64,000 bases of DNA, taken from assembly GCA_041653015.1 (NCBI GenBank), contig JBAZGG010000005.1, positions 1,958-65,957 on the forward strand, written 5' to 3'. The DNA is from Bacilli bacterium (GTDB lineage Bacteria > Bacillota_I > Bacilli_A > RFN20 > CAG-826). Both the position numbers and the translations under genes were made by a program. The notes under the pieces are model-generated. The model did no database searches and was not told where the DNA came from. It saw nothing but the letters and a program-made list of their open reading frames with translations. This document shows, piece by piece, positions 1 to 64,000 of this stretch; within the stretch, counting starts at the first letter, position 1; every line of letters begins with the position of its first letter.

Positions 1-683
1 CTGAGTTTGCTTTTCTTTTTCTTGCCTGCTACATTCATCTTTAATATGGTCGATGTTTTCTCTCTAACGCTCTCTCTTAATTTATCGAGGCTTATGACGA
101 CTTTATTTCTTTTGGCAGCAGAAGTTATCTTTGTGGACAAATGGATGGAATAAGCGAAATCAACCAATATCATTCCACCGATTATTCCTATAAAAAAGTA
201 ATAGATTTGATGATCGCTAGAAGCTAACCAATAAACAGCGTTGACGAGATACTTATTAATAAAGAAATAATATAGAGAACCGACGATGAGCCAAATAAAT
301 GAAAAAGAAGGGCAGATGATGCCCATAACATTCCCTTTTCGATTGCTGTAATCCCAGAGTTTAATCTTCATCCCTTTGATAAAGATGAGACCAGCAACAA
401 ATTCCACTAAAACCATGACTACTGCGATCATGATCACTTTCACAATCATGCCCCAGATGTTGGCGTCGCTCAAACCTAAAGATGATAGATCGATATTGCT
501 CAGTCCATATAAAGCGATCGTTCCAAAGCCATAGATGGGAAGATAAGGACCGACGAGAAAGCCGGGGTTAACCCATTTGTGCTGAGTGATGAATCTTCTA
601 AAAAATAGCTCGATAATCCATCCGATGAGCGATCCGATGACAAATAGTGTCACTACTGAAATAAAGATGATCAACCAATCCAT
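1..683 (-). CDS. Putative ABC-transporter permease-like membrane protein (CmpB/TMEM229 family), 3' end runs off the window
   Basis: Manual translation from ATG at 683: MDWLIIFISVVTLFVIGSLIGWIIELFFRRFITQHKWVNPGFLVGPYLPIYGFG; the segments I translated near base 1 are open; NPGFLxGPYLPIYGFG is the family motif. Absent from the ORF track because it is partial. Confidence 0.8.
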   Translation of the reverse strand, partial: MDWLIIFISVVTLFVIGSLIGWIIELFFRRFITQHKWVNPGFLVGPYLPIYGFGTIALYGLSNIDLSSLGLSDANIWGMIVKVIMIAVVMVLVEFVAGLIFIKGMKIKLWDYSNRKGNVMGIICPSFSFIWLIVGSLYYFFINKYLVNAVYWLASSDHQIYYFFIGIIGGMILVDFAYSIHLSTKITSAAKRNKVVISLDKLRESVREKTSTILKMNVAGKKKKSKL

Positions 684-780
684 ACTATAAGTATACAAGA
701 AAAAATCTTGTTGAGAGTCTCGTCTTTTTATCTATTTTATTCGCAAAAGGAAATTCTTCATAACTCGATGTGTTTTTTTG

Positions 781-824
781 TTGACGAAGGCAAATGGATG
801 TGAGATATTGTTTGAAGTTCAAAC
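781..824 (+). promoter_or_regulatory. Sigma70-type promoter plus palindromic FabT-like operator
   Basis: TTGACG(781-786)-17 nt-GATATT(804-809), followed directly by the perfect palindrome GTTTGAA-G-TTCAAAC (810-824); GGAGG RBS before ATG 840. Confidence 0.6.
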
Positions 825-839
825 TTTATTGGAGGACTT

Positions 840-1316
840 ATGACAAAAGATAAAGAGCAACTCAATCATTTCCTCGTCGTGACATTCAACGATATTCTTC
901 GCTATGAAGAGCGCGCGCTTGAACGATTGGCAAACAATCGCTTGTCCATCAGCGAAATACATCTGTTGGAAGCAGTTTTTGAGACGATGAAGAAAAAAGA
1001 GAATACATCGACTAATATCGCTAGCGCATTAGGAATAACACTCGGTTCATTGACGACCGCTGTCAAAACCCTTGAGCGCAAGGGCTATCTCATTCGCGAA
1101 CGCGATCAAAATGACAAGCGCGTCTTTTATCTTATTCCGACGCCGATTGCGACTTTTGTTAATAAAAAACACGAGCAATTTCATGAAGAAATGATTGATA
1201 ATATCGTCGCCAATTTATCTTTTGAAGAAGAAAAAACATTAGCGATTGCTTTGGGCAAAGTTCAAACCTATTTTGGTGAAGAAGTTAGTTCGAGCGCTCA
1301 GAAAGGAAAAATCTAA
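840..1316 (+). CDS. fabT: MarR-family regulator, FabT-like
   Basis: FNDILRYEE...SISEIHLLEAV...ITLGSLTTAVKTLERKGY...DKRV...HEQFHEEM closely follows streptococcal FabT as I recall it; adjacent to degV. Confidence 0.7.
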   Translation: MTKDKEQLNHFLVVTFNDILRYEERALERLANNRLSISEIHLLEAVFETMKKKENTSTNIASALGITLGSLTTAVKTLERKGYLIRERDQNDKRVFYLIPTPIATFVNKKHEQFHEEMIDNIVANLSFEEEKTLAIALGKVQTYFGEEVSSSAQKGKI

Positions 1317-1319
1317 TCT

Positions 1320-2165
1320 ATGGCTATTCGCATTTTTACTGATTCAACTTCCGAAATATCTCAAAAGCAGGCAAAGGAATTACATATTGATGTCATTCCG
1401 ATGGTGGTTAATTTTAATCAAGAAGTATTTATTGATGGTGTCGATCTTTTTGCTGAAGACTTTTATAAGCGAATGCGAGAATCTGATATTCTTCCCAAGA
1501 CGAGTTTAATAAATAGCGATACTTTTTATAAGCGCTTCGATGAGGTCTCTGATGATGACGAAATAATTGGAATTTTTATTTCGAGTGAGTTGAGCGGCTC
1601 TTTACAGTCCGCTCATGCCGCAAAAGAACTTCTTCCTCATAAGAAAATTCATTTGATTGATTCTCGACAAGTCACCTTTGGTCTCACCGCTTTAGTTCTC
1701 TATGCCATTCGCCTTCGCGATGAAGGGAAAAGCGCATCAGAAATCGTCAAAGCTGTTGAAGACGCGAAAAAACGCCTCGTCCTAATTGCGGTGATCGACA
1801 CTCTCAAATATCTTAAACTAGGTGGTCGTTTGTCGAGCGCTTCGGCGGTCCTTGGAACGATCATGGGAGTTAAACCGCTCCTTAAAATAGAAGATGGAAA
1901 AGTGCTCGCGGTTCACAAGGTATTCGGATTGACTCGCGCCTTTGCCTGGCTCGTGAAACAGTATCAATCGAGCGATGTCGATAAAACAATGCCTCGTTTA
2001 TTCGGCCATTCCGATGCGAAAGAAACTTTAAAAGAATTTCAAACGTTTGTCAGCAAGCACACCGACTTTCCTCTCGATTCAGTCTATCCGATCGGAGTGA
2101 CGGTCGGAGTCCATACCGGTCCTGGAGCGGTCGGATTTTGTTTCTTCACAAAAGCTCGTAAATAA
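1320..2165 (+). CDS. degV: DegV family fatty-acid-binding protein (FakB-like)
   Basis: IFTDSTS, PKTS, ISSELSGS, IDSRQV, LKLGGRL, VGVHTGPGAVG motifs. Confidence 0.92.
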   Translation: MAIRIFTDSTSEISQKQAKELHIDVIPMVVNFNQEVFIDGVDLFAEDFYKRMRESDILPKTSLINSDTFYKRFDEVSDDDEIIGIFISSELSGSLQSAHAAKELLPHKKIHLIDSRQVTFGLTALVLYAIRLRDEGKSASEIVKAVEDAKKRLVLIAVIDTLKYLKLGGRLSSASAVLGTIMGVKPLLKIEDGKVLAVHKVFGLTRAFAWLVKQYQSSDVDKTMPRLFGHSDAKETLKEFQTFVSKHTDFPLDSVYPIGVTVGVHTGPGAVGFCFFTKARK

Positions 2166-2171
2166 AAGATT

Positions 2172-2756
2172 TTATTTTAATAAACCGCCAATTTTCGGCA
2201 TGTGTCCACCAGTTAGACTGGATATATCATTTCTCACGATCATCGCATTGGCATCAACGGTCAATATCTCTTTGATTATATCGTTGCTGCCGCGGCGATT
2301 TGTGTAGATCATCAAAACTTTTCTTTGCACATCCTTGCCTTCAGCGTTCATCGTGGTTACACCTAGCCCTTTTCCACGCAATATTTCACAGATAATCTCT
2401 CCTTTTTCTTCTGAAGTGATGACCTGTATAAGTATTTTTCCAAATGCCAATTTCTCTTCAAGAATAGAACCGCAATACACACCGGCAGCAAAGCCTAAAG
2501 CATAGGCGATGCCTTTATATGGCGATTCGGTTAAACCGATGATTACTCGCGAAGCGACAAACACCCAAATGGAGATTTCGACAAGTGCCAATAAAACAGC
2601 AATCTTGCGATAGCCCTTTACAACTAATATACTTCGAAGAGTTCCTACCGAAACCTCGACTATTTTTGCTAGGAAAATACCGCAGAATTCTAAAATAATC
2701 ATCAGCGTGCTCATCGTCCAAATCGAGTTCCAAAATGCATTCCAATCCATAATCAT
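2172..2756 (-). CDS. UPF0316 (DUF5698/DUF2179) membrane protein
   Basis: AKIVEVSVGTLRSILVVKG...ALVEISIWVF...YALGFAAGVYCGS..EEKLAFG pattern. Confidence 0.8.
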   Translation of the reverse strand: MIMDWNAFWNSIWTMSTLMIILEFCGIFLAKIVEVSVGTLRSILVVKGYRKIAVLLALVEISIWVFVASRVIIGLTESPYKGIAYALGFAAGVYCGSILEEKLAFGKILIQVITSEEKGEIICEILRGKGLGVTTMNAEGKDVQRKVLMIYTNRRGSNDIIKEILTVDANAMIVRNDISSLTGGHMPKIGGLLK

Positions 2757-2865
2757 TCCTTCGTTTCAATGCGCGAGATAGAAGCGCTGATAAATATCAT
2801 ATTGTAAAAAAGAGTACTTTACAATAATTCGCCGGATATTTTAGATGGATAAGATACAAATTTTC

Positions 2866-3681
2866 TTATTTTACAGCTGACGGAGTATTCTTTTCCATCA
2901 TCGCTCTCGTCTTGATTTCGACTTCGCTTCTGAGCTTTTCTATCGCTTCATTTTTACTCAATGAATAATCGATGAACATCGGTTCGCCAATTTCAATGGT
3001 GATGCATGGATAATCATGTTTCCATAATCTCCATATTCCTTTTGCTGGTCGATATGAAATAGCCAATGGATAAAGCGGTACATTGTTTCGATAAACAAAA
3101 ACAAAAGCCCCTTTCTTATACGGGCGAATTGTCTCGTTGTAATACCACATTGAACCTTCGGGATAAAAATGGATCCACTCGCCATTTTTGAGCATGGTGT
3201 CGAGATCATTTGAAAACCTCACCAATCCGTTGATCGAAGTGGAGATAGGAATAGAACCGACCACTCGCATGAGCTTGCCCAATGAGGAATCGTTGTTCTT
3301 CTTCCACACAGTGACATATCCCCGTCGACATCTCATCGCGCTTCTGACACAAATATAATCCCATTCAAAGACATGGTTACAAGTCGTCACAAAGCCATTT
3401 TTGTAAAATTTCCTATATTTTCCGTGCTTGTATTTTCGCCCTTTAATTTTTAATCCGTAGCGGACATAGTTTGAAAAGTAGATTAAGACGATGAATAAGA
3501 TATTCATCATGTTTTGCCAAAAGCGAAGCCACATGCTTCGCGAATAATATGGGTAATGATTGTCTAAGTCGACATTTCTTACCTGTTTAGGGTTGATCAT
3601 ATGAGCATCGGTTTCTTTTGGATAATCAAAGCGAAGCCCATGATGATATTTAATATAGTTATTATCGTTTTGCGTTTTCAT
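2866..3681 (-). CDS. 1-acyl-sn-glycerol-3-phosphate acyltransferase family (PlsC-like)
   Basis: NHxxxxD (NHVFEWD) and FYPEG motifs; start placed at MKTQ (3681) behind GGATAG rather than at the ORF-track start 3840. Confidence 0.8.
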   Translation of the reverse strand: MKTQNDNNYIKYHHGLRFDYPKETDAHMINPKQVRNVDLDNHYPYYSRSMWLRFWQNMMNILFIVLIYFSNYVRYGLKIKGRKYKHGKYRKFYKNGFVTTCNHVFEWDYICVRSAMRCRRGYVTVWKKNNDSSLGKLMRVVGSIPISTSINGLVRFSNDLDTMLKNGEWIHFYPEGSMWYYNETIRPYKKGAFVFVYRNNVPLYPLAISYRPAKGIWRLWKHDYPCITIEIGEPMFIDYSLSKNEAIEKLRSEVEIKTRAMMEKNTPSAVK

Positions 3682-3812
3682 CTCTATCCATAATAAAACA
3701 TTTCGTTCTTTGAGACATAACACAAATTGAATTGGACCATCAGTCCGATGTCTTTTGCCTAGCGCATACATGTATGTTAAAATGTGAAATAACAAAATTG
3801 GAGGAGCGATGC

Positions 3813-4931
3813 GTGATCTATTTTGACTATTCCGCCACAACGCCAGTTGATAATCGCGTTCTCAAGGCTTACAAAAAGGCCGTTCATCGCTTTGTTGGAA
3901 ATCCTAATTCCTCGCATTCTCTTGGACGAGAGAGCAAAGGAGCGATTGACAAAACAATTTTAGAAATTGAGAAATTATTACACATCGATTCATCGCATGA
4001 AGTCATCTTTACTAGCGGAGCGAGCGAAGCGAATAATTTGGCTATCAAAGGTCTGATCGAACATTCGAATATTTCCGATGCGCACATCATTACAACCGCT
4101 TTTGAACATCCTTCTGTCGTCGCTCCGATGAACTATCTAGCTCGTCACGGTTTTATCATCGACATCGTTAGAAGCGATGAACAAGGTCGTGTTGATTTAA
4201 ATGATCTGGCGAGATTGCTGTCACCTAAAACAATCTTAGTTTCCATCGGCGCAGTCAATAGTGAAATAGGCATCATTCAGCCACTTGAAAGCATCGCAAA
4301 AATTGTGCATTCATCTTCGAAAGCCGCATTTCATTGCGATGCTACACAAGCGATAGGAAAGATGCCAATCGATTTATCTAGTCTTGACTTAGTATCCTTT
4401 TCCTCTCATAAATTTTATGGATTAAAAGGGATAGGCGTTTTATTAAGAAAAAAATCAGTTTTGCTCGAACCACAAATTCATGGAGGTCATTCCACGAGTA
4501 AATTTCGCAGTGGGACACCTGCTCTTCCGCTAATCATCTCTCTTGGTACGGCCCTGAAGTGTACACTGACCGATTTTGATAGTAAATGTCGCCATGTAAA
4601 AGAATTATCTCGCTACGCTCGTTTGCACTTAGCCTCCGTCAAAGATTTGATTTTCAATAGCCAAGAAGATGTATGCTTGCCTCATATTATCAATGTTTCA
4701 TTGCCACATTTTTCCAGCGCCCAAATCGTCGATTATTTAGATAAAAACAACATCTATGTTTCGAGCAGCACCGCTTGTTCAAGCGATGCTGAGAAGTCAT
4801 CCGCGGTATTCGCTTTGACACGAGATGACGTTCGCTCTCGAACATGTATTCGCATCAGCCTTTCTTTTTTATCCACCAAGAGAGAAGTCAATCGTTTAAT
4901 CAAGGTTTTGAAAAGGATGGTTTCTGAATGA
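3813..4931 (+). CDS. iscS: Cysteine desulfurase (IscS/NifS class)
   Basis: IYFDYSATTP, FTSGASEANN, SSHKFYG (PLP lysine), RSGT, SSSTACSS; GTG start at 3813 after GGAGGAG. Confidence 0.9.
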   Translation: MIYFDYSATTPVDNRVLKAYKKAVHRFVGNPNSSHSLGRESKGAIDKTILEIEKLLHIDSSHEVIFTSGASEANNLAIKGLIEHSNISDAHIITTAFEHPSVVAPMNYLARHGFIIDIVRSDEQGRVDLNDLARLLSPKTILVSIGAVNSEIGIIQPLESIAKIVHSSSKAAFHCDATQAIGKMPIDLSSLDLVSFSSHKFYGLKGIGVLLRKKSVLLEPQIHGGHSTSKFRSGTPALPLIISLGTALKCTLTDFDSKCRHVKELSRYARLHLASVKDLIFNSQEDVCLPHIINVSLPHFSSAQIVDYLDKNNIYVSSSTACSSDAEKSSAVFALTRDDVRSRTCIRISLSFLSTKREVNRLIKVLKRMVSE

Positions 4932-5191
4932 TTGTCATTCATTTTGTAACAGCCCTCTGGTGTCCAAGTTGTTTGATCATGCGCCCGCGATATGCGACTA
5001 TCCTAAAGCAACATTCCGATTGGCGAATTATTGAACACGACTATGATTTTGATGAATCATATATTGAACAAGAGAAGATTGGCAAAATATTGCCCGTCGC
5101 AATTTTCGTGGATGGAGACAGAGAAGTGCTTCGCCTTATCGGTGAAAAATCTCTTAAAGAGATTAGCAAGATGATTCAGGAGTGTTTATAA
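4928..5191 (+). CDS. Small thioredoxin-like protein
   Basis: WCPSC CxxC motif, ILPV cis-Pro region; ATGA overlap with the upstream stop. Confidence 0.8.
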   Translation: MIVIHFVTALWCPSCLIMRPRYATILKQHSDWRIIEHDYDFDESYIEQEKIGKILPVAIFVDGDREVLRLIGEKSLKEISKMIQECL

Positions 5192-6411
5192 TGAAAAAAA
5201 GATGGTTCAAATTTTTTACGGCCATCGCTTTTTCTTTGACTCTTTTCTCGTGTTCTTTTCAAAGCGATACCGTCGCTTATGCTGAATCGGATGTCGCAGC
5301 GTTTAATGTCTATTTATTTCATACACAAGGATGTCCGCATTGCGAGTCGGAAATTGCTTTTTTTGATTCATATCTTCCCACGCACACAAACATAACTTTG
5401 CTCAAGTACGATATAAGCAATTCTGAAAATTTAGCCCTTTTAAACAAAGTTTCAATCGCTTTTAACGATCCGAGTCTATCCACTCCGTGCACGGTTGTTG
5501 GTGGTAAACACTATGTCGGATTCGAAGATAGCGTAAAAGCTGCTCTGCAAAAAACTTTAGAGAGGTATTCGCAGAACGGCACCGATGATGTGATGTCCTA
5601 TATTTTAGCGGGTGAAGCAGTTCCTGCCTCTGCTTTTGATACATCTTCTGATTATGAGATCACTCTGCCATTATTTGGCACGATTGATGTGCGCAACACC
5701 TCGCTTTTTGCCATATCTATCGTCTTGGGTTTCATCGATGGATTCAATCCTTGTGCCATGTGGGTATTAATCTTTTTGATATCGATGTTGATTTCCGTCA
5801 ACGATAAAAAACGTGTATGGCTACTCGGCGGTGCTTTTTTATTGACCTCCTCACTATTTTATTTCGGTGTTTTGTACGCTTGGGTCACCGCTTTATCTTT
5901 TCTAGCAGCGAAGGTAATATTTCAAATTATTGTCGGAATCATCGCTCTCGCCGCCGGAGGATATAATTTATACAAATTTATTAAGGCTAAAATAAAAAAA
6001 GAAGATGGTTGCGAAGTGACTTCCGTCAAAACCAAACAATCCATCGCTGAAAGAGTGAAAAAGATTGCGTTGGCATCAAGTTTTTGGCTCGCTTTAGCCG
6101 GTGTGATCCTTTTGGCTATCGTCGTCAATTTAATCGAATTGGCTTGTTCGACTGGACTTCCTGTCTTATTCACTCAGATTCTCGCTCTCAACGGCATAAC
6201 GGGCATCGGAGCGCTCCCTTATATTCTCCTCTATCTTTTCTTCTTCATGCTCGATGACATCGTCGTCTTTGCGATAGCCGTTCTCACATTTAAAATTAGT
6301 CCCATCTCCATCAAATTTGCAAAATATAGCAGTTTGGTCGGTGGCATTCTGATGATCATCATCGGCATCCTAATGATTTTCTTTCCCAACATTTTAATGT
6401 TCGCCTTTTAA
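5191..6411 (+). CDS. Exported thioredoxin/glutaredoxin (CPHC) domain fused to a CcdA/DsbD-like membrane domain
   Basis: Lipobox-like LFSC, GCPHC, then about 6 TM segments with DGFNPCAMW and ELACSTGLP cysteines; ATG 5191 behind AGGAG with TAATG coupling. Confidence 0.7.
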   Translation: MKKRWFKFFTAIAFSLTLFSCSFQSDTVAYAESDVAAFNVYLFHTQGCPHCESEIAFFDSYLPTHTNITLLKYDISNSENLALLNKVSIAFNDPSLSTPCTVVGGKHYVGFEDSVKAALQKTLERYSQNGTDDVMSYILAGEAVPASAFDTSSDYEITLPLFGTIDVRNTSLFAISIVLGFIDGFNPCAMWVLIFLISMLISVNDKKRVWLLGGAFLLTSSLFYFGVLYAWVTALSFLAAKVIFQIIVGIIALAAGGYNLYKFIKAKIKKEDGCEVTSVKTKQSIAERVKKIALASSFWLALAGVILLAIVVNLIELACSTGLPVLFTQILALNGITGIGALPYILLYLFFFMLDDIVVFAIAVLTFKISPISIKFAKYSSLVGGILMIIIGILMIFFPNILMFAF

Positions 6412-6508
6412 TAAAAATGTAAACAAAACCTTACAAATAATGTTAGTATTGCTTTGTGGATATCATCTCTTTTTGCGACCACAATAAATTGCATATGGAG
6501 GATGAAAT

Positions 6509-7351
6509 ATGAATTTTGGAAAGAATTTGACTCTGATTAGAAAGAGTAAAGGAATTTCACAGGAGGAACTCGCAAACATAGTGGGGGTGTCCAGGCAAAC
6601 GATGTACACATGGGAAGCTGACTTGGCCTACCCCAATGTCGTGATGCTCAAGCGTCTAGCGGACATTCTATCGACGACCATCGACGATCTCGTCTCTGGT
6701 TTTGATGTCAATAAGTTGCCTCGTGTTCTACCGAAATTTGAATTGGAGTACATCAGCAAATCAAAGGATTCTATCGCATATAAAGAAATGCCGAATTGGT
6801 TCGTTGAATTAAGAGATGGCGATGAAGTGAATTTTGCTTTATACGATAATGGAATAAAAGATTATTCATATCATTTGAGCGTCGTATCAAAAATTATTCT
6901 ACACGGACAGGAAGGATACGAAATCGCCGTCGATGAATATTCGGAGATGGGATGCAAAGAATCGACCTTTGTTCTAATAGGTCAACTCGATGATGAGATG
7001 ATTCGCTATTTAGGTCGTATCGACACGATCGATGGAAAGAAGATCATTTCGACATTTAAGGATAAAACCTTCATTAAGAATTGGGGCATGGGCGAAAATA
7101 ATAGTGGTCGATCAATCATCTTCAACGATGTTGAGATATATAATTTGAAAATTAATGATACGAGATACCCTGTCAAAAAAATATCATATCTCGACAGCGA
7201 CACTATTTTTGTTGAAGTTTACCTCGATGAGGAGAATAGAACTATTCTTTGGAAGAGATATGACCTTGGTAAAGATAGTGGAGAAGTCGTGAATATCGAC
7301 GGCAAGAAATACGGTCTATTCTATCAGTGCATAACAGATCGATTGAGATGA
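6509..7351 (+). CDS. XRE/Cro-C1 HTH protein with a long unknown C-terminal domain
   Basis: LIRKSKGISQEELANIVGVSRQTMYTWEADLAYP. Confidence 0.8.
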   Translation: MNFGKNLTLIRKSKGISQEELANIVGVSRQTMYTWEADLAYPNVVMLKRLADILSTTIDDLVSGFDVNKLPRVLPKFELEYISKSKDSIAYKEMPNWFVELRDGDEVNFALYDNGIKDYSYHLSVVSKIILHGQEGYEIAVDEYSEMGCKESTFVLIGQLDDEMIRYLGRIDTIDGKKIISTFKDKTFIKNWGMGENNSGRSIIFNDVEIYNLKINDTRYPVKKISYLDSDTIFVEVYLDEENRTILWKRYDLGKDSGEVVNIDGKKYGLFYQCITDRLR

Positions 7352-7407
7352 AACGAGGCCTTCATTTTTAATTAAAATTAAAATGCTGGCATAATAAAAT
7401 GAAATAA

Positions 7408-8007
7408 TTGATAATTATTAATATGATAAGCAAGAACTTGCTGCTCATTCGCAAGATGGTTGGCATCGCTGTTTTGATCGCCCTCACAATCGTTTTAACA
7501 TTCATTTCGAATTATATAACCATCGCCGGCATTTCGATCAATCTGTCAGTTTTACCTGTCGCTCTAGCTGGAATTCTCTATGGTCCACTAGCTGGACTAT
7601 TTGTCGGTTTAGTAAATGGCGGTTTAGTGCTTCTCGCCCCAGCGACTGCAGGATATATCGCTACTAATGTTTGGGCAACGATTATTGTCTGCCTGCTCAA
7701 AACTGGATTAGCGGGTTTATGCTCAGGATTTTTATTCCGCTTATTATATAAGAGATATTTTTCTCTCGGTGTGGTCATCGCCTCGATATTGACGCCGATT
7801 ATCAATACGGGATTATTTATCCTCGGTTCATTATTATTTTTTGGCGGTTTGTTCGGCACGTTGATCACAATTTTTATCAGTGTGAATTTTATCATCGAGT
7901 TCTCCGTGATCATCGTCTGTTGTCCAACGATTATATTTCTCATTAAAACGTTGATGAAAAATTATCAAGACTTCTTTTCTATCGACGATCCAAAAGCAAA
8001 GAAATAA
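7408..8007 (+). CDS. ECF transporter S component
   Basis: AVLIALTIVL...LPVALAGILYGPLAGLFVGLV pattern; about 6 TM; start uncertain (7408/7423/later). Confidence 0.75.
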   Translation: MIIINMISKNLLLIRKMVGIAVLIALTIVLTFISNYITIAGISINLSVLPVALAGILYGPLAGLFVGLVNGGLVLLAPATAGYIATNVWATIIVCLLKTGLAGLCSGFLFRLLYKRYFSLGVVIASILTPIINTGLFILGSLLFFGGLFGTLITIFISVNFIIEFSVIIVCCPTIIFLIKTLMKNYQDFFSIDDPKAKK

Positions 8008-8089
8008 TCATCTCAGTTTTGTTTGTTATATCGCTTCTTAAGATGTGTGATAAAATATAATAAAGTTATATTTAAGGAGAGAACTAGCA

Positions 8090-10144
8090 ATGAAAGAAAT
8101 ATATTCGCCTTTGTTTACTCCGTGGAAGATCAGGGATGTCGAAATTAAAAACCGCATCGTCTTGACGTCGATGGGAGGAACATCTATTTTCGGATGGATG
8201 GAACCCGCTCATTTCGATAGAGAAGCGGCGAAGTTTCTTTTGGAAAAAGCCAAAAATAATGTCGGTTTAGTCCTTCCTGGAATTGCGCCGATTCGCAACC
8301 CGATGCTCGGTGGCTGGCTCTACTCCAATAAGCACATGTACAAGCAATTAAAAGAATATATGGTGGAGTTCCACAAAACCGGAGCGAAGATGTTCATCCA
8401 GTTAACCGCTGGTTTTGGCCGCTCCTTTGCTATCAACGAAACGATGGAGAAAGTCGGCTCGAACAAAGTGTTAAACGTTTTGATGAAACCGATTTTAAAT
8501 ATCGATTGGCTCTGCATGTCAGCTTCACCATCTCCTAACCGATGGTCAGATAAAGTGCCATCAAAACAGATGACAAAAAAACAGATCGATATGATGATTG
8601 AAGCCTTTGCAAAAACTGCTAAACTATGCCAAGAAGCTGGTGTTGATGGCATTGAAGTTCACGCTGTGCACGAAGGATATCTATTAGATCAATTCACCCT
8701 TAAATACGTCAACAAGCGCACTGATGAATATGGCGGCTCATTCGAGAATCGTTACCGCTTCCCTGTCGAAATCGTCAAAGCGATTAAAAAAGTTTGTGGA
8801 GAAGATTTTCCTGTCTCTCTTCGATATTCGGTTCTTTCTAAGACAAAAGATTTTAGAAGTGGGGCTATGCCGGGAGAAGATTACATCGAGGTCGGTCGCG
8901 ATATGCTCGAAAGCGAACAAGCGGCGAAATATCTACAAGATGCGGGCTATGATATGCTCAATTGCGATAATGGAACATATGATGCTTGGTATTGGGCTCA
9001 TCCACCGGGATATATGCCTTTAAACTGCAATCTCGAAGATGTTGAACACATCAAGAAATTCGTCACCATCCCCGTTGTCGCCGCTGGTAGAATGACTCCT
9101 GAAGTGGCATCAAAAGCGATTAAAGAGGGAAAGATTGATGGCATGGGTGTCGCGAGACAATTTTTAGCTGATCCGGAATGGGTCACCAAGATGAAAGCTG
9201 ACAAGGAATCAGAGATACGCCCTTGTATCTGCTGTCATAATGGCTGTTTTAATATGTGCCATTATGAAGGCGTAGCAAATGATCAAGATTTAGGCGACGC
9301 TATACATATGGCGCGCTGTGCGGTTAATCCTGAGACGATGCAAACTGATATCTATCATCTCGAAAAAGCTCGAAAAGTGAAAAGCGTTGCTGTTATCGGT
9401 GGCGGTATTGGCGGAATGGAAACAGCCAGAGCATTAGCCATTCGCGGACATAGAGTTACCCTGTATGAAAAGAGTGGCAAATTGGGTGGCGTATTCATCG
9501 CTGCGGCGACTCCTTCTTTCAAAGAAAAAGATCGCGATCTAATCGCGTGGTATCGCCAAGAGATGAAGAGATATCCCATCGATATCAAGTTGAATGAAGA
9601 AGTAAAAGATCTGTCATCAATTCAAGCGGATGAAATCGTGATCGCCACGGGTGCCAAGCCGCGTCTTATGCATATTCCTGGCATTGAGAAATCGATTGAA
9701 GCTTGCGATTATTTATTGGGCAAGAAACACGTCGATGATAATATTGTCATCATCGGTGGTGGTCTCACCGGTTGCGAAATCGCATATGATCTATCTTTGC
9801 AAGGCAAAAAAGTCTCTATTGTGGAGATGAAAAATGACCTCATCGCTGTCAAAGGTGTGTGTATGGCCAATTCCACTTACTTAAGGGATTATTTCAAACT
9901 CCATAAGACAGATGTCCATCTCGAGACGATACTAAAAGAGATTAAGGACAAGTCGGTCATCGTCACTACAAAAGATGGTAAAGAGATGGAAATTCCTTGC
10001 GATTCCGTCATCATGTCGGTCGGATATATTCCTCAACCTCTATCAAAAGAAAAAAAGCACATCCATCTCGTTGGTGATTGCTTAGAGGTCGGCAATCTCA
10101 GAACCGTGATCTGGCGCGCTTGGGATGTCGCGATGAAATTATAG
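8090..10144 (+). CDS. NADH:flavin oxidoreductase, 2-enoate reductase-like (OYE barrel + Fe-S + FAD)
   Basis: HAVHEGYLLDQF, DEYGGSFENR, CICCHNGC..C cluster motif, two GGGxxG dinucleotide folds. Confidence 0.88.
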   Translation: MKEIYSPLFTPWKIRDVEIKNRIVLTSMGGTSIFGWMEPAHFDREAAKFLLEKAKNNVGLVLPGIAPIRNPMLGGWLYSNKHMYKQLKEYMVEFHKTGAKMFIQLTAGFGRSFAINETMEKVGSNKVLNVLMKPILNIDWLCMSASPSPNRWSDKVPSKQMTKKQIDMMIEAFAKTAKLCQEAGVDGIEVHAVHEGYLLDQFTLKYVNKRTDEYGGSFENRYRFPVEIVKAIKKVCGEDFPVSLRYSVLSKTKDFRSGAMPGEDYIEVGRDMLESEQAAKYLQDAGYDMLNCDNGTYDAWYWAHPPGYMPLNCNLEDVEHIKKFVTIPVVAAGRMTPEVASKAIKEGKIDGMGVARQFLADPEWVTKMKADKESEIRPCICCHNGCFNMCHYEGVANDQDLGDAIHMARCAVNPETMQTDIYHLEKARKVKSVAVIGGGIGGMETARALAIRGHRVTLYEKSGKLGGVFIAAATPSFKEKDRDLIAWYRQEMKRYPIDIKLNEEVKDLSSIQADEIVIATGAKPRLMHIPGIEKSIEACDYLLGKKHVDDNIVIIGGGLTGCEIAYDLSLQGKKVSIVEMKNDLIAVKGVCMANSTYLRDYFKLHKTDVHLETILKEIKDKSVIVTTKDGKEMEIPCDSVIMSVGYIPQPLSKEKKHIHLVGDCLEVGNLRTVIWRAWDVAMKL

Positions 10145-10159
10145 ATTATATCGATAATA

Positions 10160-10183
10160 AAAAGGGACTCACTTGTCCCTTTT
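10160..10183. terminator. Bidirectional intrinsic terminator between convergent genes
   Basis: AAAAGGGAC-TCACTT-GTCCCTTTT. Confidence 0.7.
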
Positions 10184-11416
10184 ATTTTTGCGTTCTTCTT
10201 TAGCTTTACCGACAAGCGATATTCCACCTTGAGCTGTTTCTTTATAATCTTTTGAGAGATTATCTCCTGTCATCTTCATCGTGAGAACGATATCGTCAAG
10301 CGACATGAAACTCTTTCTGTTTCCGCTCATCCATTTGGCGAATAGATAACTTTCGGTCGCTCGAACGGCTCCGACAGCATTTCTTTCGATGCAAGGGATC
10401 GCCACGTAACCATCGATGGGATCACATGTTAATCCCAGCTGGTGCTCCATCGCTAATTCGGCAGCATATTCAATCTGAGCGAGACCTAAATGATCGATGG
10501 AACAAAGCGCTGCGCTCGCCATGCAGATCGCAACACCGATTTCCGCTTGACAGCCACCGACAGCTCCAGAAATGGTGGCATTTTGTTTGAAGATGTTGCC
10601 GACGATTCCAGCGACCATCAAAGCGTCTATCACACCTTCCATTGAAACTTTTCCGGTGATGAAGTTCGAAAACAAGACCGCTGGTAGGACACCAGCGCTT
10701 CCACATGTAGGCGCCGTGACAACTTCTCCGCCATCAGCGTTCTCTTCGCTCACAGCGTAGGCATAGGAAGCAGTGAGCAAAATATTCCTATCCTCTTTAG
10801 AAGTGAGCCAGGCCTCTTCTTTATATAATCGCTTAGCTACGCGGTCGATGTATAACTCTTTTCCCGCTCGCACTTTACCTTCAGTAGATAATCCCCTTTT
10901 TATGCAGTGGAACATCGTCAGAGCGATGTCCATTAAATACTCTCTGATATCGCTGTCTTCAAAATTCATCACGAACTCGGGAATGGAGTTCATGCGATGA
11001 GCTTTCATATAATGTTTAATATCATTAAAACTCGCAAAATTGTAAATATCTTTGCTCTCGACGCTCGGATCTTCTAGGCAAGTGATCTCGCCCCCGCCAA
11101 TCGACTCGTATGTGCGCTCGATGAATAAAACACCTTTATTGTATGCCGAAAATTTGACTGTATTGGGGTGCCTCGTCGGCGTATTGATATCCAACTTTAC
11201 ATCGCATGGAGTGGGGTAGATTGTGTTTTTGATTATATCGGGGGTGTGATGACCGACTCCTGTCAATGCTAAGGAACCATATAAGACGACTCTTATCTCA
11301 TCAACATTTCTTTCACCTATGTGATGTAAAAAATCAAGAGTGGCTATCTTGGGACCGATAGTGTGACTAGATGATGGACCAGGTCCTTTTCGATATAGTG
11401 CTTTGAGTGACTTCAT
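10169..11416 (-). CDS. sdaA: Fe-S-dependent L-serine dehydratase, single chain
   Basis: GPGPSSSHTIGP, APTCGSAGVLP, GCQAEIG, EHQLGLTCDP, PCIERN. Confidence 0.92.
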   Translation of the reverse strand: MKSLKALYRKGPGPSSSHTIGPKIATLDFLHHIGERNVDEIRVVLYGSLALTGVGHHTPDIIKNTIYPTPCDVKLDINTPTRHPNTVKFSAYNKGVLFIERTYESIGGGEITCLEDPSVESKDIYNFASFNDIKHYMKAHRMNSIPEFVMNFEDSDIREYLMDIALTMFHCIKRGLSTEGKVRAGKELYIDRVAKRLYKEEAWLTSKEDRNILLTASYAYAVSEENADGGEVVTAPTCGSAGVLPAVLFSNFITGKVSMEGVIDALMVAGIVGNIFKQNATISGAVGGCQAEIGVAICMASAALCSIDHLGLAQIEYAAELAMEHQLGLTCDPIDGYVAIPCIERNAVGAVRATESYLFAKWMSGNRKSFMSLDDIVLTMKMTGDNLSKDYKETAQGGISLVGKAKEERKNKRDK

Positions 11417-11530
11417 AATGTGATGCCTCGTTTAATTTTATCATATAAAATAACATCGCGATTGTTTTTTGCTTCGCCATTAATTATTTTGTGTATAATT
11501 AAGTTTAGAAAAAAGGACAAAGTGCTTTCA

Positions 11531-12418
11531 ATGAAACGAAAAATTCCTGATCTTCGATACGAGATGAGCGAAGAAGAGATAGCGAAAATAAAGCGAATTG
11601 AAATCGCTCTTCTCGATGATTTTGTGCACGTTTGCAATGAATTGCACCTCGTCTACTTTTTATGCGCCGGCACTCTTCTTGGAGCGGTTCGCCATCAAGG
11701 CTTTATTCCATGGGATGATGACATCGATGTGCAGATGCCGAGAAAAGATTATGAAATATTTGCGAGAGAAGGACAGAAATTGCTCAAAAAGAACTATGTC
11801 CTCGAATCGGTATATTCCTATGCCGAATGCTATGATAATTTTATGAAGATTAGAGATGTTAATACCACTTTTGTGGAGAGCACTACGCGCAATTTCGATT
11901 TACCTCACGGAGTGTATATCGATATTTTCGCCATCGATCCATTGCCTGATGATGAGAGAAAAAGGAGACGGTATTCCTATAGGATTGAACTCTATAAATC
12001 GAGAGTCCTCAACAAAGTGTGCAAAAGTCAATTTTTGCCTAAGCGATCAATCAAAGGTAAACTCTTCACTCTGTATTCATTCATCGCCTCTGGTTTTCTC
12101 TCGCCGCGAAAAGCTGTGCTTAAACGCGATCGATTCATCCTTTCATATCAAGATATGTCCGCCTCTGATCTAATCGTTGAAAGCAAGACATCAAGACTTT
12201 ATAAAAAAGAGATATTTGCTGGGACCAGCGATGTGACATTTGAAGGAAAGATTTATAAAGGGCCAAAACTATGCAAAGAATATCTGATGGTTCAGTATGG
12301 TCCAAACTACATGGAACTCCCTCCGATTGAGAAGCGCCACCCGCATCATTATTGTTGCATGCTCGATTTAGAAAAATCCTATATTGATGTTTTGGAGCGA
12401 TATCTCCTCAAGCGATGA
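11531..12418 (+). CDS. licD: LicD family phosphotransferase
   Basis: GTLLGAVRHQGFIPWDDDIDV and IDIF motifs; start set at MKRK (11531). Confidence 0.85.
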   Translation: MKRKIPDLRYEMSEEEIAKIKRIEIALLDDFVHVCNELHLVYFLCAGTLLGAVRHQGFIPWDDDIDVQMPRKDYEIFAREGQKLLKKNYVLESVYSYAECYDNFMKIRDVNTTFVESTTRNFDLPHGVYIDIFAIDPLPDDERKRRRYSYRIELYKSRVLNKVCKSQFLPKRSIKGKLFTLYSFIASGFLSPRKAVLKRDRFILSYQDMSASDLIVESKTSRLYKKEIFAGTSDVTFEGKIYKGPKLCKEYLMVQYGPNYMELPPIEKRHPHHYCCMLDLEKSYIDVLERYLLKR

Positions 12419-12428
12419 AAGGTCAAAA

Positions 12429-14060
12429 ATGAAAAAAAATAGAGTTCGTTTCGTTTCGATATGCATATCCGTGGTGGCTCTAACATCCTGCGGTTTTATC
12501 GACACGCCCTCGAACAGTGAAACCAGCAGTGGCGATTCCATTAGCGATAGCATAAGCTCTACGAGCGATTCGACGTCGCCTAGCACCAGTGAACAGCCTT
12601 CAAATACTGTTGATGTCAGCTTTTATGCGATCAATGATTTCCATGGTGCGATCGAAACATCATACTCAGGAGTGACTTTAGGTCAAACGGCCACCTTTTT
12701 AAAAGCCCGTAAAGCTGAAGGCTCTATTCTCATAAATTCTGGCGATATGTGGCAAGGCAGCATGCTCTCTAATTACAACAATGGTGAATTAGTCACCAGA
12801 GCGTTTAAAAATATCGGTTTTGATGCCTCGATCTTGGGCAACCATGAGTTTGACTGGAATACATCGTATATCGAAGCGAATGAGGTTATCTATGGCGAGA
12901 AATTTCTCGGGTGCAATATCATGGAGTATCCTCGAGGTTCTAATGGCTGGGTCAAATCGCCACTAACGAACTCGTCAAAGATTGTCTATGCGAATGCTGG
13001 GACTAGTTCAGAAGTTAAAATTGGCATCATCGGTGCGATTCCCACCAACCAATTATCATCTATTACCTCATTAAATACCGAAAACGTAATTTTTGTGGAT
13101 GAGACGCCGATCATCAAAGCGGAAGCTAGTCGGCTCAGAGATCAAGAAGGTTGCGATCTCGTCGTCGCGAGTTATCACGCTGGTCAAGATCAAGTCGATC
13201 GCTCTTTGATGGGAGGAAATTCTGGTGCGGGAATTAAATATCTCGACGCTGTTTTCTGCGCTCATACACATGCAGCTGAGACGTCGATGGTCAATGGCAT
13301 ACCACTCGTTCAAGCGGGCGGCTATGGTGGCAAGCTCAGCAAAGTTGTTCTCACATACAATCTTTCAACAAAAACATTAGTGAAGTGCAAAAATTACTCG
13401 ATTGTTGATTTAAATGGGTACTCGTTGAGCAACGATCCAGAAGTGCAGTCTCTAATCGATGCCGAAAAAGAGATCGTCGATCCATTATCGAGCGAAGTGA
13501 TCGGCAAAGCCGCTAGCGATTTTGATTCGGAAGATCAACTTCCTAAAATGTTTGCGACATCGATCTACAAACAAGTGATGGATAATGATGAGTATGCAGA
13601 TTATCAAGATGTCGATTATATCGTGGTCAACTACGCTCGAACATCTATCACTAATTACAATAGTAATTTTGATGTGACTTTCTCCATGCTCTATGATTCA
13701 ATTCCCTTTGACAATGGACTCTATTATGTCGAGACCAATGGTGAAGAGTTGATGTCGGAGTTATTATACAATTATTTCTACCGAGTTGATGGCGACGCTC
13801 TTGTGAATAGCACAAGCGCTAAATATAAAATCATCGTCTATGATTACTTATTATTCCATATCCGCGTTAATATCGATGGCGATTATTATACGAAATACTA
13901 TAATTATTTTCCTTACGCTTCTTTGAACAATCCAGCTCTCATCTCTGGCTTATCATGCCGAGAAGCAGCTCGTACCGAATTTGAATCAGCCTCGGTTTTA
14001 GATCCAAATAACTATGTTAACGACCGCACTAATCGCAGTAAACTATCATCCAATATTTAA
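12429..14060 (+). CDS. 5'-nucleotidase / 2',3'-cyclic phosphodiesterase family lipoprotein
   Basis: Lipobox LTSC, Ser-rich linker, NDFHG, GDMWQG, GNHEFD, AHTH. Confidence 0.85.
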   Translation: MKKNRVRFVSICISVVALTSCGFIDTPSNSETSSGDSISDSISSTSDSTSPSTSEQPSNTVDVSFYAINDFHGAIETSYSGVTLGQTATFLKARKAEGSILINSGDMWQGSMLSNYNNGELVTRAFKNIGFDASILGNHEFDWNTSYIEANEVIYGEKFLGCNIMEYPRGSNGWVKSPLTNSSKIVYANAGTSSEVKIGIIGAIPTNQLSSITSLNTENVIFVDETPIIKAEASRLRDQEGCDLVVASYHAGQDQVDRSLMGGNSGAGIKYLDAVFCAHTHAAETSMVNGIPLVQAGGYGGKLSKVVLTYNLSTKTLVKCKNYSIVDLNGYSLSNDPEVQSLIDAEKEIVDPLSSEVIGKAASDFDSEDQLPKMFATSIYKQVMDNDEYADYQDVDYIVVNYARTSITNYNSNFDVTFSMLYDSIPFDNGLYYVETNGEELMSELLYNYFYRVDGDALVNSTSAKYKIIVYDYLLFHIRVNIDGDYYTKYYNYFPYASLNNPALISGLSCREAARTEFESASVLDPNNYVNDRTNRSKLSSNI

Positions 14061-14186
14061 TTAAATACATATTTTTGGTATCGATCATCGAACGAAGTCC
14101 GCAAGACTTTTGCCTTGAACAATCGATAGATCTCGCTTCTACAAAGTTGATGCAAAAAGCACTTTGTTTATCTTATAATAATCAAT

Positions 14187-14705
14187 ATGAAATTATTAAT
14201 GACCTTGCATGATGATCAATATACTTCTTGTGGTGTTGACCATGTTCGCGATGTCGTGCGTGCAATAGTGGTGAATGAAGAAGGAAAAATCGCTCTTCAC
14301 AAACTGTATGCTACTGATATGTTTGGGTTTCGCGACTATTATGAAACACCTGGTGGTGGTCGAAAAGAGGGCGAAACGCTTCATGAGGCACTCGAAAGGG
14401 AATTGATTGAAGAATTAGGCGTGAAAGTAAAAATCATGTCTGAAATAGGCGAAATTATCGATTACTATAATCTCATCAAAAGAGAGAATCACAATTATTT
14501 CTATCTCGCAAAAGTGGTGGGATATACCGAAAAGCATCTCGAAGAGAAAGAGAAATCGCTCATCGAAAAGACCATCTGGGTTGACATTGATGCTGCTATC
14601 GACCTTTATAATAATATGCAGAATGTTCTCGTAGGCAAATTGGTTAAGCAAAGAGAATTGCCTATACTAAAACTCGCTAAAGAAATGCTGAATAAATCCC
14701 ATTAG
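14187..14705 (+). CDS. NUDIX hydrolase
   Basis: Nudix box GGRKEGETLHEALERELIEELG. Confidence 0.9.
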   Translation: MKLLMTLHDDQYTSCGVDHVRDVVRAIVVNEEGKIALHKLYATDMFGFRDYYETPGGGRKEGETLHEALERELIEELGVKVKIMSEIGEIIDYYNLIKRENHNYFYLAKVVGYTEKHLEEKEKSLIEKTIWVDIDAAIDLYNNMQNVLVGKLVKQRELPILKLAKEMLNKSH

Positions 14706-14712
14706 TTTTTCT

Positions 14713-14741
14713 TTGACAATAAAAGTCTATACACTTATTAT
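14713..14741 (+). promoter_or_regulatory. tRNA-His promoter
   Basis: TTGACA-17 nt-TATTAT. Confidence 0.7.
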
Positions 14742-14762
14742 AAATAAGCGTTAAGCGCACAT

Positions 14763-14839
14763 GGCGAATGTGGTGAAGAGGCTAACACAACCGGCTGTGA
14801 ACCGGTCATTCGTGGGTTCGAGCCCCATCATTCGCCCCA
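14763..14839 (+). tRNA. tRNA-His(GUG), with encoded G-1 and CCA
   Basis: Stem GCGAATG/CATTCGC; anticodon arm ACCGG-CTGTGAA-CCGGT; T-loop TTCGAGC. Confidence 0.96.
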
Positions 14840-14851
14840 TAAGACAACAAT

Positions 14852-14880
14852 AGGTTTGATAGTATATCAGACCTTTTTTT
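14852..14880 (+). terminator. Intrinsic terminator after tRNA-His
   Basis: AGGTTTGAT-AGTAT-ATCAGACCT followed by a T tract. Confidence 0.75.
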
Positions 14881-15117
14881 GCGCTCCTTTCAACTAGTTC
14901 ATACATCTCAATATTTTCATCAGAGTTTTTTATTATTAATCGTTAGAACTGTATCATTTAGGCCAAATCGACATTAGCAATGATGATAACATATTATCAA
15001 CAGAGATAAGTAATAATTGACAGACCTTGTTGTTCCTTGATAGAATTTAAATGCAAATTGTAATGCGAAAAAGCGAGGAAAATTCGTTTTTGTATTACTA
15101 ATAAAAGGAGAAATGTC

Positions 15118-17523
15118 ATGGACAAATCTACTACTATGAATGAGAACAAATCGCTTTTTGATGGAAAATTGATCGAATTTATCGGTATTGTTTTTCTTTC
15201 TTGTTTGATTTCTGTTTGCACTTTAGGAATAGCCTTTCCATGGGCTCTTGTCTTGGTGTATCGCTGGCAAGTTAAGCACACGATATATGACGGGAAAGCG
15301 CTAAGATTTAATGGAACTGGTGGTCAATTGATCGGTTCTTATCTCAAATGGTTATTATTATGCATTATCACTTTGGGTATCTATTCATTATTTGTTCCAA
15401 TCAAAATAAAACAATGGCAGACTAAACACACTCATTTCGTCTCTTCTGACAAAGCGAGCGAGTCAGTTTTTATTGGCAAGTTTTATGCATTGTGGGGCAT
15501 TAATATACTGTCTGTTTTTTTATGCTTAATCACCCTTTCATTAGCGCTTCCTTTTGTCATTGCGATGAGAAAGAATTGGGAGGAAAAGAATACGATTATT
15601 GATGGTTATCATCTCGCATTCAATGGTCGCGGCATTCAACTATTTGGCAATTATATTAAATGGTTTCTGCTGTCGATTGTCACTCTAGGAATCTACTCAT
15701 TTTGGATTCCGATTAAATTTATGAAGTGGGGCGTTTCGCATACGTCAATTGTTGATCGGAATGTCAATCAGATTAAAAACGTTCAAATTGCAGATCGCTC
15801 AAGCGAGAGCAAAAACATGACGTCACCGCAACACTTTGATGATTTGAGCAGAGAAAAACTTCAAAATTATTATGCTAGAGAATCATTCAAAAAGAATAAT
15901 AAAATATTTGGGATTGTTTCAATTGTGACCATATCATTTTCCATTATTTACTATATGTTTTTGTTAATATATTCGATTTCCAGCAATATATCTATGTCAT
16001 ATTCATATTCTTCAGTCATCAATGTCCTCAATCTCATTTATACCATCGTGATGTTGCTGGTTAGCATATCATTATTATTGGTAATTATTTCTGCCTTGCG
16101 AGCCCCGGTGTTTGAATATAAAGTTGCAGGGAGATTCATCTTTTTTAGCAATGTGTTGATTATCGCTAGCATGTTGGTTGAATTTATTATTTTTATCGCT
16201 CAATTCAATGTCGCAATTCCTCTAGTAGTTTTATTTATGATCTTGTGTGCCGGCATTTTAGTTTCATATGCATTTTTCAGCGCAAAACTATTTGAGAATT
16301 ATACCCTAGTTATTTTTGAAGCTAAATCAAAGGCAAAAGCCTATAAAAAAATGGTGAAATCGTCAGTCGTTTTACTATGCATAAATTTATCAAACATCTT
16401 ACTTATTATTGTGATCTCGTCTGTTTCTCTGATATTAAATCTTAATAGACACACAGGTCCAACGGCTCCTGACATAACCCTCGTTCTACTATTTTATATA
16501 TTATCCATATTACCATTGATTTTTTCTTCAATTACTTATGTATATATACACTATTTTTTGAGACGCGGACTACCATTCTCAAAAAATGCTGCTCAATCTA
16601 ATAATATCGGCACAAATAATCAAAACCAGAATGATGATAAAAAAACAAGCTCTGTTATAGCGACAAGTTCTGCTCCTAGTTCCGATGGCGCCTTAATCGC
16701 ATTGAAATCAAAAACAGATTTTAAGAACGAGATAAAGCATGAAAAAGAAGATGAAGAAAGTGAACGTGCTGTAAAAAGCGAATCCGTCGGCTCTGTCTCA
16801 TTTGCAGGAGCTCATGCGAACAGAGAAAATGCTGTTGATTTATCAGCTGATCAGGCAATGAATAAAAATAAAAAAATCAAGAGGCTATCAGAATCGCTTA
16901 AAGAGAAATTCAAAACGTATGGAATACTGCACATCGTTGCAAACATAATCATACTTGTGGCATCAATTTTGATTCTTTGTATCCCAATATTGGATGTCTA
17001 TACTTATATTGAGAACGAGTATTTATTCCTTTCAAATTTGTCTTTGCTTTCTCTACCTTTTTATTTTGCACAGCAAATCCAGGATGTTCGAGGTATTTTT
17101 TCGGTTTACTTTTTAGTCATTTTTTCATACCCGATAGGCATTTATAGTATCGTAGCTATGGTAATTTCTATTGTTAGAATAATAAAAAATTCTATCGATG
17201 TTTTTGCTAAAAAGAATTATCCAATTAAAATGTGCGATGCAATAGCGACAAATGAAAAAAAGGTAAATGATTCCGTTTTGAAAAATTACGGATTTGGGTT
17301 CATATTTTTCCTTGTGTTTTATTGTATTTTGCTAGCAAGTTTATCGAATATTCTTTCTCGACTCACAGGGCAATATGGATTTGTAGTTAATATGTGGATT
17401 ATTTTCCCATGCATTCTTCTTGTTGGATATGTGGTGGTAATTATAATCCGCTCAGTGATGCTGAATCGAATTAAGGATACGATTTGTGATGAATTATATA
17501 GCACTGATCACGATGGGGAATAA
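15118..17523 (+). CDS. Large polytopic membrane protein with tandem DUF898/YjgN-like N-terminal repeats
   Basis: Repeated unit F.G...L.G..L...LL.I.TLGIY...V.....W..KHT occurs as two pairs; a polar linker and further TM bundles follow. Confidence 0.65.
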   Translation: MDKSTTMNENKSLFDGKLIEFIGIVFLSCLISVCTLGIAFPWALVLVYRWQVKHTIYDGKALRFNGTGGQLIGSYLKWLLLCIITLGIYSLFVPIKIKQWQTKHTHFVSSDKASESVFIGKFYALWGINILSVFLCLITLSLALPFVIAMRKNWEEKNTIIDGYHLAFNGRGIQLFGNYIKWFLLSIVTLGIYSFWIPIKFMKWGVSHTSIVDRNVNQIKNVQIADRSSESKNMTSPQHFDDLSREKLQNYYARESFKKNNKIFGIVSIVTISFSIIYYMFLLIYSISSNISMSYSYSSVINVLNLIYTIVMLLVSISLLLVIISALRAPVFEYKVAGRFIFFSNVLIIASMLVEFIIFIAQFNVAIPLVVLFMILCAGILVSYAFFSAKLFENYTLVIFEAKSKAKAYKKMVKSSVVLLCINLSNILLIIVISSVSLILNLNRHTGPTAPDITLVLLFYILSILPLIFSSITYVYIHYFLRRGLPFSKNAAQSNNIGTNNQNQNDDKKTSSVIATSSAPSSDGALIALKSKTDFKNEIKHEKEDEESERAVKSESVGSVSFAGAHANRENAVDLSADQAMNKNKKIKRLSESLKEKFKTYGILHIVANIIILVASILILCIPILDVYTYIENEYLFLSNLSLLSLPFYFAQQIQDVRGIFSVYFLVIFSYPIGIYSIVAMVISIVRIIKNSIDVFAKKNYPIKMCDAIATNEKKVNDSVLKNYGFGFIFFLVFYCILLASLSNILSRLTGQYGFVVNMWIIFPCILLVGYVVVIIIRSVMLNRIKDTICDELYSTDHDGE

Positions 17524-17792
17524 CTCTCATTTTTCGAGATTTGATGCACCGATTTATCATTGCGATCAATGGAAAGGAGTATTGGGCTAGTGTGATTAGA
17601 GGAGTTTTGTGACAATCAGCCACAAATGTTTACGATAACATTTAGCAAAATTTGTAACAATTATAGCTAATATCTGTGCTTTGAAACCGCTACCATTTTG
17701 CAAAAATTGATTTTAAAGTCAAAAAAACGTCTAAAAACCATCAAAAACAACATTATAGTGACAAAGTCACTAAAAAATAAATCATTTAATAG

Positions 17793-17821
17793 TTGACAAT
17801 CACTTCTTGAACGTATATTAT
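17793..17821 (+). promoter_or_regulatory. Likely promoter of the SipW/TasA-like operon
   Basis: TTGACA-17 nt-TATTAT about 175 nt upstream of ATG 17995. Confidence 0.6.
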
Positions 17822-17994
17822 TTACTCTGTGCAATGTGTTGAAGGTACCTTGGTAAACACGAAATTAGTGTGTGATTACTAGAGTAAGGTTCTGCGAGTG
17901 TGTCCTCCATCTTGTGCAAAATATAATGTTGGACCTTTTATTAAGTTAAAATACGTTCTTACATTAAGTTGTTGTAATTAGGGAGGAAAAACTC

Positions 17995-18537
17995 ATGAAA
18001 AACAAAAAAACAACAAAGAAATTCGCAATCGCTCTATTAGCATTGCTCGGCGTCGTTAGCACTGGCGCAACCTATGCGTATTGGCAAGGTGCAGTCCTAG
18101 GTGCAAATCAGAACGCTGCTGCAACGATCAACATTGGCCACGCCAGTGAAATCGAAACCGCTGTCAATGTCAGCAACTTAACCGCTGGCAAGGAACTCGT
18201 TCCAAGCGGAAGAGTTGAAGACGCCGCTACACAAACCGATTTAGTCGCATTTGATTTCAGTGTCACATGGACGGATGAAGATGCCGTGTTGTCTGATGCT
18301 GTCGCAAATGGTTCTCTATCAGTCGCTGTTACTGGCAAAACAATCGCTGGTGCTGCTGCTAACATTGGACTCGTCAATGTCACTCTTCCAGATGCCCAAG
18401 CAATCGTATTAAGTGGTTCCGCCGTTGCTGTTCATGTTGAAGTCACTTTGACTGAACCTGAAGACAAGGCTGTCTACGATGCCATCATCGATCAAGAAAT
18501 CATTGTTGCTCTCAATTTCGCTGTCGAAGTTGCTTAA
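17995..18537 (+). CDS. TasA/camelysin-like secreted protein with SipW-type signal peptide (candidate major fibre subunit)
   Basis: KK-rich N-region, hydrophobic core, GATYA|YW cleavage motif (cf. TasA GGTWA|AF), LVPSG (cf. LKPGD); Ala/Val-rich, acidic, Cys-free mature chain; strong GGGAGG RBS. Confidence 0.7.
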   Translation: MKNKKTTKKFAIALLALLGVVSTGATYAYWQGAVLGANQNAAATINIGHASEIETAVNVSNLTAGKELVPSGRVEDAATQTDLVAFDFSVTWTDEDAVLSDAVANGSLSVAVTGKTIAGAAANIGLVNVTLPDAQAIVLSGSAVAVHVEVTLTEPEDKAVYDAIIDQEIIVALNFAVEVA

Positions 18538-18570
18538 TTGATTGACCCAATACATTAATTGATTCTTATT

Positions 18571-18605
18571 GAAACGGGAACCACATGGTTTCCGTTTCTG
18601 TTTTT
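18571..18605 (+). terminator. Intra-operon stem-loop / leaky terminator
   Basis: GAAACGGGAACC-ACAT-GGTTTCCGTTTC followed by TGTTTTT. Confidence 0.75.
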
Positions 18606-18621
18606 GAAGGGAGGTTAATTT

Positions 18622-19950
18622 ATGAAGAAAAATAGCAAAATTTATGTAATTTCGCTTGTTTTACTTGGTTTATTAGCTTCTTTTTCTTCTACATATGCTT
18701 TTTGGCAAGGCTCGGTAAACGCATCATCAAACACTAACAATCAGAACATCTATATCGGTTCTTGGGATTTTGAAGAGAATACTTATGTGCGCCGACCACG
18801 TGGCATCCCGGAATTTGTTCTTGGGCATTATTATCCAGCGAATACCGTCGTTTGGTACGATGGGGCTTTTTACATCACGCGCGGTGATGGATGGCAAGAA
18901 GGATATCCACCTTCTCCCGATGCTTATAGTGCATACAACATGATTACCGTAAATCACCAGATTGGTAATACTTATTACAATAATGATGTTGTTTACTATG
19001 AAGGATGTTTTTATCGCGTCGTTGATGCCGGTAATGCTAACAATCATTATCCTGGCACGACCATGTATGGTTGGTACAATATGAATTCTATCAATTTTAC
19101 TTCTCATCAAAGATTCATGAAGAATGATTACACAATTTATCAAGGCATTCTTTATGTCTCATCGATCGATAATCAAGAAGAAAACTCATCTACGACCCCT
19201 GATTCGAGCAAATATTGGCATATCGCTGGATCGATGGAATACGATTTAAGCATTCGCTATTACGCAAATGATATCGTAGCGTTTAATGGTTTATACTATC
19301 GCGCTGCGTGGGAGACGATCGGTTCTAGCCCCGCTAACACAAATCCTTGGGGACCATGGATTAAAATAACTATCTCCTCCTATGAATCTGGAGTCACTTA
19401 TTCAAATGGACAGATCATTCTTTATGGTGGGCATCAGTATAAGGTCATGAATTCATCTCTTGCCGCCAACCATGCTCCGGGGACAATTACTGGCGCATAT
19501 AAACAGATCGATACATATACTTACACCAGCAATAATACATATTTAATCGGCGATGTCGTCATGTACAATGGTCAATATTGGAAAGCTGTCAACGCTGAAA
19601 ATGCTCAAAATAATCTCCCGGGCACAGTTAAAAATGCTTGGAATCTTCTAAATACAAGCGATTATCAGTGGTTTAATACATATAATTCCGGCGACTATGT
19701 CGTATGGCATAGCAAGAAATATATGGTATATGATGCCTCTCGCGCTAGTCTCTACGCTCCCAATACGGAACCTCGAGCTTGGAATATCGTCAATACTTTT
19801 GCCTATAACAATTATACCGTCTATACCCCTGGAGTCATCAGCGGGATAAGCATCTATAATGATGTGGCTTATCGCGCCATTCAAGAAACGGTGAGCAATT
19901 ATCCTCCAATAGATCCAATCCCATCAAATATATACTGGACTGAGTATTAA
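18622..19950 (+). CDS. SipW-signal protein with 8 tandem CBM5/12 (chitin-binding type 3)-like repeats
   Basis: STYA|FWQG cleavage motif; repeats of about 45 aa with consensus Y...Y..GD.V.Y.G..Y.........P.....W. Confidence 0.75.
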   Translation: MKKNSKIYVISLVLLGLLASFSSTYAFWQGSVNASSNTNNQNIYIGSWDFEENTYVRRPRGIPEFVLGHYYPANTVVWYDGAFYITRGDGWQEGYPPSPDAYSAYNMITVNHQIGNTYYNNDVVYYEGCFYRVVDAGNANNHYPGTTMYGWYNMNSINFTSHQRFMKNDYTIYQGILYVSSIDNQEENSSTTPDSSKYWHIAGSMEYDLSIRYYANDIVAFNGLYYRAAWETIGSSPANTNPWGPWIKITISSYESGVTYSNGQIILYGGHQYKVMNSSLAANHAPGTITGAYKQIDTYTYTSNNTYLIGDVVMYNGQYWKAVNAENAQNNLPGTVKNAWNLLNTSDYQWFNTYNSGDYVVWHSKKYMVYDASRASLYAPNTEPRAWNIVNTFAYNNYTVYTPGVISGISIYNDVAYRAIQETVSNYPPIDPIPSNIYWTEY

Positions 19951-19966
19951 TTATTAGGATAACGCC

Positions 19967-20551
19967 ATGAAACAAGAAAACAATCATGAAACGCAAAAAG
20001 AAAAAGTTATCGATATAGTGACGAGAGTTGGCATCTCGACATTGATCATCGCTATCTTATTCTTTGTCATCAGTTTTTTATATATTCCAACCTTTTCCTA
20101 TAATATGTATTCCATCGCCTCTTTCAGTGGTTTAGATGGAGTGGATTCTTCGCTGAATGAGAATGATTTATTGATCACGGAGAAACGCGATTTCACTCAG
20201 TCGCAAGGCGATGTCATCGTCTTTGATTTAAAAGGCTATGACGATAGCGATGGCATGATGGCTTATCGCTGTTTTGCTGTTCGTCAAGATCATGAGACTG
20301 GACTTCCATATTGTCTCGTCGGATCCACTGATAGTTCCATTTCCTACCCTTGGAAAGTAACTGAGGATATGTATCGAGGGACTGTGATTGTTCGCATCTC
20401 AGGAATGGGAGCTATAACCGGTTTCTTCGCAAATCCATTGAGCCTTATTTTTTGGGTTGTCGCTGGTGCTTCTGTCGCCGGTATTGTCATCATCGTTAAG
20501 CATAAGCCAAAAGAAAAATCTGAAAATGAAGATAAAGAAAGTAAAAAATGA
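19967..20551 (+). CDS. SipW-like S26 signal peptidase paralog, probably catalytically degenerate
   Basis: N- and C-terminal TMs and GDVIVF box present, but SFSG in place of SGSM and MAYRC in place of VTHRI. Confidence 0.55.
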   Translation: MKQENNHETQKEKVIDIVTRVGISTLIIAILFFVISFLYIPTFSYNMYSIASFSGLDGVDSSLNENDLLITEKRDFTQSQGDVIVFDLKGYDDSDGMMAYRCFAVRQDHETGLPYCLVGSTDSSISYPWKVTEDMYRGTVIVRISGMGAITGFFANPLSLIFWVVAGASVAGIVIIVKHKPKEKSENEDKESKK

Positions 20552-20575
20552 TTCATTTGAATCAAGCAATAACTG

Positions 20576-21328
20576 ATGGATGAATTAATCGAAATCTCTC
20601 GAAAGAGTGCCGAAGAAGAAAAAAAGAGTGTTGGACGCATCGTTTTTAACGTTATATTTTGGAGCGTATTCACATTTTTTGCGGCATACTTTATTTTTGA
20701 TACATTTTTGCCAAATAAGACCGTTTACATTTTCGGTATTAAAGGTTACACCGTCGAGAGCGAAAGTATGGTCGGTATCTACAACAAAAACGATGTTGTT
20801 TTCGTAAATGCCCCAGACTATGACAAACTGCAAGTTGGCGACATTATCACTTATGAGACGTATACAGTGACGAGAAGCGATAGTGGATTGAACTATTCAA
20901 TCATCACTTCTGACATTGTAAATACTCACTATTTGGCTGAAATCGGCACAGATGTCAATGGTGTGATATATTATCGGACGATGTGCTACGAAAACTTTCA
21001 TAAAGATTCGACGACATGGTCAAATTCAGATTATGATAAATACTATAATAAAAAAGGCGAAGAAGTTTTATTGCGACGAGAAGACATCTTAGGAAAGGCT
21101 GCTTTTTCTGTTCCTTGGGTCGGCAACATCAATAGTGTGTTTCAAGTTGTTTTTGGCGATCGCATATTCGTTTTATTGCTCTTCAGTGATGTCATCATCT
21201 TCTATTTGCTTTTCAGTATGCTGTGGTCTGATTATCGCAATTATCGCTCTGATAAGAGCGCGCTCGCTAAAAAGAATGAGAAAAAAGCGATAGATCAGAT
21301 TGAATATAAAAATGACCGAAAACAATAG
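20576..21328 (+). CDS. sipW: SipW-type (ER-type Ser/His) signal peptidase I
   Basis: N-terminal TM, YTVESESM (catalytic Ser), GDIITY, VNTHYL (His), ILGK..FSVPWVG, C-terminal TM. Confidence 0.75.
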   Translation: MDELIEISRKSAEEEKKSVGRIVFNVIFWSVFTFFAAYFIFDTFLPNKTVYIFGIKGYTVESESMVGIYNKNDVVFVNAPDYDKLQVGDIITYETYTVTRSDSGLNYSIITSDIVNTHYLAEIGTDVNGVIYYRTMCYENFHKDSTTWSNSDYDKYYNKKGEEVLLRREDILGKAAFSVPWVGNINSVFQVVFGDRIFVLLLFSDVIIFYLLFSMLWSDYRNYRSDKSALAKKNEKKAIDQIEYKNDRKQ

Positions 21329-21431
21329 TGTCGCGCACATAGTATAATCTCTGATGACGCCCTCATTTTATTAAAAAAATAAAAACATTTCTCCCGTTTC
21401 TGTACTACAATAAAAGTGCTAGTATTGGAAT

Positions 21432-22436
21432 ATGCAAAACAATAGAAAATTTTCTTTCCCCATTTTGGTGATCACAGCATTTATTTGTACCGCCTGCTCA
21501 CTCACGGGCCCCTCTCATGAAGTTCAAGAGTATTTCAGCGAGTTGCCATATCAGGACAATTTCAAAATAATGCAGCTGTCCGACATGCATTTTTCAAGCT
21601 ATGATAATTTGAAGGAAGACTTTAATTTCCTCGATTCGCTAATCGAAGAAGCAGAACCAAATCTCGTCGTCATCACTGGTGATTCATTCACTTTCGCTTC
21701 GAAAGACACCGTTAATTCGGTGCTCAATTTTTTTGAAAAAAAAGATATACCTTGGACTTACACTTTTGGCAATCACGATGAGCAGGTCTATGGTTCGAGC
21801 ACTTATATAAGCGAATATTTGGACTCATTAGACAATTGTTTATACCAATATTATGAGGATGATTTGACGGGACAAGGAAATAATATAATCAATTTAGTTA
21901 AAGATGGGAAGACGATGTATCAGATATTCGTTGTCGATTCCAATACCTACACTTATCAAAACTACACTGGCTATGACTATGTTCATGAAGATCAAATTGA
22001 ATGGTACAAGTCAGCGATTGAGAAAGTGAACAAGGAACGTTTTTCTGCATCGTGGAAAATCGGTGATGAGACTATTGACTCTTTAATTTTTCAGCACATT
22101 CCCATTCCTGAATACGCCGATGCGCTCATCGCTTATGCGGACAATCCATCAATCGGAACTGGTTGGAATAGAGAAAAATGCAGTCCGCCAAAGTATAATT
22201 CGGGCTTTTTTGATGTAATCAAAGAGTATAATTCGAGCAAAGCGATGTTTGTTGGTCACGACCACATCAATAATATTGATGTGCTATATGAAGGGGTTCA
22301 TTTAGTCTATGGTGCAAAATCGACAGATAACATGTATCACGACGACGATATGTTGGGATATCGATTAATCACCATCGAGAGCGAGACGAGTTTTTCAACA
22401 AGCGTCTTTTACCACGCGTATGGAGAAGCATTATGA
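21432..22436 (+). CDS. Calcineurin-like metallophosphoesterase lipoprotein
   Basis: CTAC lipobox-like, LSDMH, ITGD, FGNHD, FQHIP, GHDH. Confidence 0.85.
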   Translation: MQNNRKFSFPILVITAFICTACSLTGPSHEVQEYFSELPYQDNFKIMQLSDMHFSSYDNLKEDFNFLDSLIEEAEPNLVVITGDSFTFASKDTVNSVLNFFEKKDIPWTYTFGNHDEQVYGSSTYISEYLDSLDNCLYQYYEDDLTGQGNNIINLVKDGKTMYQIFVVDSNTYTYQNYTGYDYVHEDQIEWYKSAIEKVNKERFSASWKIGDETIDSLIFQHIPIPEYADALIAYADNPSIGTGWNREKCSPPKYNSGFFDVIKEYNSSKAMFVGHDHINNIDVLYEGVHLVYGAKSTDNMYHDDDMLGYRLITIESETSFSTSVFYHAYGEAL

Positions 22437-23344
22437 AATTGAAAAGCGATGGAGTGTTAAAAGCTTTAATTTTCTCTTTTATCGCCCTGCTAGCCTCATA
22501 TTATATTTTTATGGGTTTTCAGAGTTTGCTCACGATGATCAGCAAACAGGGAACGCAATTTTTACCGGAAATTGGACCATTTTTAGTATCGATTGAATTG
22601 ACAGCTTTTTTAGTCTATGAGTATCGATATATGTTCATCAAACAGAATGACCTAAGAGGTTTTTATTTTCACAATGGTCTTTTTCATGTCATCTCGTCCT
22701 CGCTATGTATCATCTTTATGCTCTATTCAACAATCACATATCAAAATTGGGGCGTCGGTGGCCCAACGACATATTATCCAATCGATTTTTTGATGATCAG
22801 TATCATGTGTCTACTAGTCGGAGTGTTCAACCTCATTCTTGCGAGGAAGACGCCTGCTGTCCCAACAAATTTGTTAAATCGAAACAGGAAATTGCTGAAA
22901 GTGGCGTTTCAAGTTTTTCTCTACGTATTTTTATACGTTGCTTTCGATAGGCTTGGCTGTGCTATCTCAGTTTTATTTTTAGGTGAATATTCTTCGATAG
23001 GGTTTTTGTTCCCGGTGTTTTTACTCTGCTTAATGCCTATCGTCAGCGCGGTGTTTTTTGCTATTTATAAACGCTCCATAAATGGAAATAAAAAGAATTT
23101 GCTGTGGATTATTTCATCTTCTGTCATCTTATTCATCACAGTATTATGCATCGTTTACATATCGTTTATGCTCAACAGTGAGTATGCGACCGCTTTTATG
23201 AAAGCTCTCTCACCATTTTATGGGGCTGATAGGTTAATTGCCATGCCGATTACCCTGATTGCTATCAGCGTGTTAATCATTGTTCCATTAGTGGTGGGGA
23301 TTTGTAAATTTTTGATCTATAAATTTGCTTTGACCAAGAATTAA
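22433..23344 (+). CDS. Hypothetical polytopic membrane protein
   Basis: About 8 hydrophobic segments; ATGA coupling to the phosphoesterase gene. Confidence 0.65.
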   Translation: MKLKSDGVLKALIFSFIALLASYYIFMGFQSLLTMISKQGTQFLPEIGPFLVSIELTAFLVYEYRYMFIKQNDLRGFYFHNGLFHVISSSLCIIFMLYSTITYQNWGVGGPTTYYPIDFLMISIMCLLVGVFNLILARKTPAVPTNLLNRNRKLLKVAFQVFLYVFLYVAFDRLGCAISVLFLGEYSSIGFLFPVFLLCLMPIVSAVFFAIYKRSINGNKKNLLWIISSSVILFITVLCIVYISFMLNSEYATAFMKALSPFYGADRLIAMPITLIAISVLIIVPLVVGICKFLIYKFALTKN

Positions 23345-23358
23345 TCTTTCACAAAATG

Positions 23359-23386
23359 AAAATACAACCCGCAAAGGTTGTATTTT
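23359..23386. terminator. Bidirectional terminator
   Basis: AAAATACAACC-CGCAAA-GGTTGTATTTT between convergent genes. Confidence 0.8.
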
Positions 23387-23400
23387 TTAAGTTGTTTAAT

Positions 23401-23955
23401 CTATTTCGAGAACGCTTTTAGCAATTCAACGCATGAGTAGATTTCAGCTCCATACACATCTTTCAAATATTTTAAACCGATGTCATAGTCTTCTTTGGTG
23501 AAAGCATCTGTGGCATCTTTGCAGACGACCACTTTGAATCCTAATTGATATGCATCAGCGGAAGTGTGTCTAACACACATGTGCGTGTGTAAACCAGTCA
23601 TGATGACTGTATCGACACCAAGCTCTTTTAAGAGAAGATCGAGGTCGGTGTGAAAGAAGCCACTATAACGGCGTTTTGGTACGACATAATCCTTTTTACC
23701 AAGTTTTAGTTCAGGAATAACTTCAGCACCTTTGCTACCGGCAATAGCGTGATTTCCCCATAATTTTAACTCGTGATCAATATCTTTGACGTGCGCATCA
23801 TTACAAAAGATGACAGGGACGCCATTTTTTCTCGCTCCATCGAGTAATTTAGCAGTTGTGGGAACAATTGCTAAACCGCGGTCGCATTTAAGCGCTCCGG
23901 TCACAAAGTCGTTAAGCATGTCAACCACAAGAACTGCACAATGATTCTTATCCAT
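23401..23955 (-). CDS. Isochorismatase/nicotinamidase-family cysteine hydrolase
   Basis: VVDMLNDF, VPKRRYSGF, TGLHTHMCVRHT. Confidence 0.88.
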   Translation of the reverse strand: MDKNHCAVLVVDMLNDFVTGALKCDRGLAIVPTTAKLLDGARKNGVPVIFCNDAHVKDIDHELKLWGNHAIAGSKGAEVIPELKLGKKDYVVPKRRYSGFFHTDLDLLLKELGVDTVIMTGLHTHMCVRHTSADAYQLGFKVVVCKDATDAFTKEDYDIGLKYLKDVYGAEIYSCVELLKAFSK

Positions 23956-24211
23956 AAAAACTCTCCATTTCTTGCTATACGCAAGTTATATTAAACCATA
24001 TTATCAATAAAATATTAATATAATTTGCATAATCATCGAGAAGGCAAAGGCTGGTAATTGCTCGTCCAATCTCTTTTATTAAAGTATAAACATTGACTTG
24101 TTCATGAAAAATATCCAATATTAATAATGTTTGTTACGTTAATAATATGTTCTGATTGTTTATGCATAGATATTGAATTTTGAATTATATATGAGCCTAA
24201 GGAGAGATATC

Positions 24212-26848
24212 ATGGCTTTAAAACATTCTTCTCGCAAAGCTGTTATCGCTTGCTCATCAGTCCTTATGACTGTTGGTGTAGTCTTATCTTTTGCGCTTAA
24301 TCGAGTCAATTATCATTTATTCGATGCGATGGGTTCGACGACTTATTCTGTCACTTTTGATAAAGATAATGGCCAGTTGAGTGGCAACTATGTTACTGAA
24401 GTGACGAGCAATTCTAACGCCACGACAACTTTTGGCAACCATCTCGAAGTTGATTATTACCAATGTGGTTATTATCCATCGACCAAGACCGATATTTATG
24501 CTCAAATGAAAAAGGGCGTGGGATATTTCTATAACACCGATACCACAGATGTTTCAAATGGGATTTATCCGCTGACTGCTATTTCGAGCATCACGATTAA
24601 TTTCACAGGTGGCACGCCCACTATATATTATGGTTCATCTGAGAATCCAAGCACCAATAGCACAACACTGATAAGTGGTACTTCTATTGCTGTGTCAGGT
24701 GTCAATTTCTTTAAAGTGGCAGCCAATTCCTCAGGTGTTACTTACATAACATCGATAATCGCACAATATGTCTGCTCTACGACCCCGGTGTTAAATAGCG
24801 TTACCATATCTGATAGTGTTGAGCGTTATCAATTGGGTTCAACCTACAATGATGTCAATGGTCTATCTGTCGTAGCGAATTATAACACTGGTAATCAAAC
24901 TATTACCTCGGGATATATCATCTCTGGAACCGGTTTTGATCCCAGCAGCGCTTTTATAGCTACTGGTGAGTTCTCTGTTCAAGTAACCTATGAAGGCACA
25001 ACATCTAATTCTTTGGCGGTTACTGTCTATGATCCAAGCGTTCCGACGGCACCAAATTCAATAGCTCTTAACAAAACGACGCTCTCACTTTCATCTGGTG
25101 CCACATCGGCGCTCACATATACATTATCTCCATCCTATAGCACAACTACTGTTACATGGTCATCTTCATCGCAGAGTGTTGCTACCGTATCGGACAATGG
25201 TTTAGTGACGGCTAAAGCGGATGGAACATCTGATATCGTAGCAACGACAGCAAACGGAAAGAGTGCAACCTGCTCTGTTACCGTATCTTCTCATTACGCT
25301 ACCTCAATAACTTTAAATAAGCATACTGAAGTGAAAATTAATACGACCGGAAGCACAACTTTGACTTATACGATTCTCCCAACAATCGCCGCATCGACGA
25401 CAATAGTTACCTGGAGTTCATCAAACACTAGCATTGCGACTGTTTCTGATGGAACGGTTACTGGTGTCAGCGGTGGATCGGTGCAAATAACTGCTCGAAC
25501 CAATAATGGATTGATTGCAACATGTGATGTATGCGTCTACAAGAGTTCTTTGACGAGCGGATATTCAATCACGACATCTGGTGTTGATTCAACGACATAT
25601 ACAGCATCGACGATTATGGAGGCTTCCGCTTATGTTTCTTTGGCGGTGATTCGCCACCATACGAAAGTAACCGTTTTATTCGCTTTTAATAACACGATGA
25701 GCAGCAGCGATTTCGTCACATATATGATGGAAGTTGATTCCAGCTCAACGATCGTCGCTTCGACATATGCGACAGGCAGTAATAAAACTAATGTTTTTTC
25801 TATTTCTTATCTCTCATCTTGCGCTACTATTCATTCTTCTGAATCCGAAACATATCCAGACTTGCTAGATGCCAATAATATTCTTCGCCAAAGAACAATG
25901 ACACACCGCGATGCTAGTTATAATTCCTTTCCGATAGATCAGGAGAATAACGGAACTCTGAGCATATATAACTCCGAAGAGTTGTGGTGGGCATTAAATC
26001 ATGGTTACAAGCCATCTTTTCCCACAACTAACAGCAAAGCCGAGGCGTTCTATCTAGAATGCAAAGATATTTTGCGAAACATTCTAAACGATGATATGAG
26101 TGACTTCATGAAAGTGATGACTATTTATCGATTTATTGAAGATAATAGTTGGTATGACTACGCCTCACTAGATTATTCTGGTAATTGGACTAATAACACT
26201 GCATATTATCTCGAAGGATTTTTACAACATCGAACATGTGTTTGCGATGGTTATTCAAAAGTGATGGCACTCCTTTGCGGTATTGAAAATCTCGAAGTGG
26301 TGAGAGGCTACGGTTATGATACTAATGGTGGTCACGCTTGGAATTATGCCAAGATCAATGGAACATGGTATCTCGTTTGCCCGACATGGGGTCAAGCTGA
26401 TTTATCCTCTTCAGCTACAGGCAATATATTTGGCACCGCAACATCATATATCGATTATGGTGCTTTCATGACAAAATCATCTTATTTCACCGATAATTCA
26501 GACTATAATTTCGTGCAAAAAATATGGCAAGAGGCTATTAATGGTGCTACTTCCGTCTATTCAAATATCATGATACAAGACACTTTTACATATAATTCGA
26601 CATCATATGATTTCTATATCGATAGCGCCGCTAATTTGACTTCTGTCTTTGCTGCATTATCGACAAATGGAATTATTGGCAACGACATGTATGTGACTCT
26701 CCAAGATTCAAGCAGTTATGTGACGACCAACACAGTGTCTAGCGCTTTATCAGCAGCAGGCATTTCATATTCGACACTTGGCATTATCACCAGCACTTCC
26801 GGTTGTAGTGGTAGCAACACTTACAAAACCGTATTGATTAATGTTTAA
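24212..26848 (+). CDS. Surface protein with Ig-like (Big_2) domains and a transglutaminase-like domain
   Basis: Signal/TM anchor; two VTWSSS...VATVS...VTA repeats; VCDGYS and GGHAWN; ATG 24212 after AAGGAG. Confidence 0.8.
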   Translation: MALKHSSRKAVIACSSVLMTVGVVLSFALNRVNYHLFDAMGSTTYSVTFDKDNGQLSGNYVTEVTSNSNATTTFGNHLEVDYYQCGYYPSTKTDIYAQMKKGVGYFYNTDTTDVSNGIYPLTAISSITINFTGGTPTIYYGSSENPSTNSTTLISGTSIAVSGVNFFKVAANSSGVTYITSIIAQYVCSTTPVLNSVTISDSVERYQLGSTYNDVNGLSVVANYNTGNQTITSGYIISGTGFDPSSAFIATGEFSVQVTYEGTTSNSLAVTVYDPSVPTAPNSIALNKTTLSLSSGATSALTYTLSPSYSTTTVTWSSSSQSVATVSDNGLVTAKADGTSDIVATTANGKSATCSVTVSSHYATSITLNKHTEVKINTTGSTTLTYTILPTIAASTTIVTWSSSNTSIATVSDGTVTGVSGGSVQITARTNNGLIATCDVCVYKSSLTSGYSITTSGVDSTTYTASTIMEASAYVSLAVIRHHTKVTVLFAFNNTMSSSDFVTYMMEVDSSSTIVASTYATGSNKTNVFSISYLSSCATIHSSESETYPDLLDANNILRQRTMTHRDASYNSFPIDQENNGTLSIYNSEELWWALNHGYKPSFPTTNSKAEAFYLECKDILRNILNDDMSDFMKVMTIYRFIEDNSWYDYASLDYSGNWTNNTAYYLEGFLQHRTCVCDGYSKVMALLCGIENLEVVRGYGYDTNGGHAWNYAKINGTWYLVCPTWGQADLSSSATGNIFGTATSYIDYGAFMTKSSYFTDNSDYNFVQKIWQEAINGATSVYSNIMIQDTFTYNSTSYDFYIDSAANLTSVFAALSTNGIIGNDMYVTLQDSSSYVTTNTVSSALSAAGISYSTLGIITSTSGCSGSNTYKTVLINV

Positions 26849-26885
26849 AATTGTTTGCACTTAAAAAAGCTAATTGATTTTGTTT

Positions 26886-27398
26886 TTAGAAACTCTTGTC
26901 GACTGAATGAGCAATTTTATATGCGCCGATATCAGAGATGAGAGAAGAAACAAAACCGACGAGAAGTAAAACTGGAACGCTTAATGCCCAGCTCATTAGA
27001 CATTCTTCAATCGTCATATTGTGCAATATCAAATAATTAAGAATCGTCAATGAAGGCGAAATGATAGCAAAATAGATCATAGTCACGATTAAAGTGGATA
27101 GCAATCTATATTTCATGTTCCCAGTATAGGTGTCATTTTTGACGCCAAATAATCCAGTAAACCATCTGCCGATCGCCGTTAATGGTACGAATAGACCGAT
27201 GCACATAGCAAGCACGAAGGCGACGGCGAAGTTTAATCCAATATTCATCCAATTAATCTGATCAAGATAGAGCGAAATAACATTTCCCCCATCTTCAAAT
27301 TTCATGGCAGATGCGATAGCGCTAGTCAAACACAAAAAGAAGCACACGGGGATGTTACATATAATGTTATAGATGACTAAACTCCAATGTATTTTCAC
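26886..27398 (-). CDS. Hypothetical membrane protein
   Basis: Four TM segments; GTG start 8 nt after TTGAAA-17-TATAAT. Confidence 0.65.
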   Translation of the reverse strand: MKIHWSLVIYNIICNIPVCFFLCLTSAIASAMKFEDGGNVISLYLDQINWMNIGLNFAVAFVLAMCIGLFVPLTAIGRWFTGLFGVKNDTYTGNMKYRLLSTLIVTMIYFAIISPSLTILNYLILHNMTIEECLMSWALSVPVLLLVGFVSSLISDIGAYKIAHSVDKSF

Positions 27399-27550
27399 AA
27401 GTGAGAATTATATCGGTAAGTCAGTTATTTTTCAATATAAAAATAATGTGAGGGTTTCATTATTGCTCATCATCGAGATTCAATTGATATGAGCAAAAAC
27501 AAAAATAAACAGAATACCGCCGTCAAAGCTTTTAAGTTATAATTGTGAGT

Positions 27551-28219
27551 ATGAATCACAAAGAAATTGCGAAAGCCGCTCAGAATCGCTATCGAATTCT
27601 TTCGAAAATTTTTGAAAAGCATTATCGGAAACGAGAATTTAGCAGACTTAAGAACCGCGATTTTTCTATTATTTGTTCAAATTGTGTCGCTGGCTTATTT
27701 TATCATTCGTATAATCTGCCTTTTTTAACCCCAACGATCAATGTCGATTTTAACGGAGAAGGTTTTTTACTATTCGCTTGCCATTTAAAAGAGTATCTGG
27801 ATATGGAATTATTAGATAATGGTCGAGACGTCAACGGTTACATCGTTGCCAAGTTAGGAGAGTACACGCTGACATTTCCTCACAATTCGACTTTTGAAGA
27901 AGCAAAAGATGAATGGAATCGTCGCAAGAATCGCATTAATCATGATAATATCGTCATTATGTGGAACGCTAAGGATAAACACGTGAGCAAAGAGTTAATC
28001 GCTCTTTTTGATCAGATAGGGTATCGCAAATTCTTTTTCACGATTGATGAAGACTTAAAAAATCACCCTCAAGCGATATTTTTAAAGGAATATTCTGATT
28101 TGGAGTCCTTACCACTGCTCACTTATCGCATCAATAATCGAGGGGAACGACTGTACGAGAAACATTTTGACTGGATTGGCTTTTTAAATGGCGCTTCTTT
28201 TGAAGAGTCTAAAAAATAA
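27551..28219 (+). CDS. DUF1919 family protein (usually polysaccharide-locus associated)
   Basis: FSIICSNCVAG..YH.YNLPFLTPTIN, FPH, WNRRKNRIN. Confidence 0.8.
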   Translation: MNHKEIAKAAQNRYRILSKIFEKHYRKREFSRLKNRDFSIICSNCVAGLFYHSYNLPFLTPTINVDFNGEGFLLFACHLKEYLDMELLDNGRDVNGYIVAKLGEYTLTFPHNSTFEEAKDEWNRRKNRINHDNIVIMWNAKDKHVSKELIALFDQIGYRKFFFTIDEDLKNHPQAIFLKEYSDLESLPLLTYRINNRGERLYEKHFDWIGFLNGASFEESKK

Positions 28220-28221
28220 AA

Positions 28222-29328
28222 TTAATAATTCAGATTTTTGGCTATGTTTTTAAGAGATTCATCGCTCAAAAGATTTTTTAAATCATTCGCATCTTTGATA
28301 GAGTAATCTTTCAAATAAAAATATAACTTGTTGATAATAATGTCATTTTCATTTTTAGCTTTCAGATAGTCGTTTTCTTTAAACCCATTAATCTGTTCTT
28401 CAAAGACGCTGAGAACTTGGCGTCTAAACATCGATAACAACGATGTTTCAATCCAATACAGAAATTTTGTTGTATTCTTTCCTTGCTCATATTTCTTTAA
28501 CTTCAAATACATCGCAATTCCATCTCCGACATTATGCCAAATATCTGCAAACACGTAATCATATTCACCATCTTTAATCTTGGCAGCCCATTCAAATGCA
28601 TCCTCATTGATGATGCTGATTTTATTTCGATAAGTGAATTTATTAAAAATTTGTTTTTTAAACAATGCGATGATGTCAGAATCATTTTCAATAATTGTTA
28701 TCGCGTCAACATCATTTTTTATTGATGCCATATAGGCGAAATATCCTAACCCAAGTCCATAGATTAGAACGTTGCCCCTTACTTTTTCAAGAGCCATTTT
28801 CATGGTATTAATCTCATGAGGAATAACGCTCATCCATATTGTGTCATCTTCTAGTAGGGCGGGATAGGACACTTGACTAGGATAAAAACCAAGCGGTGTT
28901 TTTTCAATATAATAGTCCTCGCTATCAACGACTATTTCGTCATAGACAAAACCCTCATATGGCAAATATGAGAGATTTGTTAATCGGCGATTCTTCATCT
29001 CGGCATTGGATAATCGTATATTTCGATAATATGGATTTGATTGGAAATCTTTTTTATATAATTCTTTAATATCAGAAATTTTATTCCAATCTTTCATCTT
29101 CGAAAAAGATAAGTCATTTTCATCAATGCTCATTTCATCGACAAAAGATTGATAAAATGCTGATTCAATGCTTCGATCAAAATATCTCTCGATGGAATCG
29201 GTAGATATAGCATCTCGACGATGAGTCAAATACTCAATATAGAGTTCAGCTGCTGACATATTGCTCTCTTTAGCTTCAAGATACTTTTTTGCGATATTGA
29301 ACGATTTTTCATCAAGTGAAATTTTCAT
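28222..29328 (-). CDS. Hypothetical protein with SAM-binding (spermidine-synthase-like) domain
   Basis: VLIYGLGLGY, IIEND, EDAF, YVFADIW; start set at ATG 29328. Confidence 0.6.
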   Translation of the reverse strand: MKISLDEKSFNIAKKYLEAKESNMSAAELYIEYLTHRRDAISTDSIERYFDRSIESAFYQSFVDEMSIDENDLSFSKMKDWNKISDIKELYKKDFQSNPYYRNIRLSNAEMKNRRLTNLSYLPYEGFVYDEIVVDSEDYYIEKTPLGFYPSQVSYPALLEDDTIWMSVIPHEINTMKMALEKVRGNVLIYGLGLGYFAYMASIKNDVDAITIIENDSDIIALFKKQIFNKFTYRNKISIINEDAFEWAAKIKDGEYDYVFADIWHNVGDGIAMYLKLKKYEQGKNTTKFLYWIETSLLSMFRRQVLSVFEEQINGFKENDYLKAKNENDIIINKLYFYLKDYSIKDANDLKNLLSDESLKNIAKNLNY

Positions 29329-29427
29329 CGTTAACATTATATCAAATTAATAAAACATGATTTAAATATAAATATTGTCTTTCGCTTACAAAATAAAGAA
29401 ATTTCGAGTATAATAATAAAACAATCT

Positions 29428-29958
29428 ATGAAAAGCATGCCAAAGCAAGAATCTACAAAGTTCAAAGTTGGAGACTACGTCGTTCATAAAAATGAAGGCG
29501 TTTGCGTCATCACATCTGTTGAGAATAAGGATTTTGGCGCAGGCATACACGAATACTATCTCATGCATCCATTTTTTAAAAATGTTCGAACATCATCAAC
29601 AATTATGATCCCTGTTGAGAATTGCACTCAAATTCGTAAACACATTTCAAGAGCTGATGCTGAGAAGTTAATTCGTGAATTGTCCAAAACAGAAGATGTG
29701 TGGATTAGCGAAAGTAAAAAACGCAAAGAAAATTTCGCGAAAATAATTAATACTGGTGACTTGCATAGTCTATGTGGATTAATCAGGACGATTCATTTCA
29801 AAAAGAATGAATACGCCGATCTTAAGAAATCTATACCGCTAACCGATTCCGCTACCGCTGCGCTCGCTGAACGTCTCGCTTTTGAAGAATTAGCTATCGC
29901 CTTGGGTATCAAGCCTGAAAATGTTGGCGACTATATTTCCTCAAAACTTGGTGAATAA
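29428..29958 (+). CDS. CarD family regulator
   Basis: FKVGDYVVHKNEGVCVI, IMIPV, FEELAIALG. Confidence 0.85.
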   Translation: MKSMPKQESTKFKVGDYVVHKNEGVCVITSVENKDFGAGIHEYYLMHPFFKNVRTSSTIMIPVENCTQIRKHISRADAEKLIRELSKTEDVWISESKKRKENFAKIINTGDLHSLCGLIRTIHFKKNEYADLKKSIPLTDSATAALAERLAFEELAIALGIKPENVGDYISSKLGE

Positions 29959-29966
29959 TACTATAA

Positions 29967-30713
29967 ATGGCGAATTATTTCGAAAAAGAATATACCGTAT
30001 CACAGAATCATTTAAATGAGTACGATGATTTTTCTGTTTGTGGAATCTTAGATTTTTTTCAAGACATAGCCGGAAGGCACGCTCGTGAACTCAGTCTCGG
30101 ATTTCATGACATAAATGCTAAAGGTGTTAATTGGATTTTAGCTCGAACTCGTTTCGAAATAGTTTCGAAATGGAGATATTTAAGCGATATTCACATGAAA
30201 ACGTGGCCTCATAGACCGGATCGATTCGATATTGAAAGAGATTATCAGATGATATCCGAAAATGGCGATATTTTGGTCAAAGCATCGTCGATCTGGGTTT
30301 TGATTGACAACAAGAAAAAAACTTTAGCGCCAACATCTTTAATATTTGACAGTTCTTGCTCGTATTTTGAAGAATTTAACTTCCCAAACAAGCTGAAGTC
30401 GTTAAAATTTGAAGAGAATATTTTGAAGGATAAATACACATTCGTAGTTTCAAAGAGCATGCTCGATCATAATCATCACATGAACAATTCGCGATATGGT
30501 GAAGTTTTTGAAAACGCAATCAATCTCGATTCTTTTGAAAAGATCATCTATTTTGAAATCAACTATGTGAAAGAATCAAAACTGAACGAAATCGTTGACT
30601 TTAAATATTTTCGAAATGATGAAGAAGTCATTGGCGCATTTTATTGCTGCGGTGAGTTGCGCGCAAAAGTGAAAGCAACTCTTAAATATTGTGGTTCTGG
30701 ATGTGCTTTATGA
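29967..30713 (+). CDS. Acyl-ACP thioesterase (hotdog fold)
   Basis: DFFQDIAGRH, WILAR, LDHNHHMNNSRY. Confidence 0.85.
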   Translation: MANYFEKEYTVSQNHLNEYDDFSVCGILDFFQDIAGRHARELSLGFHDINAKGVNWILARTRFEIVSKWRYLSDIHMKTWPHRPDRFDIERDYQMISENGDILVKASSIWVLIDNKKKTLAPTSLIFDSSCSYFEEFNFPNKLKSLKFEENILKDKYTFVVSKSMLDHNHHMNNSRYGEVFENAINLDSFEKIIYFEINYVKESKLNEIVDFKYFRNDEEVIGAFYCCGELRAKVKATLKYCGSGCAL

Positions 30714-31129
30714 AAAAAGATAGACTTTTACAAACGTTTGTCTTCATCATCAGCATCTTGCTATTTTTGTGGGCCCTATACTGCGGGTTTTATTATATTA
30801 TTCAGTACATTGAGCACTCTATTTCTTTGTCGTCTTTTGCTGAAGTGATGGATACAATTGTTGACTGGATAATAATTGCTGCAGAGATAGTCGCTTCCAT
30901 TATTGGAATCATTCAGTATTTTAAAATCGCCGATAGTTTAATAGACGAAATAGTCACTATGAGCATCATACTCATCATCTCTTTTTGCATTTCTCTCGTG
31001 CTATCAATTGTTTCGGGCGAATTTAATAGTGGTCGCTCGATCAGCGAAATTGTCGAAAGTATCATGGGCTTTTCCCTTCAAGCGTCATATTTTGCCAGCA
31101 GTTTATTGTTAAACCGATTTGTTCAATAG
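30710..31129 (+). CDS. Hypothetical membrane protein
   Basis: Four TM segments; ATGA overlap at 30710. Confidence 0.6.
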   Translation: MKKDRLLQTFVFIISILLFLWALYCGFYYIIQYIEHSISLSSFAEVMDTIVDWIIIAAEIVASIIGIIQYFKIADSLIDEIVTMSIILIISFCISLVLSIVSGEFNSGRSISEIVESIMGFSLQASYFASSLLLNRFVQ

Positions 31130-31207
31130 AAGAGTTTTTTAAACTCTCTTGATATCAAATCGTTTTGTCGATATACTTGATTTCACAACCATTGCTGGAG
31201 GCGTATT

Positions 31208-31636
31208 ATGAAATTTTTTGGAAAAATTTTGATGCTCATTACAGGCATTATTCTGCTTTGTTGGGGTATTGCTGATGTAACGATTGCTATTATACATCTA
31301 GCTTCTTTCGATTGGGTAAATGTCTCAAGCGATATTATAGGTTTGGTCTCGCTCATCCTTTCAGTTGTTGCTACAGCCTTTTTTATCGTCGCTGGTGTTA
31401 CAGCGATTTTTTCCTTTTTTATCGCTACTCCAACGAGAATTCGGAAATTGAATGTCTACGCTAATCTTTTATTCGTTGTCTCTTTGGTGATATTCGTTAT
31501 TAACTGTGTTTTTCTTGTCATTGATATCGTCGCTAACAAAATCTCAGTGTTCGCCATCTGCGAATTATCTTTGAACTTGATTTTGCCTATCGTTTTCTTG
31601 GTTGGAGCGCGTTCGCTTAGAAAATCAATTCGTTGA
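31208..31636 (+). CDS. Hypothetical membrane protein
   Basis: Four TM segments; GGAGG RBS. Confidence 0.65.
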   Translation: MKFFGKILMLITGIILLCWGIADVTIAIIHLASFDWVNVSSDIIGLVSLILSVVATAFFIVAGVTAIFSFFIATPTRIRKLNVYANLLFVVSLVIFVINCVFLVIDIVANKISVFAICELSLNLILPIVFLVGARSLRKSIR

Positions 31637-31737
31637 GTTGATTTGACAACATTTAACTCGATACATATCTACGCGCATGTTTGATTTAATATGTGAAAGT
31701 TTCTTTATAAGAAGATATCGTGATATATTTATAACAA

Positions 31738-32622
31738 ATGAATAAAGATGCTCTTTCAATAAAATCCAATAAGTCGATTTCAGCAAAATTACCACGCATC
31801 TGGGAAATTGATTTTTTGCGCGGTTTTTTAATTCTGTTGATGGTGATCGATCATTTTATCTACGATTGGGCATACGTCGTCCCTAATTTTTTTGGATTTC
31901 TTGGAGTCCGACCATCTTGGGTCTTATCTTTATGCCATGATGCGCAAATCTATTGGAATGACCCATACAGAATCGCGGCTCGATATGCGATTTTATGCCT
32001 GTTTTTTTTGATAAGTGGCATCAGCTGTTTTTTCTCCAAAAACAACCTGAAACGTGGATTGATTGTTCTTGGTGTCGGGAGCCTTATTGCCATCTTATCA
32101 TTTATTTTTTCTCTTGTTGATCAAGATCCAACGGATATCATGTTTTTTGGTGCTATTTCTTGTTTCGGCTTTTCGATATTGGGATATTTTTTCTTTTCCT
32201 GGCTCATTAAAAAGATTTTCCGCGATGACCGCTATTGGAAATGGTTTGCCCTCGGACTAGGACTCGCTATTGTTTTTATTGGATTTTGTATCGGTGGAAT
32301 CGGGTATTGTCCTGATGTGGCGAACCTCTCGTGGGATAATTGGTATTTAATCATTCTCGGAGTTAGAAAATATGGAGCGGATTGTCTAGGCCTTTTTCCT
32401 ATGATGGGTTTTATGTTCTTGGGTGGTTTTTTAGGTGAATTGCTATATTCTCAGAAAATGCGTGAGAGACGAGTTAGATTCGATAAGAGAGCGAATGCAA
32501 TTACCTTTCCCATCAGTTTCATCGGGCGACACTCTATGTGGGTTTATTTGCTGCATCAAATTATTCTAATCGCCATTATCGGTGCCATTTTGCTCAGCAA
32601 TGGCTTCTATCTACGCTTTTAA
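31738..32622 (+). CDS. DUF1624 / HGSNAT-catalytic-like membrane acyltransferase family
   Basis: RIWEIDFLRGFLILLMVIDH, FFLISGIS, IGRHSMWVYLLHQ. Confidence 0.8.
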   Translation: MNKDALSIKSNKSISAKLPRIWEIDFLRGFLILLMVIDHFIYDWAYVVPNFFGFLGVRPSWVLSLCHDAQIYWNDPYRIAARYAILCLFFLISGISCFFSKNNLKRGLIVLGVGSLIAILSFIFSLVDQDPTDIMFFGAISCFGFSILGYFFFSWLIKKIFRDDRYWKWFALGLGLAIVFIGFCIGGIGYCPDVANLSWDNWYLIILGVRKYGADCLGLFPMMGFMFLGGFLGELLYSQKMRERRVRFDKRANAITFPISFIGRHSMWVYLLHQIILIAIIGAILLSNGFYLRF

Positions 32623-34250
32623 TGAGGCAGATCTTTATGGAAATGATGAATAAACACCAGACGATGTACCAAGCGGTTGAAGAATCTTCATCCAAATTTT
32701 CGAACAATGATGCTTTGTGGTATTTGAATAAAACATATAGCTATGCTCATCTGATAAACAAAATTCATTCCTGTGCAAACAAACTGGTTGAGCTGGGTTA
32801 TAAAAAAGATGATGTGATCACTATTTGCCTGCCAAATATTCCAATCGCTATCTATCTTTTTTACGCGATTAATCAAATCGGTGCGATTGCCAATCTTGTG
32901 CATCCTTTGATGAAAAGTGCCCAGCTCTTGGGAATAATGAAAAAAACGAATAGTAAATTGTTATTCTGCCTCGATACTTCATATGATGAATTTGCTTCTT
33001 TCGAACACGATGACATAACTGTCATCCCATGCTCTCCAGTCCTCGAATCATCACTTGTCTTCAAACTTGGATATCGGATTCAAAATCGCAAAAAATTGAA
33101 TAGATACGGTCTGATTGAACATTCATCAAAAGATAAAGATTTTTTGCGTTCAAAACCACTTCTTACAAGCGAGCGAGATTATTTGAAAGATTCTGTTTAT
33201 TTGCACAGCGGAGGAACGACTGGCGAGCCTAAAACAATCGCTTTGTCGTCTTTTGCAATTAACGCCTTAGCCGCACAAGGCGCCGATATTATGGGCATTG
33301 TTGATGCAACGATTCACCATATGCTGGCTGTCTTGCCAATGTTTCATGGTTTTGGTCTATGCATGGGAATTCATGCCTTAATATGCCATGGAGGGTGCGA
33401 CATGTTAATGCCCAAATTCGATGTTGAGCAAACGATTGAGCACATCGAGAAGAATCGCTTAAGTTTTCTCATCGGAATCCCAGTTCTCTATGAATCTCTA
33501 TTGCAGAATCCTCATTTTTGTGGCAACAAATTGAAGCATTTACATATCGCTTTCGTCGGTGGAGATTTCGTTTCCAAATCATTGCTTGATAGATTTAATA
33601 ATCGCATGATAGAAGCGGGCTCAAAGTGCCGTTTATACGAGGGATATGGGCTCACTGAAACGGTCACTGTATCTCACGTCAATATTGAAGCGATGCACAG
33701 AGAGAAAAGCGTCGGTAAAGCTTTGAGCAACATCAAAACAAAAATCATTGATTTAGAGACTGGCATAGATCTTCCACGAAATCGAGAAGGAGAGATATGC
33801 ATTTCTGGCGAAACGTTGATGAATGGTTATCGTTTTGAAAAAGAGATGAGCGATCCATTCATTGTCGATTCCGATGGTGTAAAGTGGATTAAAACTGGCG
33901 ATTTAGGAATGCTTGATGAAGACGATTATTTATACTTTAAGCAGAGATTGAAAAGATTGGTGAAAGTTAATGGCATCAACGTTTTTCCTAGCGAGATTGA
34001 AAATGCTGTGTGCTCATTAAAAGAAGTGTATGAATGCGCAGCGATAGGCGTTGCGGATTCGAAGCGCGGAAATATGATTAAATTATTCGTTGTTCTCGAC
34101 AAGCATCTCGAACTTATAAATATCGATGATAGAATAAATGGCATTATCAAAGATAAATGTGGAGTGTACGCTTTGCCTAAAGAAATTGTTTACATGGCAA
34201 AGCTGCCAAAGACATTGCTCGGTAAAATCGACGTTAAGAACTTGAATTGA
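32622..34250 (+). CDS. AMP-binding enzyme, long-chain fatty-acid--CoA ligase-like
   Basis: LHSGGTTGEPK, YEGYGLTE, TGDLG, RLKRLVKVNG, LPKTLLGK; TAATG coupling at 32622. Confidence 0.88.
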   Translation: MRQIFMEMMNKHQTMYQAVEESSSKFSNNDALWYLNKTYSYAHLINKIHSCANKLVELGYKKDDVITICLPNIPIAIYLFYAINQIGAIANLVHPLMKSAQLLGIMKKTNSKLLFCLDTSYDEFASFEHDDITVIPCSPVLESSLVFKLGYRIQNRKKLNRYGLIEHSSKDKDFLRSKPLLTSERDYLKDSVYLHSGGTTGEPKTIALSSFAINALAAQGADIMGIVDATIHHMLAVLPMFHGFGLCMGIHALICHGGCDMLMPKFDVEQTIEHIEKNRLSFLIGIPVLYESLLQNPHFCGNKLKHLHIAFVGGDFVSKSLLDRFNNRMIEAGSKCRLYEGYGLTETVTVSHVNIEAMHREKSVGKALSNIKTKIIDLETGIDLPRNREGEICISGETLMNGYRFEKEMSDPFIVDSDGVKWIKTGDLGMLDEDDYLYFKQRLKRLVKVNGINVFPSEIENAVCSLKEVYECAAIGVADSKRGNMIKLFVVLDKHLELINIDDRINGIIKDKCGVYALPKEIVYMAKLPKTLLGKIDVKNLN

Positions 34251-34262
34251 TAAAGGTGAATT

Positions 34263-34967
34263 ATGGGACATATTGAAATAAGAGATTTGACGAGAGTGTA
34301 TGGCGGTGGGAACACCGCACAAGTAGTGGCTATTGACCACATCAGCTTTGATATTTCCGCTGGTGAATTCATCGTTATTTTGGGTGCTTCAGGCGCTGGA
34401 AAATCGACGCTCCTCAATATTTTGGGCGGCATGGATATGGCTACGAGCGGCACATATGTTGTCGATGGAAAAAATATTGCTGATTTGAAGGATAAAGAAT
34501 TGGCCAAATTTCGTCGAAATGATATTGGATTCGTCTTTCAATTTTATAATTTGATGCCGAATTTAACCGCTTTAGAGAATATCCTTTTAGCCGCGAGTGT
34601 CGTCGATAATCCATTCGATGCTAAACAGATTCTTAAGAAAGTTGGTCTCGAAGGAAGGGAAGGATCTTTTCCTGCCCAGTTAAGCGGTGGTGAGCAGCAA
34701 AGAGTGGCCATCGCTCGCGCTGTTGTTAAAAACCCCAAACTACTTCTCTGCGATGAGCCGACTGGCGCTCTTGATTCAAAGACTGGTTCAACAATCCTAG
34801 CCTTATTGGCAAGCATTGCTAAAGATTACAATAAGACAGTTATTATCGTGACCCATAACTCGAAAATCGCCGAAATAGCAGAGAGGGTTATCCGCATCCA
34901 AGATGGGAAGATTATCGCTGATGTAAAAAATGTGAATCCATTGGATGTATCGAAAGTAAAATGGTAA
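34263..34967 (+). CDS. ABC transporter ATP-binding protein (LolD/MacB type)
   Basis: [24 protein letters not shown]. Confidence 0.92.
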
Positions 34968-37495
34968 ACAAAGTCACCACAAATAGACTTCTAAACCGCA
35001 AAATGTTTCGCGAATTAAAGAACGGTTGGAAACAGTTTTTTGCTATTATTTTTATCGCTGCATTAGCGGTCACTCTTTACACTGGGCTCTCCGCTAATTC
35101 GCTATCTTTAGAAAAGCGCGTCAATGAGCTCTATGAAGGTGGCAACATCGCTGATATATGGACGACTGTCACCTCCTATAATCGCTATGATGAGTATTGT
35201 ATCGATCGCATCGCTGGTGAAAATAGTAAAACCGAGAGAAGATTCACCGCTTCAGCTAAACTGAACGGATTGAATGCCACAGCCTTAATATATGAAACGT
35301 TTCCCACGATCAACAGACCATATTCATTGGAAAGCGATCAGAGCAACGATTTCTTCATTTTAGACAAGAGTTTACAAGATCGATCAATTTTTGAATTCGA
35401 TGCTCCGGTGGAAATCGGCGCTCGATCAACGATATCTTTGGCGACTAGTTCGTTTTTGACGGCGTTCGATATCAACAGCGAGGAGCTGGCGACAATCGAT
35501 CAATATGCGAAGGGCAATAATGATGAAGAAAAAAGAACAAATAATATTTTTCGTCAGGATTATATCAGCCTTAAATTCACTATTTCAGGATTGATGGTTT
35601 CACCTGAGAATGTTCAGCGAGGCACATTTAATTCATCGAGTTTTCTTCTCTCAACCGATTATTTTAAGTCGAATTTTCTCCTCTTGGCGAAAGATCATTT
35701 CACAGATGATGGATATAATCTTATCGAGTACTTTATTAATGAATATATGTTCGTCAATCAATATTGTACAAAATTGCCAAAGGGGGAAAATGTTTCAGAT
35801 GTTCGTTCTGAAATCGAAGAATATTTCAATCAATCGAAAACAAATACGCGGTTGATATACACAGTGGACATCGATAAATTGCCGTCTAATGCTATCATTC
35901 AATCAGATATCGTTCAAGCGAAGCAGTTGACCTATATTTTCCCGATGGTTTTCTTTCTCGTCGCAGTTCTCGTCATCTTGACAACTCTATCGCAGATCAT
36001 ATTGAAGGAGCGCACGCAAATCGGTACGATGAAAGCGCTCGGTTTATCAAAGGCACAAATATTTGTTCATTATGCTTTTTTAAGCATGTTTGTCTGCTCG
36101 ATCGGCATCGCTTTTGGATTGATAATCGGTCCTCTGCTTCTACCATCCATCATGGGAATAAAATATGGCATTCTCTATTCTCTTCCCGCCATGACTTATA
36201 CCTTCCCATTCTTTGATGTTTTAATCTGTGTCGCTGCCTTTTTAGGCGTCGCTTGTCTCGTGACTTTTTTAGTTGCGCGAAAAGAGACGAGATTGAATCC
36301 AGCGGAGTCGATGCGACCCCCTGCTCCAAAAGCTTATAAAGCCATAAAAATGGCTAAACTAGAAGGCATCTCCAGAAATCACATGTCCGTAAAGATGGCT
36401 TTTCGCAATATTCGCGCTTCTTTTGTAAAATCGATGATGGTTATTATCGGCATCGCTGGGTGCACAGCATTGCTCGTCTGTGGGCACGGCGTTGAAGACA
36501 CTCTCAATTATGGAATCGAGTTAGACATGAGCAAATTCTATTGCTCAGATCTGTATGTGACATACTCCGCTGGATCAGGATCATTAATCGATAAAATTAC
36601 TAACATACAATTTGATGATGATAGTGGAAATCAAGTCACAAATTCTGTTACAAAAGCAGAAGAATACACCGTTTTACCCATCGCTCTTAACAGCGGTGAA
36701 ACAATCATTAACACTTATGTTTATGGTTTAGAAGGCAACCATCAATTCTTTAAGAGAGAGTTTGATGAAACGACGATTGGCATGAGCAATAAAATAGCGT
36801 CTGAACTAGGTGTTAAAACGGGTGATGAAGTTTCATTTACAGCAGTCGGCAAGACTTACAGCGGCGTTATCGGTGCGACTTTTGATCAATTCTCTGTCCA
36901 TGGCATCTTTGTCTGCGTATCAGATGCGAAGTTCGCCAGCATCGGTCAAACAAAAACAAATTGTTGGGTTGATATTGACCAAAACAGTGCCAGTGACGAT
37001 AAAGTGGCTGGTGCCATCTCACAAATCGCTGGTGTTTCAAGCGCTGAAACTCGCACTGAGATGAGCACAAAAATTACGAGTATCATGTCGAGCGTGGCTT
37101 ACATGACCGGATCGATTAAAATATTTGCAATCTTTCTAGCGGTGGTGGTTTTATACAATTTGGCTCTTTTAAATTATCGAGAGCGTGTGCGCGATATCGC
37201 CACTTTGCGCGTCTTGGGTTTCTCAAAAGCTGAAATTGCGAGATCGCTAGTTCTCGAAATAATGTTTTTAACCGTCATAGGCATCGCCATCGGCATGGTT
37301 TTAGGCAAACCGATGGAGATACTCGTCCTCATCGTAAATCGAACGCCACTCGTCGATTTCTTGTATCAGACGAATCTGGTCTCTTACATCATCTCGTTCG
37401 CCATCACCTTTGGAACCGCTCTCGTCGTGAATATTGCGCTTTCAGCACTCACTGGCAAGGTGAAAATGGTGGAATCGCTTAAATCAGTTGAATAA
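34961..37495 (+). CDS. ABC transporter permease (FtsX/MacB type, duplicated)
   Basis: ERTQIGTMKALG and ERVRDIATLRVLG repeats with large extracytoplasmic loops. Confidence 0.88.
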   Translation: MVNKVTTNRLLNRKMFRELKNGWKQFFAIIFIAALAVTLYTGLSANSLSLEKRVNELYEGGNIADIWTTVTSYNRYDEYCIDRIAGENSKTERRFTASAKLNGLNATALIYETFPTINRPYSLESDQSNDFFILDKSLQDRSIFEFDAPVEIGARSTISLATSSFLTAFDINSEELATIDQYAKGNNDEEKRTNNIFRQDYISLKFTISGLMVSPENVQRGTFNSSSFLLSTDYFKSNFLLLAKDHFTDDGYNLIEYFINEYMFVNQYCTKLPKGENVSDVRSEIEEYFNQSKTNTRLIYTVDIDKLPSNAIIQSDIVQAKQLTYIFPMVFFLVAVLVILTTLSQIILKERTQIGTMKALGLSKAQIFVHYAFLSMFVCSIGIAFGLIIGPLLLPSIMGIKYGILYSLPAMTYTFPFFDVLICVAAFLGVACLVTFLVARKETRLNPAESMRPPAPKAYKAIKMAKLEGISRNHMSVKMAFRNIRASFVKSMMVIIGIAGCTALLVCGHGVEDTLNYGIELDMSKFYCSDLYVTYSAGSGSLIDKITNIQFDDDSGNQVTNSVTKAEEYTVLPIALNSGETIINTYVYGLEGNHQFFKREFDETTIGMSNKIASELGVKTGDEVSFTAVGKTYSGVIGATFDQFSVHGIFVCVSDAKFASIGQTKTNCWVDIDQNSASDDKVAGAISQIAGVSSAETRTEMSTKITSIMSSVAYMTGSIKIFAIFLAVVVLYNLALLNYRERVRDIATLRVLGFSKAEIARSLVLEIMFLTVIGIAIGMVLGKPMEILVLIVNRTPLVDFLYQTNLVSYIISFAITFGTALVVNIALSALTGKVKMVESLKSVE

Positions 37496-37553
37496 AAGCG
37501 ATGTTTTTTAATCTATCTTTTAAGATATAATAATAGCGAAAAGGAATTGAAAT

Positions 37554-38969
37554 ATGAAAGTCCAAAATCAAAAAAATCAGTCCTCGATGTGTAAGCAAGA
37601 GGTCAATCCTAATAAAGACGGGTCTTGTCCATGCTGCGGCGCCAATAATGAATCGTTAATCTTGTTAAAAACCGATAGCGCTAGCGTTTTATTTAAGAAT
37701 GCGCGCATCTTAAAAATGGATGGCTCGCCGATATTTATCGGTGAGTTGTTTGTCAAAGGCAATCGCATCGCCTATGTTGGAAAGAAGTATGATGGCAAAG
37801 AAAAGGCTGATCGAGTCATCGATGCCAATAAAAATGTTTTGATGCCCGGGTTTAAAAACGCGCACGCGCATTCGGCGATGACTTTTTTGAGGAGTTACGC
37901 GGATGATTTGTCCCTGCACGATTGGCTCTATGATTGGGTCTTTCCTGTTGAAGATCGCTTACGTCCAGGCGATGTGTATCATCTGTCCAAACTCGGTTTT
38001 GCTGAGTATTTAACCAGCGGTATTACTGCCGCTTTTGATATGTATTATTCTCCAGAAGAAATCGCTAAAGCGAGCAAAGATTTCGGCATGCGCATCGTGC
38101 TCGTTGGCACACCGACTGTCTCACGCGGCAGCATCGATGATTTAAAGAAGAATTATCGCAAGCTCAACCATTTTGATGAACTGGTGACCTTTCAGCTTGG
38201 CTTCCACGCTGAATACACCATAACGGAGGAGATGCTCTCGGCTCTTTCAAAAATATCTCATGAATTAAAAGCCCCTGTCTATTCTCATTCCAGCGAGACA
38301 GAATTTGAAGTGAATGGTTGCATTCAAAGACATGGATGCACACCGACTGAATATTTTGAAAGATTAGGTCTCTTTGATTTCGGTGGTGGTGGCTATCACT
38401 GCAACTTCATGTCCGATAATGATTTGAAGATCATAAAGAAGCGCGGATTGTTCGTCACGACTTGTCCTGGTAGCAACACCAAAATCGCTAGTGGAATCGC
38501 TCCTATTCAAAAGATGATCGATATGGGGATCAATCTGTCTATTGGAACCGATGGTCCAGCTTCGAATAACTGTTTGGATTTCTTTCGCGAGATGTTCTTA
38601 GTGACCGGCTTGCAGAAGTTGCTGTGCAAAGATCCATGCGCTTGCGAAGCATATAAAGTGCTTGAAATGGCCACTGTTGGTGGCGCTCATGCTATGCATT
38701 TAGATGATGCGGACACGCTTGATGTCGGCAAGTTAGCTGATATCATCATGATCGATCTCCATAGACCGAATATGCAACCTCTCAACAACATAGAGAAGAA
38801 CATCGTTTATAGCGGGTCTAAAGAAAACGTTAAACTGACGATGATCAACGGCAAAATTCTCTATGAAGACGGCAAATTTTACCTCGATGAATCAATCGAT
38901 GATATCTACAAGAGCGCTCAAGACATCACCGATCGAATTAAAGAAGAAGTGAAGAGTTTAAAAAAATAA
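37554..38969 (+). CDS. mtaD: Amidohydrolase, MTA/SAH deaminase-like
   Basis: PGFKNAHAHS, HSSET, IGTDG..SNN. Confidence 0.65.
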   Translation: MKVQNQKNQSSMCKQEVNPNKDGSCPCCGANNESLILLKTDSASVLFKNARILKMDGSPIFIGELFVKGNRIAYVGKKYDGKEKADRVIDANKNVLMPGFKNAHAHSAMTFLRSYADDLSLHDWLYDWVFPVEDRLRPGDVYHLSKLGFAEYLTSGITAAFDMYYSPEEIAKASKDFGMRIVLVGTPTVSRGSIDDLKKNYRKLNHFDELVTFQLGFHAEYTITEEMLSALSKISHELKAPVYSHSSETEFEVNGCIQRHGCTPTEYFERLGLFDFGGGGYHCNFMSDNDLKIIKKRGLFVTTCPGSNTKIASGIAPIQKMIDMGINLSIGTDGPASNNCLDFFREMFLVTGLQKLLCKDPCACEAYKVLEMATVGGAHAMHLDDADTLDVGKLADIIMIDLHRPNMQPLNNIEKNIVYSGSKENVKLTMINGKILYEDGKFYLDESIDDIYKSAQDITDRIKEEVKSLKK

Positions 38970-39029
38970 TAGTTTTATACAAATAAAAATGGCATTAAGA
39001 TTCTGCTCTCGACGCCATTTTTTTGCTCA

Positions 39030-40118
39030 TTATAGATAGTAATCTAAGAACGCCCACAGAAGCGGATTGTGATATTGCTCTGCAGAAGTATAATTCCAAG
39101 CGACATAGTTATTATATTGTGGATAGACGGTCACATCTTCGGCTGTCAAGATGAGGCCCGATAGAACTTGCGTTGCAACTTTCTCAGACAAATACGCTAG
39201 ATGTTCTTTTCTTTCTTCCGTGTAATAAGATTTAGTCACTCTATATTGATTATCGACGAGCGATATCGTGTCGTTCACGAATACCGATCCCGACTTGATC
39301 ACAGCGCCTGCCTTATCAGTTCCATTCGGCTCGACATAGTAGAACGTCGGGACAAAGCCTGTATCATATCCATATATCGCATTGTTTGTCGATGATAGAC
39401 CATACTCATCTTTAAAAGCGTTCCATTCCGCTGTTTTAATCTCGCCTTGATCATCCAATCGCACTTCGTCGACATCAAAGATATAGACGGGTTCTTTACC
39501 ATCGTTGTTCGTGGAGTAATACTTCAATCCGTGCGAGTTAACCCACGCGCAGTCCGGACATGTCGCGCGTTCAAATTCAATGACGAATGGGACGCTGCCG
39601 ACATATAGTTCATCAAGTTCGGCTTTGTTGACAAAAAACATATTTGGCAAAACGGCATTTTTATCAAACCAGATATTGAATTCATCGAGATTTTTGAATA
39701 TTTTATTGCTCTCGTCATACATCTCTTGCACCTGTACTTTTCCATCTTTGAAAAGAGCGATTGTCACCCTCTCATTGGAGATGGATAGACCATAGGTATT
39801 TAAACTCTCGTCTCCATTGAAGAACAGATTATAGTTAATCTTATAAATCAGGGTATGGTTCTCTTCATTGAATTTCTCTAAGACCATATGCTCAAAAGTT
39901 GACCAGCAACTGCAACCTGATTTGGTATAGACGACGACTGCAAAATTTTCTTCATCTTTAATTTTGCTCTCTAAATTGCCATAAGTAGCAATATCGACGA
40001 GATCTCCACTGATCATCGTGCCGTAGTTTAAATGAACCTTTTCAGCATTGCTGCAGCCGACAGAGGTAATACTTATCAGCGCGAGGGCTAACAGAGGGAG
40101 AATGTTTATTTTCTTCAT
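39030..40118 (-). CDS. Lipoprotein with two thioredoxin-like domains
   Basis: SVGC lipobox; GCSCW and TCPDC motifs; FVPT cis-Pro region. Confidence 0.6.
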   Translation of the reverse strand: MKKINILPLLALALISITSVGCSNAEKVHLNYGTMISGDLVDIATYGNLESKIKDEENFAVVVYTKSGCSCWSTFEHMVLEKFNEENHTLIYKINYNLFFNGDESLNTYGLSISNERVTIALFKDGKVQVQEMYDESNKIFKNLDEFNIWFDKNAVLPNMFFVNKAELDELYVGSVPFVIEFERATCPDCAWVNSHGLKYYSTNNDGKEPVYIFDVDEVRLDDQGEIKTAEWNAFKDEYGLSSTNNAIYGYDTGFVPTFYYVEPNGTDKAGAVIKSGSVFVNDTISLVDNQYRVTKSYYTEERKEHLAYLSEKVATQVLSGLILTAEDVTVYPQYNNYVAWNYTSAEQYHNPLLWAFLDYYL

Positions 40119-40379
40119 AAAGATTTTTCTTCTTTCGTTTCAAACTTTATACTAGATTAAAGTCATAGACAACTATTATTATAATGAAAATGGCGACAAA
40201 TACAAAAGTGACATTTTCTCAAACGTTTTGGCCGATATCGATGTCGATTTAAAATCAGTGTATAAATTCTTTCAAAATTATGTTGCATTTTCATTGCACA
40301 TTTTATATATTTTTCTCGAACATATATTTAAAGCAAATATTCGTCTTGAAATTTGCCTCGTGTTCGCGGAGGTATGGTT

Positions 40380-41888
40380 ATGGAAGAAAACATAATTATA
40401 AATCTTGAACATCTCTACAAAGAGTATAACAAGAAAAATGTCGTCGAAGATTTTACTTTGAAGATTAAAAAGGGAGAATTCGTCACGATTTTAGGCCCTT
40501 CCGGATGTGGGAAAACAACGACTTTGCGCATGATTGCAGGCTTTGAACTCCCAACTTCAGGAAAGATTTTGCTCAATGGCAAAAATATTACGAATCTGCC
40601 TCCGTATAAACGGCCGATCAATACCGTGTTTCAACGCTACGCATTATTTCCTCACCTAGATGTGTATGATAATGTAGCCTTTGGTCTAAAACTTAAAAAA
40701 GTTCCGGTGAAGATTGAAAAGCACGGCAAAGAGATCACAAAGATTAAACATCTCGATGATGCCGCGATTGATGAGCTGGTGACAAAAGCCTTAAAAGTAG
40801 TTGATCTTGAAGAGATGGAAGATCGCGATATCGCCACTCTTTCAGGTGGTCAGCAGCAAAGAGTAGCTATCGCTCGTTGCATTGTCAACGAACCAGAAAT
40901 CTTGCTTCTCGATGAGCCATTGGGCGCTCTCGATCTCAAGATGAGAAAAGATATGCAGCTCGAATTGAAAGAAATGCACCGAAAACTCGGCATCACTTTC
41001 ATATATGTCACCCACGATCAAGAAGAAGCTTTAACGATGTCTAACACCATCGTCGTCATGAAAGATGGCGTCATTCAACAAATCGGTACCCCGGTTGATA
41101 TCTACAATGAACCAAAGAATGCTTTCGTCGCTGATTTTATTGGCGAATCAAATATTTATAGCGGAACGATGATCGGCAAAAGAGAAGTTCGCTTCTTGGG
41201 CAAGAGTTTCAAATGCATTGATGATTATCCATTAAATGAAAAAGTGGATGTTGTTATCCGTCCAGAAGACATCATCATCCTTAAAAAGGATAAAGGCATT
41301 GTCAATGGCGTGATTGAATCAAAGGTATTCAAAGGCGTTCATTATCAATATCTCATCAAAGTCGGAAAGAGTGAGGTGTTCGTAAGAGACACAAAAGATT
41401 ATTCGACAAACATTGAAGTTGGCTTGGAAGTAAAAAAAGAAAACATCCAGATCATGGAAAAAGAATATACGATTAATTCTTACTATGATGCTTGGATCAA
41501 TAATGCGAATCAAGTCGTCATAACTGATGTTCCATTCGATGTCGATGTCAGACAGCTTCTGCCTAATTCAAAACTTAGCGAAGATGGATTTTTAGTTGGC
41601 AGAGATGGCAAGAAGTACGATTTGAACGATGCTGATGTCGTTGTTGAAATCGCTCTTGATAAAGTTGAGCTCTCTGATGATTTATCATTCGGCGAGACGC
41701 ACGGCACCATCATCTCGGTGGTGTGGAAAGGTGATCACTATCAGTATTTAGTGAGAACAGAAGAGGAAGAGGATTATATCGTCGATAGTCAATATACTTG
41801 GAACGCAAACGATCGCGTCGGCATTCATGTCGCCAAAGATAATATTAAACTGAGGCTCAAAGGAGCTATTTCCAAATATGAAGTTTAA
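40380..41888 (+). CDS. potA: Spermidine/putrescine ABC ATPase with extended TOBE region
   Basis: GPSGCGKTT, LPPYKRPINTVFQ, LSGGQQQR, LDLKMRKDMQ; ATG 40380 after GGAGGT. Confidence 0.92.
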   Translation: MEENIIINLEHLYKEYNKKNVVEDFTLKIKKGEFVTILGPSGCGKTTTLRMIAGFELPTSGKILLNGKNITNLPPYKRPINTVFQRYALFPHLDVYDNVAFGLKLKKVPVKIEKHGKEITKIKHLDDAAIDELVTKALKVVDLEEMEDRDIATLSGGQQQRVAIARCIVNEPEILLLDEPLGALDLKMRKDMQLELKEMHRKLGITFIYVTHDQEEALTMSNTIVVMKDGVIQQIGTPVDIYNEPKNAFVADFIGESNIYSGTMIGKREVRFLGKSFKCIDDYPLNEKVDVVIRPEDIIILKKDKGIVNGVIESKVFKGVHYQYLIKVGKSEVFVRDTKDYSTNIEVGLEVKKENIQIMEKEYTINSYYDAWINNANQVVITDVPFDVDVRQLLPNSKLSEDGFLVGRDGKKYDLNDADVVVEIALDKVELSDDLSFGETHGTIISVVWKGDHYQYLVRTEEEEDYIVDSQYTWNANDRVGIHVAKDNIKLRLKGAISKYEV

Positions 41889-42678
41889 ATTTTCAAGGAA
41901 ATACCTCTGTATTCCCTATGCGGTTTTCTTGATTCTTTTTGTCGTCATTCCAATCGTTTTAGTCATCTATTATGCTTTTAGTGATGCGAATGGTTATCTC
42001 AGCATCGACGCTCTCGTCAAGTTTTTCACTTCAACGACAAAACTCAATGTCCTAATAGTCTCTATCTTCGTTGCATTTCAGACGACGATTATCTGCCTTA
42101 TCATCGGTTTCCCTTTAGCGCTTTTACTCGCGAATAAGAGATTCAATAAAAATGTCGTCTTAGTGATGCTCTTCGTGATGCCGATGTGGATCAACTTCGT
42201 CTTGCGAACTGGTGCGACGAGAGATCTCTTGTCATGGATGGATATCAATGGGGGAAATTACCCATATCTCGCGACGATGATCGGCATGGTCTATAACTAT
42301 TTGCCATTCACTATTTTGCCCCTTTATACCACGATGCTTAAAATTGATAAGTCACAGTTAGAAGCCGCCAATGATTTAGGAGCGAGTCCTATCAACGTCT
42401 TTTTCAAGGCGTTGGTTCCACAGACGATTCCGGGCATTGTCTCAGCGTGCACGATGGTTTTTATGCCAACGATGTCGAGCTATGTCATCAGCGATGTTCT
42501 CTCCGAAGGGAAAATTACCTTATTCGGAAACTCCATCTATCTCAATTTTGCCAACTCGCAATGGAATGATGGTTCCTTTATGGCTCTCATCATGTTAATC
42601 ATCGTCGGTATCACGATGTTCTTGACGCGAAATGTCAACAAGGACGACGTCATGGCGACAGGAGGCAATCTATGGTAA
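41878..42678 (+). CDS. potB: Polyamine ABC permease
   Basis: PMWINFVLR, EAANDLGA. Confidence 0.9.
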   Translation: MKFKFSRKYLCIPYAVFLILFVVIPIVLVIYYAFSDANGYLSIDALVKFFTSTTKLNVLIVSIFVAFQTTIICLIIGFPLALLLANKRFNKNVVLVMLFVMPMWINFVLRTGATRDLLSWMDINGGNYPYLATMIGMVYNYLPFTILPLYTTMLKIDKSQLEAANDLGASPINVFFKALVPQTIPGIVSACTMVFMPTMSSYVISDVLSEGKITLFGNSIYLNFANSQWNDGSFMALIMLIIVGITMFLTRNVNKDDVMATGGNLW

Positions 42679-43517
42679 AGAAAATCTTTGCACAGATATA
42701 TATATATCTCATTCTTTTCTTGATGTATCTCCCGATTTTAGTCCTCATCGCTTTTTCATTTACGACATCGACAAACGTCGGTGTGTGGACGGGTTTCTCT
42801 TTCGATTTGTATCCCGCCTTATTTCAAAGCGAAGAGATCATGATCGCTTTAGGCAACACTCTTATCATCGCTCTTTCGAGTTCGATTATTTCTGTCATCT
42901 TAGGCACGCTGGGCGCTATCGGCGTATTCTATTCAAAGAGGCGCGCTAAAAAGACGATGGAAGGCATGACGCAAATCCCTGTCGTAAACGCGGAGATTGT
43001 CATGGCCTTATCGCTCGTCGTCATGTTTGTTTTTATCGGTACCTATTTCTTCGCCGGTGCTTCCATATTCTCTTTCTGGACTCTATTGATCGGTCACGTC
43101 GTTTTATCTCTTCCTTTTGTCTATCTTTCTGTCAAACCAAAATTGCAGCAGATGGACCCGAGCATTTATGAAGCTGCTCTCGACTTGGGTGCAACTCCGC
43201 AAAAAGCTCTATGGAAAGTCATGATTCCGCAAATATTGCCCGGTATCCTATCAGGATTCTTACTAGCGATAACTCTCTCTCTCGATGATTTTATCATCAC
43301 CGCCTTCACAAGAAGCGCTGGTCTGCTCAGCGGTGAGAAGACGATTGAGACATTGTCGACGCTCGTGCAAGCAAAGATTAAAAAAGGACCAATTCCACCT
43401 GAGATGCGCGCTCTGACAACCATTATTTTTCTTCTCGTCTTAGCGATCGTCATCGGTGTGACGGTCTACAACTCCTATAAAGCTAAACAAGCGAAAGTGC
43501 GAAAGGGCAGGATATAA
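42672..43517 (+). CDS. potC: Polyamine ABC permease
   Basis: MYLPILVL, EAALDLGA, TLSLDDF. Confidence 0.9.
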   Translation: MVKKIFAQIYIYLILFLMYLPILVLIAFSFTTSTNVGVWTGFSFDLYPALFQSEEIMIALGNTLIIALSSSIISVILGTLGAIGVFYSKRRAKKTMEGMTQIPVVNAEIVMALSLVVMFVFIGTYFFAGASIFSFWTLLIGHVVLSLPFVYLSVKPKLQQMDPSIYEAALDLGATPQKALWKVMIPQILPGILSGFLLAITLSLDDFIITAFTRSAGLLSGEKTIETLSTLVQAKIKKGPIPPEMRALTTIIFLLVLAIVIGVTVYNSYKAKQAKVRKGRI

Positions 43518-43519
43518 GT

Positions 43520-45163
43520 ATGAAATATCGCAATATTTTATTGACGACTCTTGTCGTCTTATCATCGACCGCTCTGCTCGCCGGCTGCTCATCGCAAGGT
43601 GAGAGAGAGCATACCTTGAGAGTGTTAAACTGGGAAGATTATATCTATCAACCGACCGAAGATGGAGAACCTTCTGCTCTATTGGATCAATTTGTTGATT
43701 ATATCGAAGAAAAAGACGGCTATCGCCCTACGATTGTCTATGATACTTTCGACACCAACGAGACGATGCTCAATTCATTGAAGACGGGCAAATATACCTA
43801 TGATTTGATCTGCCCATCCGATTACATGATTCAAAAGATGTTGAGCCAAGACCTGCTCGAGCCTTACGATTTTTCGCAGATGCCAAATTATGTCTCTCAT
43901 TGCTCACCTTATCTGCGCAATATCTTTAAAGATATTAAGTCGACGAGCGTCACGAATGGAACGGAGTATGTCGTCGATGATTATGCTGCTGGTTACATGT
44001 GGGGAACGCTAGGCATTCTGTACAACCCCACTTTTAAAGATTTCGCTGATATTCCTGAAGAACAAATCGATGAGGATATGGGCGAGTGGAACGCTCTTTG
44101 GGATGCCAAATATAGCAAGACCATCTCGATTAAAGATTCGATGCGCGACACTTACTCTATCGGAATTATGCGCGTCTATGATCAAGATCGCCCTGACCTA
44201 GGTGTCGAAAAGGGTTTTACCACGCTAAAAAATGAATTCGCGGATGGAATAATTTCCAGCGTTGAATACAATGCTTCTTTGACGAAAATATTCAATATGC
44301 ACGATGATGCTACTGTCGCTGCTGTTCAACAGGCTCTCATCGATCTGAAGAGCAATATCTTCGGCTTTGAAGTCGATTCAGGAAAAGAGGATATCACCAC
44401 GGGTAAAATCGGTATTAATACCGCGTGGAGTGGCGACGCTGTCTATTCCATGGATAAAGGCGATTCATATGGCGAAAGCGGTGTGACGCTCTACTATAAA
44501 ATACCTGAAACGGGTGGCAACATCTGGTTCGATGGTTGGGTCATGCCAAAAAGCGATACTTTGAATAAGGAATTAGCGGAAGAATTTGTGGATTTTCTTT
44601 CCTCTCCTAGCAACGCTGCTTTAAACATGTATGGAATCGGCTATTCATCATTCATCGGTGGCGATGAAATAATGGAGCAGTTGAAGATGTGGTACGATCC
44701 ACGCGCTTATGAGCTGTTCCAATACGATGAAGAGGCTGATGATTGGGTTTACGATGAAAAAGGAAATTATGTTCCGATTGAAGGCATGGAAGATAAGTCA
44801 TGGAACGACATCGCTCCTAGTGAGGATTGGTATACGATCGACCTCTCATATTTCTTTGAAGGAACAGGCGATTATACGCTTGACGATATGACGTTCTATT
44901 CCACGGAAATCAACCGTCAGTTTTCAACTCAATATCCCGATATAAATGAGATTAATCATCTGGCGATCATGTCTGATTATGGCGAAGCCAATAGCAAAAT
45001 TCTCAATATGTGGGAGATCGTCAAAAGCGATTCATTGCCATTGTGGGCTATTCTCCTATTTGCTGCTGAAATTATTTTAGCGGCGGGTCTCATCGCTTAC
45101 TTTTTAATCAGAAGACAAATAAATAAGAATCGTCGAGCGCAAAGGAAAGCTAAAAACGCCTAG
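43520..45163 (+). CDS. potD: Polyamine-binding lipoprotein with extra C-terminal TM
   Basis: LAGC lipobox, NWEDYI, FDTNETM, PSDYM, WGTLG, WSGD, WFDGW. Confidence 0.88.
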   Translation: MKYRNILLTTLVVLSSTALLAGCSSQGEREHTLRVLNWEDYIYQPTEDGEPSALLDQFVDYIEEKDGYRPTIVYDTFDTNETMLNSLKTGKYTYDLICPSDYMIQKMLSQDLLEPYDFSQMPNYVSHCSPYLRNIFKDIKSTSVTNGTEYVVDDYAAGYMWGTLGILYNPTFKDFADIPEEQIDEDMGEWNALWDAKYSKTISIKDSMRDTYSIGIMRVYDQDRPDLGVEKGFTTLKNEFADGIISSVEYNASLTKIFNMHDDATVAAVQQALIDLKSNIFGFEVDSGKEDITTGKIGINTAWSGDAVYSMDKGDSYGESGVTLYYKIPETGGNIWFDGWVMPKSDTLNKELAEEFVDFLSSPSNAALNMYGIGYSSFIGGDEIMEQLKMWYDPRAYELFQYDEEADDWVYDEKGNYVPIEGMEDKSWNDIAPSEDWYTIDLSYFFEGTGDYTLDDMTFYSTEINRQFSTQYPDINEINHLAIMSDYGEANSKILNMWEIVKSDSLPLWAILLFAAEIILAAGLIAYFLIRRQINKNRRAQRKAKNA

Positions 45164-45172
45164 ATTTCTTTC

Positions 45173-45201
45173 TTGTAGAAGAAAAACGGCAATGATATAA
45201 T
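45173..45201 (+). promoter_or_regulatory. tRNA cluster promoter
   Basis: TTGTAG-17 nt-TATAAT with TGn extension. Confidence 0.65.
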
Positions 45202-45211
45202 ACTTTCCGCT

Positions 45212-45285
45212 GGTTCCTTAGCCAAGTGGTAAGGCAATTGACTGCAACTCAATGAGCGTCGGTTCAACTCCGTCAGGAACCTCCA
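45212..45285 (+). tRNA. tRNA-Cys(GCA)
   Basis: GGTTCCT/AGGAACC; ATTGA-CTGCAAC-TCAAT; CCA encoded. Confidence 0.95.
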
Positions 45286-45352
45286 ATTTATTCTTGTTTA
45301 GTATAGCTATCATGGCTTATACTAGTCAAAGCACTCTTGAGTGAGTGCTCGT

Positions 45353-45429
45353 GCGCCTATAGTTCAACTGGATAGAGCGTCAGACTACGAATCTGAAGGT
45401 TGCAGGTTCGACTCCTGCTAGGCGCGCCA
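45353..45429 (+). tRNA. tRNA-Arg(ACG)
   Basis: GCGCCTA/TAGGCGC; TCAGA-CTACGAA-TCTGA. Confidence 0.96.
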
Positions 45430-45433
45430 GAAT

Positions 45434-45510
45434 CGGGATGTAGCGTAGCTTGGTATCGCGTCTGCTTTGGGAGCAGAAGGCCGCAGGTTCAAATCCTGTC
45501 ATCCCGACCA
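45434..45510 (+). tRNA. tRNA-Pro(UGG)
   Basis: CGGGATG/CATCCCG; TCTGC-TTTGGGA-GCAGA. Confidence 0.96.
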
Positions 45511-45516
45511 TTATTT

Positions 45517-45592
45517 GGGGTTATAGCTCAGCTGGGAGAGCGCCTGGTTTGCAACCAGGAGGTCAGGGGTTCGATCCCCCTTAGCTCCACCA
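45517..45592 (+). tRNA. tRNA-Ala(UGC)
   Basis: GGGGTTA/TAGCTCC with G3-U70; CCTGG-TTTGCAA-CCAGG. Confidence 0.96.
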
Positions 45593-45596
45593 AGAT

Positions 45597-45672
45597 GGCT
45601 GCGTAGCTCAGCTGGCAGAGCAGTCGGTTCATACCCGGCTTGTCGAGGGTTCGATCCCCCCCGCAGCTACCA
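45597..45672 (+). tRNA. tRNA-Met(CAU), elongator type
   Basis: GGCTGCG/CGCAGCT; GTCGG-TTCATAC-CCGGC; loop resembles Firmicute elongator Met. Confidence 0.88.
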
Positions 45673-45684
45673 ACTTGTTAAATA

Positions 45685-45710
45685 GGCTTGATTTACGTCA
45701 AGCCCTTTTT
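45685..45710 (+). terminator. Terminator of the tRNA cluster
   Basis: GGCTTGA-TTTACG-TCAAGCC followed by CTTTTT. Confidence 0.75.
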
Positions 45711-45775
45711 ATTTATAAGCTAAAAATTTGTATTGTTTTTTTATTCATTATTTCAATCATTTTCGTGTGCAAATT

Positions 45776-46519
45776 TTAAATATTATTAACGGGTGATATG
45801 GCGTAGATTTTAGTGTACCAAGACAGTAATGAATTCGTCAGCGAAGCCGCTGTGTAATAACGGTTCTTTCCTTTTAATACACCGTTTGAATATTTCACGC
45901 CGACACTCCATGGATCATAGACCTCAAAAAATGATATCTCGTCGACGATGACATAACCTTTAATAATCAAATAGTGACCAGTTACATCCTTATAGAATCT
46001 CTCAGTATGAAAAGCCAAATCTCTTTGATAGGTCAATTTTGACATATCGGGATTGACGAGCAATATCTTGCCATCGTCGAGCAAACTGATCATATCGCTT
46101 GAGGCGGTGATAGTCGATGCAACATTCGGTATTGAAAACTGATTTAATGCCCCTTGGATATCAATGTCATACCACCAACCACCAGTCGGGCGATAACTAG
46201 CGCGAGCGTCTTCAGCGGTATAGGCAAAATTCTCATCTGACCAACGCCCCGCCATTTCAACGGAAGTCGGACCGCAGTTCACGTTCCAATAAGTTCCGGT
46301 TGTGCGCTGATCGACATACCATTCATAATCTCGATCGTTGCTGACGTATTCCGTGATATCGCCGCCCAATCCCCATGAAACGGAATTGGCTCTCAATTCT
46401 TCTTCATAAGTAATACTTTCACTCGCTGAAGCCAAATCGGAGGTAGAAGGAATAGAAGTTGTTTGGCACGATGATAGCATTAGGCAGATCACTGGCAAAA
46501 ACATTAAACATTTTTTCAT
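45776..46519 (-). CDS. Lipoprotein with peptidase C39-like (papain-fold) domain
   Basis: LSSC lipobox; NCGPTS (Cys), GHYLII (His), VYDPW (Asp); start MKKC at 46519. Confidence 0.75.
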   Translation of the reverse strand: MKKCLMFLPVICLMLSSCQTTSIPSTSDLASASESITYEEELRANSVSWGLGGDITEYVSNDRDYEWYVDQRTTGTYWNVNCGPTSVEMAGRWSDENFAYTAEDARASYRPTGGWWYDIDIQGALNQFSIPNVASTITASSDMISLLDDGKILLVNPDMSKLTYQRDLAFHTERFYKDVTGHYLIIKGYVIVDEISFFEVYDPWSVGVKYSNGVLKGKNRYYTAASLTNSLLSWYTKIYAISPVNNI

Positions 46520-46646
46520 AAAAAATATTATAACATAAGTTATTTTCTCAATTGTATGTGAGTTGTATATTGTCGTTATTTTGTTTAGTATTAAATCAAT
46601 CAATGGCTTTTTGAGGTATTGATAAATCAATTATTAAGGATGGAAC

Positions 46647-47213
46647 ATGACAAATTACACTCTTGGAAATAAATACGATCTGATTCAAAAGAAAGTTTTA
46701 TCGTCCTCTTCAAAAGATCCTGTTGTCATCGCAAAACTTGCGATGCACGAACCCTATGTTTCTTTACATGGTCCTGAGCATCATTTTCTCGATGGGGCAG
46801 CTTTTTTGGTCGCCTATCACAACGCTGGTGGGAAAATCGATATCGAAAAAGCTCTTTGCTCACTCGCCGAAAGAACAGTGATGATGCCAGGGGCTATGTG
46901 TGGATATTGGGGTGTCTGTGGTTCTGTCGCATCAGTGGGGGCCGCTCTTTCAATCATCAATGACACCGGACCCCTCAGCAGTGATGAGCACTACAAAGAG
47001 AATATGGAATTTACCTCTTCAGTTCTCAAAAAGATGAGCGTGATTGGCGGACCGAGATGCTGCAAGAGAAACGCTTTTTTATCTCTTCAGATGGCGGTAG
47101 CGTTTGTTAAAGAAAAATGGGGTATCGAGATGGAGTGCGATCATATCATCTGTGAATTTTCATCTCTTAATTTGCAATGCATTGGTCCACGTTGCCCTTT
47201 TCACTCTAAATAA
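46647..47213 (+). CDS. DUF5714 family Cys-rich protein
   Basis: HGPEHH, PGAMCGYWGVCG, GGPRCCKR, terminal C-x8-C-x4-CPF. Confidence 0.8.
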   Translation: MTNYTLGNKYDLIQKKVLSSSSKDPVVIAKLAMHEPYVSLHGPEHHFLDGAAFLVAYHNAGGKIDIEKALCSLAERTVMMPGAMCGYWGVCGSVASVGAALSIINDTGPLSSDEHYKENMEFTSSVLKKMSVIGGPRCCKRNAFLSLQMAVAFVKEKWGIEMECDHIICEFSSLNLQCIGPRCPFHSK

Positions 47214-47305
47214 AACTGATCTGCAGAATACTATTTTAATGCCGAGGACAATTGTTTTTCTCTTATGCTTCTATAATGTTAATATATAAAAATGGATGTC
47301 TTAAT

Positions 47306-47512
47306 ATGAGCAAATATAATCCTCTATGGAATTATCTTAAACGCAATGGTGGTTCACGTTTAATCCTCTCATTTGATGAAATTCAAAATATTCTTGGCTT
47401 TTCGATAGATCACTCTTTTTTAACATATAAAAAAGAATTGAAAGAGTTTGGATATGAAGTAGAAAAAATATCCTTAAAAAACAAAACGGTTCTTTTTAGT
47501 AGACTCACTTGA
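47306..47512 (+). CDS. Small conserved hypothetical protein (68 aa)
   Basis: MSKYNPLWNYL...LSFDEI..ILGF.IDHSFL..KKEL..FGY.V.KIS pattern. Confidence 0.65.
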   Translation: MSKYNPLWNYLKRNGGSRLILSFDEIQNILGFSIDHSFLTYKKELKEFGYEVEKISLKNKTVLFSRLT

Positions 47513-47544
47513 TGTTTTTGCGAGATATATAGCATGAGAAAATA

Positions 47545-48120
47545 TTGTGTATGAATGATAAATTATCGAAGATGAGCAATCAGGATCTATGGATTCTTTT
47601 TCCTATTCAGTTGAGACCATTTGATTCTAAATGGCTTAGACAATATGAAAGAGAGAGCGAAGATATTAGTTCCTACGTCCCCCCTCACATCATCTATCGA
47701 CTTTCTCACGTCGGAAGCACATCGATTGGAACAATCTGTGCTAAACCGATCATCGATATTTTGCTAGAAGTCAATTCTTTGAATGATTTGGCCTCGCTAA
47801 AAGAGTTGGCATGTGCGCACGGCTATCGCTTGATGCACTCGAGCAAAACGAGACTAGATTTTAACAAAGGCTATACAGAAAAAGGCTTTGCTGATGAAGT
47901 ATATCATCTTCACGCCGTCTTAAAAGGCGATAACAGAGAACTATATTTTCGCGATTATCTCAAGTTTCATCTCGAAGTGGCAAAAGAGTATGAAAAACTT
48001 AAATTATCCCTCGCGAAGAAATATGAGCATGATCGCGATGCATATACGAACGCTAAAAGCACTTTTATAAACAAATATACGAAGTTGGCTATGAACGAGT
48101 ATAAGAATCGTTATAACTAA
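47545..48120 (+). CDS. GrpB (UPF0157) family nucleotidyltransferase-like protein
   Basis: HVGSTSI...AKPIIDI, FRDYL, Y..LK..LA, YTNAKS.FI. Confidence 0.88.
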   Translation: MCMNDKLSKMSNQDLWILFPIQLRPFDSKWLRQYERESEDISSYVPPHIIYRLSHVGSTSIGTICAKPIIDILLEVNSLNDLASLKELACAHGYRLMHSSKTRLDFNKGYTEKGFADEVYHLHAVLKGDNRELYFRDYLKFHLEVAKEYEKLKLSLAKKYEHDRDAYTNAKSTFINKYTKLAMNEYKNRYN

Positions 48121-48255
48121 ATCGTAAATATCGCATAACATTGATTGGAAATAATTATTTAGCTTCTCGTCAATTATCAAAAAACTCCACTAAAAAAATA
48201 TCGACAAACAAACTATTTTTCTTTAAAATAGGCTAGTGCTATTATATTAAAGCAC

Positions 48256-48331
48256 GGACCAATAGCTCAATGGTTAGAGCTCCCCGCTCATAACGGGTCG
48301 GTTCTGGGTTCAAGTCCTAGTTGGTCCACCA
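48256..48331 (+). tRNA. tRNA(CAU), Ile2 (lysidine) type
   Basis: GGACCAA/TTGGTCC; CTCATAA loop; body resembles Firmicute tRNA-Ile2. Confidence 0.85.
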
Positions 48332-48335
48332 AAAT

Positions 48336-48426
48336 GGAGAATTACCCAAGTGGTTGAAGGGGTCGGTCTTGAAAACCGATAGGGGATGTAAGTCCCGCTA
48401 GAGTTCGAATCTCTAATTCTCCGCCA
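48336..48426 (+). tRNA. tRNA-Ser(UGA)
   Basis: GGAGAAT/ATTCTCC; TCGGT-CTTGAAA-ACCGA; long variable arm; G discriminator + CCA. Confidence 0.95.
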
Positions 48427-48531
48427 TATTTAAATAATGCTGATAACATCGGCATTTTTTGATTATTGGGATAAATTTTGGGATAATGCGTTTCTTTGGA
48501 TTAGCGCTTTTAATGCTCTAATTCTCCGCCA
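48411..48531 (+). repeat. 16-bp direct repeat of the tRNA-Ser 3' end (att-like scar)
   Basis: CTCTAATTCTCCGCCA at 48411-48426 and 48516-48531; TTGGGATAA twice (48466-48474, 48478-48486) between them. Confidence 0.8.
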
Positions 48532-48636
48532 CGATGATTGAACTAAGCCATACCATTATAACAGTGTGGCTTTCTCGCTTCAAAAACATATTGCAAAAAC
48601 AACCACATAAGATTATTATATAGTTGGAAAAGAAAT

Positions 48637-49239
48637 ATGACAAACTATGAAAAGATAGCGAAACTAATAACGGAAAACCAAGGCTATATCACAAGAAAAG
48701 ATATTGATAGGGAAGCCATTCCTTCTTGGCTTTTTACTGACTATGTTAGAAAACACAATCTAGTAAAAATCGAAAAAGGCTTTTATGCTCTTCAGGATTG
48801 GTTTGTCGATCCGTTTTTTGTTTTTCAATACAAGTATCCACGCTTTATTTACTCTTTTGATTCAGCATCTTATCTTCTGAATATGAGTGACATTATTCCC
48901 GCATATCTCGAAGTTACTGGCCCAAAAAATTACCGGCCTTATCCTAAAAAACGAAAAGGCATTATTGCTCACACAGACACAAGAGATGTCACATATTTTC
49001 TAGAAATCGTCATGGTTACTGATTCTTTCGGCTACAAAGTGAAGTGCTATAGCCCCGAAAAAACTATGTGTGATTACATAAGAAATAGAGAAGATATTTC
49101 ATCCGAGCATTTTAAGAAGGTCGTAAACGCATTTATTAGAAGAAAAGATAAAAACCTTAATAAACTTATCGATATAGCGAAAACGATGAAAATTCTTAAA
49201 AAAGTTCAAGAAATTTTGGAGGTGATTGATCATGAATAA
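48637..49239 (+). CDS. abiEi: AbiEi-like type IV antitoxin
   Basis: GYITRKD, IEKGFYAL, YSPEKTMCD; coupled to the downstream toxin gene. Confidence 0.82.
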   Translation: MTNYEKIAKLITENQGYITRKDIDREAIPSWLFTDYVRKHNLVKIEKGFYALQDWFVDPFFVFQYKYPRFIYSFDSASYLLNMSDIIPAYLEVTGPKNYRPYPKKRKGIIAHTDTRDVTYFLEIVMVTDSFGYKVKCYSPEKTMCDYIRNREDISSEHFKKVVNAFIRRKDKNLNKLIDIAKTMKILKKVQEILEVIDHE

Positions 49240-50065
49240 AAATGCGCTTCAAGCTCGTGTCAACATTTTAAACAAGCAAACAGGAGTACCTCATAACACT
49301 ATTCTTCAGTATTTCTTTTTTGAAGAATTTCTTGAAAGACTGGCTAAATCAAAATTCAAAGATAATTTCATTTTCAAGGGAGGATTTTTATTGTCTTCGA
49401 TTTTAGGCATCAATTATAGAAGCACAATAGATTTGGATTTTTTGTTAAGGAAAGAGATTATGGACAAGGAACATCTTCTCAATATAGTTAAAGAGATTGT
49501 TTCTATAACAAATGATAAGGATGTATCTTTTACCGTTGACTCCATTAATCCGATTAGAGAAGATGATATTTATGGTGGTTTTCATATTACATTAGTTGGC
49601 AAAATGGAGAACATTAAACAGATTGTCGGTATTGATATTGCGGCTGGTGACCCAATCACTCCCGGTCCCATTGAACACAAGATACCAAAATTATTGAGTG
49701 AAGAAACAATTATGGTTAAGGGTTATAATCTCGAGACTATTTTATCCGAGAAGGTTGAAACAATACTAAACAAGGGATTAACAAATAGTAGAATGAAGGA
49801 TTTTTACGATGTCTATGTCATATGTAAACTAAAAGAAAACACTATTGATTGGATTTCCTTTAAAAAGGCGTTTATCAACACATGCAGGCATCGTCAATTC
49901 CTTATCACACGAGAGGATGCCATCAAATTAGTTGTCGCGATTGAAGACGATAAAGAAATGGAAAAGAGATGGAATAACTATTCGCTTAAGAATAAGTTTG
50001 CTTCAGACATTTCTTTTTCTGATTGCGCAAAAGCATTATTGGCCTTGCTTAAAAAACAATTTTGA
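49232..50065 (+). CDS. abiEii: AbiEii/MenT-like nucleotidyltransferase toxin
   Basis: FKGG-x11-RSTIDLDF, SEKVETIL, SRMKDFYD; ATG 49232 after GGAGGTG. Confidence 0.88.
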   Translation: MNKNALQARVNILNKQTGVPHNTILQYFFFEEFLERLAKSKFKDNFIFKGGFLLSSILGINYRSTIDLDFLLRKEIMDKEHLLNIVKEIVSITNDKDVSFTVDSINPIREDDIYGGFHITLVGKMENIKQIVGIDIAAGDPITPGPIEHKIPKLLSEETIMVKGYNLETILSEKVETILNKGLTNSRMKDFYDVYVICKLKENTIDWISFKKAFINTCRHRQFLITREDAIKLVVAIEDDKEMEKRWNNYSLKNKFASDISFSDCAKALLALLKKQF

Positions 50066-50419
50066 TAACCGGAAAAAATGTCCTAGGCGGAGAAAGTTCG
50101 AGAGACGCGAATTTTAGGGCTAAAAATGGTATAAAACACTTATAAATACTAACTTTTGCAAAAAGGCATGATTTACTGACGCATGAAACGATGACAAAAC
50201 CAGCAAAATAAATCCTTTGGTCGAAAGGGCTTTTACATAAGAAACGATAATTTTATACAGATTTGAACAACTCAGCACATAAAAGCAACACTTTTTAGAA
50301 AAAGTACAAGAAATCCATGTGATCTCGTAATATATAGTTCCTTCTTTTGTTTTTTGTAGGAATTAATAAATCATTATCCATATTGAAAAGAAATCGTTTT
50401 CGTAAGAAGATATAATAGT

Positions 50420-51442
50420 ATGCAACATCGACTTGAACCTGGGAAACTACTTTATGGTGATGGCAATCTAGCTGATTCGGGATATGCCTTCTCTTTAATA
50501 AAAGAATATGATCGAGAGCAGATTAAAGCTCCTAAATCGCGAATCAAGGAGTGGGACTATTACTATATTGGTAACAACTATCATGGTCTTGCTTTGACCA
50601 TCGCCGATAATTCATATATGGCGTTATTGAGCGTTTCAGTGTTTGATTTCAATAAAAAAACGCACTATACAAAATCGATCATCAAATGGTTTAGCAATGG
50701 TAAACTTCATCTCCCGTTCAGTTCAAAAGATGGCAGCGTGGCCTTTCGCAATAGTAAAATCTACATTGAATTCATCAATAAAAAAGGCAAGCGACATCTG
50801 AAATGTGAGATTCCTGATTTCAAGGATAAAGCTCCTTTTAGATGCGACATTTTTCTTGAACAGACAAGTCCTCATTCAATGGTCATCGCCACGCCATTTA
50901 AGAAAAACCGCCATTTCTATTACAATCAGAAAATCAATCTCTTAAAAGCCAATGGCTATGCCAAAATCGGTGATGAGATCATCGACTTTAACAAAGAGAC
51001 ATATGGCACTTTAGATTGGGGTAGAGGCGTGTGGACATACCGCAATACTTGGTATTGGTCTAGCATGAATGGACTATGTGATAATCATCAGATCGGTTTT
51101 AATTTAGGATATGGATTCGGCGACACATCTGCGGCGAGTGAAAACATGCTTTTCGTAGACGATAGAGTTTATAAGTTAGATGATGTAGTGTTTGATATCC
51201 CCATCTCCAAAAGTGGCAGCGATGATTTCTTATCGAGTTGGGATTTTCGTTCCAAAAATGGCGATATCGCTTTGAAATTTACCCCTCTATTCGATCGATA
51301 TTCGAATACGAATGCTCTGATCATCCGCTCATGCCAACATCAAGTATTTGGCGTTTTCAATGGATACATAATCGCCGATAATAATAAATTTGAGATCAAA
51401 AATATTATCGGCTTTGCTGAAAAAGTCTACAATCGATGGTAA
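50420..51442 (+). CDS. DUF2804 family protein
   Basis: RIKEWDYY, FYYNQKIN, LDWGRGVW, GFNLGYGFGD, HQVFG. Confidence 0.8.
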   Translation: MQHRLEPGKLLYGDGNLADSGYAFSLIKEYDREQIKAPKSRIKEWDYYYIGNNYHGLALTIADNSYMALLSVSVFDFNKKTHYTKSIIKWFSNGKLHLPFSSKDGSVAFRNSKIYIEFINKKGKRHLKCEIPDFKDKAPFRCDIFLEQTSPHSMVIATPFKKNRHFYYNQKINLLKANGYAKIGDEIIDFNKETYGTLDWGRGVWTYRNTWYWSSMNGLCDNHQIGFNLGYGFGDTSAASENMLFVDDRVYKLDDVVFDIPISKSGSDDFLSSWDFRSKNGDIALKFTPLFDRYSNTNALIIRSCQHQVFGVFNGYIIADNNKFEIKNIIGFAEKVYNRW

Positions 51443-51650
51443 GAAAACGTTTCGCAATAGATATTTTTTTAAAACCAGTTGTATTTTTGATTTTTGCACT
51501 TTTGGTCAATAGATTGCACTCAAAATCAAAAACGTATCAAGAAATGCCATATTTTAATCATATTGTTCTTGCCCTTTCCAGCATCATGAGATAAAATAAT
51601 TAACATGAAGAACGCATGATGTATATATACATAATGCTGGAGGTAAAGGT

Positions 51651-52865
51651 ATGGATGAGAAAAAGAAAAAAGGTTTTTTCGCGAAAATCAAACCTTTGGA
51701 ATGGATCTTAATTGTTATTTCCATTATCATCATTACGACAGTCATTGTTGTCAATGTTGGTGGTGGCGTTCACGTCGCTTATGTCAATAGCAATCTTTGG
51801 ATTTTTTATCGTGTATTGCTCAGCTTCGGCTCTTCTAGCGAAGTTGTCCGCGATATCTTTGGTAATGCCATTCATGCACAGAATTTCATTACGTTTTTAT
51901 TCATTGGCTTCCTGTATGCTAATTTACTGGTTGCTATAGCTCTTGTGCTCTATATCATTCGCAAGAGATCTTGGAGAACGCTCATTGGAGCGGCACCATT
52001 TTTATTGGGCGCAGGATTAACACTGTATTCCGGAACATTCTTCTATGTTGGAATTCAACCAATTCTCGATCAAAACATTTTGTATTTCTCAGCTCATCCA
52101 GGCGCTACTTTTTCTGATTATTTCCCAGCCTTTATGTGGGCGTGCATCTGTCTCATTGGCACATTGACTCTAATTGTTTATATCGTTTCTGGGTTATCGC
52201 TCGTCATCAGCGTTGTGACCGCCACAAAAGAAGCTGAAAAGAGAAAAGCATCAGCAAAAGCCTTAGAAGTTGAACCGCTTGTCGATGATGTCGAGCCTCT
52301 TCTCGTCAGGCATTTCTCTGGTCATCATGCTCCAGTAAAAGAGACTATTGTTGTTAAAGAAGTAAAAGAGGACGTCGTCGTCGCTCCCGCTATTAAAAAA
52401 GTGGCTGTCCCGGTAGCGTCTGCTGATAAAAAAGAGCCATATCCTGAAAGAATTCCATTTGTGGAAAAACTTGAGGGAGCGGAAAAGGATATTAAGGACA
52501 AATATAATGCTGTCAAATCTCATCTTCTCGCTTATGGCGTGAAGAGCCGCATCTCTATTTCTGGCGATACCTTCCGTCTTCACACAGAGGAGTACGCTGT
52601 CGTCACAGTTATCGGTCGACATCTGAAGATCTATCTACCTCTCAATCTAAAAGATTACAAAGATACTGCAATTCCAGTGATAGATGCTTCGCATTTCAAA
52701 AAATATGGAAACCTGCCAGTAGCGTTCAATATTCGCAGCGATCTCTCCTTGCGAAGAGCGTTAAAACTTATCGACGATGCGATGTTGAAGAAAGGCTTGG
52801 TCATGGGTGAAGAAGTCGCCAAGAACCACGCCAGCATTGCTATTCGTGGCGAGAAGCAGAAATAA
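51651..52865 (+). CDS. Membrane protein with conserved cytoplasmic C-terminal domain
   Basis: Four TM segments, Val/Glu/Pro-rich linker, then PFVEKL...KYNAVKSHLLAYGVKSRIS...LRRALKLID. Confidence 0.65.
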   Translation: MDEKKKKGFFAKIKPLEWILIVISIIIITTVIVVNVGGGVHVAYVNSNLWIFYRVLLSFGSSSEVVRDIFGNAIHAQNFITFLFIGFLYANLLVAIALVLYIIRKRSWRTLIGAAPFLLGAGLTLYSGTFFYVGIQPILDQNILYFSAHPGATFSDYFPAFMWACICLIGTLTLIVYIVSGLSLVISVVTATKEAEKRKASAKALEVEPLVDDVEPLLVRHFSGHHAPVKETIVVKEVKEDVVVAPAIKKVAVPVASADKKEPYPERIPFVEKLEGAEKDIKDKYNAVKSHLLAYGVKSRISISGDTFRLHTEEYAVVTVIGRHLKIYLPLNLKDYKDTAIPVIDASHFKKYGNLPVAFNIRSDLSLRRALKLIDDAMLKKGLVMGEEVAKNHASIAIRGEKQK

Positions 52866-52882
52866 TTTCGATATGATTTGAT

Positions 52883-52910
52883 GGGTGGCTAAATATAGCC
52901 ACCCTTTTTA
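52883..52910 (+). terminator. Intrinsic terminator
   Basis: GGGTGGCTA-AATA-TAGCCACCC followed by a T tract. Confidence 0.8.
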
Positions 52911-52924
52911 TTTTCCTTTCTTTC

Positions 52925-52953
52925 TTGCACTTTATATGAGCGTTTGTTATTAT
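52925..52953 (+). promoter_or_regulatory. tRNA-fMet promoter
   Basis: TTGCAC-17 nt-TATTAT. Confidence 0.65.
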
Positions 52954-52965
52954 ATAAAACGCTAT

Positions 52966-53042
<77 letters not shown>

Positions 53043-53054
53043 AGCAAAAATGAG

Positions 53055-53090
53055 AGCTTCAATGCAAAGTCAAAGCATTGAAGCTTTTTT
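53055..53090 (+). terminator. Terminator after tRNA-fMet
   Basis: AGCTTCAATGC-AAAGTCAAA-GCATTGAAGCT followed by TTTTT. Confidence 0.8.
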
Positions 53091-53151
53091 CTTTGCATTT
53101 TTGCGAATAGTTTTGATGCTCATCCATCAAAGAACTATAATGAAAACTGCT

Positions 53152-53748
53152 ATGAATATGAATGATGTCAAATATTTCCGATATATCGATGATTACTGGA
53201 AAAATGATAAAGATGACAGTCCACTTTTCTGCGTTTATAAAGTGTTATCGATTGACAATCGCAAAAATGAAGTCGTGGTGATGAGCCTTTTTGAATACGA
53301 CCCAGTCGAAGAGAATTTTCCATTTTCGCTCTTTGAGAAAGGCGATGCCACAATTCTTAGTACTATTGCGATTGATGATTTATTACGTCAACAGGAAAAG
53401 CAGCGAAGAGAATCATGCGAGAGATTAAACGTGGAGTTGGAGCAGAGACGCATCGAATCTGAAAAAGAGAAAAATTCGCATTTTTTATCAATTAACCCTC
53501 GGATTAAGAGAGGAACTGAGGTGTTGTTGGTCAATTACGACAGAAGGCTCGTCGATTTCTCTAAGAAAGGCGATACATTTTATGTCGATGATGTCGGACT
53601 TATTGATAATCAAATCGCATATTCAGTAAAGGTCATCGCTCCACGAGGTAGTAGAGGCACCTATTCTTTCTATTCTGCACTCGGTTTTCATGAAAATAAT
53701 CTAAAGATTGATGCTGATCATGACGATGGGAACAAATCTAAAAAGTAG
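53152..53748 (+). CDS. Hypothetical protein with central coiled coil
   Basis: Open frame; TTGATG-17-TATAAT (53113-53141) precedes ATG 53152; the ORF-track start 53050 overlaps a terminator. Confidence 0.55.
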   Translation: MNMNDVKYFRYIDDYWKNDKDDSPLFCVYKVLSIDNRKNEVVVMSLFEYDPVEENFPFSLFEKGDATILSTIAIDDLLRQQEKQRRESCERLNVELEQRRIESEKEKNSHFLSINPRIKRGTEVLLVNYDRRLVDFSKKGDTFYVDDVGLIDNQIAYSVKVIAPRGSRGTYSFYSALGFHENNLKIDADHDDGNKSKK

Positions 53749-54021
53749 CAGACAACTGCCACCGCATCAGAAGAGTGAGCCATCCATCTACAAAACAGCT
53801 GCGAAATGATTAATTGACTTGCAAATGCAAGTCTTTTTTCTTACTCTATAAGTGTAATAATACACCAGCGGAGAATATGCTTTTCACGAGTTTATGAGTG
53901 ATTCTTTGCGATGATGACAAAAGCGTATGCTATCTTGCAATATATTCATATATTAATTAGAATATTTGCTGACTATCTAGCAGTTCAAACTAGATGAAAA
54001 ATATGATGAGAAAGAAGGGCT

Positions 54022-55191
54022 ATGAAAATTACGGTTGTCTGCGATGTCCTCGGTGAAGAAAACAACGGTACGACGATTGCGGCGATGAACCTCATTCGCT
54101 ATTTGCAGTCGCGTGGACACGAAGTGAGAATCGTCTGCCCTGATAAAGATAAGAAAGATGCCAAAGGCTATTATGTCGTTCCGACATTAAATCTAGGGAT
54201 TTTCAATAATTACATCAAAAAGAACGGTGTAGTCATCTCGAAAGCCGATACGATGATTTTAGCCCGCGCTATTAAAGATGCTGATGTCATCCATATCATG
54301 CTGCCGTTTTCTTTAGGAAGGCGAACAGCTAAAATAGCTCAGAAAATGCATAAGCCTTTAACCGCTGGTTTTCACGCTCAGGCAGAAAACTTGACCAATC
54401 ATGTCTTCTTGATGAATGCTGGCATCGCTAATCTTCTCGTCTATAAAAATTTCTATAGCCATTTCTATCGATATATCGACTGCGTTCACTATCCGACTGA
54501 ATTTATTAAAAACGTCTTTGAATCTAAGACTCATAAGACTAACGCGTATGTCATCTCCAATGGTGTCGTCTCATCATTTGTTAAGAAAGAAGTGGCGAGA
54601 CCTCCTGAATTCAAAGATAGATATCTAATCTTGTTCACCGGTCGCTATTCCAAAGAGAAGTCTCATCACGTCTTAATCGATGCGATTAAACATTCTAAAT
54701 ACAAAGACAAGATTCAATTGATATTCGCTGGCGAAGGACCGCAAAAAAAGAAAATTGAAAAGTTAGGCAGCGAATTGCCACTTCATCCCATCATGAAATT
54801 TTTCTCTCATGAAGAGATCATCAATATGATCAATATGTCGGATCTCTATGTTCATCCCGCCGAGATAGAGATAGAAGCTATCTCTTGCCTTGAAGCGATC
54901 TCCTGCGGTCTCGTTCCTGTCATCTCTGATAGCAAGAGAAGTGCGACGCGCTTTTTTGCTCTCGACGAAAAGAATCTGTTTGAGAACAGAAATAGTCATG
55001 ACCTCGCTAGAAAGATTGACTACTGGCTTGAACACCCACAAGAGAAAATTAAGCGCTCAGAAGACTATCTCGGATATACGAAGCAATTCAGTCGCGATCT
55101 CTGCATGAAGAGAATGGAAGAAATGCTCTATGATGCGATCAGAATCAGCAAAGAGAAATTTGCGAAGATTGAACAGCAGAACAAAAAATAG
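54022..55191 (+). CDS. GT4 glycosyltransferase (glycolipid synthase-like)
   Basis: NGTTIAA, FTGRYSKEK, EIEAISCLEAISCG. Confidence 0.88.
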   Translation: MKITVVCDVLGEENNGTTIAAMNLIRYLQSRGHEVRIVCPDKDKKDAKGYYVVPTLNLGIFNNYIKKNGVVISKADTMILARAIKDADVIHIMLPFSLGRRTAKIAQKMHKPLTAGFHAQAENLTNHVFLMNAGIANLLVYKNFYSHFYRYIDCVHYPTEFIKNVFESKTHKTNAYVISNGVVSSFVKKEVARPPEFKDRYLILFTGRYSKEKSHHVLIDAIKHSKYKDKIQLIFAGEGPQKKKIEKLGSELPLHPIMKFFSHEEIINMINMSDLYVHPAEIEIEAISCLEAISCGLVPVISDSKRSATRFFALDEKNLFENRNSHDLARKIDYWLEHPQEKIKRSEDYLGYTKQFSRDLCMKRMEEMLYDAIRISKEKFAKIEQQNKK

Positions 55192-55194
55192 TTT

Positions 55195-55995
55195 ATGAAA
55201 GCTAAAAAAGTCATCTATTATCACGATCCTCTCAACGACGATTTCGCGGGGACGGAGATCGACACCAAACCGTTGAAGACCGATTTTAAATATGTTCACA
55301 AGAATGTCTTTTGGAAGTTTTCTTCTTTTCTTCTGTATTATTTGCTCGCCATGCCAATTTTATTTTTTTATGCCAAGATCAGATGCGGTGTGCGAGTTAA
55401 GAATAAAAAAGTTCTTCGCCAAGTTCGCAGACGAGGATATTTTCTCTATGGCAATCACACGCAGAGCATCGACGCTTTTACTGGTCATGTGATGGTGGCG
55501 AGGCCTAAAAAAGGATATGTCGTCGCCAATACAGACGCTCTATCAATCAAAGGTCTCGGGTGGCTCGTCATGATGCTCGGCACTTTACCATTGCCGAATA
55601 CCGTCGAAGGGATGAGACGATTCCTCGAGGCAATGGAATATCGCCTCAAGAAGCAGAGAAGATGTATCATCATCTATCCTGAAGCGCACATCTGGCCTTA
55701 CTATAATGACATCAGAGATTTTTCTAATGCATCATTTCGCTATCCGGTGAAATATGACGCTCCCATCATCGCGATGTGCGCTACTTATCGCAAGAGAAGA
55801 ATAAATGGTGATCATAATCGCCCGCGGATGATCATCACGCTCTCGGAGCCATTCTATCCCGATAAGAATTTATCTACGAAAGAAGCGATGAGCGATCTGA
55901 GAGATAAAGTCTATGCTTTTATGAAGCATACGATCAAAGAGAATAAGTCCTATGCATATATCGATTATATCTATAGTCCACACGTCGATAAGTAA
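55195..55995 (+). CDS. PlsC-like acyltransferase
   Basis: GNHTQSID, IYPEAHIW; 3 nt after the GT4 stop. Confidence 0.8.
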   Translation: MKAKKVIYYHDPLNDDFAGTEIDTKPLKTDFKYVHKNVFWKFSSFLLYYLLAMPILFFYAKIRCGVRVKNKKVLRQVRRRGYFLYGNHTQSIDAFTGHVMVARPKKGYVVANTDALSIKGLGWLVMMLGTLPLPNTVEGMRRFLEAMEYRLKKQRRCIIIYPEAHIWPYYNDIRDFSNASFRYPVKYDAPIIAMCATYRKRRINGDHNRPRMIITLSEPFYPDKNLSTKEAMSDLRDKVYAFMKHTIKENKSYAYIDYIYSPHVDK

Positions 55996-56065
55996 AGCAT
56001 CATCATTGACTTTGTGATAATTATTACTCCATAATAAAATCACTTATTGGAGGAAATATTTTATT

Positions 56066-56611
56066 ATGAGCAAATCGTTAAAAGGAACGAAGACTGAAAA
56101 GAATCTTCAGACAGCTTTTGCTGGCGAGTCGCAAGCGCGCAACAAATATACTTATTATGCGAGCAAGGCTAAGAAGGAAGGCTATGAACAGATTTCGGCT
56201 TTGTTTTTAGAGACTGCCGAGAACGAAAGAGAGCACGCCAAACTCTGGTTTAAGCATCTCCATGGTGGTGAAGTGCCAGCGACGGATGTCAATCTCTTAG
56301 ATGCCGCTGATGGCGAGAATTATGAATGGACGACGATGTATGCCGATATGGCAAAAGTAGCCAGAGAAGAAGGATTTCCTGAAATCGCTCTTCAAATGGA
56401 AGGCGTCGCTAAAGTTGAAAAAGAACACGAAGAGAGATATCGTCGGCTATTAGCAAATGTTAAAGGTGGTAAAGTCTTCATCGCTCCCGACGTCGTGGTG
56501 TGGAAGTGCCGCAATTGCGGACATATCCATATCAGCAAGCAAGCTCCTAAAATTTGCCCAGTCTGTGAGCATCCTCAAGCCTACTTTGAACTTCGCGCGA
56601 TAAATTATTAA
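56066..56611 (+). CDS. rbr: Rubrerythrin
   Basis: [39 protein letters not shown]...CPVC. Confidence 0.95.
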
Positions 56612-56718
56612 TGGATAAGAAGATTATTCCCTCACTATGTGAGGGATTTTCTTTTGTTATAAATTATTTATGTCTTGCATTTTTCTTCGATATTATAGAT
56701 AATAAATAAGCACGTATT

Positions 56719-56794
56719 GGACCAGTGGTGTAGCGATTAACATGTCTCCCTGTCACGGAGAAGATCGCGGGTTTAAGTCCCGTCTGGTCCGCCA
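56719..56794 (+). tRNA. tRNA-Asp(GUC) with A19/U56
   Basis: GGACCAG/CTGGTCC; TCTCC-CTGTCAC-GGAGA; G73. Confidence 0.93.
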
Positions 56795-56801
56795 AAAGTG
56801 T

Positions 56802-56877
<76 letters not shown>

Positions 56878-56891
56878 TAATACAAAAAAAT

Positions 56892-56915
56892 AGACGCCGA
56901 TAAGCGTCTTTTTTT
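56892..56915 (+). terminator. Terminator after tRNA-Asp/Phe
   Basis: AGACGC-CGATAA-GCGTCT followed by a T tract. Confidence 0.8.
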
Positions 56916-57050
56916 AATTTAAGATATCATATTTATCAATCCATATAATCCAAAAAATGTCGCGATGTTTAATTGCATATTAACAAAGCGAGTTATTCTT
57001 ACATTTTTAAACGCCCGTTTAACATGAAATAATAGAAATCTACTTTAAAA

Positions 57051-57079
57051 TTGTCTTTCATTATATGCTGTGTTATAGT
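57051..57079 (+). promoter_or_regulatory. mgtA promoter candidate
   Basis: TTGTCT-17 nt-TATAGT with TGn extension. Confidence 0.6.
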
Positions 57080-57110
57080 CGAGACGACATACGAAGGCGA
57101 GGTGGGATAT

Positions 57111-57194
57111 ATGGATAGTATACCTGGGCATTGTAGACCGTATATAGAGAAAACAAATCTATACTATTCGATATCCACTTCTTTCACAAAATAA
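57111..57194 (+). CDS. Candidate 27-aa leader peptide (uORF) upstream of mgtA
   Basis: MDSIPGHCRPYIEKTNLYYSISTSFTK*, preceded by GAGGTG RBS. Confidence 0.5.
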   Translation: MDSIPGHCRPYIEKTNLYYSISTSFTK

Positions 57195-57270
57195 AAGCAT
57201 CATTTCATAGAAGCGACTTATCATTTAGCGCTCATCTGTTTTCGTTCCAAAATCATTGGGAGAAACACTT

Positions 57271-59973
57271 ATGGATAAAAAAAATATTGTCCGCGTTAAA
57301 AAAAACGCTAAGACGAGTTCGAATGAAAATTTAAAAAGAGTTGCCATGATGGATAAGATGAAATTATTCAAACATTTTTCTTCATCTCCATTAGGCTTAA
57401 AAGGCGAAGATATCATCGAAGAGCAGAGAAGCAAGCATGGCAACAATAAGTTTAGCAGTGAGAAAAAGAAATCCGGATTTCGTAAATTCCTCGAAGCGTT
57501 TCTTAATCCGTTTACCGGGATTTTGTTCGTCATCGCGGCCGTTTCCTTTACCACTGACGTCGTGCTCGCTGATCCAAATAGCAGAAACTATGTGACGTGT
57601 TCTATCATCGTCGTCTTGGTTCTTTTCTCAGGCGTATTGCGATTTGTCCAGGAGTTGAAGAGTTCAAAAGCGATGGATAGTCTCCTCTCCATGATTGAAA
57701 CCACAACCGCTGTGATGCGAGATGGAATTACAAAAGAGATACCGATCGATGAAGTGGTGGTGGGCGATATCATCCATCTGACCGCTGGTGATATCGTTCC
57801 ATGCGATGGAAGAATCATCGATGCCAAAGACTTGTTTATCACTCAAGCCGCCCTCACTGGCGAATCTGAACCAGCGGAGAAATCTCCTGTTTGTGATCAT
57901 CCGATACTCAAAACGATCACCGATGTTCGCAGCTTGGTTTTTATGGGCACCACCGTGTTGAGCGGAAGCGCAAATATGATCGCTATTCAAGTCGGTAAAA
58001 ACACGATTTTAGGCGAGACGGCAAAAACGCTGACCGTCAAGGTTCCACCGACCAGTTTTGAAAAGGGCATCAAATCGATATCGCTGATACTGATCTATTT
58101 CATGGTCGTGATGGCCACGATCGTCTTGCTCATCAACGGTTTTTTGAAAAACAATTGGCTCAGCGCTTTCTTATTCGCGATCTCTGTCGCCGTCGGTCTG
58201 ACGCCAGAGATGCTGCCGATGATCGTCACGACCTGCTTAGCGAAAGGCGCGACGCTGATGGCGAAGAAAAAAGTCATCATCAAAAAGCTCGATTCGATTC
58301 AGAATTTTGGCGCGATGGATATTTTGTGCACGGATAAAACGGGGACGTTGACGCAAGATCAAGTCGTTCTTGAGCAGCATTTAGATGTCCATGGACAAGA
58401 TGATACGCGCGTGCTTCGTCACGCCTTTTTAAATGCCTATTATCAAACTGGGCTTAAAAATATTCTCGATCTATCCATCATCAACAAAACGAATGAACTT
58501 TCGGCAAAGTTTAGCGAATTAAAAGCTCTGCAGAGCGATTACCAAAAAGTGGATGAGATACCATTTGATTTCGCTCGTCGAAGGATGAGCGTCGTGGTCA
58601 AAAATAAGATGGGCAAAGTCCAGGTTATCACCAAAGGTGCAGTAGAAGAGATCATCAATATCTGTTCATTTGTGGAATATCATGGAAAAGTCGAACCATT
58701 GACGGCGGATTTGAAGAAGGAGATATTCGCGAACGTGGCTAAACTCAACGCGAATGGAATGCGCGTCATCGCTGTCGCGCAGAAGACGAATCCAGCTCCA
58801 GTCGGGACCTTCTCTGTCAAAGATGAGGAGGAAATGGTTCTCATCGGTTATTTGACATTCCTCGATCCCGCCAAACCATCTGCCAAAGCTGCGATCAAAG
58901 AATTGTTGCAATATGGAGTAAATATTAAAATTCTCACCGGAGACAATGAGATTGTCACGCAGAGAATCTGTCAAGATGTCGGCTTGAATGCGAAGAGCAT
59001 CATGCTCGGTTCGGAAGTGGATGAACTGAGCGATAGCCAATTGAAACTTCGAGTGGATGAGACTGTTATTTTTGCTAAACTCCTACCCGAACAAAAAGCT
59101 CGCGTCGTTCGTTTGCTAAAAGCTAAAGGCCATGTCGTCGGATATATGGGCGATGGCATCAATGACGCTCCCGCGATGCGCGAAGCCGATATAGGGATAA
59201 GCGTCGATAGCGCTGTCGATATCGCTAAAGAATCAGCCGATGTTATTCTGCTCGAAAAGAATCTCAATGTTCTCAAAGAGGGATTGATTGAAGGGCGAAA
59301 AGTATATAACAATCTGATGAAGTATATCAAGATTACCGCCAGCTCTAATTTTGGCAATATGCTCTCCGTCGTCATCGCCAGTATCATGCTGCCATTCCTG
59401 CCCATGCTCCCAGTCCAATTGATTCTGCTCAATATGATCTACGACATTTCTTGTACCGCTCTGCCGTGGGATAATGTCGATCCTGAATACCTTCTCCAAC
59501 CGAGAAAATGGGAAGCCAAAGACATCGTTCGCTTCGTCTTTTCATTCGGTCCGATCTCATCCATTTTTGATATCACGACATTCGTCATGCTCTTCTACAT
59601 ATTCGGTCCGATGGCTTTTGGTGGATCATACGATAGTTTATCTATCGAACAACAATTTAGCTTTGCTATGCTCTTTCAAACCGGTTGGTTCATCGAGTCG
59701 ATATGGACTCAACTCGTCGTCATTCACATCCTGCGTTCAAAACGTTTTCCTCTCGTCCAATCCAAAGCCGCTCCGATGGTTTATTTCTTTACGGTCATGA
59801 TCATCATATTCTCTTCTCTAATCTGCTATATACCATATGTGAGTGAAGCCTTCCATCTCTGGAATATCACGCCTATATTCTTCCTCTATGTCATCGGTGT
59901 GGTAGTGGTCTATGCTCTCATCGCTTCCTTAGTGAAGATGATCTATGTAAAAAAGCATCCATCATTCTTATAA
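57271..59973 (+). CDS. mgtA: Magnesium-translocating P-type ATPase (P3B)
   Basis: TGES, GLTPEMLP, DKTGTLT, PFDFARRRMS, GDGINDAP, SSNFGN; ATG 57271 after GGGAG. Confidence 0.92.
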   Translation: MDKKNIVRVKKNAKTSSNENLKRVAMMDKMKLFKHFSSSPLGLKGEDIIEEQRSKHGNNKFSSEKKKSGFRKFLEAFLNPFTGILFVIAAVSFTTDVVLADPNSRNYVTCSIIVVLVLFSGVLRFVQELKSSKAMDSLLSMIETTTAVMRDGITKEIPIDEVVVGDIIHLTAGDIVPCDGRIIDAKDLFITQAALTGESEPAEKSPVCDHPILKTITDVRSLVFMGTTVLSGSANMIAIQVGKNTILGETAKTLTVKVPPTSFEKGIKSISLILIYFMVVMATIVLLINGFLKNNWLSAFLFAISVAVGLTPEMLPMIVTTCLAKGATLMAKKKVIIKKLDSIQNFGAMDILCTDKTGTLTQDQVVLEQHLDVHGQDDTRVLRHAFLNAYYQTGLKNILDLSIINKTNELSAKFSELKALQSDYQKVDEIPFDFARRRMSVVVKNKMGKVQVITKGAVEEIINICSFVEYHGKVEPLTADLKKEIFANVAKLNANGMRVIAVAQKTNPAPVGTFSVKDEEEMVLIGYLTFLDPAKPSAKAAIKELLQYGVNIKILTGDNEIVTQRICQDVGLNAKSIMLGSEVDELSDSQLKLRVDETVIFAKLLPEQKARVVRLLKAKGHVVGYMGDGINDAPAMREADIGISVDSAVDIAKESADVILLEKNLNVLKEGLIEGRKVYNNLMKYIKITASSNFGNMLSVVIASIMLPFLPMLPVQLILLNMIYDISCTALPWDNVDPEYLLQPRKWEAKDIVRFVFSFGPISSIFDITTFVMLFYIFGPMAFGGSYDSLSIEQQFSFAMLFQTGWFIESIWTQLVVIHILRSKRFPLVQSKAAPMVYFFTVMIIIFSSLICYIPYVSEAFHLWNITPIFFLYVIGVVVVYALIASLVKMIYVKKHPSFL

Positions 59974-60104
59974 TTCTGACGACTAGTTTGCTTCTTCGCT
60001 TATTTTTCTCTACTCGTCACACTATATTTATTTTAAGAGACGTAAGTGATATATTAAGTATAATATGTGCCTAAAGTCATCGTAATATATCCAAGGAGAA
60101 TCTC

Positions 60105-61958
60105 ATGGAAGAACAGAATGATTTATTAGAACCGGTACGAATATATAATTCTAAATTAAAAGATCAATTTCACCAAAATGCCGAATCATTTTTTGATGAA
60201 CTGACAAAAAAAGCTGGCACCGATATAGGTGCCAACCGAGTGACTATCAATGAATATAAACAGCTGTGCACTCAATTGGATAAAGGGATCAGCAAGAAAA
60301 AAGGTTTAACTAAGTTAAAAGGATTTTTAATCGCTCTCACCATCATCGCTCTTGTGGCCGCTATCGTCCTGTTCGTGATGTGCGGAATTAATAAGGCTAG
60401 CAATTTTGTTCTATTCATCATCGTCGGCATCTGTCTCGTCTTGTTTGCTGCTGGGATGATCGTTCTTCTCGCCGTTAAAATTCGAACAGCGTTAAACGAC
60501 GCAAAAAAAGTGGTGGAGAAATTACAAAAAGCCTGTGAAGAGAAAAAGAACGAGGGATTCGTTCAGATGAAATCGTTGAATGCTTCCTATGATTGGAACA
60601 TTCCTATCTCTCTCGCCACTAAGACGACACCACTCATTCAATTAGATACTTTTTTTAGCGCGGATAAATATGAATATCTCCACGAAAAATATGGCTTCAA
60701 TGAAAACACGGATGAATCGATTTCGAGCATTTATGCTCAATCGGGTTCAATTCTAGGCAACCCATTCGTCATCAAGCGCGACTACTCCCGACGCATGGGA
60801 ACATACACATATGAAGGCAGCATCACCATTTCGTGGACGACGACCATTCCTACGAAAGATGGATATCAAACCGTCACGCACACACAAACGTTGACAGCGA
60901 CCGTGACAAAACCTAAACCATACTACTATCTCGATACTTGTCTCATCTTCGGCTCTGAAGCCGCTCCTAGGTTGAGCTTTTCTCGACAGCCGAGCGATGC
61001 TAACAAAATGTCAGAAAAAGATATTGATAGGTATGTCAAATCATTTGATAAGAAACTCGATAAGATGGTGGAGGAGAGCTTGAAGAAAAATCAAAATTTC
61101 ACTCCGCTGACGAATACTGAATTTGAAGCCTTATTCAACGCTTTAAACCGCGACAACGAAGTCGAGTTTCGTTTATTGTTCACCCCTCTAGCGCAGAAGA
61201 GCATGATCGAACTCATAAAATCGAAAGTGCCATTTGGAGATAATTTCTCCTTTGTTAAAAGTCATTGCCTGAATTATATCGATGCTCGCCACATGGAGAA
61301 TGCTATGCTAGAATTTTCTCCGTCGATGTTCATCGATTTCGATTACGACAATGCCAAGTTACATTTTATAAACACTTGCGATGATTATTTTAGAAACCTA
61401 TTCTTCCAATTGGCGCCTCTTCTAACCATTCCTCTCTACCAGCAGCACAAAGCTTTTGAATACATCTATCAGCAGCCATACTACGGCAATATCACGAGAT
61501 TTGAAGTGGAATCGATGGCGAACTCCTATAGCTCTGCGCTATTTAAGAATCCGATCAGCGCTACGCCCGCCATTTTAAAGAGCATGTTCGAGAAAAAGGA
61601 AGGCAAAGCCGATAAAGTCACCATCCGCGCTCATTCGTATAAGACGATTGAACACATCGAAATCGTTACGAAGATGGGCGGCGATGGTAAGATGCATGAC
61701 ATCCCGGTCCACTGGTTGGAGTATATTCCGATCAGCCAGGACACACCATTTATGGTGCAGGAGTACAAAGCCACCTATCCCGAATTCAAGAATTCAATCG
61801 ATTCTGGAAAATTTAACGATTTTGCTCGCAAGAATGTCGGCGATGGTGGCATACTATTTAAAAGAGGTTTAATTTCATTTCTTACTAACAAGCAGATGGC
61901 GAGTTATAATGATAATGAATTAAATACATTACTTAATCTAAACAAGGGGGAAAAATAA
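60105..61958 (+). CDS. LemA-associated membrane protein (MAG1210-like)
   Basis: Two N-proximal TMs, then a large soluble domain (SGSILGNPF, YEGSITISW, NRDNEVEFRLLFTPLAQ); coupled to lemA. Family name from recollection. Confidence 0.6.
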   Translation: MEEQNDLLEPVRIYNSKLKDQFHQNAESFFDELTKKAGTDIGANRVTINEYKQLCTQLDKGISKKKGLTKLKGFLIALTIIALVAAIVLFVMCGINKASNFVLFIIVGICLVLFAAGMIVLLAVKIRTALNDAKKVVEKLQKACEEKKNEGFVQMKSLNASYDWNIPISLATKTTPLIQLDTFFSADKYEYLHEKYGFNENTDESISSIYAQSGSILGNPFVIKRDYSRRMGTYTYEGSITISWTTTIPTKDGYQTVTHTQTLTATVTKPKPYYYLDTCLIFGSEAAPRLSFSRQPSDANKMSEKDIDRYVKSFDKKLDKMVEESLKKNQNFTPLTNTEFEALFNALNRDNEVEFRLLFTPLAQKSMIELIKSKVPFGDNFSFVKSHCLNYIDARHMENAMLEFSPSMFIDFDYDNAKLHFINTCDDYFRNLFFQLAPLLTIPLYQQHKAFEYIYQQPYYGNITRFEVESMANSYSSALFKNPISATPAILKSMFEKKEGKADKVTIRAHSYKTIEHIEIVTKMGGDGKMHDIPVHWLEYIPISQDTPFMVQEYKATYPEFKNSIDSGKFNDFARKNVGDGGILFKRGLISFLTNKQMASYNDNELNTLLNLNKGEK

Positions 61959-62620
61959 TGGCAAACGAGTTAGATGAAGTGACTGGACCAGTTAACGAAC
62001 AAGGGCAAGACATCAATGTCATCGCCAAGCAGATTCCTGTTAAAGTAGGAGGAGGAAGCAAAGTTTTTGAGGTTATCTTGTGGATCCTATGCATCATTCC
62101 TGGATTGATTTTCTTATTCATGAAGATCAGCGCGGGTAACTACTTGAGCAAATTACAGCAAAAGATTCAACACGACGCTTCACAGATCGATAACTTTTTC
62201 GAACAGCGAGTGGTTATCTTACAAAACGTCGCTAAGCTTCTCGACAAAGCCGTTGATTTAGATAAATCAACCTTCGTCGAAATCGCTAAGTATCGCAGCG
62301 GAAGTAATCCTGGCGAGCATCTCAACGATGTCGCTAAAGGCATTGAAAACATCAACGCTAAAATCAACGTGGCTTTTGAAAACTATCCTGATCTGAAGGC
62401 TCATCAAGAAATCGCTGATGCGATGCAACAGAACTCCTATTTACAAAGAGAGATCACCGCTGCTCGCGAAGTCTACAACGATTCAGTCGCGCAATGGAAT
62501 CAAGATATCTTCTCTTGGCCAACCAAGATGATCGTTGCGGCCAAACGCGGATATACGACCAGAATCCCATTCACAACTTCTAAAGAAATTAAAGAAAAAG
62601 CCGCTGGCGTATTCTTTTAA
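61958..62620 (+). CDS. lemA: LemA family protein
   Basis: N-terminal TM; IDNFFEQR, ENYPDLKA, ITAAREVYNDSV. Confidence 0.9.
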   Translation: MANELDEVTGPVNEQGQDINVIAKQIPVKVGGGSKVFEVILWILCIIPGLIFLFMKISAGNYLSKLQQKIQHDASQIDNFFEQRVVILQNVAKLLDKAVDLDKSTFVEIAKYRSGSNPGEHLNDVAKGIENINAKINVAFENYPDLKAHQEIADAMQQNSYLQREITAAREVYNDSVAQWNQDIFSWPTKMIVAAKRGYTTRIPFTTSKEIKEKAAGVFF

Positions 62621-62639
62621 TTAATCTCATTTACTACAG

Positions 62640-62663
62640 AGCGGTGGAAACACCGCTTTTTTT
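62640..62663 (+). terminator. Intrinsic terminator
   Basis: AGCGGTG-GAAA-CACCGCT followed by a T tract. Confidence 0.85.
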
Positions 62664-62732
62664 CTTATCTCATAAAATAAAACATTTTGCTCATTTTCAC
62701 CTTTTGTTTTTTAAAACAAGTATAATGATTTC

Positions 62733-63671
62733 ATGACTTCTAGCAAGAAAATAACGCTCATCGCTGTTTTGACAGCTATCGCCTCCGCACTGCTATCTTC
62801 CTTCTATCTTCCTGTCTCATCTCTTCTGATGCAGAATGATGGTCTCAGCGCTCTATTCATGGGAGGCTTTTCTTTCTTAGGTGGAGCCATCGCCGCTCTA
62901 GTGATGTTTCTCGGTGAGAAAATCTATGCGAAAAAGAAACATCTTTCGATTGAACCCTACCTCAATAAAAAAGATTTTCTTATCCTCTCTGGACAGATAT
63001 GCTCATCGATCGCCTCGACCATCTGCCTTTTATACGCCATTAAGCTCACGAGTGCGGAAAATGTTTCTCTCTACTCGAGCTTTGAGATTCTTTTCACATC
63101 CTTGCTCGCCCTCATCGTCTTTAAAGAGATAATTCATGTCCCATCATGGATCGGTATTATTCTCATCGCTGCGGGATGTACGCTGTTGAGCGTCGATTTC
63201 ACTTCGACTGGTTCCATCGCATTTTCATGGGGGAGCCTTCTCGCCTTAGCTTCATGCGCTATCTGGGGCATCGATAATAATCTATCGAGGCTTCTCTCCC
63301 ATAAGAATAAAAATGAAGCGACGATGGTCAAAGGTTTTGTCGTCGGACCCGTTCTATTGATCATCGGCTTTTGCATCGGCGATCGCATCGTCAGCTTAAA
63401 TTGGCTCTATTCACTGATGCTCGGCACGGTGACAATCGGTGTCTCAATCATTCTCTACATGTGGGCCCAGAAGACGCTCGGCGCCTCCAAGACCAGCGCG
63501 TTTTATATGTTCTCGCCATTCTTGGGTTCTTTGATCTCGCTCGTCATTCTAAAGGCGACGCCCAATTGGAACTACTATGTCGCTCTCGGCTCGGTGGTCG
63601 TCGGCCAATTTTTTGTGCTCTTCGATCTGCTCAAGCGCGACAAAAAGAAACAAGAGAAACGTTTGGAATAA
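62733..63671 (+). CDS. DMT/EamA family transporter
   Basis: Ten TM segments in two repeats, WGIDNNL. Confidence 0.85.
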   Translation: MTSSKKITLIAVLTAIASALLSSFYLPVSSLLMQNDGLSALFMGGFSFLGGAIAALVMFLGEKIYAKKKHLSIEPYLNKKDFLILSGQICSSIASTICLLYAIKLTSAENVSLYSSFEILFTSLLALIVFKEIIHVPSWIGIILIAAGCTLLSVDFTSTGSIAFSWGSLLALASCAIWGIDNNLSRLLSHKNKNEATMVKGFVVGPVLLIIGFCIGDRIVSLNWLYSLMLGTVTIGVSIILYMWAQKTLGASKTSAFYMFSPFLGSLISLVILKATPNWNYYVALGSVVVGQFFVLFDLLKRDKKKQEKRLE

Positions 63672-63700
63672 AAAAAGATGCCCACATCTCTGTGGCTCTT

Positions 63701-64000
63701 TTAATCTTCGTCCGCGATCGCGTTGCCAGTATATAATTGGTAATATTTACCTTTTTGTTTGAGAAGCTCATCGTGTGTCCCTCTTTCGATTATTCGGCCT
63801 TCATCGAGGACCATGATGACATCTGAATTCTTGATCGTCGAAAGGCGGTGAGCGATGACGAAGACGGTTCGACCTTTCATGATGGCATCCATTCCTTCTT
63901 GGACGAGCACTTCTGTTCGAGAGTCGATTGAAGAAGTGGCTTCATCGAGAATCATCACCGGGGGATCGGCGACGGCGGCGCGTGCGATAGCGAGCAGCTG
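63701..64000 (-). CDS. C-terminus of an ABC exporter ATP-binding protein (partial)
   Basis: QLLAIARAAVADPPVMILDEATSSID...VIAHRLSTI; the frame continues off the right edge. Confidence 0.9.
   Translation of the reverse strand, partial: QLLAIARAAVADPPVMILDEATSSIDSRTEVLVQEGMDAIMKGRTVFVIAHRLSTIKNSDVIMVLDEGRIIERGTHDELLKQKGKYYQLYTGNAIADED

Follow-up and report, generated by a model that had tools for sequence, protein, structure and literature searches.

A conserved four-gene locus of a Bacilli bacterium as a candidate operon for a sortase-independent surface fibre with a glycan-binding partner

Donor-strand fibres of the TasA type are the main known sortase-independent protein scaffold in Gram-positive biofilms, and their reach is currently mapped by two models, PF12389 and TIGR04088. 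In the tapA-sipW-tasA system of Bacillus subtilis, the N-terminus of TapA, whose Ig fold is itself complete, gives a strand to TasA (PMC10151520). For the Clostridium perfringens operon sipW-bsaA-bsaB-bsaC a model has been proposed in which SipW cleavage is coupled to donor-strand exchange at the membrane, and the same work reports numerous operons that contain signal peptidases and multiple paralogs, those of Coprobacillaceae among them (PMC11580942). The archaeal bundling pili AbpA/AbpB are built from a jelly-roll subunit that is polymerised by N-terminal donor-strand insertion, with a larger downstream protein proposed as assembly initiator and adhesin (PMC9245690).

The locus described here lies in a 64,000-nucleotide stretch of DNA from an uncultured, Erysipelotrichaceae-like Bacilli bacterium (the window) and consists of four co-oriented ORFs within positions 17995-21328:

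17995..18537, + strand: gene A, putative major fibre subunit (180 aa; mature product ∼150 aa)
18622..19950, + strand: gene B, secreted protein (442 aa) with a signal peptide and N-terminal module as in A, followed by CBM5/12-like units
19967..20551, + strand: gene C, S26B paralog (194 aa) with N- and C-terminal membrane segments, a pseudo-peptidase by its sequence
20576..21328, + strand: gene D, divergent ER/archaeal-type (SipW-like) signal peptidase (250 aa) with N- and C-terminal membrane segments and two insertions

The logic is that of tapA-sipW-tasA, because a dedicated S26B peptidase adjoins secreted proteins that have an unusual cleavage-site motif in common. As in B. subtilis, this peptidase is of the ER type, has membrane segments at both its N- and C-termini and is encoded beside its presumed substrates; the putative major subunit and its minor partner have the cleavage-site region and mature N-terminal strand in common; the cleavage context is small-aromatic-Ala | x-aromatic-polar; the system appears sortase-independent; and the subunit is a predicted beta-sandwich whose best PDB match, although non-significant, is TasA. 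Unlike in B. subtilis, the gene order is subunit-partner-peptidases, an extra, apparently catalytically dead peptidase paralog is present, and the GDNN motif that holds Asp106 of SipW appears not to be conserved. TasA has 261 aa whereas A has 180 and goes undetected by PF12389 and TIGR04088, and in place of the single Ig domain of TapA the partner B carries ∼8 CBM5/12 modules.

The C. perfringens operon likewise has four genes and also encodes a peptidase of the SipW type, a small subunit resembling TasA (polymerising there, putative here) and a large accessory secreted protein, but the adhesive domain of the latter is VWA there and CBM5/12 here. In the present locus the accessory protein itself bears a putative donor-strand module, we see no sign of type IV pilus involvement, and the proteins related to A (family A) share no conserved Lys/Glu/Asn isopeptide triad. 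The archaeal AbpA/AbpB loci match in their jelly-roll subunit with an N-terminal donor strand (putative in A) and in the larger protein downstream, but they have no dedicated signal peptidase, and no sequence similarity to the present locus was detected. Chaperone-usher and sortase pili resemble it in combining a major subunit with a minor adhesin, the minor components being attenuated, and the former also in strand complementation, but usher, chaperone, sortase and LPXTG are all absent here, and a FimH-type tip adhesin is acceptor-only whereas B would be donor-only. The original prediction put this architecture forward as a candidate undescribed system; its general plan has in fact already been described as widespread (PMC9245690, PMC11580942), and what is new is the family-A proteins, the CBM partner and the dead peptidase paralog. 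Among the papers listed in our literature searches, none joins SipW with Erysipelotrichia, Mollicutes-type lineages or chitin-binding/CBM5.

Gene products and their common N-terminal module

Among the window ORFs only A and B carry the motif TYA-[YF]-W-Q-G at the N-terminus (TYAYW, residues 26-30 of A; TYAFW, residues 24-28 of B). The pattern [YF][ASG][YFW][WF][DNQAES] likewise occurs within the first 70 residues of A and B only among the 151 window ORFs of at least 60 aa, and has three matches across the total of 26,647 ORF residues of the window. In each protein the sole hydrophobic segment ends directly before the motif, giving the order basic n-region, hydrophobic core, conserved motif. 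This placement of the motif after the core is unlike that of type IV pilins, and a type IV class III signal peptide (G|F...E5, with cleavage before the hydrophobic helix) was not found in either protein. Sequence inspection revealed no LPXTG-like motif and no C-terminal hydrophobic or membrane segment in A or B, and Pfam scans of 20 other window proteins returned no cell-wall, sortase or pilus genes. In coordinates, strand and motif, the locus agrees with the original prediction of four co-oriented genes with two secreted products (TYA|YW, TYA|FW), and the sortase-independent, non-type-IV character claimed for it fits what was found in A and B.

Three segments of these two proteins are relevant to the proposed processing and assembly:

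17995..18078, + strand: A residues 1-28, predicted signal peptide (KNKKTTKK, hydrophobic core, T-Y-A), with cleavage expected after A28
18118..18138, + strand: A residues 42-48 (AATINIG), putative donor strand, with G48 in 78/79 members
18745..18759, + strand: B residues 42-46 (NIYIG), counterpart of the A IxIG strand, 20 residues from the aromatic pair, as in A

A is laid out as an N-terminal signal peptide, a variable linker, the IxIG strand and an eight-strand beta-sandwich; its AF2 model has a pLDDT of 84, with strand 42-47 at lower pLDDT than the core. An alignment of 79 family-A members retains W30 in all 79, A28 in 67, Y29 in 68 and G48 in 78. By analogy with TasA (GGGTWA|AFND), A would be cut after A28, leaving strand 42-48 near the new N-terminus as a candidate donor. 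Cleavage by housekeeping SPase I is also possible, since T-Y-A fits the ordinary -3/-1 rule.

The likeness of B to A is confined to the signal peptide and ∼20 residues of mature N-terminus, and B contains no pilin domain. The remainder of the protein is a repeat array:

18826..19947, + strand: B residues 69-442, tandem CBM5/12 (ChtBD3-like) repeats, from PF02839 and motif inspection

Against Pfam CBM_5_12 (PF02839), B scores 39.9 bits (cutoff 26.2, E 4.4e-10) in three stretches, and motif inspection delimits ∼8 units of ∼47 aa each (starting near residues 70, 118, 166, 213, 260, 307, 354 and 401), bearing out the earlier description of a multi-CBM protein.

Three candidate regulatory elements accompany the genes:

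17793..17821, + strand: sigma-70-like promoter, TTGACA-17-TATTAT (11/12 consensus matches, assigned by consensus match alone), ∼175 nt 5' of gene A
17822..17994, + strand: long 5' leader with one block conserved in locus L006, ending at its 3' end in the RBS GGAGGAAAAACTC before the ATG; no Rfam match
18571..18598, + strand: A-B intergenic hairpin, a 12-bp GC-rich stem followed by a U-rich tail (z = -3.5)

An equivalent promoter (TTGACA-18-TATTAT) lies 5' of the A orthologue in locus L001. The position of the hairpin is kept in both L006 and L001, the stem sequence in L001 being completely different; it is probably a partial terminator or an mRNA-stabilising hairpin. Rfam gave no match anywhere in 17400-21500, including the leader and the hairpin. 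Among the RNA runs, a single run contained related sequence, with 6% of words in common.

The peptidase pair and its conservation in related loci

The homology of C and D to S26B peptidases was established indirectly, through the peptidases of related loci. Scored directly against S26 HMMs, both fall below the cutoffs: D reaches 34.8 bits with TIGR02228 (cutoff 51.85, E 1.3e-8) and 21 bits with the SipW model NF046067 (cutoff 190, E 2e-4), and C matches TIGR02227 only (18.9 bits). Four of the five related-locus peptidases tested do pass the TIGR02228 cutoff, with SipW as their second-best model, and hhalign joins both proteins to this group (D 99.4%, E 5e-21; C 96.5%, E 8e-10). The proposed Peptidase_S26 assignment is thus not borne out by direct HMM scores but does stand by alignment to bona fide S26B peptidases.

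The two proteins differ in their catalytic residues. We placed these by alignment to SipW, translated from the B. subtilis tasA locus, with the catalytic triad taken from PMC8767453; SEC11 could not be used for this purpose, since the canonical peptidase of locus L010 had no match among PDB sequences. D keeps Ser64 (ESESM) and His118 (NTHYL), aligned with S47 and H87 of SipW, and every distant-locus peptidase likewise retains Ser and His. The column of the third catalytic residue (SipW Asp106) is variable throughout the locus-linked clade; the D-x-W Asp of canonical members is T/S in D, with E139 and D144 nearby. In C the Ser position is occupied by Gly58 or falls in a gap, the His position corresponds to Ala99/Tyr100, and the loss of both residues is conserved in its L001 and L006 orthologues (all three orthologues). 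C, a true S26B homologue, is by these residues a pseudo-enzyme, and D is probably an enzyme, so that of the 'two SipW paralogs' first proposed both are S26B homologues and only D can be catalytic. C is probably an accessory membrane component that either works with D or binds the common N-terminal module without cleaving it.

At a threshold of 50% identity family A falls into 767 clusters, and all its members with a source name are called 'hypothetical protein'. Relatives occur in environmental Erysipelotrichia, in Izemoplasma and in Mycoplasmatota, and also in Streptococcus agalactiae and S. uberis, where they lie on an apparent mobile island. Beyond the window we distinguished 11 locus types (L001, L002/3, L005, L006, L007, L008, L009 (=L004), L010, L011, L012 and L013), from Erysipelotrichaceae to Streptococcus and Mycoplasmatota, in which the gene set is conserved amid unrelated flanking genes. 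An S26B peptidase lies within three genes of the family-A gene in ten of them, the contig of L009 ending too early, and CBM_5_12 partners recur in L001, L005, L012 and L013.

In nine of the 11 types the family-A protein is paired with a partner that has the same kind of N-terminal module; of the other two, L002/3 has A and the peptidase alone, and L005 has a CBM partner whose N-terminus was unreadable. The module lengths (A/partner) are 20/20 twice, 21/20 twice, 16/16 four times and 20/22, with the same length class within each pair (r = 0.93, the loci not being phylogenetically independent).

Relation of family A to TasA

The original prediction called A a TasA-like pilin, which sequence models do not sustain. 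A reaches 16.0 of the 22.5 bits that PF12389 (Peptidase_M73) requires (E 0.011, residues 16-71 only); Peptidase_M73 is the commonest weak Pfam match of family A (5/79 members, best E 0.0036), and none of the 79 members exceeds the cutoff. The 34-position model TIGR04088 (cutoff 19 bits), with which TasA as a control scores 42.1 bits, gives 14.9 bits for the N-terminus of A (E 0.022, model positions 1-19 only) and no match for B or for two distant family-A members. By hhalign, family A has no significant match to TasA, aligning to a 40-sequence TasA family with a probability of 16.5% (E 1.5e-3, 35 C-terminal columns only) and the single TasA sequence with 2%. Direct searches of PDB sequences returned only noise for A, C and D and no match for B, and the family-A profile found nothing there.

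A non-significant resemblance is seen in the predicted fold, and a parallel in the placement of conserved residues. Foldseek searches of the PDB with both AF2 models gave TasA (5OF2/5OF1) as the top match in TM-score and probability (TMq 0.37 and 0.40, probability 0.98 and 0.89, E 8e-3 and 5.5e-2), at levels where no PDB match for either model reaches E 1e-3 and TMq is at most 0.40. The TasA cleavage site, TWA|AF, is experimentally defined, the fibre structure 8AUR beginning at A28, and the invariant residues of the TasA family are grouped in G-T-x-A|x-F-N-D and, within the donor strand, at G42; those of family A include, in parallel, W30 (position +2) and G48 of the IxIG strand. An isopeptide lock of the BsaA/SpaA kind was considered and rejected: K66 is present in 41/79 members and N166 in 46/79, family A has no conserved Lys/Asn pair, and the Foldseek match to SpaA has a TMq of 0.24.

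Proposed fibre assembly and its alternatives

We propose, with a probability of roughly 60%, that the locus encodes, as one operon, a sortase-independent surface fibre on the TasA/TapA/SipW principle with a glycan-binding initiator or cap. A and B would be exported by Sec and each anchored in the membrane through an N-terminal signal peptide ending T-Y-A|[YF]-W-Q-G, where D, as a dedicated ER-type S26B peptidase, would cut. The cut would release a mature N-terminus of ∼20 residues with a short beta-strand (x-I-x-I-G) at its end, and in A this strand may insert into the beta-sandwich of an adjacent A (donor-strand exchange), giving a linear polymer. B, with the strand and no sandwich, would fill the groove of one A and accept none; this would make it an initiator or end-cap, the role of TapA for TasA, and would place its ∼8 glycan-binding modules (CBM5/12, of the chitin/cellulose type) at one fibre end. 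The tip position originally given to B was an assumption, and by analogy a donor-strand-only protein is closer to TapA than to a FimH-type tip pilin. Stoichiometry would be set by the hairpin 3' of A, leaving A abundant and B, C and D scarce.

The common motif, the S26B linkage and the CBM domains would fit equally well if D were specific for a small regulon and processed A and B without any polymerisation, A being a monomeric beta-sandwich, B a soluble or surface glycan binder and the N-terminal module a recognition or sorting signal only. We regard this as possible though rather doubtful. The non-significant homology of A to TasA speaks for it; against it, conservation continues for ∼20 residues beyond the cut, as far as a beta-strand Gly that is invariant, whereas signal peptidases usually read less than this, and A and B vary together in module length. 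The hairpin after A, moreover, implies a large excess of A, as is typical of structural subunits, and the top fold match is TasA. Less credible still is that A and B keep their signal anchors as type II membrane proteins in a cell that may be wall-poor, C and D being non-proteolytic partners or acting on other substrates. The AF2 model of A does draw residues 7-31 as a single unbroken helix through the motif, C is certainly non-catalytic, and the relatives include members of wall-less lineages, Izemoplasma and Mycoplasmatota among them. Against this reading, AF2 routinely draws signal peptides as helices, Ser and His are kept in D and all distant-locus peptidases, and the small-x-small T-Y-A stands before an aromatic pair that is invariant, in exactly the arrangement of TasA. 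That four unrelated genes lie together by chance, C and D being signal peptidases of the housekeeping kind, is very improbable: only the weak direct HMM scores of C and D favour it, no window ORF other than A and B has the N-terminal motif, and the synteny in 11 locus types with unrelated flanks effectively refutes it.

Within the proposed fibre system, C might, in a variant that we think unlikely, be a non-cleaving receptor that keeps the uncleaved signal peptide of the basal subunit in the membrane and passes subunits to D, such that the fibre grows from its base, membrane-anchored without peptidoglycan or sortase, with B at the distal tip. If true, this would be a pilus anchor based on a pseudo-enzyme, suited to wall-poor lineages of Bacilli and Mycoplasmatota.

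PF12389 and TIGR04088 miss family A, which with its 767 clusters is of considerable size. Its minimal operon of putative subunit, putative donor-strand adhesin and peptidase offers a tractable system, suited to asking how cleavage and strand exchange are coupled, how an adhesin is attached to a fibre and what function a signal peptidase without catalytic residues can serve. Should the CBM5/12 array bind chitin or cellulose, these anaerobes would be fastened by the fibre to polysaccharide particles in their groundwater, landfill and digester habitats.

Operon layout and a shared N-terminal motif

The four co-oriented genes of the original prediction agree exactly with the ORF listing of the window, and are referred to here as A to D.

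17793-17821, + strand, sigma-70-like promoter TTGACA-17-TATTAT, a strong consensus match ~175 nt upstream of A
17995-18537, + strand, gene A, putative fibre subunit, 180 aa ORF
18571-18598, + strand, 12-bp GC-rich hairpin with U-rich tail between A and B (z = -3.5)
18622-19950, + strand, gene B, CBM5/12 partner, 442 aa ORF
19967-20551, + strand, gene C, signal peptidase homologue, 194 aa ORF
20576-21328, + strand, gene D, signal peptidase homologue, 250 aa ORF

The two secreted proteins do have in common a SipW-class cleavage-type motif, as had been proposed: TYAYW at residues 26-30 of A and TYAFW at residues 24-28 of B, each directly preceded by the protein's sole hydrophobic segment. The window has 151 ORFs of 60 aa or more, and A and B alone carry the pattern [YF][ASG][YFW][WF][DNQAES] within residues 1-70; with 3 matches across all 26,647 ORF residues, the motif is no compositional accident. 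Inspection of A and B found neither an LPXTG-like motif nor a C-terminal membrane segment in either.

The multi-CBM nature claimed for B was borne out, with a match to Pfam CBM_5_12 above threshold (E 4.4e-10, 3 stretches) and, by motif inspection, ~8 units of ~47 aa of the type Y-x-x-G-D-x-V-x-Y-x-G-x-x-Y...P...W at residues 69-442. Between the signal peptide and the first CBM unit lies only FWQGSVNASSNTNNQNIYIGSWDF, equal to A's YWQGAVLGANQNAAATINIGHASE in length, residue for residue, which leaves no room in B for a pilin-type sandwich.

A good RBS directly precedes the start ATG of A. The A-B hairpin recurs in the same place in L006, a related Erysipelotrichaceae locus, and with a wholly different stem sequence in L001, a metagenome contig; it would represent a classic arrangement for producing a major subunit in large excess over downstream minor components. 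A long 5' leader separates the promoter-like site from A (17822-17994; 7840-8000 in L006), and the block GTGTyGAAGGTACCTTGGTA ... GAGTGTGTCCTCC is conserved between the two. An Rfam search of this leader gave no match, which makes it a candidate for a regulatory leader not described before.

The flanks are unrelated to the cluster (DUF898 membrane protein, tRNA-His, NUDIX protein, metallophosphoesterase, isochorismatase). Immediately upstream, 15118-17523 encodes a polytopic membrane protein of 801 aa that contains DUF898 and DUF6693 repeats and is not kept beside the operon in other loci; 3 kb downstream, 24173-26848 encodes a predicted surface protein of 891 aa, which combines two Big_2 Ig-like domains with a transglutaminase-core domain and is without the A/B N-terminal motif. 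All 11 tRNA genes of the window lie on the + strand, in clusters (Cys-Arg-Pro-Ala-Met, 45212-45672; Met-Ser, 48256-48426; Asp-Phe, 56719-56877) or singly (tRNA-His, 14764-14839; tRNA-Met, 52966-53042).

Family A and the peptidase-like genes

A word-indexed search with A returned only 14 relatives. When 1.84 billion cluster representatives were searched with a profile, family A (A and its homologues) comprised 767 clusters at E <= 1e-3, of which 562 also reached E <= 1e-10, with members almost all of 150-210 aa. Those with a source name, from Erysipelotrichia, Bacilli and Streptococcus agalactiae, are all 'hypothetical protein'. Invariant or near-invariant positions in a 79-sequence alignment were W30 (79/79), G48 (78/79), L68-V69-P70, V90, T151, P155, Y161 and F175, with E154, beside P155, present in 71 of 79. 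Counted from the presumed cleavage site, W30 is at +2, while G48 lies within the IxIG strand, a short β-strand ~20 residues past that site and a putative donor strand, so that two of the family's best-kept sites fall in the N-terminal segment. The TasA family similarly concentrates its conservation in the N-terminal segment and donor strand (invariant G24, T25, A27, F29, N30 and D31, plus donor-strand G42 and L44).

The AF2 model of A from this alignment (pLDDT 84) comprises a signal-peptide helix, a disordered linker (30-40), a lower-confidence strand (42-47) and a confident core of an eight-strand sandwich with one short helix. Foldseek found no significant match in the PDB for two AF2 models; TasA (5OF2/5OF1) had the top TM-score and probability for both, non-significantly (TMq 0.37/0.40 over 180 residues, ~40 of them signal peptide and linker; probability 0.98/0.89; E 8e-3/5.5e-2). 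Compared profile to profile, family A gave no significant match to an alignment of 40 TasA-family sequences (probability 16%), although the last two strands did align colinearly. With TIGR04088, the curated SipW-cognate signal-peptide model, A reached 14.9 bits, below the cutoff of 19, and B had no score (control TasA, 42 bits). None of 79 representatives exceeded any Pfam threshold, the commonest weak match being Peptidase_M73 (TasA/camelysin; 5/79). On these grounds A is formally no demonstrable TasA-family member and its original assignment was overstated; A resembles TasA in context, in cleavage-site pattern and, weakly, in fold.

C and D each have hydrophobic segments at the N- and C-terminus, matching the topology of SipW. 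Direct HMM scans gave, below cutoff, TIGR02228 (archaeal/ER-type SPase I; E 1.3e-8) and SipW NF046067 (E 2e-4) for D, and only TIGR02227 (E 1e-3) for C. The peptidases adjoining family-A genes at distant loci are clear S26B (ER/archaeal-type) enzymes, 4 of 5 passing the TIGR02228 cutoff with SipW as second-best model. Judged by alignment to these over ~150 columns, both D (probability 99.4%, E 5e-21) and C (96.5%, E 8e-10) are true S26B homologues.

As reference we translated B. subtilis SipW from the tapA-sipW-tasA locus sequence; its S47, H87 and D106 agree with the published catalytic triad (PMC8767453). In a joint alignment the S47 and H87 columns hold Ser64 (ESESM) and His118 (NTHYL) in D, and Ser and His in all distant-locus peptidases; in C the first of these columns is a gap or Gly58 and the second Tyr100/Ala99, and its L001 and L006 orthologues, only ~50-65% identical, show the same loss. 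The Asp106 column is conserved nowhere in the locus-linked clade. The prediction of two SipW paralogs thus holds as to homology, while the Ser and His columns point to D as the sole probable enzyme and to C as a conserved pseudo-enzyme. Among the loci examined, C-type genes occur in the window's own clade only, more distant loci having a single peptidase. D and its orthologues also have two clade-specific insertions, one of ~11 aa that follows the GDII motif and one of ~16 aa (NSDYDKYYNKKGEEVL) that precedes the final conserved block, and lack the D-x-W aspartate conserved in all single-peptidase loci, which raises the question of whether D activity depends on C. SipW itself has, besides proteolysis, a further function that is not proteolytic (Terra et al. 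2012, as cited in PMC8767453), which makes a structural or regulatory role plausible for C as a non-catalytic paralog.

Conservation across loci

Related loci outside the window (B-type protein, a partner with an A-like signal peptide and mature N-terminal module)
L001, 79-kb metagenome contig: all four genes as in window
L006, Erysipelotrichaceae MAG: all four genes as in window; A 84% identical
L002/L003, metagenome contigs: A + S26B
L005, L013, metagenome contigs: A + CBM_5_12 protein + S26B
L007/L012, L007 Streptococcus uberis, protein cluster including S. agalactiae records: A + S26B + B-type protein
L008, Bacilli MAG: A paralogs + S26B + B-type protein
L010, Mycoplasmatota WC30, complete genome: A paralogs + S26B + B-type protein
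L011, uncultured bacterium: A paralogs + S26B + B-type protein
L009 (= L004), Izemoplasma: A + B-type protein, then contig end

Flanking genes differ at every locus. Groundwater, landfill, digesters and wastewater are the habitats in which near-identical sequences occur. The spacing between the aromatic pair and the IxIG glycine (A/partner), compared for nine A/B pairs, was 20/20, 20/20, 21/20, 21/20, 16/16 four times and 20/22, each A falling in the length class of its own partner; because these loci form two phylogenetic groups, not nine independent events, co-evolution of module length is only suggestive.

Genes for a family-A protein, an S26B peptidase and a B-type protein make up a three-gene system at L007:945-2683, on the S. 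uberis contig, and at L012:2284-4023. The cluster of the L007 A protein has named members from many S. agalactiae assemblies, all copies annotated 'hypothetical protein'. The genes beside the system (ImmA/HTH, a HepT/MNT toxin-antitoxin pair, DUF262, a recombinase fragment) suggest that it is carried on a mobile or defence island.

A proposed model for fibre assembly and its rivals

Of the explanations considered, a system of the TasA/TapA/SipW type has the best support. From the shared A/B module and adjoining S26B peptidase, which are observed, we infer that Sec would export A and B and that D would cut both at T-Y-A|[YF]-W (TasA is cut at T-W-A|A-F, the mature chain in fibre structure 8AUR beginning at A28). 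The freed N-terminal strand of A would then enter the next A subunit, and B, bearing the strand without an acceptor domain, would complement one terminal A subunit and so initiate or cap the fibre, displaying its CBM5/12 array. The TapA N-terminus does for TasA, by strand donation, what B would do for A (PMC10151520); the role proposed for AbpB in archaeal bundling pili (PMC9245690) resembles that of B, and the model as a whole is similar to what has been proposed for C. perfringens BsaA, namely assembly close to the membrane and coupled to SipW (PMC11580942).

Dedicated processing of secreted proteins that do not polymerise is compatible with everything strictly demonstrated, but we consider it rather unlikely, since conservation continues beyond the cleavage site for 20 residues and into a β-strand, the hairpin after A points to A being made in large excess, and the best, if non-significant, fold match is TasA. 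Retention of Ser and His in D and the distant-locus peptidases makes an uncleaved signal anchor considerably harder to credit, and chance co-location of the four genes, the least probable account, is excluded by synteny.

The novelty first attributed to the fibre architecture was too broad, as the principle has been described before and is known to be widespread, also in operons that combine signal peptidases with several paralogs (PMC9245690, PMC11580942). New here are a large putative-subunit family missed by current TasA and SipW-signal models, a putative donor-strand-only partner built of tandem CBM5/12 modules, a conserved S26B paralog that is predicted to be catalytically dead, and the presence of the system both in wall-less lineages of Mycoplasmatota type and, in streptococci, on what looks like a mobile island; among the papers listed in the library searched, none joins SipW to CBM5/chitin binding or to these lineages. 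Family-A paralogs number two or three per operon at L008:7944-9826, L010:7995-11224 and L011:7159-8420, and such paralogs in one operon would permit heteropolymeric fibres, comparable to TasA/CalY in B. cereus.

What the first reader, a model, noticed from the sequence alone, without database searches (positions are those of the whole stretch)
56719..56794. tRNA-Asp with compensated elbow change G19-C56 to A19-U56
Seen: D-loop AGCGATTA (A at 56736 where GG is expected) and T-loop TTTAAGT (T at 56774 where C56 is expected). Known: G19-C56 is near-invariant and is the surface read by RNase P, T-box riboswitches and the ribosomal L1 stalk. The two changes restore a Watson-Crick pair, which argues against sequencing error and for a functional non-canonical tRNA.
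Basis: partly seen in the sequence, partly recalled or inferred. Interest (0 to 1): 0.55.

Follow-up and report, generated by a model that had tools for sequence, protein, structure and literature searches.

The report
Working tRNA-Asp with swapped elbow pair
This small-genome gut or rumen bacterium's only aspartate tRNA replaces the near-universal G19-C56 corner pair with a matching A19-U56 pair. The change is real and the tRNA almost certainly works, but the same swap recurs in many other bacteria, so it is an unusual but not unique variant.

Summary
Window 56719-56794 (+) is a good tRNA-Asp(GUC) (Rfam 61 bits). It has G18-A19 in the D-loop (A at 56736) and U54-U55-U56 in the T-loop (T at 56774).

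- **Only tRNA-Asp found.** A second gene on another contig is identical, with unrelated flanks. No canonical tRNA-Asp is in the 92.9%-complete assembly.
- **Derived state.** All 28 aligned tRNA-Asp genes from family and order relatives read G19/C56. A scan of 400 further family genomes found no other non-C56 tRNA-Asp.
- **Not an error.** A separate metagenome assembly of a related organism (flanks 78-85% identical) has A19/U56/A57 in both syntenic copies.
- **Recurs in this genome.** Its only tRNA-Glu(UUC) carries the same swap, which arose separately in another genus of the family.
- **Not unique.** Among the tRNA-Asp genes read from the returned loci, 75 have A19-U56 and 11 have C19-G56, mostly Mycoplasma, Ureaplasma and haemoplasmas, plus CPR bacteria and Gammaproteobacteria.
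- **No partner co-variation.** The conserved substrate-binding (S-domain) blocks of RNase P RNA are unchanged. TruB and TrmFO are retained, and there is no aspS T-box. The 23S rRNA is unassembled.

Earlier notes of this scan describe 19-56 swaps in phage tRNAs. My verdict is a functional tRNA with a shape-preserving compensated swap: a new member of a recurrent kind, of modest interest.

The parts
56719..56794 (+). tRNA-Asp(GUC) gene with encoded CCA; one of two identical copies and the only kind of tRNA-Asp in the assembly
   Evidence: ARAGORN; Rfam RF00005 61 bits; the second copy at G000 C9:6376-6451 is 100% identical over 76 nt with unrelated flanks
56735..56736 (+). G18-A19 of the D-loop; A19 replaces the near-universal G19
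   Evidence: Sequence; all 28 aligned relatives have G at this position
56772..56778 (+). T-loop TTTAAGT: U54, U55, U56 (pairs with A19), A57, A58, G59, U60
   Evidence: Sequence; closest relatives read TTCGATT, so C56U, G57A and U59G are derived; the related MTLE01 organism reads TTTAATT
56802..56877 (+). tRNA-Phe(GAA), 7 nt downstream and probably co-transcribed; it has its own elbow variant, T-loop ATCGTCC with A54 (56855) and U58 (56859) in place of U54-A58
   Evidence: ARAGORN and Rfam 62.3 bits; same T-loop in G009 and in MTLE01
56628..56646 (+). Terminator-like hairpin with T tail that ends the upstream gene, so the tRNA pair is its own transcription unit
   Evidence: Consensus scan
56892..56909 (+). 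Terminator-like hairpin with T tail after tRNA-Phe
   Evidence: Consensus scan

Best explanation
This is the organism's working elongator tRNA-Asp. The outermost elbow pair, normally G19-C56, has been replaced by A19-U56, a Watson-Crick pair of the same geometry. That keeps the D-loop/T-loop lock and the flat stacking face used by RNase P and the ribosome, at the cost of one hydrogen bond.

The swap arose by compensatory substitution, most simply G-C to G.U to A-U, in the common ancestor of this species and a related one. It was spread to or kept in both gene copies, and a U59G change followed in this lineage only. I infer that it is neutral or nearly neutral rather than a new function.

Shown: the sequence state, its derived and fixed status, the lack of a canonical copy in the assembly, and its recurrence elsewhere. 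Inferred: expression, aminoacylation, normal decoding and the order of the substitutions.
For: - **Intact tRNA.** It makes a full-length Rfam match at 61 bits. U8-A14, G15-C48, G18/U55, U54-A58, R57 and G53-C61 are intact, as are the Asp identity elements G73, G34-U35-C36, C38 and G10 (the identity set is from my own knowledge).
- **Only tRNA-Asp found.** The genome has two identical copies in different contexts, Asp-Phe and Asp-Gly. BLAST and ARAGORN find no other tRNA-Asp.
- **Ancestral loci.** Both contexts exist in relatives that carry canonical genes.
- **Independent assembly.** Contigs MTLE01000075.1 and MTLE01000097.1 come from a related organism with 78-85% flank identity. Both of its copies have A19, U56 and A57, and one also has a compensated T-stem change.
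- **Derived state.** All 28 aligned relatives are G19-C56. None of 400 other family genomes has a non-C56 tRNA-Asp.
- **Natural precedent.** Among non-C56 tRNA-Asp genes, 75 of 79 with U56 have A19 and 11 of 16 with G56 have C19. The variant is the only tRNA-Asp hit in complete genomes of Malacoplasma muris, Ca. Mycoplasma haemolamae, M. amphoriforme and [M.] cavipharyngis.
- **Intermediates exist.** Four G19.U56 genes were found, one of them next to a canonical copy in L268.
- **Experimental precedent.** A G19U:C56A double mutant restores aminoacylation of A. aeolicus tRNA-Leu, while the G19C single mutant has no measurable activity (PMC2377443). Single G19 or C56 mutants inactivate yeast SUP4oc (PMC4117946). 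The elbow is read mainly by stacking on the flat face of the pair (PMC4810234).
- **No partner change.** The conserved S-domain blocks of RNase P RNA match the Rfam consensus and the relatives.
Against: - There is no expression, charging or modification data.
- The assembly lacks its rRNA operons. In Bacillota these often carry tRNA clusters, so a third, canonical tRNA-Asp in unassembled DNA is not excluded. Near-complete relatives have only one or two copies.
- Neutral drift does not obviously explain three things: the same swap is also in tRNA-Glu(UUC) of this genome; it arose a second time in tRNA-Glu of another genus; and G57A accompanies it.
- AT mutation pressure does not single out this genome. 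Its rpoC region, at 42.7% GC, is the most GC-rich of 24 family and order genomes compared.
- TruB and TrmFO are retained, so loss of T-loop readers is not the reason the change was tolerated.
Confidence: 0.8

Rival explanations
1. The swap is adaptive. It changes how a factor that reads the T-loop or elbow bases treats tRNA-Asp and tRNA-Glu. That factor could be a tRNA-cleaving toxin or phage or defence nuclease, or a modification enzyme such as TruB or TrmFO. The shape needed for translation is kept.
For: - The same G19-C56 to A19-U56 change is in two different tRNAs of this genome.
- It arose independently in tRNA-Glu(UUC) of genus g17, in G016 and G072 but not in G104, G129 or G150. The RpoC tree needs two changes.
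- tRNA-Phe of the same family shows at least five different elbow designs.
- The genome is not unusually AT-rich and keeps TruB and TrmFO, so simple decay is not an obvious cause.
- Earlier scan notes suggest that phage tRNAs with rewired elbows may evade T-loop-directed enzymes. Those notes are unchecked.
Against: - No candidate reader or nuclease was identified.
- The one nearby lead is a Schlafen-type nuclease gene next to tRNA-Glu(UUC). Its family is reported to cut the anticodon arm, not the elbow (PMC13056530).
- Recurrence is also what compensatory drift predicts for a pair with a tolerated G.U intermediate, and such intermediates exist.
- Most carriers are reduced-genome lineages such as Mollicutes and CPR bacteria, where drift is strong.
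Confidence: 0.13
2. The gene is a spare, non-translational or decaying tRNA-like copy. The real tRNA-Asp is canonical and lies in an unassembled part of the genome, for example an rRNA-tRNA operon.
For: The assembly is 92.9% complete in 45 contigs and has no 23S rRNA. Staphylococcal cell-wall tRNA-Gly genes show that elbow-altered, non-ribosomal tRNAs exist in Bacilli; such genes were seen in locus L268.
Against: - Both syntenic, ancestral tRNA-Asp loci carry the swap, here and in the MTLE01 organism.
- The change is compensated rather than degenerate.
- All other conserved and identity positions are intact.
- Near-complete relatives have only one or two tRNA-Asp genes, at these same loci.
- Complete Mollicutes genomes rely on the same variant alone.
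Confidence: 0.05
3. The changes are a sequencing or assembly error.
For: None beyond the general fallibility of metagenome-assembled genomes.
Against: Four clustered changes, two of them complementary, are identical in two separate contigs. They are reproduced at 19, 56 and 57 in an independent assembly of a different organism.
Confidence: 0.01

Closest known systems
Canonical tRNA-Asp(GUC) of the same family and order (for example loci L002-L005, 95% identical)
   Same: It has the same length, acceptor, D, anticodon and T stems, anticodon loop, variable loop and encoded CCA. It also has the same Asp-Phe and Asp-Gly gene neighbourhoods.
   Different: Only positions 19 (G to A), 56 (C to U), 57 (G to A) and 59 (U to G) differ.
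tRNA-Asp of Mycoplasmoidaceae and allies (Ureaplasma, Malacoplasma muris, Mycoplasma haemofelis, M. wenyonii, Ca. M. haemolamae and others)
   Same: It has the same GGTGTAG-YGA-TTAACA type of D-arm with A19, and a TTTRA T-loop with U56. It is the only tRNA-Asp hit in the complete genomes tested.
   Different: These lineages acquired the swap independently, because the relatives of this genome are canonical. Most keep G57 (TTTGACT), and some of these lineages lack TruB (PMC4014445), whereas this genome keeps it. I found no paper that describes the swap in these organisms.
Engineered compensatory elbow mutants (A. aeolicus tRNA-Leu G19U:C56A, PMC2377443)
   Same: Restoring a Watson-Crick 19-56 pair with other bases restores function, which shows that geometry matters rather than base identity.
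   Different: These are laboratory constructs in another tRNA with a U-A pair, assayed only for aminoacylation.
Non-proteinogenic tRNA-Gly of Staphylococcus (cell-wall synthesis)
   Same: It is a Bacilli tRNA with altered D-loop and T-loop conserved bases (seen in L268).
   Different: Those genes lose the GG and TTC motifs without compensation, and they exist beside canonical isoacceptors. Here the pair is compensated and no canonical copy is found.
Phage tRNAs and tRNA mimics with swapped 19-56 pairs
   Same: They show matched changes at 19 and 56 that keep a Watson-Crick pair.
   Different: Those are accessory phage genes. This one is a chromosomal, vertically inherited, sole housekeeping tRNA.

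Membership tests
Bacterial elongator tRNA (Rfam RF00005) | Cloverleaf with 7-bp acceptor, 4-bp D, 5-bp anticodon and 5-bp T stems, scoring above the gathering cut-off | tested here: met
   61.0 bits against a cut-off of 29, model positions 1-71 of 71
Bacterial elongator tRNA (Rfam RF00005) | Core tertiary set: U8-A14, R15-Y48, G18/U55, U54-A58, R57, G53-C61 | tested here: met
   Read from the sequence: U8, A14, G15, C48, G18, U55, U54, A58, A57, G53, C61
Bacterial elongator tRNA (Rfam RF00005) | G19-C56 tertiary Watson-Crick pair | tested here: not met
   The bases are A19 and U56. The pairing is kept but the base identity is not
tRNA-Asp identity (bacterial AspRS substrate) | Anticodon G34-U35-C36, C38, discriminator G73 and G10 (set recalled from the E. 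coli and T. thermophilus literature) | tested here: met
   All are present in the sequence. Charging itself was not tested
tRNA-Asp identity (bacterial AspRS substrate) | Aminoacylation by the cognate AspRS and use on the ribosome | not testable with these tools
   Needs tRNA sequencing or biochemistry
Natural tRNAs with a Watson-Crick-swapped 19-56 pair | Non-C56 matched by the complementary base at 19, in an otherwise canonical tRNA | tested here: met
   The pair here is A19-U56. The class holds 75 A-U and 11 C-G tRNA-Asp genes from other species
Non-proteinogenic or spare tRNA (Staphylococcus tRNA-Gly type) | Co-exists with a canonical isoacceptor that serves translation | tested here: not met
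   No canonical tRNA-Asp is in the 92.9%-complete assembly. The caveat is the unassembled rRNA regions
Non-proteinogenic or spare tRNA (Staphylococcus tRNA-Gly type) | Uncompensated loss of the GG and TTC motifs | tested here: not met
   G18, U54 and U55 are kept, and 19-56 is compensated

The most novel reading that the evidence does not exclude
Recurrent G19-C56 to A19-U56 swaps in tRNA-Asp and tRNA-Glu(UUC) of small-genome Bacilli, together with the many elbow designs of tRNA-Phe in the same family, may be selected responses to a factor that reads T-loop or elbow bases, such as a tRNA-directed toxin or a phage or defence nuclease. That would make the tRNA elbow an arms-race surface in cellular genomes and not only in phages.
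Probability: 0.12. Interest if true: 0.6.

Novelty: new member of a known kind. Interest (0 to 1): 0.3.

Why it matters
G19-C56 is treated as almost invariant and as the surface read by RNase P, T-box leaders and the ribosome. This case shows that a free-standing bacterial lineage can run all aspartate decoding, and GAA decoding too, on an A19-U56 elbow. No visible change accompanies it in RNase P RNA, and the T-loop modification enzymes are retained.

Together with the more than 85 compensated tRNA-Asp genes found in other species, it gives natural evidence that pair geometry is what is required, not base identity. It also provides a closely matched natural pair for biochemical comparison: this tRNA and its 95%-identical canonical relatives differ only in the elbow. 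On its own it does not reveal a new mechanism.

Tried and rejected
- **Mistyped pattern.** My first tRNA-Glu pattern had the wrong gap length and found nothing. I replaced it with BLAST queries.
- **T-box constraint.** The genome has four T-boxes, before thrS, pheST, ileS and alaS, and none before aspS. T-box docking therefore does not bear on tRNA-Asp here.
- **RNase P co-variation.** The RNA is class B at 278 bits. Only two changes are specific to this genome at columns invariant in 20 relatives, at RNA positions 61 and 69 in and just after the P5.1 hairpin. The conserved S-domain blocks are unchanged. I could not map B. subtilis A130/A230 numbering reliably.
- **L1-stalk co-variation.** This could not be tested, because no 23S rRNA is in the assembly (one search failed, one search found none).
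- **Loss of T-loop readers.** TruB (171 bits) and TrmFO (506 bits) are present.
- **AT mutation pressure.** The rpoC region of this genome is the most GC-rich of the 24 compared.
- **Schlafen nuclease next to tRNA-Glu(UUC).** The published family cuts the anticodon arm (PMC13056530), so I gave it little weight.
- **Transfer from Mollicutes.** Rejected, because the backbone is 72/76 identical to the family consensus.
- **Recent duplication of one mutant copy.** Rejected, because the flanks are unrelated and both contexts are ancestral.
- **Literature.** 'A19-U56' with 'tRNA' gave no paper. The other searches gave only background. Marck and Grosjean's tRNomics paper was not held under the PMC id I tried from memory.

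Full report
**What is there.** ARAGORN finds tRNA-Asp(GUC) at window 56719-56794 (+), followed 7 nt later by tRNA-Phe(GAA) at 56802-56877. Rfam RF00005 matches both over the full model, at 61.0 and 62.3 bits. In the sequence the tRNA-Asp D-loop is AGCGATTA, which reads A14 G15 C16 G18 A19 U20 U20a A21. The T-loop is TTTAAGT, which reads U54 U55 U56 A57 A58 G59 U60. The other conserved positions are standard: U8-A14, G15-C48, G18/U55, U54-A58, purine 57 and G53-C61. So are G10, C38, G73 and the GUC anticodon. Terminator-like hairpins at 56628-56646 and 56892-56909 bracket the Asp-Phe pair. The simple promoter scan flagged no site in the spacer between the upstream terminator and the tRNA gene.

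**The genome.** The window lies in a 1.11-Mb, 45-contig, 39% GC assembly that is 92.9% complete. It has class B RNase P RNA (278 bits) and T-box leaders, so it belongs to the Bacillota. Earlier notes of this scan call it an uncultured small-genome gut or rumen member of the Bacilli, which I did not verify by name. ARAGORN finds 49 tRNA genes covering all 20 amino acids.

**Only tRNA-Asp found.** There are two tRNA-Asp genes, the one in the window and one at C9:6376-6451 followed by tRNA-Gly(UCC). They are identical over all 76 nt, but their flanks are unrelated. BLAST with the gene finds no other copy in the genome. Every tRNA-Asp gene in the assembly therefore carries A19-U56.

**Other non-canonical tRNAs in this genome.**
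- The single tRNA-Glu(UUC), at C6:62819-62895, has the same swap (D-loop GCGA, T-loop TTTGAAT), while tRNA-Glu(CUC) is canonical.
- tRNA-Phe has A54 and U58 in place of U54-A58.
- tRNA-Ile(GAU) has C55.

**Derived and fixed.** tRNA-Asp genes recovered from 28 other genomes of the same family and order all read G18-G19 and C56 when aligned. The closest, at 95% identity, differ from this gene only at positions 19, 56, 57 and 59. A pattern scan of 400 further genomes of the family (48 genera) for tRNA-Asp with any base but C at 56 returned only this genome's two genes as tRNA-like. The other hits resemble the reversed-pattern controls.

On an RpoC tree the genome is sister to G007 with support 99. 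G007 has a canonical tRNA-Asp in the same Asp-Gly arrangement. Both gene neighbourhoods are therefore ancestral, and both copies acquired the same changes, presumably by gene conversion.

A scan of metagenome contigs for the A19 D-arm found two contigs, MTLE01000075.1 and MTLE01000097.1. They come from a different but related organism, with 78-85% identity in the flanks, and carry the same Asp-Phe and Asp-Gly loci. Both of its tRNA-Asp copies have A19 and T-loop TTTAATT (U56, A57), and one also has a compensated T-stem change. This independent assembly rules out a sequencing artefact. It places G19A, C56U and G57A before the split of the two organisms and leaves U59G specific to this one.

**Recurrence within the family.** The A19-U56 form of tRNA-Glu(UUC) is also present in G016 and G072 of genus g17. 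It is absent from G104, G129 and G150 of that genus and from 25 other relatives. In RpoC, g17 is 67% identical to this genome, against 71-73% for several other genera. The tree needs two separate changes for the tRNA-Glu swap (single gene, FastTree). The family thus shows at least three independent G-C to A-U swaps at 19-56.

tRNA-Phe of the same family also varies a great deal in the elbow. The forms seen are A54...U58, a CGCGCWC loop with A18, a UGC loop with A18, and C55.

**Recurrence elsewhere.** One scan of the species-representative genome collection looked for tRNA-Asp with a CGGG T-stem and any base but C at 56. ARAGORN and an alignment give 99 non-C56 tRNA-Asp genes, broken down as follows.

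| Base at 56 | Complementary base at 19 | G19 kept | Ambiguous register |
|---|---|---|---|
| U56 (79 genes) | 75 with A19 | 4 | 0 |
| G56 (16 genes) | 11 with C19 | 5 | 0 |
| A56 (4 genes) | 0 | 2 | 2 (U19 possible) |

Carriers are mostly Mycoplasma, Ureaplasma, Malacoplasma, Mycoplasmoides and haemoplasmas. The rest include a Spiroplasmataceae genome, uncultured Gammaproteobacteria, CPR bacteria and a few Acidobacteriota. In the complete genomes of Malacoplasma muris, Ca. Mycoplasma haemolamae, M. amphoriforme and [M.] cavipharyngis, the variant is the only BLAST match to tRNA-Asp. Neighbouring tRNA-Pro, tRNA-Ala and tRNA-Glu genes in some of these loci carry A19-U56 too. The swap is therefore a recurrent natural variant that cultured organisms live on. 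I found no paper that describes it.

**Partners.**
- **RNase P RNA.** Aligned with 20 relatives, it has only two changes specific to this genome at otherwise invariant columns, in and just after the P5.1 hairpin. The conserved S-domain blocks equal the Rfam consensus.
- **23S rRNA.** None is assembled, so the L1 stalk cannot be examined.
- **T-boxes.** The four T-boxes precede thrS, pheST, ileS and alaS, and none precedes aspS.
- **T-loop modification enzymes.** TruB and TrmFO are present.

Published structures show that the elbow is recognised chiefly by stacking on the flat face of the 19-56 pair (PMC4810234), so no base-specific compensation is expected.

**How it most likely works.** It works as an ordinary tRNA-Asp. 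A19-U56 has the same geometry as G19-C56, so it keeps the loop-loop lock and the stacking platform. Experiments agree that geometry is what counts. Single G19 or C56 mutants inactivate yeast SUP4oc (PMC4117946). In A. aeolicus tRNA-Leu, G19C has no measurable charging, whereas the compensated G19U:C56A double mutant restores it (PMC2377443). The natural G19.U56 genes found are plausible intermediates. I put 0.8 on a functional tRNA with a compensated and probably near-neutral swap.

**What remains open.**
- **Why these tRNAs.** Drift alone does not clearly explain the parallel change in tRNA-Glu, its second origin in g17, or the accompanying G57A. AT pressure does not single out this genome, which has the most GC-rich rpoC region of the 24 compared.
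- **An adaptive reading.** Escape from, or retuning of, a factor that reads T-loop bases gets about 0.13, with no candidate factor. The Schlafen-type nuclease gene next to tRNA-Glu(UUC), noted earlier in this scan, belongs to a family reported to cut the anticodon arm (PMC13056530).
- **A hidden canonical copy.** One in the unassembled rRNA regions gets about 0.05, and error about 0.01.

**Verdict.** This is a new member of a recurrent, little-discussed kind of tRNA variant, which earlier notes of this scan describe in phage tRNAs.

Noticed in passing
window 56802-56877 (+); A54 at 56855, U58 at 56859: The only tRNA-Phe(GAA) has T-loop ATCGTCC, so the U54-A58 reverse-Hoogsteen pair is replaced by A54...U58. 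The same loop is in G009 and in the MTLE01 organism, and G003 has ATCATTC.
   Followed up: partly
loci L002, L004, L010, L012-L014, L067, L087, L089, L091, L094 (family relatives): tRNA-Phe of this family is a hot-spot of elbow redesign. The forms are a CGCGCWC T-loop with A18 in the D-loop, a UGCAAMU T-loop with A18, and C55 forms. Order-level relatives are canonical. pheST is T-box regulated in this genome.
   Followed up: partly
G000 C6:62819-62895 (locus L032); also L036 (G016) and L125 (G072): tRNA-Glu(UUC) carries the same A19-U56 swap (GCGA with TTTGAAT). It apparently arose independently in two species of genus g17. In this genome a Schlafen-type nuclease gene lies next to it, according to an earlier scan note.
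   Followed up: partly
G000 C3:80444-80520 (locus L033); also L059, L132, L005/L076: tRNA-Ile(GAU) has C55 (T-loop TCCGAAT), so it cannot carry pseudouridine 55. C55 also occurs in tRNA-Glu and tRNA-Phe of some relatives, although TruB is present.
   Followed up: no
loci L189, L194, L258 (Mycoplasmoides alvi, M. amphoriforme and one more) and L207, L237, L239, L247, L263, L266, L277, L288 (uncultured Mycoplasmataceae, for the records whose titles were listed): In these genomes tRNA-Asp has C19-G56, a transversion swap of the elbow pair (D-loop GC, T-loop TTGGATT or TTGAACT).
   Followed up: partly
locus L268: A canonical tRNA-Asp and a G19.U56 copy lie in one tRNA cluster. The same cluster holds tRNA-Gly(UCC) genes with TGTAAGT T-loops and no GG, which resemble the staphylococcal cell-wall type.
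   Followed up: no
G000 C3:43767-44095 (-), RNase P RNA positions 61 and 69: There are two substitutions specific to this genome at columns invariant in 20 relatives: U to C in the P5.1 loop and G to A in the junction after it. Their significance is unknown, and they are not in the S-domain.
   Followed up: partly
G009 and G008 (whole genomes): No TrmFO above the family cut-off was found in G009 (90% complete) or G008 (84%), whose tRNA-Phe have A54 or C54. It is present in G000, G007 and G016. This may link loss of U54 methylation to changes at position 54.
   Followed up: no
G000 C5:53-126 and C6:71204-71277: Identical tRNA-Trp genes lie at a contig start and a contig end. This is probably an assembly overlap that joins C6 to C5 rather than two genes.
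   Followed up: no

Follow-up and report, generated by a model that had tools for sequence, protein, structure and literature searches.

In the textbook view, Gram-positive bacteria use the M-box for Mg2+ import and enterobacteria use leader peptides that are read by the ribosome. Attenuation of the ermC/cat type, which operates in Rho-independent Gram-positive contexts, depends on a ribosome that occupies strand 1 of the leader, so that strand 2 pairs with strand 3 and the downstream ribosome-binding site (RBS) is unmasked; the signal is a ribosome-bound antibiotic, and the leader's own Shine–Dalgarno sequence (SD) is free. In Salmonella mgtQ, the RBS of mgtB is freed by Asp2, Pro4 and Glu5 together with strands that pair as either 1:2/3:4 or 2:3, and a single proline is not a known stall site (PMC8092293). 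The mgtQ output depends on ribosome destabilization by its acidic residues, an effect countered by L31. N-terminal Asp, Glu, Pro and small residues destabilize ribosomes to a greater extent at low Mg2+ (10.1101/2021.02.02.429294). A conserved uORF, uORF2 (Rv1805A), lies downstream of the M-box in Mycobacterium tuberculosis (PMC12810186). For Firmicute mgtA, no published description of a uORF was found in the literature outside subscription journals.

The window, i.e. the whole 64,000-nt stretch of DNA analysed, contains an mgtA gene (57271–59973, + strand) that encodes a Mg2+-importing P-type ATPase of 900 aa (TIGR01524, 1039.8 bits against a cut-off of 610.75). Genome-wide searches of its own 1.1-Mb genome found no Rho, CorA or MgtE, and mgtA is the sole recognizable magnesium-import gene. 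For Rho (TIGR00767), this 93% complete genome returned two weak matches only, of 35.5 and 31.5 bits where the cut-off is 509; with no rho in the genome, the Rho-dependent attenuation seen for Salmonella mgtA was excluded. The first-pass annotation had described a leader without an M-box and possibly independent of mgtL, and the lack of an M-box was confirmed. Covariance searches gave no Rfam match to RF00380 (M-box) or RF01056 (Mg_sensor) at E ≤ 10 in 55000–59000, and none to RF00380 at E ≤ 1 over the whole 1.1-Mb genome; the same M-box search, in which membership was set at an Rfam covariance model score of ≥44 bits, picked up M-boxes of 79–151 bits in 24 related mgtA loci. The window leader has no sequence relation to enterobacterial mgtL. 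Judged from sequence, mgtA is probably preceded by a cis-acting leader-peptide switch that sets the level of MgtA translation, best read as a ribosome-operated, translational device resembling Salmonella mgtQ/mgtL or ermC.

The leader, ~185 nt in length, would be transcribed from its own TG-extended promoter. A consensus scan confirmed the annotated promoter at 57051–57079 (+ strand), with a −35 element TTGTCT (57051–57056), a 17-nt spacer and a TG-extended −10 element TGTTATAGT (57071–57079), in which TG precedes TATAGT; the predicted transcription start falls at ~57086. The TGnTATAGT box is common to all six clade leaders, with a TATATT variant in L113. One RNA-seq trace was found, a single 151-nt contig from a variant strain, which begins ahead of the predicted transcription start and might derive from DNA. 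The previously noted uORF of 27 codons (MDSIPGHCRPYIEKTNLYYSISTSFTK) was likewise recovered by ORF translation, running on the + strand from ATG at 57111 to the stop codon TAA at 57192–57194 (57111–57194) behind the SD GAGGTG (57099–57104). Its peptide had no family match in a profile search. Asp2 and Pro5 are the only Asp, Glu or Pro residues among positions 2–7 of the window peptide, fewer than in MgtL or MgtQ; the clade peptides have 2–4 such residues there. The uORF stop lies 43 nt ahead of the hairpin over the mgtA SD (P2) and 76 nt ahead of the mgtA AUG, the latter distance ranging from 56 to 83 nt across the clade.

Three helices were predicted in the window leader. P1 was formed in folds by strand A (57093–57122, + strand), which holds the uORF SD (57099–57104), its AUG (57111–57113) and codons 2–4, and strand B (57160–57185, + strand; folds and alignment), an anti-SD within the 3′ part of the uORF that ends 9 nt before the stop codon. 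The long helix over the uORF RBS was therefore present and larger than had been annotated, with 26 bp in four blocks (57093–57122 × 57160–57185; −24 kcal/mol, z = −2.2, equalled by 2/200 shuffles), and it masks the uORF SD along with the U and G of the start codon. In a duplex test, the SD/AUG region paired with the 3′ part of the uORF at −24.4 kcal/mol (z = −3.7). A middle hairpin, P1.5 (57207–57239, + strand; fold), includes in its 5′ part strand C (57208–57229), which sits just past the uORF stop, mimics strand A and is an alternative partner of strand B. P1.5 followed by TTTTCGTT looks like a terminator in the window, a reading that was dropped because the arrangement is not conserved; the clade leaders yielded no intrinsic terminator. 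P2 (57237–57267, + strand) has 12 bp, a 2-nt bulge and the loop AATCA, and its 3′ strand carries the mgtA SD GGGAGA (57258–57263). This hairpin had also been annotated, with a 5′ strand one T short of the true sequence, TGTTTTCGTTCCAA, and it is only partly conserved; alone it is weak (−7.5 kcal/mol, z = −1.7, 14/200 shuffles folding as well). The fold of the whole window leader gave z = −1.0. The helices of the window sequence alone are only modestly better than chance, and it is the comparison with other leaders that carries the case.

Each of the five other distinct MgtA orthologues that were fetched (L002, L111, L113, L115 and L117; 70–80% identity) has the leader in front of its gene, and a looser version precedes mgtA in L003 (53% identity) and Metamycoplasma spumans (L082). 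The clade alignment consists of six distinct sequences only. A metagenome scan with MgtA found no relative above ~60% identity, so it did not enlarge the clade, although it added members to the wider family. Clade uORFs have 27–30 codons and a peptide start of M-D/E-x-x-P, in which Asp/Glu2 and Pro5 are invariant across the six leaders (Pro5 being encoded by CCT, CCC or CCG); for GAN, CCN and GGN codons, amino-acid conservation is inseparable from dinucleotide conservation. Of the features whose conservation upstream of orthologous mgtA the first-pass annotation had proposed to check, the uORF and P1 are conserved, and among codons only Pro5 and Asp/Glu2.

A uORF held at 27–30 codons with a strong SD, called in one assembly by the gene caller (L112), could encode a functional small protein, e.g. 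a transporter partner like MgtR, MgtS or MgtU, with the hairpins incidental. This reading is highly improbable and was rejected, given that the clade peptides are unrelated past residue 5–6 and lack a family match, and that the conserved 3′ box in strand B, ACTATTCG, is translated in one frame in the window and in another in L111. A 92%-identical strain argues in the same direction: its first 19 uORF codons are unchanged, two changes are non-synonymous, a 1-nt deletion shifts the frame and with it the stop, and three substitutions in strand B all preserve pairing while altering amino acids. Strand B therefore appears to be under RNA constraint. Both P2 substitutions in this strain sit in the loop.

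On the clade alignment, 84% of P1 cells were paired, compared with 41–56% when partners were slid; four pairs were altered on both sides, and the covariation score was equalled by 3/500 shuffles. The SD–AUG spacer and its P1 partner differ in every leader, and despite these differing spacers positions −12 to +11 around the AUG were paired in 9/9 related leaders. P2 was strong in 4/7 leaders. In the window, L111, L113 and L003 most of the mgtA SD was paired, which was not the case for L002 or L115, where P2 is weak or absent. Taken together, the comparison supports a real, conserved, cis-acting mgtA leader in a Bacillota (Bacilli/Erysipelotrichia-like) lineage. The earlier interpretation of a translation-coupled leader fared partly well, in that a conserved leader, a uORF, an RBS-locking helix and the lack of an M-box were all found; it had missed strand C, and its P2 hairpin is only partly conserved.

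Pairing of strand B with strand C (B:C) was significant in 6/7 clade sequences: five orthologues plus the strain variant had duplexes of −16 to −23 kcal/mol (z of −3.6 to −5.5). In the window allele, where 57175–57182 would pair with 57211–57217, it is weak (−8.0 kcal/mol, z = −1.1). Cognate B:C pairs averaged −18.4 kcal/mol, against −11.6 ± 3.8 kcal/mol for non-cognate pairs. In L113, L115 and L117, strand C shares bases with the anti-SD; in the window the two only abut. Two further candidate pairings, strand B with the mgtA SD and strand A with the anti-SD, were rejected as no better than shuffles.

A switch built from these strands would, by default, fold with both RBSs masked, P1 (A:B) locking the uORF SD, AUG and first codons, and P1.5 and P2 covering the mgtA SD. 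Ribosome loading on the uORF would be confined to the time before strand B has been transcribed and to moments when P1 breathes; once on strand A, the ribosome would leave strand B free to pair with strand C instead, following the 1:2/3:4 versus 2:3 logic of ermC and Salmonella mgtQ. At low Mg2+, the conserved N-terminus (M-D/E-x-x-P, or in the wider family M-D/E followed by residues rich in Gly, Ser, Asp and Pro) may slow or destabilize the ribosome, as for MgtL and MgtQ, which would prolong the B:C state and raise mgtA translation, and quick, full translation of the uORF would let P1 and P2 form again. Translation of the uORF, Mg2+ as the signal, this direction of the mgtA response and the route from the B:C state to the mgtA RBS are all inferred. 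Folding with strand A blocked clearly freed the mgtA SD only in L113 and slightly in L111, not in the window, and ribosome footprints placed at the uORF start, middle or stop produced no consistent change in mgtA SD exposure. With strand-A blocking inconsistent and P2 poorly formed or missing in L002 and L115, the putative link from uORF state to the mgtA RBS is weak in folding.

The unreliable freeing of the mgtA SD by strand A blocking also speaks for a rather unlikely alternative, plain positive translational coupling, in which P1 alone gates the uORF and its full translation opens the downstream structure or permits re-initiation, turning mgtA on. P1 could then act as a direct Mg2+ sensor, long imperfect helices being cation-dependent, or just limit initiation, and conservation of the N-terminus would come from RNA pairing or initiation efficiency as opposed to a nascent-peptide sensor. 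In most members the uORF SD and AUG are buried in P1, which speaks for such coupling. In compact members, the last uORF codons or the bases right after the stop supply the 5′ strand of the mgtA SD hairpin, and the stop is merely 18–45 nt from the mgtA start in L156, L143, L136 and L208; in L156, L143 and L136 the mgtA SD pairs with the uORF end, which points to plain positive coupling and runs contrary to a logic in which translation aborts at low Mg2+. In the window, however, the 43-nt gap from stop to P2 is too long for a terminating ribosome to melt P2; coupling also leaves no role for the cognate-specific B:C pairing and does not explain the strong Asp, Glu, Gly, Ser and Pro bias of residues 2–7.

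Weak linkage of the switch to the mgtA RBS in folding would also suit an mRNA-stability element, in which P1, or a ribosome on the 5′-proximal SD, blocks 5′-to-3′ decay and so controls half-life and not access to the mgtA RBS. Such 5′ stabilizers are known in the Bacillus aprE and ermC leaders. P1 begins ~7 nt from the inferred 5′ end, a proximity that depends on the inferred transcription start, and the leader has no terminator and the genome no Rho. Strand C and the conserved peptide start are left unexplained by this account, and M-box loci have their uORF hundreds of nucleotides away from the 5′ end; we regard this account as improbable.

Across mgtA loci of other Bacillota, family members were defined here by a strong SD (GAGGTG/GGAGG) and, after a 5–7-nt spacer, a start codon with GAN (Asp/Glu) as the next codon, all located upstream of mgtA on the sense strand. 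Window positions 57099–57116 match this motif of strong SD, spacer, start codon and GAN. SD-preceded uORFs were enriched 39 times upstream of mgtA, and an M-D/E start was present in 32 of 40 of these compared with 8 of 150 elsewhere. Many Bacillota have uORFs that start M-D/E and continue with residues rich in Gly, Ser, Asp and Pro; Asp, Glu, Pro, Gly and Ser account for 78% of residues 2–7 of family uORFs and for 34% of residues 9–25. A P1-like duplex, joining the uORF SD and AUG to the uORF 3′ part, reached z < −2 in 26/44 members. The usual place of the uORF is between the M-box terminator and mgtA, hundreds of nucleotides from the 5′ end in M-box loci; an M-box lies upstream in 22 uORF-bearing loci, including L208 (uORF start MESIP), and is missing from the window clade and L003. 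By its sequence features, the window uORF is a member of a broad family normally found downstream of an M-box and not an invention of this lineage, so that secondary loss is the simplest explanation for the lack of an M-box here. The leader-peptide switch family is apparently widespread and undescribed; its cultured carriers include Clostridium sartagoforme, Thermoanaerobacter, Tissierella pigra and Metamycoplasma spumans.

A covariance model, R1, found one element in the window's own genome and strong matches in 4/401 genomes of the order. In each of the three R1-positive genomes with an available mgtA locus, the element stood just upstream of mgtA; the G294 leader is identical to that of L115. 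Three weak matches were judged false: one at window positions 14390–14488 falls within a 172-aa ORF, L204 proved to be the beginning of a gene that probably encodes a sigma factor, and L205 that of a gene resembling the CorB/CNNM type. The leader is linked exclusively to mgtA.

The present locus, together with related ones, points to the use of leader peptides by many Bacillota too, frequently in series with the M-box. Were this so, Mg2+ import would be controlled in two layers, the riboswitch acting on transcription and the ribosome on translation, and the M-box-less leader described here would be the simplest natural form of the peptide layer alone. A family missing from Rfam would be gained, helping to annotate the 200–400-nt gaps between M-box terminators and mgtA. 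We tentatively suggest a more specific possibility, a widespread Gram-positive counterpart of MgtL/MgtQ, of independent evolutionary origin, with a self-locking peptide. Through the acidic, small-residue N-terminus of this peptide, the ribosome would itself report cytoplasmic Mg2+, normally at a second checkpoint behind the M-box and, in the present reduced genome without Rho or M-box, as the sole regulator of the sole recognizable importer.

Among known systems, mgtQ of the Salmonella mgtC–mgtB intergenic region (Choi et al. 2021, PMC8092293) likewise combines a short ORF with a strong SD before a gene for a Mg2+ P-type ATPase. Both peptides have Asp at position 2, mgtQ with Pro and an acidic residue close by, and both leaders have four strands that could pair 1:2 and 3:4 or 2:3, with the transporter RBS in a hairpin, the 2:3 state being weak in the window. 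Translational control without termination is a further likeness, proposed here from sequence. There is no sequence similarity between the two; mgtQ has 8 codons and is intergenic, whereas the present uORFs have 27–30 codons and lie in the 5′ leader, and release of the transporter SD by the 2:3 state was not reproduced for mgtA in window folding. The MgtL leader (RF01056) comes close in the acidic, Pro-containing N-terminus of its peptide before mgtA and shares alternative helices that overlap the uORF, although MgtL starts MEPDPT and the window peptide has D2 and P5 only, and MgtL acts by Rho-dependent termination, whereas the present genome lacks rho. Rv1805A resembles the present element by description, as a small uORF in a Mg2+-related leader whose peptide has an invariant proline and is conserved at its N-terminus (PMC12810186); it differs in being called mycobacteria-specific by its authors, in preceding pe20/mgtC and not mgtA, and in acting with Rho (PMC12810186). 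The M-box (RF00380) controls Bacillota Mg2+ transporter genes and, in relatives, occupies the same leader upstream of the homologous uORF; unlike the M-box, the element described here has no conserved aptamer-like core, its apical region being variable coding sequence. A further difference in architecture concerns the uORF itself: unlike mgtQ, strand 1 here includes the SD and AUG of the uORF, which would make it self-locking, whereas the RBS of MgtL is not locked by its own ORF and the leader SD of ermC/cat is free, that of the present uORF being buried in P1.

The mgtA gene, encoding a Mg2+-importing P-type ATPase, lies at 57271–59973 on the forward strand of the window (TIGR01524, 1040 bits; cut-off, 611). 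Upstream of it are a rubrerythrin gene (56066–56611), tRNA-Asp and tRNA-Phe (56719–56877), and an intrinsic terminator (56892–56909) that precedes the leader. The leader comprises a promoter-like site, TTGTCT-17-TATAGT with TG ahead of the −10 (57051–57079), and a uORF of 27 codons (57111–57194) with GAGGTG six bases 5′ of its ATG. Folding predicted three helices: P1 (26 bp, 57093–57122 with 57160–57185, −24 kcal/mol, z = −2.2), in which the uORF SD and start codon are masked; a middle hairpin, P1.5 (57207–57239); and P2 (12 bp plus a bulge, 57237–57267, −7.5 kcal/mol, z = −1.7), which contains the mgtA SD, GGGAGA. The coordinates given in the first-pass annotation hold to within one or two bases. 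As single-sequence predictions the helices are just modestly unusual; P1 stability was equalled by 2 of 200 shuffles of the window sequence, and the whole leader has z = −1.0. The order rubrerythrin, two tRNAs, mgtA leader recurs in one other mgtA locus (L115), and in two more (L130 and L137) a tRNA 3′ end lies just ~30–40 nt 5′ of the uORF. Immediately 3′ of mgtA, the window has a 617-amino acid ORF (60105–61958) without a Pfam match, at whose place orthologous loci carry a heavy-metal (HMA) P-type ATPase.

Within 55000–59000, a sensitive scan against Rfam matched only the two tRNAs; neither M-box nor Mg_sensor was matched at E ≤ 10, in agreement with the earlier reading that this leader has no M-box. 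Genome-wide absences were based on the window's own assembly (1.1 Mb, 93% complete), in the whole of which no M-box was found. CorA and MgtE were likewise not found there, leaving MgtA as the sole recognizable dedicated Mg2+ importer. Rho was also not found in this assembly (two weak matches, 32–36 bits against a cut-off of 509), so the mechanism of the Salmonella mgtA leader, which depends on Rho, is inapplicable and was ruled out.

This MgtA is carried by few genomes of the family: an orthologue is missing from most, and for 22 of the 24 genera sampled the best matches were other P-type ATPases. Members of the same MgtA protein clusters carry the labels Erysipelotrichaceae, Erysipelotrichia, or Bacilli MAGs, and the window sequence is contained in groundwater, wastewater, and landfill metagenomes. 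For comparison, five further distinct loci encoding MgtA 70–80% identical to that of the window (L002, L111, L113, L115, and L117, which with the window form its clade) were examined, and all five have an identical layout, with a uORF of 29–30 codons and Pro5; no M-box was found in any of them. Across the clade, a TGnTATAGT box (TATATT in L113) is followed by GAARGnGAGGTG, a spacer of 6–7 nt, and ATGGA, and the uORF stop lies 56–83 nt from the mgtA ATG. The peptides begin MDSIPGHC (window), MDGLPRHY (L002), MDGLPRQC (L111), MDGLPGDS (L113), MESSPDGL (L115), and MDDLPDGS (L117), with Pro5 encoded by CCT, CCC, or CCG. A rival explanation is that the uORF encodes a functional peptide; past residue 6 the clade peptides are unrelated.

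Looser leaders precede mgtA in L003 (MgtA 53% identical) and in Metamycoplasma spumans (L082, uORF MDIPSYERS). A covariance model built from the six clade leaders found a single copy in the window's own genome and strong matches in 4 of 401 genomes of the order; the element lies directly 5′ of mgtA in G000 (the window's genome), G018, and G041, and the G294 leader is identical to that of L115. On the minus strand of L003 (~4480–4345), a second small ORF (MDSYVSSMMLIKIQSNRWIFLT) with the same ATGGATAGT start as the window uORF adjoins the main uORF leader on its upstream side, and a clean intrinsic terminator comes after this ORF; the arrangement may be a tandem leader. In L205 (~1524–1560), the gene of an apparent CorB/CNNM-type Mg2+-related transporter in a relative begins MDGLS, from almost identical bases (ATGGATGGTCTG) and in an SD context resembling that of the clade uORFs, which is probably coincidence.

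The long helix proposed in the first-pass annotation to hide the uORF ribosome-binding site is kept in every clade leader, and it is under RNA-level selection. The SD–AUG spacer, which is under neither coding nor SD constraint, differs between leaders (GGATAT in the window, AGTGCG in L002, AGTGCT in L111, GGTATT in L113, GGTGCT in L115, GTGCTTC in L117, and AGCGAT in L003), and the opposite strand complements it in all seven. In the P1 alignment, 84% of cells are paired, versus 41–56% with partners slid by 1–3 columns; both sides changed in four pairs, and the covariation score was matched by 3 of 500 shuffles. The 3′-arm box ACTATTCG encodes T-I-R in L111 and L113, whereas the window uORF reads it as Y-S; it is therefore conserved as RNA. 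A bioreactor metagenome contig from a 92%-identical strain has three substitutions in the P1 3′ arm (57169 C>T, 57177 A>G, and 57182 T>C), all of which keep pairing, while at least two alter the peptide (S>L, T>A). In the same strain a 1-nt deletion at 57188 lengthens the uORF to 32 codons, codons 1–19 are unchanged, and both changes in P2 fall in the loop. A role of the 5′-proximal P1 in mRNA stability is a rival explanation for this helix.

The 3′ arm of P1 (strand B, in the 3′ part of the uORF) also has strong complementarity to a second segment, strand C, which lies 3′ of the uORF stop and 5′ of the mgtA SD. B:C pairing energies were −21.1 (L002, z = −3.8), −20.0 (L111, z = −3.8), −16.4 (L113, z = −4.4), −22.9 (L115, z = −3.6), and −22.4 kcal/mol (L117, z = −4.0), with −18.1 for the strain variant (z = −5.5) and −8.0 for the window allele (z = −1.1). 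Cognate pairs averaged −18.4 kcal/mol versus −11.6 ± 3.8 for B and C taken from different leaders, indicating that the two strands co-evolve. Strand C resembles a worn copy of the P1 5′ arm (GAGTGCTATGG in the arm, AAGTGCTCATC in C), hence the conserved AAGTGCT box. In L113, L115, and L117 it shares bases with the anti-SD strand; in L002, L111, and the window it abuts that strand or overlaps it by just 3–4 nt. With the 5′ arm (strand A, carrying the uORF SD and AUG) pairing to B alongside the SD hairpin, as opposed to B:C, the strands of the clade leaders are arranged as in a classical translational attenuator. The B:C helix is far stronger in the 92%-identical strain (57098–57253, run X6 contig) than in the window (−18 versus −8 kcal/mol); three further metagenomes contain the window allele. 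The setting of the switch may differ between the two alleles.

For a wider comparison, 160 further mgtA loci were fetched. SD-preceded uORFs of 13–60 codons lie 5′ of mgtA in many Clostridium, Thermoanaerobacter, Tissierella, Oscillospiraceae, termite-gut, and Mycoplasmopsis loci, with starts such as MDPDGGS, MDDDGGS, MESDGSS, MEAGSSS, and MDSGPSC. The motif occurs at 0.34 per kb 5′ of mgtA versus 0.009 per kb in the remainder of those loci; with the second codon not imposed, 32 of 40 such uORFs start M-D/E, versus 8 of 150 elsewhere. Residues 2–7 are 78% D, E, P, G, or S, versus 34% for residues 9–25, and a helix from the SD/AUG to the 3′ uORF has z < −2 in 26 of 44 family members. An M-box aptamer and terminator directly precede the uORF in 22 uORF-bearing loci, and about nine others outside the window clade lack an M-box. 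The clearest link is L208 (MgtA 58% identical), where an M-box (111 bits) and a terminator are followed by a uORF (MESIPLFNN) that has the same self-locking helix. Of the other nearest outgroups, two (L206 and L209) have an M-box but lack the uORF, and a third (L207) has neither M-box nor leader. The simplest history would therefore be that the window clade lost its M-box. In M-box-controlled loci (L031, L032, L033, L035, L039, L042, L048, L069, L089, L095, and others), the 200–400 nt from the M-box terminator to mgtA contain a conserved uORF (M-D/E-x-G-S-S) that is preceded by an SD and has an invariant AGTAGTAG-like box (for example L048 747–878 and L035 1303–1392); in L048 the loop of a terminator-like hairpin forms a 15-bp helix with the SD and AUG of the uORF.

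Each leader was folded with a ribosome footprint on strand A, and the unpaired probability of the mgtA SD was read out. It rose clearly only in L113 (0.18 to 0.68), slightly in L111 (0.13 to 0.27), and not in the window (0.17 to 0.12). The hairpin said to bury the mgtA SD is present in the window and weak or absent in L002 and L115, and no terminator was found 3′ of any helix in the clade leaders. That the state of the uORF controls mgtA translation is thus a step that we infer. A rival reading, plain positive coupling, in which uORF translation would promote that of mgtA, is favored by compact relatives (L156, L143, and L136), where the mgtA SD pairs with the final uORF codons or bases just 3′ of the stop. 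The lone RNA-seq contig, from the variant strain (57038–57187), has its 5′ end ahead of the predicted start of transcription and might derive from DNA.

Two published systems are the best fit. In Salmonella mgtQ, an ORF of 8 codons that include Asp2, Pro4, and Glu5, occupation of strand 1 by a ribosome lets strands 2 and 3 pair (2:3), which releases the mgtB ribosome-binding site; the acidic codons are necessary, and L31 acts against them (PMC8092293). For MgtL and other N-terminal D/E/P sequences, translation is aborted more often at low Mg2+, most strongly with small neighboring residues (10.1101/2021.02.02.429294). This fit favors reading the leader as a ribosome-operated switch, in which the N-terminal motif would render the time a ribosome spends on strand A Mg2+-dependent. 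The element is not represented by any family in Rfam 15, and full-text literature searches gave no description of a Firmicute mgtA uORF. The type of mechanism is already known; the nearest published case is the mycobacterial M-box–uORF2 pair, which its authors describe as specific to mycobacteria (PMC12810186).
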